64,000 nt of DNA, taken from Macrostomum hystrix. Its lineage: Eukaryota; Animalia; Platyhelminthes. The stretch is taken from the NCBI GenBank assembly GCA_950097015.1, contig CATNEN010000014.1, positions 1,736,001 to 1,800,000 of the forward strand, read 5' to 3'. Shown here in pieces: positions 1 through 64,000 of the stretch (position 1 is its first letter; each line of letters begins with the position of its first letter). The notes beneath the pieces were generated by a model. The model was not told the DNA's origin and made no database searches. It saw nothing but the letters and a program-made list of their open reading frames with translations. The translations under genes and the position numbers were made by a program.

Positions 1-3000
1 GGCAGGCTGACCAGCTGGCAGTCCTGCGGGTCGCCGCCGCAGCAGGCGGAGGCGCGCAGCACCAGCAGGTAAATGCCATCCTCCCAGGTGCGGGTCACCA
101 GGCCTGCCTTGCGAGAAGCCGCGGGAGCCAACGTTGTGGAGGCTGCGGGCGTCGGAAAGAGGGATGATGGGCCTATTGATCATCACCCCTGGTCTATTGA
201 CCTTCGCCGCTAGTCTATTGATCTTCACTGCTAGTCTATTGACCTTCGCCGCTAGTCTATTGATCTTCACTGCTAGTCTATTGACCTTCGCCGCTAGTCT
301 ATTGATCTTCACTGCTAGTATATTGATCTTCACTGCTAGTATATTGATCTTCACTACTAGTGTATTGATCTTCACTGCTAGTCTATTGATCTTCACTGCT
401 AGTCTATTGATTTTCACTGCTAATCTATTGATCTTCACTGCTAGTCTATTGATTTTCACTGCTAATCTATTGATCTTCACTGCTAATCTATTGACCTTCG
501 CCGCTAGTCTATTGATCTTCACTGCTAGTATATTGATCTTCACTGCTAGTGTATTGATCTTCACTGCTAGTCTATTGATCTTCACTGCTAGTCTATTGAT
601 TTTCACTGCTAGTATATTGATCTTCACTGCTAGTCTATTGATTTTCACTGCTAGTATATTGATCTTCACTGCTAGTCTATTGATTTTCACTGCTAGTATA
701 TTGATCTTCAATTCTAGTCTATTGATCTTCACTGCTAGTATATTGATCTTCACTGCTAGTCTATTGATTTTCACTGCTAGTATATTGATCTTCAATTCTA
801 GTATATTGATTTTCACTGCTAGTCTATTGATCTTCACTGCTAGTCTATTGATTTTCACTGCTAGTATATTGATCTTCAATTCTAGTCTATTGATCTTCAC
901 TGCTAGTATATTGATCTTCACTGCTAGTCTATTGATTTTCACTGCTAGTATATTGATCTTCAATTCTAGTCTATTGATTTTCACTGCTAGTCTATTGATC
1001 TTCACTGCTAGTCTATTGACCTTCGCCGCTAGTCTATTGATCTTCAATTCTAGTCTATTGATCTTCAGCGCCACTTCATTCATGTGCACCGTGCGAGGAC
1101 ACTTAGAATTCCCTTCCAATCTCAGACTTATTTTAGGGACTTTATTTCCAGTATTTTACGCACCCTTAGAAGGCGCAGTGGTGCTTGGCAAGGCCGCAGC
1201 GCGCTTGCGCCTCCCACTAGTTTCTGGCTTTTTGCTGCTCTTAGAAGCACCGCCACCTGCAGCGGCAGAGTCGGTGGAATTGTCCGAGGCGCCAACACCG
1301 CGCGGATATTTCTTAGTCTCCAAGATGGTTGGCAGCCGCTGGTCGATGTTCGGCAGCAGCAGGGTGGCCGTTTCGCCGGCATTGCACACCAGGCACTGCG
1401 GGTTGTCGCCTAGCAACGAGTCCGGGTAGCGCTTCACTTTCACACTCTTGTAGTCGAATTCCTTCACCTGGGAGAGACAGGAGAGCGCCAGGTGATTCGA
1501 TTACGCACGACTGCGGCAGATTCACTGACATGAATCCTGTCATTACAGCATCACAAAGCCCTGACTGCGGCAGATTCACTGACCTGAATCCTGTCATTAC
1601 AGCATCACAAAGCCCTGACTGCGGCAGATTCACTGACCTGAATCCTGTCATTACAGCATCACAAAGCCCTGACTGCAGCAGATTCACTGACCTGAATCCT
1701 GTCATTACAGCATCACAAAGCCCTGACTGCAGCCGATTCACTGACCTGAATCCTGTCATTACAGCATCACAAAGCCCTGACTGCAGCAGATTCACTGACC
1801 TGAATCCTGTCATTACAGCATCACAAAGCCCTGACTGCAGCAGATTCACTGACCTGAATCCTGTCATTACAGCATCACAAAGCCCTGACTCAGAGCTCAG
1901 CTAGACCTCAAAAGGTTTTATTTGCATTTTATTGCCATGTAAACTGCAAAAAACGTGAAAACGCATTAAAATTATTGCAAGCATGCTGCAGGAATCGTTG
2001 AGAAATTTAGGTATTGGAGAAGACAAATTCAGAACCAGTGACATCATTTTTAATGGCAAATTAACATTTAAATTTAAATTTAATTTTTATTCAATTAACT
2101 AGGCTACTGACCTAACACAAAACGACCTTATGTTGGAATGCTGGGATCTCATTTGGTGGGGATGGAATGCTGGGATCTCATTTGGTGGGGATGGAATGCT
2201 GGGATCTCATTTGGTGGGGATGGAATGCAGGGATCTCATTTGGTGGGGATGGAATGCTGGGATCTCATTTGGTGGGGATGGAATGCTGGGATCTCAGTTG
2301 GTGGGGATGGAATGCTGGGATCTCATTTGGTGGGGATGGAATGCATGGATCTCATTTGGTGGGGATGGAATGCTGGGATCTCATTTGGTGGGGATGGAAT
2401 GCAGGGATCTCATTTGGTGGGGATGGAATGCTGGGATCTCATTTGGTGGGGATGGAATGCTGGGATCTCATTTGGTGGGGATGGAATGCTGGGATCTCAT
2501 TTGATGGGGATGGAATGCTGGGATCTCATTTGGTGGGGATGGAATGCTGGGATCTCATTTGGTGGGGATGGAATGCTGGGATCTCATTTGGTGGGGATGG
2601 AATTCTGGGATCTCATTTGGTGGGGATGGAATGCTGGGATCTCATTTGATGGGGATGGAATGCTGGGATCTCATTTGGTGGGGATGGAATGCTGGGATCT
2701 CATTTGGTGGGGATGGAATGCTGGGATCTCATTTGGTGGGGATGGAATGCTGGGATCTCATTTGATGGGGATGGAATGCAGGGATCTCATTTGGTGGGCA
2801 TGGAATGCAGGGGATCTCAGTGGGTGGGAAAGGAATGGCAGTTCAATTATCCAAAAAGCAGATTATTGATCACAAAAACTATTTTACCTTCCATTCGCAC
2901 TTAGCTTTGCCTTCAACAGCCAGGCGGGCGTCGCAAAGATTCTCGAATACAAAGCGAGGAAGATAATATGACAGTAAAAAACGATTTCGCAATGTAAGCT

Positions 3001-4949
3001 CTGTGTAGGCCGTGATCACAGACAGAAAGCACTGAACTCACTTTGAATAAATGTATTATGTGTAGTGTATGTACCCAAAGTCCCAAATACACCTCCACTT
3101 CGTGCCCTTGTTAGTGTGTTCTTAAATCCCAACTAAAATTACAGTGTGATCCCAAAACCCCATTACTTTTTGTGTGACCCTAAATCCCAATTAGAGTTAC
3201 TGTGTGATCCCAAATCCCAATTAGAGTTACTGTGTGATCCCAAATCCCAATTAGAGTTACTGTGTGATCCCTAATCCCAATTAGAGTTACTGTGTGATCC
3301 CAAATGTCAATTAGAGTTACTGTGTGATCCCTAATCCCAGTTAGAGTTACTGTGTGATCCCAAATGCCAATTAGAGTTACTGTGTGATCCTAAATGCCAA
3401 TTAGAGTTACTGTGTGATCCCAAATGCCAATTAGAGTTACTGTGTGATCCCAAATGCCAATTAGAGTTACTGTGTGATCCCAAATGCCAATTAGAGTTAC
3501 TGTGTGATCCCTAATCCCTATTAGAGTTACTGTGTGATCCCAAATGCCAATTAGAGTTACTGTGTGATCCCTAATCCCAGTTAGAGTTACTGTGTGATCC
3601 TAAATGCCAATTAGAGTTACTGTGTGATCCTAAATGCCAATTAGAGTTACTGTGTGATCCCAAATGCCAATTAGAGTTACTGTGTGATCCCAAATGCCAA
3701 TTAGAGTTACTGTGTGATCCCAAATGCCAATTAGAGTTACTGTGTGATCCCTAATCCCAGTTAGAGTTACTGTGTGATCCCTAATCCCAATTAGAGTTAC
3801 TGTGTGATCCCTAATCCCAATTAGAGTTACTGTGTGATCCCTAATCCCAGTTAGAGTTACTGTGTGATCCCAAATGCCAATTAGAGTTACTGTGTGATCC
3901 CTAATCCCAATTAGAGTTACTGTGTGATCCCTAATCCCAATTAGAGTTACTGTGTGATCCCTAATCCCAGTTAGAGTTACTGTGTGATCCCTAATCCCAG
4001 TTAGAGTTACTGTGTGATCCCTAATCCCAGTTAGAGTTACTGTGTGATCCCAAATGCCAATTAGAGTTACTGTGTGATCCCTAATCCCAGTTAGAGTTAC
4101 TGTGTGATCCCAAATGCCAATTAGAGTTACTGTGTGATCCCTAATCCCAGTTAGAGTTACTGTGTGATCCCAAATGCCAATTAGAGTTACTGTGTGATCC
4201 CTAATCCCAGTTAGAGTTACTGTGTGATCCCAAATGTCAATTAGAGTTACTGTGTGATCCCAAATGCCAATTAGAGTTACTGTGTGATCCCTAATCCCAG
4301 TTAGAGTTACTGTGTGATCCCAAATCCCAGTTAGAGGAACACTGTGTCCTAAATCCAAATTTTAAGTTAAAATATGATCCTAAATCCCAATTAAAGTTTC
4401 TGTTTGATCCCCGAACCACAATTGAGTTACCGTGTGATCCCTAATCCCAATTAGAGGTACAGAGTGGTCCCAAATCCTAATTAAAGTTAAAGTGTGATCC
4501 TGAATCCAAAAACGCAATCCGCTCTACAAAATTAATGTAAAATCCGCAGTATTTAAAGCATCTGGGACGATAAGCGAATACAAAGCAGCCCTGCCCCATA
4601 ACACCCGAGGCAAGCCAACCTGCATGAGCTCAGGCCGGTCATAGTACAGAGGAGCCCGCCTGGCATCCGATTCGAGCCCCGAGTACTCAGCGGCGCAGGG
4701 CGACTGGCGCAGCAGCCAGCCAATCTGGAAGCGAGTGGCATTGCGGGTTGACACAGAGGCTACGCCGTCTCCGGGGCAGACTATGTGCACAAGGATCTCA
4801 GCATTTTTGTATAGACTCTTGGTGAAGGTCATCAGCTGGCTGGTGGAGGTGAGGTCCATCTCTTTCACGCCTTGCTCGGAGCTGGTGAATGCTAGGCCAG
4901 TGTGGCTGCTCACAGTCAGCACTAGTAGGAGCAGAAGAATCTGAGACAT
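1..4949 (-). CDS. TMEM87: TMEM87 (lung seven-TM/GOST family)-like protein, 5' part; runs off the window. Exons 4949-4620, 1467-1164, 142-<1
   Basis: Signal peptide MSQILLLLLVLTVSSHTG. Motifs TFTKSLYKNAEILVHIVC, FQIGWLLRQSPCAAEY and RTWEDGIYLLVLR resemble recalled TMEM87A motifs FSFGKILFRNTTIF, ITWYLKSADCYNE and QTWQDAPYIFIVH. Splice sites are phase-compatible: CAG|GTTGGC...cccag|GTG (phase 0) and AAG G|GTGCGT...cgcag|CC (phase 1). Confidence 0.8.
190..1068. repeat. 21-bp minisatellite in TMEM87 intron 2
   Basis: Unit TTGATCTTCACTGCTAGTCTA with point variants. Confidence 0.95.
1508..1890. repeat. 54-bp minisatellite, about 7 copies
   Basis: Unit CTGACTGCGGCAGATTCACTGACCTGAATCCTGTCATTACAGCATCACAAAGCC. 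Confidence 0.95.
2133..2812. repeat. 29-bp minisatellite
   Basis: Unit GGAATGCTGGGATCTCATTTGGTGGGGAT. Confidence 0.95.
3180..4345. repeat. 30-bp minisatellite, with degenerate copies out to about 4510
   Basis: Unit TTAGAGTTACTGTGTGATCCCTAATCCCAA. Confidence 0.95.
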
Positions 4950-6620
4950 CACAATTCTGACTTTAATTCTGACTCTATGACCTGCTGATGGAACTGAAAA
5001 TCCAAATATGAGCATAGGTGAGTTGATAATTGTACTGAATCACTTGGTATTCAATACAATAGCAGTTAATTATATTTGATACACTTGCTAGTGTATATGA
5101 ACTAAGGACAATTCAGTAATGGACATTTTGGTAACACTCAGTACAGTTTGGTAAGATCCTTCAGTCAGTGTATCTAATTTTTAAAGATTGTAAACATGTT
5201 GATCTTTGGCTTTTTACATACACAGTATGACCTTAATCTAATTTCTAAAGATTGCAAGCATGTTGATCTTTGGCTTACAATATGTACATGTTACACAAGA
5301 GGCAACCATGATTTGTGTATGTGAAGGATAGGCCCTATTTCAAATTTATAGTGGCATTTTGGATGATTGATAGCTGGTAACCAAAATGTACCTGTCATGT
5401 TACCAAAATGTCTATTACCAATTGTCTTGCCCCCATGTTTATGTAATAAAAATGGTTTTGACCCATATTAAGAAATTGTAAGGTATTAAGAAGCATTCAT
5501 ATAGCCTAGCCTAGGCTCTTGGCCTTAGGCTCTAAGTATTATAATTTCTTAGTCATTCAACTTTGCTAGGCCTACTTATCATTTATAACTAAAAAAACAA
5601 AAATCAAAAAGAAATAATATATTGGCCTAGCTACTTCAACTGCAAGCTAGCAATTGTAGAACTAAAGAATTATATTCTCTATTTGATTTTACAGTATCTG
5701 CAATCCTTAGCTTAGGGAATTGTCTAATTCTTTAATTACAATTGCAAATCAGAATGTAGGGCCTAGGCCTACCCATAAATTAGACTACCTTTAGGCCCCT
5801 AGTTATGGCAACAAAAACTTTAGCTACACTGCTACAGCTTTTTAAATTTGCTATGTAGCTAAATTAGCTGCAGAAATTAGTTTTCAGTTTTTTAATTACA
5901 GCTACATAGCTATAGGCCTTAATATTTATACTCATTGTCCATTGCCTACGCCTACTATGCTATGGGCCTATGGCTATGGCTATGCAACATTATTCTTAGC
6001 TTACTAAAAAGCAAATAGGCCCCATTATATTTTGTTCCGACTACTATTTTTTCACATAAATAGGCTTCTAGTCTGTTTGCAAACAATACCTTTGAATTTT
6101 AGGAAACACATAATAGTAGGCCTAGGCCTACTGAACTAGCAGTGGGCTAGGCCTAATGAAAAGGGTATAGGCCTACTTAAAAAACATCACAGAAAATCGA
6201 ACATGATTTAGAGTAAAGGTAATCAAACATGTGCAACATAATCTTTCGAAAACCTTTTGTCCTGGTATTGAGCTAAGGAAGGAAAGCGGCAACATTTTTC
6301 TGTCACCTATAGGCCCTATTCATTTTTCTCATATTGAATTAGCACAGCAGCAAGATAGGCCTAGTCAACAGCACAACGAGAACAACATCAGCTTACGTAA
6401 TAAATACCAAGAATATAGTGACGTTGTTTGTCTCTAACTCGTGAAGCTAGGCTCGACTTAAATACATTATTGGTAGGCCTATTTACAATTTAGACACATC
6501 TTTAGACACTTTGGACCTAATAAAAATGGTTCGACAAATGCTTTCTTTAATGCAGCAGAAACCAGGTTTTACTGCCCTGTATAACCCCGGAAGATTCTAA
6601 AAGTAAAGCATATATAATGA

Positions 6621-6664
6621 ATCAAGGACCACTAGAAGAAGATCTTCTTCTAGTGGTCCTTGAT
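6621..6664. repeat. 44-bp perfect palindrome flanked by ATGA direct repeats
   Basis: ATCAAGGACCACTAGAAGAAGA|TCTTCTTCTAGTGGTCCTTGAT, with ATGA at 6617-6620 and 6665-6668. Confidence 0.9.
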
Positions 6665-7468
6665 ATGAATACATTCATATAGGAATATATGCATTAATAT
6701 ATGAATATTAATGCTTTTTTTGCTTAAGTACTGTTTAAAAAAGTTTTTAACCGATATTAAATTATTTATCACAGCTGCCTCATGTAATTGAAGTTGTCAT
6801 TTATATTTATTGATTTATCTGTTTAATATGCATTTTTCTGAAAGTTAGTTTAATTAAGCTAATGATATTTGTAACCATAGTGCCTTATATTAATTCATTG
6901 CCCAGATCATGCAGTATAGCTCAGATCATAGCCCAAATCATGCCTGAAAATTCAGTCATGCATTGGTATTGCCTGCCCAATTTGGTATGCATGTTTGGTG
7001 TGCACCTGTCTCTTATTGAATTCTTGGCATGCACATTTAGAGATTAATCTAGGTATAATGCATATGTAGAACTAATGCCTAATAGTAAAAAGTAAATAAG
7101 GATGTAGACAAAAATGATTTTGTTTCATGGCCAGTTTTTTATGTTTCTAGCATGCACTCTAGCCTTTCATTTCTTTCTGGCATGCAGCTGCAGAAAAAAA
7201 CTAGCATAATCTAGACTATGGTTTTCAATTATGCATATGTGTAGCATTTTCTATGTGGCTGCTCAGGCTTTGTAACATCAGAGTTTGCATCATTGTATGT
7301 CTACATATTAAATATTAATTTTTTTCAGAACATAACACAAACTGAAGTGTACATTTGTTTTGCTCCAAGTAATCGTCTTCATAATCAGTTCCTAAGCTGC
7401 CTCACTGATAGTGATAGAATATACTGAGTTCTGTTAGGAGGCTATAGAGTTCACACAGTTTGTTAGTT

Positions 7469-9308
7469 ATGCGCTATATCAGCATCCGCTACTGTAAGCG
7501 TTTCCTGTGCTGCAAGCAGACTGCCCTACTGCTCTGCACCCTGTGTGTAGCTACTGTCTTGGCGCTGCACTATGCCTGGCTACAGGCCAACAACACTAGC
7601 AGCCTCAGCATTGGCCTAGAAGGTGACACTAGTGACTCATCTCGGCTGGCCTATGCCAAGGCCTTTTACAAGAGGCTAAGTGGTGGTGGCCTGGCCAATG
7701 GCTCCTCAGCTGTAATGAGCAGCGCAGCTGGTGTACTGCTAGGCCCAGCCACACGCCACTTTGCCTTTGCCCTCAATGTGTCCCAGGCCCGCCTGGCCGA
7801 GCTGCTGGCTGACACCATGCAGATGATGGAGCTGCACAAAACTGCTCAGAAGACGCTGGTTAGAAACTACTATGGATAAATTATGTAGACAGACAATAAC
7901 AAAAATACTGTCTAGGGTTCGATTTTCTGTGATGTTTTTTAAACAGCGAGCATCTGCTCGTAATTACATGAAGGCTGTGGGCAATGACAAATCATTTGGC
8001 ACATCATTTGACACTTGACCCACAACCAGAAAGAAGAGGATTCAAAGCCTTCTCTCTGCTGCTATGCCTCAAATCAAGCTTAGGGACCTTAGTGCAAATG
8101 CGTTAACCGCTCTGCCACTGACCTCCCAGACAGATGGACATGCAGACAGAAATTGAGCAGACAAACAAACACAGAGAGTCAGGCAGATTAGACAGACAAT
8201 CAGCAGATAAACAAGCATACAGAGAGTCAGGCAGATTAGACAGACAATCAGCAGATAAACAAGCATACAGAGAGTCAGGCAGATTAGACAGACATTCAGC
8301 AGATAAACAAGCATACAGAGAGTCAGGCAGATTAGACAGACATTCAGCAGATAAACAAGCATACAGAGAGTCAGGCAGATTAGACAGACAATCAGCAGAT
8401 AAACAAGCATACAGAGAGTCAGGCAGATTAGACAGACATTCAGCAGATAAACAAGCATACAGAGAGTCAGGCAGATTAGACAGACATTCAGCAGATAAAC
8501 AAGCATACAGAGAGTCAGGCAGATTAGACAGACATTCAGCAGATAAACAAGCATACAGAGAGTCAGGCAGATTAGACAGACATTCAGCAGATAAACAAGC
8601 ATACAGAGAGTCAGGCAGATTAGACAGACATTCAGCAGATAAACAAGCATACAGAGAGTCAGGCAGATTAGACAGACATTCAGCAGATAAACAAGCATAC
8701 AGAGAGTCAGGCAGATTAGACAGACATTCAGCAGATAAACAAGCATACAGAGAGTCAGGCAGATTAGACAGACATTCAGCAGACGAAAAACATACCGGCG
8801 GACAGGCAGGCAGCGGAGTTGCTAAAATATCTCGCCCCGCCCGCAGGCGTACATGGTGTCGATCCAACCGGATTTCGACGCCAACGCTGGTAGCTGCCGT
8901 TGCGGCAGCATCTCGGAGCTCTGCCACTGCTGCGCCAGGGTGGCCCTTCGGCCGCTGCGGCTGGAGCAGACCGTGTGCATCGACTTCCGCTACGACGTGC
9001 ACCGGCAGTCGCTGCGCACTCGAATCGTGCTGGCCGGCGGCCCAGTGGTTGTTGACCAGCTTCTTGGCGTCTCTCGTCCGCCTGTGCTGTGCGCCGGCTC
9101 CACCCTGGAGCTGTGCGCCAGCTTCCGCAACACCAGCTACACCGTCAAGCTGCACAGCGAGCACAAGACTCGCCTGCGTGGCTGCCTGGACCTGCTGGTG
9201 AGTGTGCTGAACAGCACCGTGGCCGTCTATCCCATGGGCTGCTTCGAGGCGCGCGGACGAAGCGGCGGCGGCCTGCAGCGAATTGGAGGCGGCGGCATTG
9301 TAGCCTGA
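7469..9308 (+). CDS. Type II membrane protein with C-terminal DUF4773-like cysteine-rich domain, about 283 aa. Exons 7469-7858, 8847-9308
   Basis: N-terminal TM anchor ALLLCTLCVATVLALHYAWL. Donor CTG|GTTAGA and acceptor cccgcag|GCG are both phase 0. Exon 2 pattern CRCGSISELCHCC...VCIDFRY...RPPVLC...LCASFRN...GCLDL...MGCF matches the recalled DUF4773 pattern (CxC..CxCC, C, PPxxC, CxxFxN, GC, GCF). Codon bias is GC3-rich. Confidence 0.75.
8168..8782. repeat. 48-bp minisatellite in the DUF4773-gene intron
   Basis: Unit GAGTCAGGCAGATTAGACAGACATTCAGCAGATAAACAAGCATACAGA. Confidence 0.95.
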
Positions 9309-9507
9309 CTGCCTGCAAATGGAGTCCCAAATCTGCAGCTTTCAATAGATCTCTTTTTTCAGCTCGTAGGTCATAATTAAAACACCGATAGCTAATGAGT
9401 TCGATGTAGCTCAAAATTACTCATCAGTTTGTTATCCACGGAGAGCTGTTGCTTGATTATTTATCTAATTTGTTAATGCAATAGGCTCAACAATTTTGCT
9501 TTTCCTG

Positions 9508-9786
9508 CCCAGTGTACACTCGCTGTAAGTCCACCCCACTCCCTGTGAGCATCAGCTGTCGGTCAACCCCTCTCCCAGTGTACACTCGCTGTAAGTCCAC
9601 CCCACTCCGTGAGCATCAGCTGTCGGTCAACCCCTCTCCCAGTGTACACTCGCTGTAAGTCCACCCCACTCCCTGTGAGCATCAGCTGTCGGTCAACCCC
9701 TCTCCCAGTGTACACTCGCTGTAAGTCCACCCCACTCCCTGTGAGCATCAGCTGTCGGTCAACCCCTCTCCCAGTGTACACTCGCT
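9508..9786. repeat. About 66-bp tandem repeat, 4+ copies
   Basis: CCCAGTGTACACTCGCTGTAAGTCCACCCCACTCC... recurs at 9508, 9574, 9638, 9704 and 9770. Confidence 0.9.
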
Positions 9787-10169
9787 ATCAGCCCACCTCA
9801 CTCCTAGTGAACATTACTGTCAGTCAATCCCGCTCACTGTGAGTATTAGCTGTCAAGCAACCCCAACCCCACTCGCAGTGAACATCAGATGTCAGCCAAC
9901 CCCTTTTGTTTCTCGCTGCTTATTACTGAGTTAGGCTGAAAAGATTGCCTAAAATGTTTTTTGATTTGCCAAAAATTCCTTACTGCTTATAAACATTGTT
10001 TTCAGCTTTGCATTTCTCTTTTAGCTTTTGTTCGCCTCACATCTGTTTCACTTGCAGTCGGTTTATCTGTTTAGAAATCCTCTTCCTTTGCTTATTTGCC
10101 AATAGACCTTGTGCCCTTTGTAGAATTTCACTTATTCAGTGAAAAATAACCAGCATTGCCAATTGGCAG

Positions 10170-11070
10170 GCCCTAAACACAAAACAACCAAGAATGACAA
10201 GCCCTAAACACAAAACAACCAAGAATGACAAGCCCTAAACACAAAACAACCAAGAATGACAAACCCTAAACACAAAACAACCATGAATGACAAACCCTAA
10301 ACACAAAACAACCAAGAATGACAAACCCTAAACACAAAACAACCATGAATGACAAGCCCTAAACACAAAACAACCAAGAATGACAAACCCTAAACACAAA
10401 ACAACCATGAATGACAAGCCCTAAACACAAAACAACCAAGAATGACAGACCCTAAACACAAAACAACCAAGAATGACAAACCCTAAACACAAAACAACCA
10501 AGAATGACAGACCCTAAACACAAAACAACCAAGAATGACAAGCCCTAAACACAAAACAACCAAGAATGACAAACCCTAAACACAAAACAACCATGAATGA
10601 CAAACCCTAAACACAAAACAACCAAGAATGACAAACCCTAAACACAAAACAACCAAGAATGACAGACCCTAAACACAAAACAACCAAGAATGACAAACCC
10701 TAAACACAAAACAACCATGAATGACAAACCCTAAACACAAAACAACCAAGAATGACAAGCCCTAAACACAAAACAACCAAGAATGACAGACCCTAAACAC
10801 AAAACAACCAAGAATGACAAGCCCTAAACACAAAACAACCAAGAATGACAAGCCCTAAACACAAAACAACCATGAATGACAAACCCTAAACACAAAACAA
10901 CCAAGAATGACAAGCCCTAAACACAAAACAACCAAGAATGACAAGCCCTAAACACAAAACAACCAAGAATGACAAGCCCTAAACACAAAACAACCAAGAA
11001 TGACAGACCCTAAACACAAAACAACCAAGAATGACAAGCCCTAAACACAAAACAATCAAGAATGACAAAC
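10170..11070. repeat. 31-bp minisatellite
   Basis: Unit GCCCTAAACACAAAACAACCAAGAATGACAA. Confidence 0.95.
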
Positions 11071-11511
11071 ACTAATTTGATTTCCTTTCTTTCCATCTGT
11101 TTCAAATAACGCGCTGGTTGCAGTGGCTTACATTGTGTTTTTCGCTCTGTAACTCTAAACAGAACCAGACATTGAATTGTGAATGTACAGTTTTTATCTT
11201 TAATAATGCAGATGGTTCTGATGTGCCTGATGTTCTAGCTCCGTAGATGTGTCATCCCGATGCCCCGTATCGAACAATGCGAATTGATAATGCCTTGCCC
11301 TGCTTGCGCTGCACCCAGTCTGCACTGGCTTAAATCCACTTGCTTGCTACACACTATATAATATAGACCAGTTTATTCAGAAATCTACTCTGTTGGCTTG
11401 CAATCGGTTTTTTACCTTTTTTTGCGGCCCAAATTGCATTGAAATATAGCTGCTGCATGCCTCACGACCGCTGGGCCTTAGTGCCCCTTATTTTACCCAC
11501 ATCCTCCAGAT

Positions 11512-12669
11512 GCTCATCCTCAGCCTGAGCAGCCATCCTCCCAGATCCTCAGCCTGAGCAGCCATCCTCCCAGATCCTCAGCCTGAGCAGCCATCCTCCC
11601 AGATCCTCAAGTTGAGCAGCCATCCTCCCAGATCCTCAGGTTGAGCAGCCATCCTCCCAGATCCTCAGGTTGAGCAGCCATCCTCCCAGATCCTCAAGTT
11701 GAGCAGCCATCCTCCCAGATCCTCAAGTTGAGCAGCCATCCTCCCAGATCCTCAAGTTGAGCAGCCATCCTCCCAGATCCTCAGGTTAAGCAGCCATCCT
11801 CCCAGATCCTTAGGTTGAGCAGCCATCCTCCCAGATCCTCAGGTTGAGCAGCCATCCTCCCAGATCCTCAAGTTGAGCAGCCATCCTCCCAGATCCTCAA
11901 GTTGAGCAGCCATCCTCCCAGATCCTCAAGTTGAGCAGCCATCCTCCCAGATCCTCAGGTTAAGCAGCCATCCTCCCAGATCCTCAGGTTAAGCAGCCAT
12001 CCTCCCAGATCCTCAGGTTAAGCAGCCATCCTCCCAGATCCTCAGGTTAAGCAGCCATCCTCCCAGATCCTCAGGTTAAGCAGCCATCCTCCCAGATCCT
12101 CAGGTTAAGCAGCCATCCTCCCAGATCCTCAGGTTAAGCAGCCATCCTCCCAGATCCTCAGGTTAAGCAGCCATCCTCCCAGATCCTCAGGTTAAGCAGC
12201 CATCCTCCCAGATCCTCAGGTTGAGCAGCCATCCTCCCAGATCCTCAGGTTGAGCAGCCATCCTCCCAGATCCTCAGCCTGAGCAGCCATCCTCCCAGAT
12301 CCTCAGCCTGAGCAGCCATCCTCCCAGATCCTCAGGTTGAGCAGCCATCCTCCCAGATCCTCAGCCTGAGCAGCCATCCTCCCAGATCCTCAGCCTGAGC
12401 AGCCATCCTCCCAGATCCTCAGGTTGAGCAGCCATCCTCCCAGATCCTCAGCCTGAGCAGCCATCCTCCCAGATCCTCAGCCTGAGCAGCCATCCTCCCA
12501 GATCCTCAGGTTGAGCAGCCATCCTCCCAGATCCTCAGGTTGAGCAGCCATCCTCCCAGATCCTCAGGTTAAGCAGCCATCCTCCCAGATCCTCAGGTTA
12601 AGCAGCCATCCTCCCAGATCCTCAGGTTAAGCAGCCATCCTCCCAGATCCTCAGGTTAAGCAGCCATCA
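11512..12669. repeat. 29-bp minisatellite
   Basis: Unit GAGCAGCCATCCTCCCAGATCCTCAGGTT. Confidence 0.95.
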
Positions 12670-13682
12670 GGTTGATGGCTGCTCTATGCATATAAATTGA
12701 TATGCCTAGAACGCCTTATGTAAGTGCTGAAAGAAGTCGCAGCCGTGACTCAGTCTTCGATGATTCTGAGCAGCCAAACCCGGTGCAGATATGGACGAAA
12801 AATGTCCCTCGGAAAAGCTTGCATATTATTTATTCTTCGGTGTGAGCATATCTGAGTGCTCTCGTGAATACGCACAGAATGGAACGCACTGAGGAATAAA
12901 AAGTGATTTGTAAAAATGATTTTTTTTAATAAAAAATATTTAGTAGTTTTTCAGATTTGGGCTGAATTGAAAAGTGCAGATTTCCTGTACAGTCCACCGA
13001 TCCGTTTAAGGAAAAAACATTATCTAAGCTGGATAAATAATGGGGAAAATCCCTGCTATACTACTCGCTAGAACACCAATCGCATTAGTTAGTAGCGCAT
13101 TATCAGCGATGAGCAAATTGAAAAATATATTTACTCGTTGTTAAAATAAATTCACACAAATAGTCGCTGGTAATATTCGAATATTACCCGTAGCCAGCAA
13201 TATGAGCCAGTTTTATACTTGATGCAAGCAATTTTGGATTACCAAATCATCTGCCCATATATTGATTCATTAATCTAGCTAGCTCATTGGGTTGACCCGC
13301 GTTAACAGAGGCATTTTGCTTGATTTTGAGGAAAAAGTTGAAAGTGTTTCTATATGCAATACTTCAGGCCTTCAGCACAGCCAGATCAGCCTAGCTGCAA
13401 TAGGGCAGGGCTGACTGACTGTGCCGAGGACATTGTAGACAACCAACAAAAAAAATTGAGCAATGGTACACAGCTAACGCACTTTGGGAATAAAAATGTA
13501 CAGCAAAATATTCCGAGCTCCTCATCTCTAATAAACAGGCTTTGCAGTTTAGTGATAGATCGCAGTTTACTAACTGAGCCTTGGTGATCATTTCATGCGA
13601 ATATGTACACCATGTACAGACTATGTACAGTTAAAATGATTTTCTACAAGCCCTAGATGCTTGAGAACTGCTCACGTCTGGC

Positions 13683-18573
<4,891 letters not shown>

Positions 18574-19620
18574 GGCTGTCTTTGCTGTGACTCGGAAAAC
18601 TGGCAAAATAAAACTGCCGGCGCGACAGGCGAAGTTCCTCGAGAGACCGTCTGTCCTGGTCCTGCCGTGTCCCGTGCTGCCCCTCGGAGGCTCTCCTATT
18701 TAGCTCTCCCTGCTTTACACTGCTAGGGAGTGGGGTGGCTGCCACTCTCTCACTCGCTAGATTTCTCCGAGCTTCGCGGTGGGCCCTGGCGAGTTGCGCA
18801 ATGGCCCATTCAGACCCCCGCCGGGCGCACACGGGGAACAGCGAATGGGAGGCAGGGGAGAGAGAAGGCTTGGGAAAGGATTTTTGTCAGTGTGGGATGG
18901 GAGCATCAGAATTGGAGAATCTTAGCGACCTCAACTGCCAGCGTGGGCAGAGGGGAATCCTATCCCATTTGTAGAGGGGAGAATCGAGGACGCGGCTTTC
19001 CGATTCGTTTTCCCGGCTGACCTGGCGGTGACCCGCTGAGGCTGTGGAGGTTGAGTCACGCTAGGGAGAAATTCCGGGACTCGGAGGGATGAAATGTGAG
19101 GGGAGATGTTGCGTCATATTTTCGCTTATCACCAGCTCCCTCGGAGGGGGAACAATAGGCTATTGTTATAAGCTCTGGGGACAGCACCGGGGCTTGTAGA
19201 GCCTGGCGGGTCGGGGCCAGGCTTATGAAGGAACTCGCGTTCTCAACGACCTTTAAATGACCCGATGCTTCGGGGCCGAGGACGCGCACACCGCCGAAGG
19301 GTCTGTGGAGGGAGGGGGTGGTGGGCGGGGCAAACAAAGGAATCCTCGCTTGTCCCCCGCCTGACCCCGGAGAGAATGTCAAAGTCAAAGGCAACCAAAA
19401 GTCAACTTCACCGCCAAGCCAGACCGAGCTGAGCCGATAAAACTTGACAGCTGCTCACAGCTGGGTGAGTAATGTCAAATCAAATCAAATCTTGCTTTTC
19501 TTATTGCTTTTTAAGATTTTGGATTCCGCCTGAGGTTGGTCGGTTAAAATTCTAATTTACTCTGAAGGGAAAATTGTTTACATCATGTGTCGGCTTTTCA
19601 CAAGTTGTTAATTAAATATC

Positions 19621-20445
19621 CTTCCATTCCCAACTTCACAGTTCCATTCCCAACTTCACAGTTCCATTCCCAACTTCACAGTGCCATTCCCAACTTTACA
19701 GTGCCATTCCCAACTTCACAGTTCCATTCCCAACTTCACAGTTCCATTCCCAACTTCACAGTTCCATTCCCAACTTCACAGTTCCATTCCCAACTTCACA
19801 GTTCCATTCCCAACTTCACAGTTCCATTCCCAAATTCATAGTTCCATTCCCAACTTCACAGTTCCATTCCCAACTTCACAGTTCCATTCCCAACTTCATA
19901 GTTCCATTCCCAACTTCACAGTTCCATTCCCAACTTCACAGTTCCATTCCCAACTTCACAGTTCCATTCCCAACTTCACAGTTCCATTCCCAACTTCACA
20001 GTTCCATTCCCAACTTCATAGTGCCATTCCCAACTTCACAGTTCCATTCCCAACTTCATAGTTCCATTCCCAACTTCATAGTGCCATTCCCAACTTCACA
20101 GTTCCATTCCCAACTTCACAGTGCCATTCCCAACTTCATAGTGCCATTCCCAACTTCATAGTGCCATTACCAACTTCACAGTTCCATTCCCAACTTCACA
20201 GTTCCATTCCCAACTTCACAGTTCCATTCCCAACTTCACAGTTCCATTCCCAACTTCACAGTTCCATTCCCAACTTCACAGTTCCATTCCCAACTTCACA
20301 GTTCCATTCCCAACTTCATAGTGCCATTCCCAACTTCACAGTTCCATTCCCAACTTCACAGTTCCATTCCCAACTTCACAGTTCCATTCCCAACTTCACA
20401 GTGCCATTCCCAACTTCACAGTGCCATTCCCAACTTCACAGTTCC
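19621..20445. repeat. 20-bp minisatellite
   Basis: Unit GTTCCATTCCCAACTTCACA. Confidence 0.95.
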
Positions 20446-20597
20446 GCTCCCAGTAAGTCTGTGAGGCGGGTTGCAGCTGTGACTCGCAATTAGAATTAGA
20501 ACGAGTGCCCAACGAGACATCAATCGTTTCAAATGTCATCACTTCCAAGTTTCAATAAACACACTCAACTATCTAACTTTCTCTTGAACGGCGCATA

Positions 20598-20626
20598 GTC
20601 ACGTGATGCGTGGTTGGTCACGTGAC
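20598..20626. promoter_or_regulatory. Paired palindromic E-boxes (CLEAR-like)
   Basis: GTCACGTGAT (20598) and GTCACGTGAC (20617). A further pair lies at 21080 and 21095. Function is not shown. Confidence 0.35.
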
Positions 20627-21229
20627 GCCAATTCCAGCGCTCTACCGTCATCCGACACTGGATCGCGCTCTATTGCGCAACTCTCGCCTTCCGTGCTTCA
20701 GGTCCTCCACTTCCGGCGGGTCTGCCGGCCTGTCTGGTCACGTCTGAAATTTGACACCATCGCATGCAGCTCCGGCCTCACTAAGCTGCACTGTCCACAG
20801 GCCATTTCATTCACACGAGAAATTCCACTGCAGGAAACTTTCGCTTAATCACTCCTGACAACTGGAGGGCGCACGTTCACTGCGCGTGATCGTGGCGCAG
20901 CCCAGGATAGCCTTGCTTAATTGCTACCTGCCCTGCACTTACAACAGTGTGCGGCACCTAGCTCTCAAAGCCAAGCTCGCCTTATCATGTTTAAGGTCAT
21001 TGCTAATGTCAAAGCCGACGTGTCTGGTCACAATATAATCTCAATTGGCGCATGGAAAGAGCGCTCGCACCAGCGACGAATCACGTGATACGCCATCACG
21101 TGCTGCACCTGTTAATTGGGGTGTCATTAAATGCGCCATCGCTAATTGCTGCCTAATACTAAAAATTTCCTCAATATCCCCCAATCATCGACACTGCCGT
21201 TTTCTATTCACAATCACCAATACTTCCGT

Positions 21230-23970
21230 AATCTACCCACAATCACCGACACTGCCGTTATCTACCCACAATCACCGACACTGCCGTTATCTACCCACAA
21301 TCACCGACACTGCCGTTATCTACCCACAATTACCGACACTGCCTTATCTACCAACAATCACCGACACTGCCTTATCTACCAACAATCACCAACACTGCCG
21401 ATATCTACCCACAATCACCGACACTGCCGTTATCTACCCACAATTACCGACACTGCCGTTATCTACCCACAATCACCGACACTGCCGTTATCTACCCACA
21501 ATCACCGACACTGCCGTTATCTACCCACAATCACCGACACTGCCGTTACCTACCCACAATCACCGACACTGCCTTATCTACCAACAATCACCGACACTGC
21601 CTTATCTACCAACAATCACCAACACTGCCGTTATCTACCCACAATTACCGACACTGCCTTATCTACCAACAATCACCGACACTGCCGTTATCTGCCCACA
21701 ATTACCGACACTGCCTTATCTACCAACAATCACCAACACTGCCGATATCTACCCACAATTACCGACACTGCCGTTATCTACCCACAATCACCGACACTGC
21801 CGTTACCTACCCACAATCACCGACACTGCCGTTATCTACCCACAATCACCGACACTGCCGTTATCTACCCACAATCACCGACACTGCCGTTACCTACCCA
21901 CAATCACCGACACTGCCGTTATCTACCCACAATCACCGACACTGCCTTATCTACCAACAATCACCGACACTGCCTTATCTACCAACAATCACCAACACTG
22001 CCGTTATCTACCCACAATTACCGACACTGCCTTATCTACCAACAATCACCGACACTGCCGATATCTACCCACAATCACCGACACTGCCGATATCTACCCA
22101 CAATCACCGACACTGCCGATATCTACCCACAATCACCGACACTGCCGATATCTACCAACAATCACCAACACTGCCGATATCTACCCACAATCACCAACGC
22201 TGCCGATATCTACCCACAATCACCGACACTGCCGATATCTACCCACAATCACCGACACTGCCGATATCTACCAACAATCACCAACACTGCCGTTATCTAC
22301 CAACAATCACCGACACTGCCGATATCTACCCACAATCACCAACGCTGCCGATATCTACCCACAATCACCGACACTGCCGATATCTACCCACAATCACCGA
22401 CACTGCCGATATCTACCAACAATCACCAACACTGCCGTTATCTACCAACAATCACCGACACTGCCGTTATCTACCCACAATCACCGACACTGCCGATATC
22501 TACCAACAATCACCAACACTGCAGTTATCTACCCACAATCACAGACACTGCCGTTATCTACCCACAATCACAGACACTGCCGTTATCTACCCACAATCAC
22601 AGACACTGCCGTTATCTACCCACAATCACCGACACTGCCGTTATCTACCCACAATCACCGACACTGCCGTTATCTACCCACAATCACAGACACTGCCGTT
22701 ATCTACCCACAATCACCGACACTGCCGTTATCTACCCACAATCACCGACACTGCAGTTATCTACCCACAATCACCGACACTGCAGTTATCTACCCAAAAT
22801 CACAGACACTGCAGTTATCTACCCACAATCACCAACACTGCCGTTATCTACCCACAATCACCGACACTGCCGTTATCTACCCACAATCACCAACGCTGCC
22901 GATATCTACCCACAATCACCGACACTGCCGATATCTACCCACAATCACCGACACTGCCGTTATCTACCCACAATCACCGACACTGCAGTTATCTACCCAC
23001 AATCAGCGACACTGCCGTTATCTACCCACAATCACCGACACTGCCGTTATCTACCCACAATCACCGACACTGCCGTTATCTACCCACAATCACCAACACT
23101 GCCGATATCTACCCACAATCACCAACACTGCCGTTATCTACCCACAATCACCAACACTGCCGTTATCTACCCACAATCACAGACACTGCCGTTATCTACC
23201 CACAATCACAGACACTGCCGTTATCTACCCACAATCACAGACACTGCCGTTACCTACCCACAATCACAGACACTGCCGTTATCTACCCACAATCACCGAC
23301 ACTGCCGTTATCTACCCACAATCACCAACACTGCCGATATCTACCCACAATCACCAACACTGCCGTTATCTACCCACAATCACAGACACTGCAGTTATCT
23401 ACCCACAATCACAGACACTGCAGTTATCTACCCACAATCACAGACACTGCAGTTATCTACCCACAATCACAGACACTGCAGTTATCTACCCACAATCACA
23501 GACACTGCAGTTATCTACCCACAATCACCGACACTGCCGTTATCTACCCACAATCACAGACACTGCCGTTATCTACCCACAATCACCGACACTGCCGATA
23601 TCTACCCACAATCACCGACACTGCCGTTATCTACCCACAATCACCGACACTGCCGATATCTACCCAAAATCACCGACACTGCCGTTATCTACCCACAATC
23701 ACCGACACTGCCGTTATCTACCCACAATCACCGACACTGCCGTTACCTACCCACAATCACCGACACTGCCGATATCTACCCACAATCACCGACACTGCCG
23801 TTATTTACCCACAATCACCGACACTGCCGATATCTACCCAAAATCACCGACACTGCCGTTATCTACCCACAATCACCGACACTGCCGTTATCTACCCAAA
23901 ATCACCAACACTGCCGTTATCTACCCACAATCACAGACACTGCCGCTATCTACCCACAATCACCAACATA
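21230..23970. repeat. 29-bp (with 27-bp variants) minisatellite, about 2.7 kb
   Basis: Unit TATCTACCCACAATCACCGACACTGCCGT. Confidence 0.95.
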
Positions 23971-24117
23971 ACCCACATTTAATCATAACCCTCTGCTCAC
24001 CCAATCCATGTCAGGGCAATGGCCACATTTCCAAATCCACATCACAAATTTTAGGAAGCGAAGAAAAAATGCTCTATTTCGCGTATTTCTCGCATAGAGA
24101 TTATGCTTAGCTAGTCT

Positions 24118-25735
24118 TTATTTCATGTCTTGACGCAACATTTTCCAATCGAATAAAGAAAAAAACAAAAGATGGGATAGAATCTCAATCACAAAGGCCT
24201 TGCGCAATGCCTATCCAACTCATTGCAGCTACTCATATTTGTTCACAAGTTGAATATTATTTAATGGCAAGTGCCATTCGCGCCTACGATCAAATAATGT
24301 TGCTGTGCAAAGTTTATATAAATAATTATTCCCTTCTGTTCCTTGATGACCGATGCTGCATTTCACTGGTCGCGTCAGGAGCTCTCCTCACATTTATAAT
24401 GACTTCACAGTGCTCAACTGCTCACTGTGCTCACCCACTCACTCTGCTCACCTACTCACTGTGCTCAACTGCTCACTCTGCTCACCTACTCACCGTGCTC
24501 ACCCACTCACTCTGCTCACCCACTCACTGTGCTCACCCACTCACTCTGCTCACCCACTCACTGTGCTCACCCACTCACTGTGCTCACCCACTCACTGTGC
24601 TCACCCACTCACTCTGCTCACCTACTCACTGTGCTCAACTGCTCACTCTGCTCACCCACTCACCGTGCTCACCCACTCACTCTGCTCACCAACTCACTGT
24701 GTTCACCCACTCACTCTGCTCACCCACTCACTGTGCTCACCCACTCACTGTGCTCACCCACTCACTGTGCTCACCCACTCACTGTGCTCACCCACTCACT
24801 CTGCTCACCCACTCACTGTGCTCACCCACTCACTGTGCTCACCCACTCACTCTGCTCACCTACTCACTGTGCTCACCCACTCACTGTGCTCACCCACTCA
24901 CTCTGCTCACCTACTCACTGTGCTCACCCACTCACTCTGCTCACCCACTCACTGTGCTCACCCACTCACTGTGCTCATTCACTCACTGCGCTCACCTACT
25001 CACTGTGTTCATCCACTCACTGTGCTCACCCACTCACTGCGCTCACCTACTCACTGTGTTCATCCACTCACTGTGCTCACCCACTCACTCTGCTCACCTA
25101 CTCACTCTGCTCACCCTCTCACTCAGCTCACCCACACACTCCGCTCACCCACACACTCCGCTCACCCACACACTCCGCTCACAAACACACACTCTTCTCA
25201 CCCACACACTCCGCTCACCCACACACTCTGAGCTGAGCTCTACTCGAAGAGTGGCAGATCTTCAATCTTAATAAATTGTCTGGACCTGAAGGTTGAAAGA
25301 TACGATTGCTCAGAGATTTGCTGCTACCGCAGGATCAACTGTTGGAGGGAAGGGATTAAGGATAGCTCGTCGAAAGTTAGGGTTCGAAAGGTGGACGAGG
25401 ACAAGCTGACCGCCAAGCCCAAAAAACTCCCGATATCCGCACTGCGCTACTGAAAGTAGAAAAAAGAACATTTTCTGGTGAAATTAAAAAACAACTCACA
25501 GGTTGCACGGAGCAGGCTATCAGGTAGAGCAGTATGAGCAGGCCAATCAGACCGCACAGGGTTCCGGTGGCGATGACCCAGCTGTCCGAGCGTGAGTCCG
25601 GAGACAGGCTGGAGGCCGGGGCCACGTACTGGGACACGGTCACCGTCACCGTCAGGGTGCCGTTCGAGGCTGTCCTGATGGCCGACACGACCAGGCTGTT
25701 TCGGATGTCAATTTATACCATTTAGCTTTAGCTGA
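24118..25735 (-). pseudogene. Partial duplicate of the 3' end of the mucin-like gene (TM exon, tail exon, downstream region)
   Basis: Near-identical to 29984-30815. TM exon 25500-~25710 is conserved but has an in-frame TAA just upstream and a 1-nt phase shift at its donor. The tail exon reads SRQFIKIEDLPLFE*. No 5' exons are present. Confidence 0.7.
24405..25230. repeat. 17-bp minisatellite
   Basis: Unit CTCACTGTGCTCACCCA. A short homologue lies at 30230-30350. Confidence 0.95.
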
Positions 25736-26939
25736 CGGGCTAAAGTATTTGGCTGTAACAATGCTAGTTAGGTTGTTGCATTGACTGTCTGTTGGTGACA
25801 TTACCTGTTACTTTATCGTCTGGTGTTTGTTGCATTGGAAGTACTAGTATTGACTAGATAGCGCAGATACTTATTGTGCTTACAATATTCCACTTGTACT
25901 CCTGTCCATTTTTCATTTTCAAATAGACCTCTGCTCTAGTCGCCACATTGTGGCAGTGTGCTAAATAGCATTCAGACTGTCCCACCCTTCAGCTCTAGTC
26001 TTGTCTAGCCGTGAAAACGGCGAACATCAATAAGAAATGCACATGGTTGCTTCTAGAATCTAGATTATTGTGCTATTAATTTGAGCGAGAGTCAGAGCAT
26101 TGTTTAGGGGCCTGCTTGTGTAACTTCACATCACTGGGAGCTAATTCTACTGGAACATTAAAAATGTTTGGACTCTAGGACCTGAACTCGAATCCATTCA
26201 GTATCCTCATTCTGCAATGGCGTCTGCAAGCGGTGCATTGAAGGCGGCGGAGGCAGGTAAAGTCGATGAAGTACTCAGCATCCTGACTATTCTGGACGTC
26301 GCAGTTGACACTACTGACGAGCTTGGCAGGACGCCACTGATACTAGCAGCGCGTCGAGGACAGACGGCGGTAGCGAGAATCCTGGTGAAAGTTCCAGCAC
26401 AGCTGGACCTTCGCGACTATGAAGGATGGAGCGCTTTGTTCTGGGCCACACGTCACGGCCACACCGGCGTCCTGCAGCTGCTGGTCGAAGCTGGAGCTGA
26501 CACTGAGCTACCCACTCTGCTGCTGGTGTCTCCGATCTATGTGGCGTGCTTCGGCAATCACCCGGCTGCTGCGCGCTGCCTGCTGCAGTCCGGGCTGAAC
26601 TGTGATTTCCAGCGGGATGTGGGCTACGCTGCCCTGCACATGGCAGCACAGAGCTGCAGCTCATTCGGCCTCTTCTCGGACTCGCGAACCCGCATTTGCG
26701 GGACAACGAAGGTCGGACGCCGATCTTTGTGGCTGCGCTCTACGGAAAAGCGGAGGCCGTCGAAACTCTCGTAGCTTCGGGCGCAGATCCGAACATCCCG
26801 GATACCTGCGGTGCTCACCCGCTGCACGTGGCAGCCGTCATGGGACACGAGAGCGTCGTGAGCTGCCTGCTCTGCCACTGTCTCAGCTCCGACGACTTCA
26901 GCATCACCGACTCTGCCGGTCTGAGTGCAGCAGCTGCTG

Positions 26940-27305
26940 CCTGCTGCTTTGGTCAGACCAGAACGCTGCTTCAGCTGCTGCGGCACTGCTCCAGCTGCTT
27001 TGGTCAGACCAGAACGCTGCTTCAGCTGCTGCGGCACTGCTGCCTGCTGCTTTGGTCAGACCAGAACGCTGCTTCAGCTGCTGCGGCACTGCTGCCTGCT
27101 GCTTTGGTCAGACCAGAACGCTGCTTCAGCTGCTGCGGCACTGCTCCTGCTGCTTTGGTCAGACCAGAACGCTGCTTCAGCTGCTGCGGCACTGCTCCTG
27201 CTGCTTTGGTCAGACCAGAACGCTGCTTCAGCTGCTGCGGCACTGCTCCTGCTGCTTTGGTCAGACCAGAACGCTGCTTCAGCTGCTGCGGCACTGCTGC
27301 CTGCT
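26940..27305. repeat. Exonic 51/52-bp tandem repeat, 7 copies, in the ANK region
   Basis: TTTGGTCAGACC recurs at 26948, 26999, 27051, 27103, 27154, 27205 and 27256. Confidence 0.95.
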
Positions 27306-28345
27306 GCGGCGAGCTTCTGCAGCTTCCACTCGAAGTCAGCGACTTGCTGAAGACCGCTCAAATGATTCTGTCAGACGTGGATGGCAACGGCACAAGTTCG
27401 TTTAAGTGAGTTCAAGGAAACCTGGTTTGTTATTAATTTGAGCAAGGCCGATCAATTTGATTGTCTCAACAGGCTTTCGGCAAGTCAAGTGAGCTTGGAG
27501 CTGCATGAGGCCCTGAATGCAGCCGGCTTCACTAGGCAGAGAGCCAGGGTGCAGAGCGCACTCGGTCAGGTGCTGCAGGACATCCTGCGCAAGCGTCACC
27601 AAAACTCGACTCGTGATCACATTGTTGGCAGCTACGCCGAGGGCTGGGGCAACAGCCTGTGTCTCAATGGCAACACTGACCTGGATTCCGACATTGATGT
27701 ATCCATTATTCAAGACGAAAGGCTGTTCCACATTCGAGGCTTGTGCCAGTGTTCGAATGTTACTGACAATGCACAGCTTGTGAGCTACAACAATGGTCAC
27801 GTGATGTCAGAAGGATTAGGTGATTACATTGGTAGTTCTTAGAGAGAAAATTGCCTCCAAATTGACACAACAACTAGTCCCTGCCCATTGCAGCCTCGAA
27901 TCCAGCATTGTCATTCTTCGGGTCTGCCGTGAGGTCGGCAATCGACTGGGTGAGCGCCTACCCATGTTGCTGCTACCCAGCAATGAAGATTTTCGAGCCA
28001 TCTTTCTCCACAAAAATCGATGCTTCGGTGATGGATTCCCTGAGACGAACGATGTCCACCTTGCCGTGCCACCTGGTGACTGCGGCGCCTCCTGGCATGG
28101 GGGGTCAGCAGCTGAGAATCAGCTCACACTTTCTGGAGCGATGTCTGATGCAGAACCTCCCCGATGTTCATGGCCAGGAGTTCGTGTTGCTCAAGCACCT
28201 CATCAAGAAGGTGATTTTAGTCAAGGTGGACAGAATGAAGACGTACCACGCCAAGTCCAACTTGTTCTACCTGCTCGGCGAGCTGCGATCAAACTCGGAC
28301 AGAGATCAGTCCATGTGGCACTTCTTCCCCACATGCACTGAGGCT

Positions 28346-28851
28346 ACTTGAGGTCAGGCCACAGTGACAAGGCTCTGATTATCCAAGCTGTACTTGAGGT
28401 CAGGCGACAGTGACAAGGCTCTGATTATCCAAGCTGTACTTGAAGTCAGGCCACAGTGACAAGGCTCTGATTATCCAAGCTGTACTTGAGGTCAGGCCAC
28501 AGTGACAAGGCTCTGATTATCCAAGCTGTACTTGAAGTCAGGCCACTGTGACAAGGCTCTGATTATCCAAGCTGTACTTGAAGTCAGGCCACAGTGACAA
28601 GGCTCTGATTATCCAAGCTGTACTTGAGGTCAGGCGACAGTGACAAGGCTCTGATTATCCAAGCTGTACTTGAAGTCAGGCCACAGTGACAAGGCTCTGA
28701 TTATCCAAGCTGTACTTGAAGTCAGGCCACAGTGACAAGGCTCTGATTATCCAAGCTGTACTTGAAGTCAGGCCACAGTGACAAGGCTCTGATTATCCAA
28801 GCTGTACTTGAGGTCAGGCCACAGTGACAAGGCTCTGATTATCCAAGCTGT
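28346..28851. repeat. 46-bp tandem repeat, exactly 11 copies, inside cGLR exon 3
   Basis: Unit ACTTGAGGTCAGGCCACAGTGACAAGGCTCTGATTATCCAAGCTGT. Confidence 0.95.
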
Positions 28852-29592
28852 CGATGAGACAATTAAAATTCTGCCACAGCTAGCAGTTGTGTTTAGGAAA
28901 CACCTGAGACCCGAAGCTGTGGACCCGAAATCCACCTGAACTTTCACCCGTTCTGCATTCTACCCTACCTGGAACCCATCGAAATCTCTCAGTTTGGAAA
29001 CCTGGAGTATCATGAAGTTTATGATGTTGTTCGCTGTGTTGTGTTCCAACTGATGGACAAAGACAGCAGCTGTCAGCGTGACATCCTGGCAACTGTGAGC
29101 AGAATTCCACTCTGCTTTCACACCGTCAGATGCGCTCTTTCAGTGCTTGTGTACTTAAAGTTCAACCAGCAGGGGAGGGCCAGAAACACGCTGCTGGAAT
29201 TCGTGGAAAGCAAGACCGAACCGGTGATGTTTGCACCTGGCAGTGTTCCCCGATCAGAGGAGGAACTCCGCAGCACAGTTTGGGATCGCCTGTGCAACTC
29301 AGATTCTTCGTGGAAATTTTGCTTTCGAAAAGTGAACCGCTGCAAACTGCAGTTCCTGCCGGAGCCGATTGAGCAGTTCTTCCCGCTCCGCATCATGTAC
29401 CTGGACTGGTACTGTTTCAATTTCAACTGTTGCAGGCCGAGCTGGTCGCTCTAAGCGTGGGAAGTTCGCTAACTCAACTCGTCTCAGAGATCCGTGGCGC
29501 CAGTGCAGCTGACGATTGAGCCATTGGTTTGAGGCTGTATAGTCTCAGTACTCATTCATTGGGGGGATGCATTTGCAGCGTGTCTAGTTTCT

Positions 29593-29820
29593 GTGTGTAG
29601 CCCAGTGGCTAGAGCTCGAAATCCCGACTTGAAGGTCGCGGGTTCGATTCCCGACTCCACTAAAAGAATTTGTATCCTTTAGCAAGGTAACTAGCTCTAC
29701 TTTGCTTCAGTTAGCCCAGCTGTTAAATGGGTTCCAGAATTAGCTGGGGTAATTCAGGGTGGGTGTCCCCCCAGTCCATGGACTGAACAGCTGTACGCAG
29801 CTGCGGCTGTGCAATCAACA
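29593..29820 (+). mobile_element. tRNA-derived SINE, family A
   Basis: A box TAGCCCAGTGG (29598) and B box GGTTCGATTCC (29641). Core ...CCTTTAGCAAGG...CCCAGCTGTTAAATGGGT and tail CCAGTCCATGGACTG are shared with other copies in the window. Confidence 0.7.
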
Positions 29821-30389
29821 AAACGCCTTATATTTGTCATAAATTTCTTAAGTCAGTACCCCTCGCTGATCAGGAGCATCACCCAATACACAATACACAA
29901 GTTTTTAAACCCAATAAAAAAATAACTGCAAGGCAGCGCAGAGATCATTTTTGGCAAAAGAGGAAAATTATATTTTTCAAAGCTTTATTTCATGACTTCA
30001 CAGCAACATTTTCCAATCGAACAAAGAAAAAAAATGGGACAGCATCTCTATAACAAAAGCATCTCCGACTCATTAATGCTATACATTTTTGTAAAGCTAA
30101 ATTAAAAAAAGCATAATTAAAAAATATATTTTTAATTCTCTCTTTTTTCAATTGCAAGGGCAATTCACACCTACCATTGAATAATGGTGCTGCGCAAAGT
30201 AAAAAAACCTATTCATTTCTGTTTCTTGGTACTCACTGTGCTCACCTACTCACTGAGCTCATCTACTCACTGTACTCAATAACTCACGAAGCTCACCCTC
30301 TCATTGTGCTCACCCACTCACTGTGCTCACCCAATCACTGTGCTCACCCACTCTCTCTGCTCCCCAGTTCGCAGTCTCAGAGCTGAGCT

Positions 30390-33300
30390 CTACATGAAGA
30401 GTGGCAGATCTTCATTCTTAGCCGGTCGTCTGGATCTGAAGATCAAAAGAAAGGTGCGACTGCTCAGAGATTCGCTACCACAAAGCAGAACAAGCTGGCT
30501 GCCTAGTCTAATAGAACTCCCGATATCCGCACTGCGCTACTGAAAGTAGAAATGCGAACATTTTCTGATGAATTAAAAAACAACTCACCGATGCACGGAG
30601 CAGGCTATCAGGTAGAGCAGTATGAGCAGGCCAATCAGACCGCACAGGGTTCCGGTGGCGATGACCCAGCTGTCCGAGCGTGAGTCCGGAGACAGGCTGG
30701 AGGCCGGGGCCACGTTCTGGGACACGGTCACCGACACCGTCAGGGTGCCGTTCGAGGCTGTGCTGATGGCCGACACGACCAGGCTGTTTCGGATGTTAAT
30801 TTGGTGCTTTAGCTGACTTGGTTTAGGTGTACAGCTAGTGGCACAGCCCCAGCTGTTGCTCGGTGATTCCAAACACAGTGTACCGTTTTTCAGTCCGTGG
30901 ACTGGCTAGCCCGCCACACGAAACTTCATTTCCACCCCAGCTACTGCTGTTACCAATTTTACAGCTGGGTGACCCAAAGCAAGAGGGTTAAATTGTCACC
31001 TTAGAGATCAAGGTGACAAATTATCTCCCATTTGCTGAGATGCGAACTCACGACATTTTAGTGCCCTACCTTAAATATTGATCGACCCAAAATGAATATT
31101 TGCGCTTGGCAGTTAGCTTGCCTAAGCCTTTTCGTTCGCCAATAAACTGAGGACTCTGCTTATGTCTGTTACACAGTAACATTAGCTTTGGCCATAGACT
31201 TGCTTTGCGTTGGCTACATGTCACGAAAAACCACCCTTTTGGCCATAGACTATTTGTCTGCGAGTTTTTTATCCAAGCTACCCCGATATGTGAAGTTTGA
31301 ATGTGCCTAAATCTTCCAAGCTTGTTGTCTATGGAAAAAACTCAGACAAAGGATTCCCCAATGACAAACCTGGTAAAGTCCACGGAGCTGATCAGCAGCT
31401 GGACAGTCTGCACAGTCAGGCTGAAGACTCCGTTGGGAGCGGAGCGCCTTCGTCGGCGTCGTGGATTTGCTGTGGTTGGGGCCGTTAATGAAGGCGACGT
31501 CGTTGCGGCCGCAGTTGACCTTGATGTAGGCATTGCCGTAGGGGTAGAAGTGGCAGCAGTTGGCCCAGCGGCAGCAGTTGACGCAGCACCAGCAGTTGAC
31601 GCAGCAGCAGCAGTTGAACCAGCGGCAGCCATTGACCCACCGGCAGCCGTTGACGCAGCAGCAGCAGTTGACGCAGCAGCAGCAGTTGAACCAGCGGCAG
31701 CCATTGACCCGCCGGCAGCAGTTGACGCAGCAGCAGCAGTTGACGCAGCAGCAGCAGTTGAACCAGCGGCAGCCATTGACCCACCGGCAGCCGTTGACGC
31801 AGCAGCAGCAGTTGAACCAGCGGCAGCCATTGACCCACCGGCAGCCGTTGACGCAGCAGCAGCAGTTAACCCAGTGGCTGAAGTTGACCCAGCAGCAGCA
31901 GTTGACCCAGCGGAACTGTAGACTAGCAGCTGACACAGCGCCGATTCACCCCTCGGGTTCAGCTTAATGAGGAATTGAGTGTGCGATGAGCTTCCAGAGG
32001 CGCCGAAGTAGGTGACATCCGCGGCGCTGCTCATTGCGGCACAGTTGGCTGGGCTGCGGGCAACTCCTACTGGCCTGAGGAGGGGGAGAAATAAGAACCT
32101 GTTAGACACCAGAACCTGTTAGACACCAGAACCTGTTAGACACCAGAACCTGTTAGACACTAGAACCTGTTAGACACTAGAACCTGTTAGACACTAGAAC
32201 CTGTTCGACACTAGAACCTGTTAGACACTAGAACCTGTTAGACACTAGAACCTGTTCAACACTAGAACCTGTTAGACACTAGAACCTGTTAGACACTAGA
32301 ACCTTTTAGACACTAGAACCTGTTAGACACTAGAACCTGTTAGACACTAGAACCTGTTAGACACTAGAACCTGTTCAACACTAGAACCTGTTAGACACTA
32401 GAACCTGTTAGACACTAGAACCTGTTCGACACTAGAACCTGTTAGACACTAGAACCTGTTAGACACTAGAACCTGTTCGACACTAGAAGCTGTTCGACAC
32501 TAGAAACTGTTAGACACTAGAACCTGTTAGACACTAGAACCTGTTAGACACTAGAACCTGTTCCACACTAGAACCTGTTAGACACTAGAACCTGTTAGAC
32601 ACTAGAACCTGTTCGACACTAGAACCTGTTAGACACTAGAACCTGTTAGACACTAGAACCTGTTCGACACTAGAAGCTGTTCGACACTAGAACCTGTTAG
32701 ACACTAGAACCTGTTCGACACTAGAACCTGTTAGACACTAGAACCTGTTAGACACTAGAACCTGTTCGACACTAGAACCTGTTAGACACTAGAACCTGTT
32801 AGACACTAGAACCTGTTAGACACTAGAACCTGTTCCACACTAGAACCTGTTAGACACTAGAACCTGTTAGACACTAGAACCTGTTCGACACTAGAACCTG
32901 TTAGACACTAGAACCTGTTAGACACTAGAACCTGTTCGACACTAGAAGCTGTTCGACACTAGAAACTGTTCGACACTAGAACCTGTTCGACACTAGAACC
33001 TGTTAGACACTAGAACCTGTTCGACACTAGAACCTGTTAGACACTAGAACCTGTTAGACACCAGAACCTGTTAGACACTAGAACCTTTTAGACACCAGAA
33101 CCTGTTAGAAACCAGAACCTGTTAGACACTAGAACCTGTTAGACACTAGAACCTGTTAGACACTAGAACCTGTTAGACACTAGAACCTGTTCGACACTAG
33201 AACCTGTTAGACACTAGAACCTTCTCGATACCAGATTGTATTATTTAGCCGACCTACCAGCCAGTGGATCCGGGGCAGCACCTCAGGAAGTTGTCACCCT

Positions 33301-34798
33301 GGCAGCACCAGGTGTTGTAGGCTGTGTAAATTTTCTCCCTGATCTGACCAGAGTAGGCGTAGCACTGCAATGCCAGTTTTGTATTTTTATGAAATGCAAA
33401 TTTACTTACAGTTTTATATTCAGTTGGTCCTTTTGCTAATGCGAAAAAAATAAAAGAATAACGTGTGCCAGCCAGTATTCTGGTGATACGTTTAACAATC
33501 GGTTCTTTAAAAAAACGTTACTTTTTAACCATAATAAATCGCTACTTTCAACAATCGTTAGTTCAAACGATCAGTAATTTCGACAAAATGTACGAGCGTA
33601 CTTTGAACAATCAGTCATTTCAATCATAGCAACATAAAAAATCGCTACTTTAAACTATCGTTACTTTAAACCATAGCATCTTTAAGAAGTCGTTACTTTT
33701 AATCAATTTCAAGAATCGTTACTAAACCATCGATCGGCCGCATTCTCTTCCCAGCTCCTACCTGCTTCGGGTTGATGTTGGCAGCGGAAATCCGGATCAA
33801 ATCGTTAGTCTGGTCGGCGGCAATCGAGGCGCAGAGCTCCGCCGAGTAGCAGGTGCCGTAGCCGATGCGAGTCCCGTTTGAGCAGCTGACTGACAGCTCG
33901 CCGTAGCCCAGGCAGGAGGTGCCGGTCGAGTTGCAGATGGGCTGCGAGGGGCACCCGGCGGTGTCCGACTGGCAAACAGCTGGACGACGGTAGGAGGGGA
34001 GCTACGAGTTCGTGTCTGGGATTGTTAGACATGGGACTTGTTAGACATGGGACTTGTTAGACATGGGACTTGTTAGACATGGGACTTGTTAGACATGGGA
34101 CTTGTTAGACATGGGACTTGTTAGACATGGGACTTGTCAGACATGAGACTTGTTAGAAATGGGACTTGTTAGACATGGCACTTGTTGGACTTGTTAGACA
34201 TGGGACTTGTTAGACATGGGACTTGTTAGACATGGGACTTGTTAGACATGGGACTTGTTAGACATGGGACTTGTTAGACAAGGCACCTGTTAGACACTGA
34301 AGCACCTGTTAGACACTGAGGCACCTGTTAGACACTGAGGCACCTGTTAGACACTGAAGCACCTGTTAGACACTGAGGCACCTGTTAGACATTGAAGCAC
34401 CTGTTAGACACTGAAGCACCTGTTAGACACTGAGGCTCCTGTTAGACACTGAGGCACCTGTTAGACACTGAAGCACCTGTTAGACACTGAAGCACCTGTT
34501 AGACACTGAGGCCCCTGTTAGACACTGAAGCACCTGTTAGACACTGAAGCACCTGTTAGACACTGAGGCCCCTGTTAGACACTGAAGCACCTGTTAGACA
34601 CTGAAGCACCTGTTAGACACTGAGGCACCTGTTAGACACTGAGGCACCTGTTAGACACTGAGGCACCTGTTAGACACTGAAGCACCTGTTAGACACTGAG
34701 GCACCTGTTAGACACTGAAGCACGTGTTAGGCAGGATTTAGCTTACCAAAGTCGAGTTTGACTGCCAAAGTGGCCAGTAGCAGTGGCAGCAAAGTCAT
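30390..34798 (-). CDS. Orphan type I membrane mucin-like protein, about 450 aa: signal peptide, Cys-rich domain, S/T/A stalk, RRRRRS site, TM, short tail. Exons 34798-34747, 33979-33762, 33364-33258, 32074-31370, ~30816-30589, 30435-30390
   Basis: Signal peptide MTLLPLLLATLAVKLDFA. Cys-rich exons VCQSDTAGCPSQPIC and CYAYSGQ...WCCQGDNFLRCCPG. STAAAGS repeats, TM WVIATGTLCGLIGLLILLYLIACSV, tail RSRRPAKNEDLPLFM*. All junctions are phase-compatible; the exon 5 acceptor is weak (AAG) and uncertain. Confidence 0.7.
30820..31060 (-). mobile_element. SINE family A copy, abutting the mucin exon 5 acceptor
   Basis: Reverse complement contains TTTAACCCTCTTGCTTTGGGTCACCCAGCTGTAAAA, AGCTGGGG and CCAGTCCACGGACTG. 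Confidence 0.6.
32094..33220. repeat. 17-bp minisatellite in mucin intron 3
   Basis: Unit AGAACCTGTTAGACACT. Confidence 0.95.
34022..34722. repeat. Adjacent 16-bp and 19-bp minisatellites in mucin intron 1
   Basis: TGGGACTTGTTAGACA (34022-34280), then GCACCTGTTAGACACTGA(A/G) (34283-34722). Confidence 0.95.
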
Positions 34799-35274
34799 GC
34801 TGGTTCGTTTAAAAGATTCGAAATTTCTTTCAACACTGGCAAGTTCATGAGCGATAACGACAGCTCGCTAGAAATCCCACCTTACCGGAGCTCTGCCTCA
34901 GTTTCTGCTCTATCCTGTTACCCCAGTCTCAATTGTTTATTGGTCGCAACTGGTTGCCTTGGTAACGCATTGGCGGGCTGGCCGCCTGGAAGCGCAGAAG
35001 ACGTGGGAGTAAACGCTGGGAGAAGGGAAAATGATTTCCATGCACACCGCACGGGCCACTGCCATTGTTTAATTTTTGCTGCATTTCAAATCACCCCAGT
35101 CTAGCCAAACCGGCTATTGTAGGCCGGGTATGGGACACTTCACCGCGACTGAGGGGACAGGGGGCTGCGGGCTCCGCACTGTGGCATCTGGCGATGGGGC
35201 GCACTTCCTCCCTGCATGCCTGCATGCCTCTCAGCTCTCATCTCATGCTTTGGGATTATACAAAACATCCTCTC

Positions 35275-35752
35275 ACATCTCCTCCTCCCTTCCTTCTCCC
35301 ATCTCTTTCTCTCTTATCTCCTCCTCTCCCATATCTTTCTCTCCCATCTCCTCCTCTCCCATCTCCTCCTCTCCCATCTCCTCCTCTCCGATCTCCTCCT
35401 CTCCCATATCTTTCTCTCCCATCTCCTCCTCTCCCATCTCCTCTCCCATCTCCTCCTCTCCCATCTCCTCCTCTCCGATCTCCCCCTCTCCTATCTCCTC
35501 CTCTCCCATCTCCTCCTCTCCCATCTCCTCCTCTCCCATCTCCTCCTCTCCCATATCTTTCTCTCCCATATCTTTCTCTCCCATCTCCTCCTCTCCCATC
35601 TCCTCCTCTCCCATCTCCTCCTCTCCCATCTCCTCCTCTCCCATCTCCTCCTCTCCTATCTCCTCCTCTCCCATCTCCTCCTCTCCCATCTCCTCCTCTC
35701 CGATCTCCTCCTCTCCTATCTCCTCCTCTCCCATCTCCTCCTCTCCCATCTC
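35275..35752. repeat. 15-bp pyrimidine-rich repeat
   Basis: Unit TCTCCTCCTCTCCCA. Confidence 0.95.
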
Positions 35753-36649
35753 TGAAGCTGCAGCAGGCCGCAGTAGAGGGAGCTCATTGCCCTGAAAAGT
35801 GCGCTGCTCTTGAGTAAAGTGCACCCCACTCTGGCCCTGGCAGGGCTGAATTTCCCCAAACCTCCCCATCGCATCCCCCAGCCAACAGGTGGCCGATGCC
35901 TCCGATGCCTTCACATGCCCGACCTTGAGCTATTTCTATTTCCGCTTGCAGCTGAGTCTAGCCAAAAATTTTCGTTTTTTTTTTCTTATCAATATTTCCT
36001 GCAAGAATCATCCCAAACTCACCTTTGTTTTAACAGCTAAAATCCAAAAATTCTTTCTCATCGATTTTTCTATTTCATCGTTTGTCCTTCTTAATTTATT
36101 ACTTTGTGGAAAACAATCCTTACTGCTCTACTTGTCAGTAACATAGTTGAACTGAGAAGTGCGCAAATCGTTGAAGAATGTAAAATGAGAATTTTTTGCT
36201 TCCCAGTGAAATTCCATGTTTCTCAGTGAGCTGAGCTCATTGCCAGTCTAGGCTGCAGTTCATTGTGCACGTGCGTACAAAGTGGAAATTCCCCAGAAAT
36301 GCGAAGGAATTCTCTGATCTTTATCGATCCGCTGTGGGGATCTGCAGACAGTGGGGATTCCCTTCTTCCCCGAGTTGATCCTGTTCAAGAAGAAGCAATT
36401 GATTAGCCTAGCCTTTCTCAGATCCGAGTCGCGGCCAAGCCACGTGGATTAAGCTCAGCGAGGTTTGGAATGTTTTAACTTTACACTGGACTCATTCGGG
36501 TCGACTCGGCTCTAGATAGAAAAAAATTGCACCAAACTCATGTCCATGGACACTTTACAACTGTTCAGTCCATGGACAGGGGCTCGCACCCTACTAAATA
36601 TATTTTGCTATTAGCAATGCAGCTCATACAGCTCATACAGCTCATACCG

Positions 36650-36835
36650 CTCCACTCCACTCCTCTCCACTCCACTCCACTCCACTCCACTCCACTCCAC
36701 TCCACTCCACTCCACTCCACTCCACTCCACTCCACTCCACTCCACTCCACTCCACTCCACTCCACTCCACTCCACTCCACTCCACTCCACTCCACTCCAC
36801 TCCACTCCACTCCACTCCACTCCACTCCACTCCAA
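36650..36835. repeat. (CTCCA)n microsatellite
   Basis: Near-pure pentamer run. Confidence 0.97.
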
Positions 36836-37327
36836 TCTACTCCACCAGTCGTACACCCATTCTACCCAAAGTCTACACGACTCAACTCAACTGATTTGCT
36901 GCTCTATTTTTTACGACTTTCTCTGCTAAACAGATTTTTCCTGTTCACAATGTCTGTATTGATTTGGTTCAACACCGCCTCTCCGTTTCGTGAGTGCCGG
37001 TTTTGAAAATGAACACCTGGGCGGAGTGTCAGTTTTGCAGGCTCACTCAGCACTGTACACTGGCAGTGTACAGTCGGTGCACTTCTCTCCCTTTCTCTCC
37101 CCGCATTTCATCCATCCAATGGGCTGGCAGGGGCGATGGCAAGGGGACGGGGTGGCTGGCAGGCAATCGCTGTGTTTTTAACTGTCTCAGCTCCGTCCTA
37201 GCCCCACCAAACTGGTCAAGACCGCCAGCGGCTTATAGAAGGGAAATACACTGGCTATACTGCTCACAGCCTGTGCTCACAGCCTGTGCTCCAGCCCGTG
37301 CTCACAGCCATCTCCTGACTCAGCGGC

Positions 37328-40300
37328 ATGCCAGGTGTAAACAGGCGCCAGGCATCACGGCCTCGCTGTCTTCACGGATTTCCCGGCAAGCTGTTCCGCC
37401 AGAAGAGCCTCAGCGAGGCCCGCTCGCTGGAGACACCGTTGAAGCGCTGCCTTGGCGTCCACCAGCTGATCTTCTACGGCATCGCCCACATGGCCGGGGC
37501 CGGCATCTACGTGCTTGCCGGCACCGTCATCAAGACCAAAGCAGGTGCGCGGGGTCCGTTGTCCGTTGTCTTTCTGGATAGGTAAATAGTCTGGCTGGAT
37601 GGGTAGATAGTCCTGCTGGATGGGTAGATAGTCCTGCTGGATGGGTAGATAGTCCTTCTGGATGGGTAGATAGTCCTGCTGGATGGGTAGATAGTCCTGC
37701 TGGATGGGTAGATAGTCCTGCTGGATGGGTAGATAGTCCTGCTGGATGGGTAGATAGTCCTTCTGGATGGGTAGATAGTCCTGCTGGATGGGTAGATAGT
37801 CTTGCTGGATAGGTAAATAGTCTGGCTGGATGGATCGATAGTATATCCGGTAGATAGGTCGGTGATCCGAGAGTCATGCCTATTAATCGATACAGAGCTG
37901 CAGGCTGCAATGCATCCTGGCCCCGTAATCATTTTGCTTCCGCAACGTTTGTTGCAGCCAGCAATTTGTGAGCCGGATTAAACCGGATCGGGAAATGTTG
38001 TCCCGTTTCTAATTTTGAGTCGAATCGATTCGCACTGAGAACACAGCACTGAGCTCTGAACTGCAACTTCCGCAGCCTCTTTACCTCGCCAAGTCGAACT
38101 CATTATCCAGTTACACGTAAGACATCAGTTATGTAGACTACCTGTGAGATGCCAGTCATCAACAGGCAGTCAGCTTCTTCGATGGCGAGTTCAATTGGGA
38201 AACCTCTATGAACTTTTGTGGACACCATCAGGAAATTTTCATTCAAGCTTCCATAAACTTATGAGGGAATCCTCAATGACATTGGGCGGGAAACTCACAT
38301 GACAAAGGAGGTCAAAGCAAACAACACGACTTTATTGGGGTGGCGTGGCAGAGTATTTAACGGGTTTGGCTGTCACACCAAGGTCCGTGAGCTCGATTCC
38401 GCGTCGAGGCCACGAGAAGGCTTCGGAAGCTCAGGTGAGCAGCTCAGGTAGCGGCTCACTGGTTCGATTCGCCTCCCCGTGTCCAGGCCCCGCAGCGGCC
38501 CTGAGCTTCCTCCTGTGCGCCCTGCTCAGCGTGTTCACCGGCCTATGCTACGTCGAGTTCTCAACGCTGATCCCGCGAGCCGGCAGCTGCTACACCTTCA
38601 CCTACATCACACTGGGCGAGCTGCCAGCTTTCCTTGTCGGCTGGACAATGATCTCCGACCTGGTCATTGGCATGGCCTCGGTGGCGAAGGCCTTCAGCAG
38701 CACGGTGAACGCTATCACGCACCAGGCGATCAGCAACGCCACGCAGGCGCACCTCGGCACCCTGCCGGAGTCCGACTACCTCGATCCGAACGTTGACATC
38801 GTCGCTTTTAGCCTGATCATCGCCTTGATGCTCCTGACACTGACCGGAGCCGCCATCTCAATGAGCGTCAACATGGTGCTGAGCGCAGTCCAGTGCGTCT
38901 GCCTCGCCCTCATGGCGGGCGCATGCTACGTGCTCGGCTCGCCCGAGAACTGGGGGCCTCAGAACGGCGGCTTCTTTCCATTCGGCGTGCCCGGCGTCAT
39001 CAACGGCGCCACCGTGGCCATCTTCGCCTTCTCTGGCTTCGAAGCCATCGCCAACGCGGCTGAGGAATGCAAGGACCCGCGGCGCAGCCTGCCCACGGCT
39101 CTGCTGACCTCCCTGGGCATTATCACGCTGCTGTACTTCGCCTCCAGCCTCGGCTTGTCCTACCTGACCCACTACAGCGAACTCGACGCCGGCTCGCCTT
39201 TCGTTGTGGCCTTTCAGGCTCGCGGCGCCGCCTGGCTGTCCTACGTGGCGGCCGGCGGAACCCTCCTGGCCACCGGCGCCACCAAGCTGGCCACCATCTA
39301 CGTCATGCCGCGTCTCTTCTACGCCCTGGCGGCCGACGGCGTCATCTTCCCGTGCTTTGCCTACGTCCAGCCGCGCCTCGGCGTGCCGCTGGTCGGCCTG
39401 CTGGTCGGCGGCCTGCTTTCCGCCCTGCTGGCCCTGGTGTTCAACATCCACACCTTGGCTAGCTTTGTATCCATGGGGGTCCTGCTGTCCTACCTCATGG
39501 TGGGGGTGGATCTGTTCTACCTGCGCTACCTGCTGCACAGGTGGGAGGCCTGTCCGCTGCGGGCCTGGGCCTCTGGCGGGTCCCGCGTGTCAGGCTGGCT
39601 GGCCAGACGGTCCACCATGAAGCTACTGTTCGTCAGTTTCCTGGCTGCCAGTCTAGCCACGGGCCTGGTGCTTAACTATGTCACACCTGTGCTCACCTGG
39701 TGGTCCTGGCTTGCCACGGTTGCTATGGGAGCCACCAACCTGCTGCTGCTGCTCGCACTGTGCGCCTACCGGCCCACACCTGTGGATGCCGGCGTTTATG
39801 AGGCCCCGCTGATGCCTTTGCCGCCACTGTTGGCCTTCTTAATCAACGCCGTGCTCATCGTGCGGCTGGAATGGCTCACCTGGGTTCGGTTCCTGATCTG
39901 GTCCGTGTTCGGTGAGCATCTTTTTCTATCTGTTTAACTCTACGTATCTCTAGGGCACAGAGAGCGGACTGTCGCCTTGTAGTGAAAGCGTCGTACTCTC
40001 GACTGGAAGGTCGGGGGTTCGATTACCAACCTAACTGGTACAAGTCGTGTCTTTTAGGACAATTAACTCTGGATTGCTTCATTTCACCCAGCAGTAAAGC
40101 GGGTACCATTATTTTAAATTTTTTTTATTATTACTATTATTTTATTTCAATAAGCTAGTAAATAATCCCCTCAGTTGTTGAACTGAAGGACAGCTGCAGT
40201 AGCCATTGTTTAACCATCTCACATTTAAGTATCTATCGCCCTCTCCGCTCAGGCCTGATCATGTACGCTTCCTACGGCTACAAGAACAGCGTCAGCGCCA

Positions 40301-40500
40301 AGGAGGCCCTGCTGAGCATCCCGCTGAACGGCGTGGTTCAGGACGTTGACAATGGCAACGACACCGCCGCTTCGGCCTCCGCCGTGAATGAAGGTGGAGA
40401 CTTCGCGGACGCCGAGTCCACGTGCAGCGAGGACACCGCGCCGCTGGTGACGGAGCGCGACTCTTCGGTGAAGCTGAAGGCCTTCGGCGGCCTGGGCTAG
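37328..40500 (+). CDS. SLC7 cationic amino-acid transporter (CAT / SLC7A1-4-like), about 629 aa. Exons 37328-37544, 38487-39911, 40253-40500
   Basis: Motifs LKRCLG, GAGIYVLAG...AGPA, GLCYVEF...PRAGSCY.F.Y...GELPAFLVGW, GGFFPFGVPGVINGAT..FAFSGFEAIA..AEE.KDP, MPR..YALAADG and TWVRFLIW...YGYKNS. Both phase-1 GT-AG introns are compatible. The specific orthologue is not assignable. Confidence 0.93.
37575..37830. repeat. 21-bp minisatellite in SLC7 intron 1
   Basis: Unit GATGGGTAGATAGTCCTGCTG. Confidence 0.95.
38337..38440 (+). mobile_element. SINE family B head in SLC7 intron 1
   Basis: TGGCAGAGTATTTAACGGGTTTGGCTGTCACACCAAGGTCCGTGAGCTCGATTCCGCGTCGAGGCC aligns with 44845-44910. Confidence 0.55.
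39965..40107 (+). mobile_element. SINE family A copy (head + core) in SLC7 intron 2
   Basis: GAAGGTCGGGGGTTCGATT head and core GTGTCTTTTAGGACAATTAACTCTGGATTGCTTCATTTCACCCAGCAGTAAAGCGGGTACC. Confidence 0.65.
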
Positions 40501-40731
40501 GCTGATCCCGTTATGATCCGCGGATGCTTTTTTAGAATCTCATTTGTTTGGCCTCTTTAACTCTTGCTTTTATTAGTGTTCTCGAGGCCACACTCTCAGA
40601 CACACAAAGCCAGTCTGTGCATTATTGTGTGGCTCACAATATGTGCTTTACTTCGCGGGCATCATTCCATTTCGTGAGCAGTTTATTATAAATACCTCTT
40701 TAACATAGACAATAACTTATCAATATTACGA

Positions 40732-41530
40732 GGAGGGCTGTGGGCATTATTTTGTGACACTAGACCCGCAGCCAGCGAGAGGGCAATTCTGCCTATTTCG
40801 CTGACTCCTCAGCACACAGACGCTCAAACAGGTGTGTACATCCAGGGGGCAGGGGGTAGGCAAGCAAACAGGTGTGTACATCCAGGGGGCAGGGGGTAGG
40901 CAAGCAAACAGGTGTGTACATCCAGGGGGCAGGGGGTAGGCAAGCAAACAGGTGTGTACATCCAGGGGGCAGGGGGTAGGCAAGCAAACAGGTGTGTACA
41001 TCCAGGGGGCAGGGGGTAGGCAAGCAAACAGGTGTGTACATCCAGGGGGCAGGAGGTAGGCAAGCAAACAGGTGTGTACATCCAGGGGGCAGGGGGTAGG
41101 CAAGCAAACAGGTGTGTACATCCAGGGGGCAGGGGGTAGGCAAGCAAACAGGTGTGTACATCCAGGGGGCAGGGGGTAGGCAAGCAAACAGGTGTGTACA
41201 TCCAGGGGGCAGGGGGTAGGCAAGCAAACAGGTTTGTACATCCAGGGGGCAGGGGGTAGGCAAGCAAACAGGTGTGTACATCCAGGGGGCAGGGGGTAGG
41301 CAAGGGGCACCGCAGCGCCCCCCCTAATCGGCTGACCAGTTAAAGTGACACCCTGGAGTAGCTCCCCTTCGTAGTGGCCCCCCCTGGTAGAGGCTCCCCC
41401 TAGTAGAGGCTCCCCCTAGTAGAGGCTCCCCCTAGTAGTAGCTGCCCCCTAAAAGTAGTGGTAGTTAATTAATGTGGCCCGCAGAATCGAGCCCAGGGAC
41501 CTTGGTGCGAGAGACAAGCTCTGCCACTCA
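40732..41530 (-). mobile_element. SINE family B copy with internal 40-bp and 16-bp tandem arrays
   Basis: Head (rc GGCAGAGC...TCTCTCGCACCAAGGTCCCTGGGCTCGATT) at 41475-41530 and tail (GTGACACTAGACCCGCAGCCAGCGAG) at 40753-40780 match the 44838 copy. Confidence 0.6.
40822..41303. repeat. 40-bp minisatellite, about 12 copies
   Basis: Unit CAAGCAAACAGGTGTGTACATCCAGGGGGCAGGGGGTAGG. Confidence 0.95.
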
Positions 41531-42414
41531 ACCTGTGTAGTCAACCGCACAGCGGGCGCAAATGGGGTGATGCGGCCCACGCAATACAACAGAGATGCCC
41601 ATGACTGCACAATTTCTCAACTGTTCGTTTGCCTCTGCAAGCTAGGGTGTGTTGAATCTCAAAGTTTTTGTTAACTGTTATATTCAATATTAATATTGCC
41701 GCACGCTTCCAATTCTGATCTATTCGATATGAGGTGACGAGGAAACATTTTAAACATATTCAAATTGTAAACATTTCAAGCATTTAAATAATTTTAAAAA
41801 GTTTTCCAAATGCTTTCAACAAGGACGACTCGAGTAACGTACGAGTATATACTTCTTACGTAGTCCTCGGCTTTCAATAGGCCAACAAGGTTAAATTCTG
41901 GGCTGCCTACCCAGTAAAAAAGGTTTAGTCGGAATTTGATCGGAATCAGATTGGAATTTTATAGGTAGACGGAAATTGTTGGAAAAATGTTTAAACAATA
42001 TATTTCTTTTTTATGCAATATGTTACTATAGTAGAAATCATCGGTAATAGTTTATTAATTTTTGAATATTTTTTAATACTTTTAGTCGGAAATGGTGCGT
42101 CACAGTGGTGTAGCTGCTAACGCATGTGCTACCCAATCGTGTGATGTCAACAGTCTCTTCCTATAAATATTAAACCATTGCAAATAGATGAAGACTGCAA
42201 ATAAAGATGGTTAATAGGATTATGAAATGAAAAGTACAGGTGATGATGCTTGTATCCGCTTTGGTTTCCGACTTATAACTGCTGGTCCCTTTTTATTACT
42301 TCGTCTCTGATATTTTACTCGGCGTCAGCACTGAAGTGCGCGAGCTGCGGACGGAAGTTCTCCCTCGGTGTTGCTTTCCAGGCTTTGATTCCGTCTAGCT
42401 CGCCGGTTAGTCGG

Positions 42415-44322
42415 TTAGACGAGTACTCGATTGTTTCAATTGGTCAAGACGTGTACTCGATTGTTTCAATTGGTCAAGACGAGTACTCGATTGTTTCAAT
42501 CGGTCAAGACAAGTACTCGATTGTTTCAATTGGTCAAGACGAGTACTCGATTGTTTCAATTGGTCAAGACGAGTACTCGATTGTTTCAATTGGTCAAGAC
42601 GAGTACTCGATTGTTTCAATCGGTCAAGACAAGTACTCGATTGTTTCAATTGGTCAAGACAAGTACTCGATTGTTTCAATTGGTCAAGACGAGTACTCGA
42701 TTGTTTCAATTGGTCAAGACGAGTACTCGATTGTTTCAATTGGTCAAGACAAGTACTCGATTGTTTCAATTGGTCAAGACGTGTACTCGATTGTTTCAAT
42801 TGGTCAAGACGAGTACTCGATTGTTTCAATTGGTCAAGACGAGTACTCGATTGTTTCAATTGGTCAAGACGAGTACTCGATTGTTTCAATCGGTCAAGAC
42901 AAGTACTCGATTGTTTCAATTGGTCAAGACGAGTACTCGATTGTTTCAATCGGTCAAGACGAGTACTCGATTGTTTCAATTGGTCAAGACGTGTACTCGA
43001 TTGTTTCAATCGGTCAAGACGAGTACTCGATTGTTTCAATTGGTCAAGACGAGTACTCGATTGTTTCAATTGGTCAAGACGTGTACTCGATTGTTTCAAT
43101 CGGTCAAGGCGAGTACTCGATTGTTTCAATTGGTCAAGACGTGTACTCGATTGTTTCAATTGGTCCAAGACGAGTACTCGATTGTTTCAATTGGTCAAGA
43201 CGAGTACTCGATTGTTTCAATTGGTCAAGACGAGTACTCGATTGTTTCAATTGGTCAAGACGAGTACTCGATTGTTTCAATTGGTAAAGACGTGTACTCG
43301 ATTGTTTCAATTGGTCAAGACGAGTACTCGATTGTTTCAATCGGTCAAGACAAGTACTCGATTGTTTCAATTGGTCAAGACGAGTACTCGATTGTTTCAA
43401 TCGGTCAAGACGAGTACTCGATTGTTTCAATCGGTCAAGACGAGTACTCGATTGTTTCAATTGGTCAAGACGTGTACTCGATTGTTTCAATCGGTCAAGA
43501 CGAGTACTCGATTGTTTCAATCGGTCAAGACGAGTACTCGATTGTTTCAATCGGTCAAGACGAGTACTCGATTGTTTCAATCGGTCAAGACGAGTACTCG
43601 ATTGTTTCAATTGGTCAAGACGTGTACTCGATTGTTTCAATCGGTCAAGACGAGTACTCGATTGTTTCAATTGGTCAAGACGAGTACTCGATTGTTTCAA
43701 TTGGTCAAGACGTGTACTCGATTGTTTCAATCGGTCAAGGCGAGTACTCGATTGTTTCAATTGGTCAAGACGAGTACTCGATTGTTTCAATCGGTCAAGA
43801 CGAGTACTCGATTGTTTCAATCGGTCAAGACGAGTACTCGATTGTTTCAATTGGTCCAAGACGAGTACTCGATTGTTTCAAATTGGTTAAGACGAGTACT
43901 CGATTGTTTCAATTGGTCAAGACGAGTACTCGATTGTTTCAATTGGTCAAGACAAGTACTCGATTGTTTCAATTGGTCAAGACGTGTACTCGATTGTTTC
44001 AATTGGTCAAGACGAGTACTCGATTGTTTCAATCGGTCAAGACAAGTACTCGATTGTTTCAATTGGTCAAGACGAGTACTCGATTGTTTCAATCGGTCAA
44101 GACGAGTACTCGATTGTTTCAATTGGTCAAGACGAGTACTCGATTGTTTCAATTGGTCCAAGACGAGTACTCGATTGTTTCAAATTGGTCAAGACGAGTA
44201 CTCGATTGTTTCAATTGGTCAAGACGAGTACTCGATTGTTTCAATTGGTCAAGACAAGTACTCGATTGTTTCAATTGGTCAAGACGAGTACTCGATTGTT
44301 TCAATTGGTCAAGACGAGTACT
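42415..44322. repeat. 30-bp satellite, about 1.9 kb, with a self-complementary unit
   Basis: Unit GAGTACTCGATTGTTTCAAT(T/C)GGTCAAGAC. Confidence 0.97.
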
Positions 44323-44837
44323 TGCATAATAATTTTAAATTCCACACTCTCGTGTCTAACGTGTCATTGGATATCTGTAATTTTCACCTATGCATTACAC
44401 TTGAGCCACGTGAACTGCTTGATTTGTCTTCAGGCCATCAGCAAAATGGAGCACTGGATGAGTAGACAGAATCAATATGCGTTTGACAATCGCCATCTTA
44501 AATATGCTATTTAGTACTGTGTGCTTGTCGAAACTCTGATTCACGAATTGAACGTTGGGGGTTCGATTCCCGAATCGTGACTCCTCAGGTCCAATTTGTG
44601 TCATTCAGCAAGACAATCAAGCACAGTTTCAGTCCAGCAAGTTATAATAATCAATAGCTGTAATTAGTATTGTGCAGCATACGGCACAGCCGCAGCTATT
44701 GCGACATTAATTATACCAGTGGAGTCGCGAAACAAACCCCGACCTTCAAGTCGCGATACCGACACTAACCATTAGGTCAAAACCATATCTCAACAACTAT
44801 AAAGATATGCAAAGTGATTACGAGTAATAATCTAATT

Positions 44838-45012
44838 AGGGGGTCGCTGGCAGAGCGGTTAACGCGTTTGCCTCTCGCACCACGGTCCCTGAGCTCGATT
44901 CCGCGGCGAGGCCGCATTCATTTAGGGCGCAGCCGCGGAGAGAAGCCTTGGGGGCTCGCTGGCTGCGGGTCTAGTGTCACTAAATGATGTGCCATTGCCC
45001 ACAGCCCTCCTG
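44838..45012 (+). mobile_element. tRNA-derived SINE, family B
   Basis: A box TGGCAGAGCGG, B-box variant GAGCTCGATTCC, tail CTCGCTGGCTGCGGGTCTAGTGTCAC...GCCCACAGCCCTCCT. Homologous copies at 38337-38440 (+) and 40732-41530 (-). Confidence 0.65.
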
Positions 45013-47966
45013 CAATTATTATTATTATTATATAATAGGAGTTTATTTTTACTCTCCCTGTGGGTTTATGTTACACTTACATCACCTGTCCTGCCTGCCC
45101 AACCAGTCTTCAGGAAACGCCTTGGCAGGAGGGCAGCGGCAGTTCTGCTGACAGTTTTGAAGAGCTGCCAGCAATCGATCTGCACAGCGAGTGATTCGGT
45201 GAGTGTCATTGGATTGGAATTTAATAGGCTTCGTGGGCCACGTGGCTCAAATTATAACTGCTGGTCCCTTTTTATTACTTCGTCTCAGATATTTTACTCA
45301 GCGTCAGCACTGAAGTGCGCGAGCTGCGGACGGAGATGCGCTCCCTTGTGTTATCTCCTTGGTGGTGCCGCACCAGTCACTTTACTCTTTCTCCAAATTT
45401 ACTCGTACTTTTTAATTCATGTGTTAATCGTGGCATTGCATAATAGAACGGTTCAAATAAGTGGGATTACCAAATAATCCGTGGGAACCAGCTAAATCGT
45501 AATAAATAAGCCTTTTGTTTCTCTTCTTTACTTCGTCAAATTGAATTGGCGAAGAGACAGTAAGCCAGTGCGCTGCTGCAGGGCCAAAGAATGAGGCCAT
45601 GAGTACTTACTTATAGAGTGGACAACTCCGCAACACAGAGCCGAAGTCCATCGACGATAGACAGACGAATGCAAACTTAAATTGAGTGCAATATGATTCA
45701 ATACAGTATGTCTCTAACTAAATACTAATGCAAGACTATGTAATTCTAATGTTATCCTATAGGGCTAGTAGGCATTGCACACGAGACCTATGGAAGCCAA
45801 ACCTTAACCTTTACTTGCATCGTTGGGGCCTGGTGACTAGGAGTCAATACTAATCCTAAATATGTTTATAGACTGTCTCTATCTGTTCACGCTCAAACGT
45901 GTAAAAATATAGAGACAGATAAAGCGTGTCCAGATCGACCTTGGCCGGCCCCCCTATCTTGGGCGGCTGCATCCCTAAGAATCCCCTATGCATGAGTCCC
46001 TCTCTTGCTGAACCGTCTACTCCATGTGAACACCTCGTGTCCCTATTCCGGCCGTGGGCCTTGGGGTGAGCCACAAGCACCACTTCTCTTTTAGAGCGGA
46101 AGCCCCATTTCGTCAGGGGCAGTTGGTTGTGCTGTCCCGTAGGTGGCTGGTTGCAGCAGCCCTGCCGAGCAGGTACGTCCTACCATCTCACAACCCTGGT
46201 CTTTTTCCCCTTGGTCCCTGCGATTCTGGCCACTCCGTCACACCCAAAGCTACCAATATCATCAGAGGTGGAGTAGTACGGAGGGATGAGGCCCGGTTCC
46301 CCCTTTTCTATGCATTGGGAGCCGGCAAAACGCCTTCAGGCAGCGTTAAGCTGAAGAGGGCGACATCATTATACAAAAACTTAAATTACACGTACGTTAC
46401 ATACCATTAAGTAACCATTACTATATGGTCGCTTGCTGTTCGGCGCGTGGGAAACAGTATATGTACTGTACACCTTTCTCCACTGCCATTGTTTTTGTAG
46501 CCTTAATTATACGCAATATATTTTCTAATCAAATTTTGGCGCTCCTAACTTTCTTCTGTCAAACTGAAAACTAAAAAGGTATGGTAAAAAAGCTAAGAAA
46601 AACAATTAAAAGTGAAAGACTATATTTATTGAGGTTCTGTGAAATCAGCCATTGACGCATAATTTAGCCAGCATTCTGAAATTTTTTACAAAATGTTTGT
46701 TATAACGTCCTCAAGTTGTCAAGTTGTCGTTGGGGACGACATCAAGATATTTAGCACCATTGTTAATTTGCATTATTTACAAGCTATCTGGCCGTGACTT
46801 AACCCTTGGCCGAAACATTTTTCTGATACCAAATTTTTCTGTTAAAAGAAACAGGCCGAGACCTGAAAGGGGCTTTGCGGGCCAGCAAAGTGCTCATACT
46901 TTTTGTACTAATAAACTTTTTACTTAAAAGATAATAATTTTTTTAATACAAGCAAAATAGAGATTTATATTGCTTAGACTACAATATCAAAAAACTTATG
47001 CTACGTATATTTGATATAAACGACACATTCTAACGACAATCGTCCGTATGAGTCATCCCGGTATTTACAAGTAATTCAAACGTAAAAATATTGGCATAAA
47101 CATAGATAAAATGTTCATGCCTCCTTAAGCTCTGTTGCGAATGCAAGCATTAAGTTCTGGTTTCTCTCCGTCTCTTATATCGCGTCTAATCTCCACCCAT
47201 AAAAGAAGGAAAAAACCTAAAGGAAATACATTTTCGCAAATGTAAAAACCTAGTCATTGCATTACATTTTCCTTCCTTTTAGAGACTTTAGCTAATAAGC
47301 TGACAGTTTAGCCGATTCAGTCAATTAAGGCTTATATAGCCCACATTTTATTTGCATATTTATGAATTACGTTCCGACAGATTTGACAGGTATGATCCTG
47401 TTATTGAATAATTTATAATTATTGTTCTCTATTGTCTTTTATTTGAGTATTTTTGACATTGTGTGCTTGATACCATAGGCCTAGTCAAGATCATGCTAAA
47501 TGCATGCCAGAAGGAAAATTAAATTAGGTCCCCTGCTTATGTAAGACAATGTACGCAATGCTTTTAAAGAATTATTTGATTGCATGCCAAGTAAATTATA
47601 TATATATATATATGACAAAAACAGGGCAGAAAACATTGGCTGGAGCTCCAGCCTCCAGTGAGAAATTAAAAAAATTCCATTTTTTGGTTTTCTTGTGTTA
47701 CAGATCCTGGTTGTCTGAGTTAAAAGACACCTCACTCATCAAAATTGGTCAGGTAATAAAAAAGTTATTACCATTTTTTGATCAACATTTTAGTTGTTTT
47801 TGTAATGTATTTTTCCCATAAGGGGCTGTGATCCAGATGACTGGATAGATTTGACTTGGAAAACATAAAAATTGCAATAACTTTTTGTTTTTTAATGGCT
47901 TTTAAAAATACCAAAAGCATATTGTTCATTTTTTCACTATCTACACTATGGAATATATATATCTTC

Positions 47967-48543
47967 GGCTATGGTGGAGTTCCATTCGTTATATTATTTT
48001 TCAATTTCAAAATGGTGCCAAAAGCCCAGTAATACAATGGACGATTTGGCATGACGTGGCATATGTATGTCTATGGTCTAAAATTGACTGTTGGCTCAAG
48101 TCAAGACCTTATCAGCTCAAGTTGCTCAAGTTGCCTCAGCATAAATCAAAAGTACAAATCAACCCAAGCTGCTACTGGAGATGGCGGGTCGACCTGCTGC
48201 ACCATCGACGATTATTCTCCCAGGAGAGATTATGGCTGCTGTGGAACTATGCAACATCGATTGGACACTGCGGGACATGCACGCCATGACTGTGGACACA
48301 CTGGAGTACATGTGGCGCCGTCTATACCTAGTCAATGCATTCGGCAACTTCATGTATTGGGTGTCCCACTATTATCCAACTTGATGAACAGATAAGGAAC
48401 TGATGAACCTCTGATGAACTTTTCTGAGTGTCCTCGTGTTGTTTAAATGTTGCTGCGTTGGTCGTAAAACTTGTTTAACCTGTCCGCAGTCATTTCAAAT
48501 TGCAAAATAAAAAAACTAAAACAAATGGAACTCCACCATAGCC
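47967..48543. mobile_element. 577-bp element with perfect 20-bp TIRs
   Basis: GGCTATGGTGGAGTTCCATT (47967-47986) and AATGGAACTCCACCATAGCC (48524-48543) are exact reverse complements. No TSD is visible. Confidence 0.65.
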
Positions 48544-50451
48544 ATACCTTCTATTAAGACTCAGTATTAAAGTATTAAATTTCAATTTTACATTGAATAG
48601 GATTACTATGCTGACAAAACATGTTTATTTGTTTACAATATAAAACTATTTTGGCTTTAAAGAAGTGGCAAAGCCATACCTATTCCATAGCTTAACAAAT
48701 AGACATCGCATAGACATCAATTTACTATTTATAGTCAATTGCAAAAGCCATCTGAAATGCATAAAGGGTTACATTAGAGAAATATGTTTCCAGGAGATTC
48801 TGCTAAAGGAGTATAAAAAGGTTTGAGTATATCATATTCTACATAAAATTCTACATAAAATTTTAATGGGATACACTTGGAAAACACTATAACAATGTTT
48901 GAGCAGCCCTAACAAATTGAAAAAAAGAAAAAGCAAAAAATCAACCAAAACATTTGTGAAGTAAAAATGATGTCTTTTACTAAAGAATAATTGTTAATAT
49001 AAATTTTTATATCCTCTTTCTTAATTTTTAATTTGTTTAATTCAGTATCACTGCATTAATAAAATTTTTAAGTTCTAAATTAAGGTAGTTTTTTCTAAAT
49101 TTCGATCACAGAGAATACTTTAAAAAATAACAAATTTTGGCACTATATAACTTTTTTGCACTAATTTTAGCATATAAAAACACTTGTTGTCAAGTATATT
49201 TTATCTTCTTTCTATTGATAGTAGGCTTTATTTTCGTGACATAATTTATATTCTTTTTTTTCTTTAGAACATAGCTTTTTTTACTTTTTTCATTTTTTCC
49301 ATTTTTTGCTCACTAGAGTCCCTACTTAAGTCAAAATAGTCTCATAGTTACAAAGGGTGACAGTAATGGTAAAATGATTCTAGCAGGTTGAACAAGGAAG
49401 GTTAATCACCTGAAACATTGGCTGAGCTGCTGATATAGGAGCATCAGGACTTTTCCAAGTGTCGCTTGTCAACAACTTTGTTGATGGCATATCATGTAGC
49501 AAAATTTGCAATTTAAGCCTTGACTTACCAGTAGGTCACATCTGTTGTAAATATGAAACAACCTAAATACGAGTACTAAAGTGATTTAGTATTTAGTTGT
49601 TAAATAATGCATAATTATTTACAACTCAAAATAGTTTTGTTTAGAGTTAACTTTTTATCTTTTGTCTTTTTCTAAAAATCTGACATTTAAAATTTATATA
49701 AGCCCCCTTATTGTAATGTTTAAAAGGTGAAAATAGATTTACCAATTCACTAAAATTGCAAATAGAATACCTTGTCAAAGTAATTGGGTTGTTTTCAGGT
49801 TTTTGGCATTTTTTGTATGTACACCAATAATTGTAGGTAATGAATAAAGATGAAGTTCTATAAATGAGAAAATGTGTACATATTTAAATATTATTGATGA
49901 TAGTAGTTTCAAATTTTCTGCTTTGTAAGCCAAACAGTTTATTTAGAATCATTATACCAGCTCTAAGAAACTGTAGCAAAAGAAAATTTGTAAACAGAAA
50001 ATGAGTAAACATAATTTTGCAGTCAGTTAGGTAAAACATGCCGTATACTAAATTTGCATTGCTCTTCATGCCAAACAAATGTATTGAATCTAAGACTTTT
50101 TACTTCTTGATTTTTAGGCAAAACTTTAGTCATGTGCAACTATCACATCAGTGTCTTTTAGCTTTTATATATATTTATAAAAATTGAAATGATTTTGCTT
50201 TGCCTTTTAAGAATATTATATAACTTGACAATACAAGATCATTAAGATAGACAAGTAATGCTAATACATTAGCTAGCTATCTAAATATTGTTCTCTTTGA
50301 CAAGCCCTTACAACAGTAACAAAAAATATATTATAAACTTATTTCTACTGATAGTAACAAAATAGGGAATCACAACCAGCAGAACTATTTTATAAAGTTT
50401 TGTATAACATAATTGTAGATATATTGTCCTAAGGTCATTTTTTCAGTTAAA

Positions 50452-51049
50452 TAGTAGAACTACCAAGGGGTAGGGAATTCCCCCCTGACAATTTTTTTTG
50501 CTGCACCCGAACGGAACAATGCAAGCACACGAAACTCAAGAACATGGGCCAACTTTTTGTTGCGCATCTTCTGAAACAAGAAACAAGTCGGCAGCTCTTC
50601 AGACCGTCGAGATATTCAATGTTTCTGGCCGAAGGTCCGATTTTTCCCATAAGAGCTAGTGTATTTCATACACCCCTATACACGAATTTGCACTGCGCCT
50701 CAGTGCGGCCTTTCCAGACCTTCAAACTTTATCAGCATGTCACCTGAATGTGCTTGCATCATCTCCGACTTCGGCGGTCACCGACCTTTATCTATATCTA
50801 TCTCTCTTATCTATCTAGACCTTCAAGAGCTACAACAGGTGGAACTAGGCCACTATGGACACCCTGACGCGAATTTCTCCAATTTCACTGTTCAAGCCTA
50901 ACTATTAGGCGCAGCTCAACCACAGGACACCCTCGACTAGTCTGTCAACCAATCAGTCACCCCCAAAGCATTCAGGCGCTGGCAAAAGCATTTCAGGTGG
51001 GGCCCCTCGGTATAAAAACGGGCGGCAAAAAGGCTTGGTAGTCCTACTG
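50452..51049 (+). mobile_element. Non-autonomous DNA transposon (MITE) with 16-bp TIRs
   Basis: TAGTAGAACTACCAAG (50452) and CTTGGTAGTCCTACTG (51034-51049) are 14/16 complementary, with TTAA(A) and TTAA flanks. A homologous inverted copy lies at 58854-59315. Confidence 0.7.
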
Positions 51050-51710
51050 TTAATTAATAATAAAACTGCAATGCTGTTTTAAGGTACTTAAAGTCACTCA
51101 TGCATTATTATTTTAGATAAGCAGTTTCTATTTAATCATAAAATTTTTCTTGGCATAATCATTTTGGATGATTTTTTCTATTTTTCTTACAGCTGTAACT
51201 AGACATTTTTTACTGTGACAGCTGGACTTCTTCCTTTGCTAAATGTGCATAATAATCATTACTTAAGTATCTGCTTTTTGCAAATTAATAGTCTTATAGT
51301 TAGGTTTACTTTGAATCAATTAAGCATTGGCTATTGGTTTTGGCTTCATAAAACTGTTAGGATTTGTCCCATGGAGACAATATCACTGGTTTGACCAAGG
51401 CTGCCTTCAAATTCTCTATACAGCTACCATTTCTTTACATTTGTTTAAATCAGCAAGAATAAATTTGCATAGTAAATAGAATGTTACAGAGGGTTTTTAT
51501 TAAGTTAATTTCCTTAATTATAGTATTCTTTATTTTTGTTATTGTTGATTGTTGACTTGCTGCCGACAGCTGCACTGACCTGTTCATATTGACTAGATAA
51601 GTGGACTCGAGTTCACGCCACGCAATCTGTTGCACCTAATCCCTTAAGCCCCAGCTTAATCCTCAGCCGCAGCCTAATCCTCACCCTTCCAATTCCTTTT
51701 GCTAACCAAG

Positions 51711-63886
<12,176 letters not shown>

Positions 63887-64000
63887 TTGATGCCCCGACA
63901 GCCCTGAAGGACTGGAATTAGCCGGTCCCTCCTGTCAGTTTAAGTCTGCCTGCCCGTGTGTTTATTTGCTTTGCTCTGTTGCTCTCTCCGCGTCTCTGCG

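Follow-up and report, generated by a model that had tools for sequence, protein, structure and literature searches.

The forward strand of the window, by which we mean the whole 64,000-nucleotide stretch of DNA that was analysed, carries between positions 26217 and 29454 a series of ankyrin (ANK) repeats, a linker, a cGAS/Mab-21-type nucleotidyltransferase (NTase) and then a C-terminal domain of about 170 aa. The locus consists of three exons and two short introns of 67 and 74 nt, both in phase, and both intron positions are common to the locus and the Macrostomum lignano paralogue P0026. The parts are the following:

26217..27405, + strand: exon 1, with the ATG, ankyrin repeats 1-8 and the linker; it carries the frameshift in ankyrin repeat 5 (ANK5) and the 51/52-nt array
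27406..27472, + strand: intron 1, 67 nt, GTGAGT...CAG, phase 2, joining the linker to the NTase exon
27473..27819, + strand: exon 2, the NTase N-lobe, with the G-S loop at 27627-27632 and the D-x-D at 27690-27698
27820..27893, + strand: intron 2, 74 nt, GT...AG, phase 1, inside the NTase
27894..29454, + strand: exon 3, with the third Asp (27944-27946), the Mab-21-type C-lobe, the C-terminal domain and the stop codon TAA at 29452-29454; broken by lesions
28930..29451, + strand: C-terminal domain, family-specific, helical with a small sheet, 29-36% identical to the paralogues

The ankyrin region is recognised in the window as tandem repeats of ~33 aa by both Pfam Ank_2 (E 6.5e-22 on 26217-26681 and E 4e-12 on 26672-26935) and Pfam Ank (E 1.8e-17 and E 2.4e-14), and by eye one can count seven full repeats and a partial eighth, where the original prediction had put their number at about 6-7. 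In exon 1, tblastn matches of M. lignano paralogues span 26214-26926, in two frames, and the first exon of P0026 is also free of introns. Splicing out intron 1 joins the linker in phase to the NTase (...SSFK/LSASQVSLELH), exactly where P0026 has its own intron (aa 491/492), which bears out the predicted in-phase fusion of ankyrin repeats and enzyme. Likewise, intron 2 lies where P0026 has an intron (aa 606/607), its removal makes the distance from GHV/I to CCYP equal to that in the paralogues, and it is present in two genomic contigs (X1 record 5 and X2 record 9). In tblastn, exon 2 is 44-51% identical to M. lignano paralogues, while the best match of exon 3 is the paralogue P0001 (E 1.1e-41); the third exon of P0026 (aa 607-1109) contains no introns.

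The catalytic motifs are all readable. In particular, the locus sequence contains both the G-S loop and the metal-binding residues of the [D/E]-x-[D/E]...[D/E] triad, in VGSYAEGWGN (27624-27653), DSDID (27684-27698) and AIDWV (27938-27952), and the G-S, D-x-D and third Asp fall on columns that are invariant in 29 of 29 paralogues (G60 S61, D82 D84 and D140). Overall, the NTase is 44-53% identical to the paralogues, and the locus retains 64 of the 76 conserved columns that were aligned. The Mab-21-type helical motifs claimed earlier were also found (LRISSHFLER, KTYHAKS and WHFF, in the C-lobe part of exon 3), as were the three catalytic motifs GSYAEG, DSDID and IDWV, now placed on family-invariant columns, and the extra C-terminal region, put at ~150 aa and here seen as a conserved region of ~170 aa. 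This domain ends about 90-150 aa short of the paralogue ends, and downstream of 29454 no homology to the absent tail better than E about 0.1 was found.

The title of the original prediction spoke of intact catalytic motifs, and for the motifs this is right; it underplays, however, that the gene is broken in several places, as the phrase "repaired protein" implied. In total, the gene has three frame-disrupting lesions, two minisatellites derived from coding sequence, a deletion of 29 aa and the absent tail:

26649..26659, + strand: ANK5 frameshift; within ankyrin repeat 5 the reading passes from frame 0 to frame 2, as seen in three-frame translation
26926..27307, + strand: 51/52-nt minisatellite, 7.4 copies (TRF), derived from the helix-forming portion of ankyrin repeat 8
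28283..28294, + strand: helix deletion junction, an in-frame loss of ~29 aa comprising the C-lobe helix PENLVxLxRxSLxxL...
28343..28851, + strand: frameshift at 28343-28345, followed by a 46-nt array of 11 copies at 28345-28851
28897..28941, + strand: second frameshift of exon 3, frame 2 to frame 1, between ...FRKHLRPEAVDP and ...IHLNFHPFCILP

Because of the frameshift in ankyrin repeat 5, where the paralogue HSPs change frame between 26654 and 26657, translation from the ATG ends after 185 codons, at a frame 0 stop in 26772-26774. Could the locus then encode, at present, just a short ankyrin protein of 185 aa and about 4.5 repeats (26217-26774), which might act on its own, for instance by regulating the intact ANK-cGLR paralogues or serving as their decoy? 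The ATG-started ORF does contain clean ankyrin repeats; however, its last ~40 residues are out-of-frame junk, an exact look-up of its 185-aa product found it not to be on record, and nothing sets it apart from the ORF of an ordinary truncated pseudogene, all of which makes this quite improbable.

Farther along exon 1, the units of the 51/52-nt array are spaced by 51, 52, 52, 51, 51 and 51 nt, so that they are read in three frames, and the ORF stays open. In exon 3, the unit of the 46-nt array (97% matches, TRF) duplicates the coding sequence YLRSGHSDKALIIQA, the frame moves at each copy, and there are stops in all frames; the frame of the last copy continues into DETIKILPQL..., a stretch that can be aligned with the paralogues. 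With these stops and the three frame-disrupting lesions, the locus has no intact ORF. The helix deleted at 28283-28294 is found in 29 of 29 aligned paralogues, where the gap corresponds to residues 266-294 of the structural model described below (helix H266-286), and the two residues W264 and L280, conserved in 29/29 paralogues, are lost or changed in the locus.

An alternative reading is that the gene is functional, its breaks being either errors of assembly or consensus, or else removed by unconventional or cryptic splicing. The retention of the catalytic triad and of most conserved residues speaks for it, as do the open frame of exon 1 through the 51/52-nt array and the formally possible GT..AG pairs near the ANK5 break and at 28919-28992. 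Near the ANK5 break, every listed GT..AG pair removes a well-formed ankyrin repeat. The pair at 28919-28992 was considered as a further 74-nt intron in phase, the third of the gene; splicing there would in principle get around one frameshift, at the cost of the invariant HPF motif. Namely, this stretch encodes the family-invariant FHPFxILP (28942-28953), which is coding in all paralogues, and we therefore take the pair to be a coincidence and the break to be a frameshift. In other words, each rescue splice costs either an ankyrin repeat or the HPF motif, and the paralogue has no introns at these sites, its exon 3 being intronless. What is more, the 46-nt array is duplicated coding sequence with stops in every frame, and the loss of the 29-aa helix is independent of frame altogether.

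As for errors of assembly or consensus, we compared the genomic contigs of four sequencing runs. Over 26100-26963, the independently built, read-derived contig X1 record 1 shows 0 differences from the window and 0 gaps, and, in general, the X1 contigs (depth about 90-107) reproduce the lesions at 100% identity, ungapped; the exact match of read-derived contigs extends across the ANK5 break as well as across the two true introns. Since X1 is possibly the source sample of the assembly, this rules out a consensus error but leaves room for a strain-specific allele. All of these observations together make a functional gene unlikely. As a working gene, the locus thus does not live up to the original prediction: its frame closes after 185 codons and breaks twice more, and a C-lobe helix is gone.

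To what family does this broken gene belong? A phmmer search with 27896-28348 gave 72 representative clusters at 50% identity (best E 1.1e-41), and the informative relatives whose source was looked up are all M. lignano ANK / Mab-21_C proteins. The 41-nt patch around the GS motif (27619-27659) occurs, in three sequencing runs, on at least 12-22 contigs per run. Pfam Mab-21 (PF03281) and Mab-21_C (PF20266) match none of the NTase pieces of the window, even at E <= 1, and two paralogues have weak, sub-threshold MTPAP-like matches. Both points could be taken to favour an enzyme domain from another NTase family, such as OAS, MiD51 or the poly(A)/TUTase-like enzymes. However, Mab-21_C matches 26 of 29 paralogues at E <= 0.01, with five full-length proteins exceeding the 24.1-bit cut-off, and the failure of Mab-21_C in the window coincides with the deletion inside the Mab-21_C region; PF03281 had no match among the paralogues examined. 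The HMM search proposed earlier thus succeeded in the window for the ankyrin repeats, failed there for both Mab-21 models and succeeded for Mab-21_C in most of the paralogues. Furthermore, the family profile, when compared with the PDB, matches cGLR1 first (8gjy, E 3e-6), followed by cGAS (E 5e-5 to 1e-4), with MAB21L1 (5eog) at E 0.077.

The structural comparison points in the same direction. The AF2 model of P0026:485-1010 has a pLDDT of 92, and its top match is cGAS (Foldseek E 1e-8), with a Z of 19.9 (VIA) for human cGAS 7ftu (rmsd 3.5 A, 270 aligned residues), 19.4 for MB21D2 and 18.8 for Cv-cGLR1, over model residues ~12-347; all of its top 50 structural matches are cGAS, cGLR or MB21D2. 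The structure prediction that had been proposed as a check was thus carried out on the P0026 domain, and gave a confident model with cGAS, MB21D2 and Cv-cGLR1 matches at Z 19-20. Note that the bilobal cGAS/Mab-21 fold is established in this way for the family, while the window copy is related to it by alignment and lacks helix 266-294. In the ESM Atlas, the piece 27381-27839 matched only mollusc hypothetical and Mab-21 clusters (0.91-0.94), and the piece 27896-28348 had no useful match. Given the Mab-21_C, profile and structural matches, and given that Li et al. 2023 (PMC9980059) class the M. lignano members as cGLRs, an origin of the enzyme domain in another NTase family is highly improbable. 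The C-terminal domain of the window was also modelled with AF2 (pLDDT 84.5, pTM 0.82), and had generic TPR-like fold matches only (Foldseek E >= 0.75; VIA Z <= 7.2).

The closest known counterparts are the M. lignano ANK-cGLRs, for example PAA73136.1 (P0026), PAA86972.1, PAA45980.1 and PAA57558.1. The locus shares with them the order of ANK repeats, linker, cGAS-like NTase and C-terminal domain, the two intron positions and the motifs VGSYxEGWGN, SDID, AxDxV, YHAK, HFF, FHPF and DSAWKF. Its array of 7-8 repeats is shorter than that of the longer M. lignano paralogues (about 13-26 ANK repeats), and, unlike them, it has frameshifts, minisatellites, the helix deletion and a lost tail. It also comes from another species than M. 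lignano, the syntenic transporter being only 85% identical. Judging by the family model, the family has the bilobal fold of cGAS, Drosophila cGLR1, C. virginica Cv-cGLR1, S. pistillata Sp-cGLR1 and human MB21D2, and the G-S loop and three-acid triad are present, albeit at an identity of only 13-21% and with an extra C-terminal domain of ~180 aa that has no recognisable counterpart in them. The Mab21L1/2-type developmental proteins belong to the same superfamily, with MAB21L1 (5eog) as a weak profile match; while Mab21L proteins are described as having no predicted functional active site (Li et al. 2023, PMC9980059), the flatworm family retains an invariant GS/DxD/D set.

Outside Macrostomum, the flatworm phylum mostly lacks cGLRs, and it is reported to have largely lost cGLR signalling. 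The original prediction of a lineage-expanded ANK-cGLR family is borne out by the 72 clusters, the M. lignano origin of all relatives looked up and the cGAS/cGLR fold of the paralogue. To call it little-studied is also fair; the family is not new, as it has already been catalogued by Li et al. 2023. Namely, these authors catalogued ANK-cGLR architectures, including fusions elsewhere, e.g. in S. pistillata, and cloned five M. lignano members as NTase-only constructs, none of which they name among the 15 active enzymes that were taken forward for detailed study (PMC9980059). Rows 89-91 of their Table S3 list the M. lignano ANK-cGLR examples given above, and their Table S5 has no Macrostomum row (PMC9980059). 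A search of the literature for Macrostomum together with cGLR or STING found nothing beyond this study, and the window contains no STING-like gene.

The gene is also flanked by direct repeats:

25398..25714, + strand: ~318-nt element, upstream copy, a direct repeat flanking the gene
30487..30802, + strand: ~318-nt element, downstream copy, likely orthologous to the one copy that the syntenic M. lignano site has

The two copies are 93.7% identical and spaced by 5089 nt, and each is about 73% identical to L002:1674-1868. At the syntenic M. lignano site, the 10 kb that were retrieved upstream of the transporter contain no cGLR.

Taken as a whole, the sequence leads us to regard the locus, with considerable confidence, as a Macrostomum ANK-cGLR gene that has turned into a pseudogene, that is, as a new, broken and probably dead member of an already catalogued family. 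Such a copy would be unable to make the enzyme, and, for this reason, the locus on its own would matter little. Its death would be recent, since the locus still has most of the conserved residues and its arrays have stayed 97% homogeneous. That said, the high retention of conserved residues could alternatively mean that the copy is still partly constrained. For intact paralogues only, one can suppose, by analogy with characterised cGLRs, that a ligand, possibly bound via the ankyrin solenoid, would activate the NTase, which would then signal to a downstream receptor by making an oligonucleotide, either cyclic or linear.

A more speculative thought, which we put forward tentatively, is that the Macrostomum ANK-cGLRs could be innate immune sensors evolving by birth and death. 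Their ligand would be read by the C-terminal domain, by the ankyrin solenoid or by both, and not by a nucleic-acid groove, and the receptor of their signal may not be canonical STING; the locus would, in this case, be a receptor that was lost recently. The family has at least 70 clusters at 50% identity, an invariant active site and, in addition, a conserved C-terminal domain whose fold is unrecognised; the locus is absent from the 10 kb retrieved upstream of the transporter at the syntenic site of M. lignano, and lies between direct repeats.

What do these findings mean for the family? The ANK-cGLR family of M. lignano is now documented in at least one other Macrostomum species, and the fact that the 10 kb retrieved at the syntenic site hold no counterpart shows a fast turnover of its members, with decay proceeding here partly via minisatellites that have expanded from coding sequence. 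The interest lies with the intact paralogues: the ligand of their ankyrin arrays or C-terminal domain, their nucleotide product and the receiver of the signal.

Three-frame translation of 26100-29600 on the forward strand reveals coding-like sequence with several frame changes, two of which are genuine short introns (27406-27472 and 27820-27893). Namely, when the Macrostomum lignano paralogue P0026 (PAA73136.1) was mapped onto its own genomic locus (L001), its exons were found to encode residues 1-491, 492-606 and 607-1109, with both introns at the same positions as here, and we therefore adopt a three-exon model for the window copy. With intron 2 spliced out, the spacing from GHV/I to CCYP is 37 residues, equal in the locus and in the paralogues.

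Gene model of the window copy
26217-27405, +, exon 1
27406-27472, +, intron 1 (GTGAGT...CAG, 67 nt, phase 2)
27473-27819, +, exon 2
27624-27653, +, VGSYAEGWGN, downstream of the ankyrin part
27684-27698, +, DSDID, downstream of the ankyrin part
27820-27893, +, intron 2 (GT...AG, 74 nt, phase 1)
27894-29454, +, exon 3
27938-27952, +, AIDWV, downstream of the ankyrin part

Most of what the original prediction had read from this gene was borne out. In particular, ankyrin repeats make up its first part, 26217-26935 (Pfam Ank_2, E 6.5e-22 and 4e-12; Ank, E 1.8e-17 and 2.4e-14), in which seven complete repeats and part of an eighth were counted by eye, and they are indeed spliced in phase to the NTase, through the 67-nt phase-2 intron whose position P0026 shares. 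The Mab-21-type helical motifs LRISSHFLER, KTYHAKS and WHFF follow AIDWV, and a region of about 170 residues then runs up to a TAA at 29452-29454.

Run against the full library with phmmer, 27896-28348 matched 72 representative clusters, 53 of them at E <= 1e-10 (best E 1.1e-41, 45-53% identity). Every informative cluster looked up came from M. lignano, the exceptions being one ENA record and a weak bacterial match (E 4e-5, 24% identity), which we put down to chance. Full-length members carry many ankyrin repeats and a Pfam Mab-21_C match, which in several of them exceeds the gathering threshold, and 26 of the 29 paralogue domains in our alignment match Mab-21_C at E <= 0.01. The NTase pieces of the locus alone, in contrast, have no Pfam match, even at E <= 1, so that the expected Pfam signature held for the locus's ankyrin part and for the paralogues, but not for its own NTase. 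Compared with the PDB, the family profile recognises cGLR1 (8gjy, E 3e-6) and cGAS (E 5e-5 to 1e-4). The proposed structural comparison with cGAS, run on residues 485-1010 of P0026, also came out in favour: the AF2 model is confident (pLDDT 92, pTM 0.92), and the structures nearest to it belong without exception to cGAS or cGLR (Foldseek E 1e-8, TM by target 0.55-0.58), with matches over model residues ~12-347 to human cGAS (VIA Z 19.9, rmsd 3.5 Å, 270 aligned), MB21D2 (Z 19.4) and Cv-cGLR1 (Z 18.8). The predicted catalytic residues are likewise all readable in the window copy, and none of G60 S61, D82 D84 and D140 varies among the 29 aligned paralogues; in the P0026 model, G60 S61 come right after strand 56-59, D82 and D84 lie in strand 82-96, and D140 in 138-147. 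The assignment of the locus to a lineage-expanded ANK-cGLR family is thereby supported. Within this family, the ankyrins may serve to sense the ligand and the signalling may be of the STING type, as originally proposed.

The C-terminal region, originally called unrecognised, is so only in part. Its own sequence in the window gives a confident predicted fold (pLDDT 84.5), for which nothing beyond helical matches of a generic TPR-like kind came out of the fold searches (Foldseek E >= 0.75, VIA Z <= 7.2), but it is a domain conserved across the family, with the motifs FHPFxILP, YHxIYD, LPDCA, DSAWKFCF and NFDAL. Some M. lignano predictions contain two complete cGLR domains per protein, as in P0001 (A0A1I8GXZ3, 1346 residues; domains at ~21-530 and ~768-1268), and others run to great length (P0002, 3379 residues); they represent either tandem fusions in the manner of OAS2/3 or gene models that were merged.

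Li et al. 2023 (PMC9980059) describe 87% of cGLRs as enzymes that stand alone and some as bearing ankyrin or TPR modules, with ANK and death-domain fusions in S. pistillata, and state that 'Most platyhelminthes' lack cGLRs apart from Mab21-like proteins. Within their Table S3, five M. lignano proteins appear as cloned NTase-domain constructs, for which the column naming 15 active enzymes is empty, and the sequences printed in rows 89-91 show the same motif series as the locus. Both the family and its architecture are therefore already catalogued.

Lesions were called from an X-marked read-through of the locus aligned to 13 paralogues, together with the 29-domain alignment, and six were found.

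Lesions of the window copy
Between 26654 and 26657, +, lesion 1: frame 0 to frame 2 in ankyrin repeat 5
26926-27307, +, lesion 2: 51/52-nt minisatellite, 7.4 copies, seeded from ankyrin repeat 8
After LFYLLGEL, lesion 3: ~29 residues absent (model residues 266-294)
28343-28345, +, lesion 4: frame loss
28345-28851, +, 46-nt array of eleven copies, 97% alike, repeating the coding stretch YLRSGHSDKALIIQA
Between 28897 and 28941, +, lesion 5: frame change, ...LRPEAVDP to IHLNFHPFCILP...
At about the paralogues' NFDALL motif, lesion 6: end of the protein, ~90-150-residue tail absent

After the first of these, a frame 0 stop at 26772 limits the ATG-initiated ORF to 185 codons. Splicing was considered as a rescue and rejected: every GT..AG pair that restores the frame deletes a well-formed repeat. 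The 51/52-nt array is open throughout, with units in three different reading frames. The third lesion removes the whole helix 266-286 and the invariant W264 and L280, and since it is through the deleted segment that the family profile picks up cGLR1 and cGAS, its loss accounts for the Pfam failure of the window piece alone. Each 46-nt copy shifts the frame, 46 not being a multiple of 3, and stops occur in every frame within that array. Downstream of the locus end, nothing resembles the missing tail.

Could these lesions be errors of the consensus? Logan contigs of run X1, whose genomic origin shows in the presence of both introns, match the window with 0 differences and 0 gaps over 26100-26963 (including the repeat 5 break), 27278-28374 and 28822-29600, at a depth of about 90-107. 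Consensus error is thus ruled out by these contigs, though the assembly itself may have been made from the X1 sample. Elsewhere in X1, no contig is at least 85% like the locus, except over a 41-nt patch in the GS loop (27619-27659); the window copy is without a close twin. In runs X3 and X4, from another organism, contigs match this patch and also a 37-nt one in the LLKHLIKKV helix (28181-28217). Unlike the remainder of the gene, both are conserved at the nucleotide level (at least 85%), for which strong constraint or gene conversion between paralogues may be responsible. At least 12 other contigs in X1 and 21-22 in X3 and X4 share these patches, and several species therefore have a large family of this kind.

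The neighbours of the locus are ordinary genes.

Surroundings of the locus
17593-18606, -, Rubicon-homology-domain exon
20000-20445, 21178-23968 and 24405-25227, dense satellites (units 20, 29 and 17 nt)
25398-25714 and 30487-30802, direct copies of the flanking element, with the gene between them
30231-30366, 31552-31913 and 32094-33222, dense satellites (units 17, 18/72 and 17 nt)
38345-39937, +, cationic amino-acid transporter exon (85% identity to M. lignano Mlig012557g1 over 38345-39934)
60885-61829, +, OGT exon (Glyco_transf_41, E 7e-75)

At 85% identity in the transporter exon, the window is assigned to a Macrostomum congener and not to M. lignano. The order transporter, then OGT, is kept in M. 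lignano, whose syntenic stretch (L002) follows the same sequence of features as the window: an element of ~200 nt, a satellite, then the transporter. No cGLR was found there in the 10 kb upstream of the transporter. The two flanking copies lie 5089 nt apart and share 93.7% identity over 318 nt; the only M. lignano copy (L002:1674-1868) shows ~73% identity to each of them. Either the gene segment was inserted in the window lineage with duplication of the element, or it was lost in M. lignano through recombination between repeats. A similar C-rich 17-nt unit (TCACTGTGCTCACCCAC) lies just upstream of each flanking copy, and the 32094-33222 array has a counterpart at L002:2529-4853. Both copies also hold a minus-strand ORF (25377-25688 and 30585-30872), either a true exon or open by chance, in which one stretch (GTLCGLIGLLILLYLIACSV) is hydrophobic and TM-like.

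As it stands, the window copy is a decayed ANK-cGLR member, very probably unable to make the enzyme. Outside the lesions, it keeps the family residue in 64 of the 76 aligned columns conserved at 85% or more, which, along with the homogeneity of its arrays, suggests that its death was recent and followed a long functional history.
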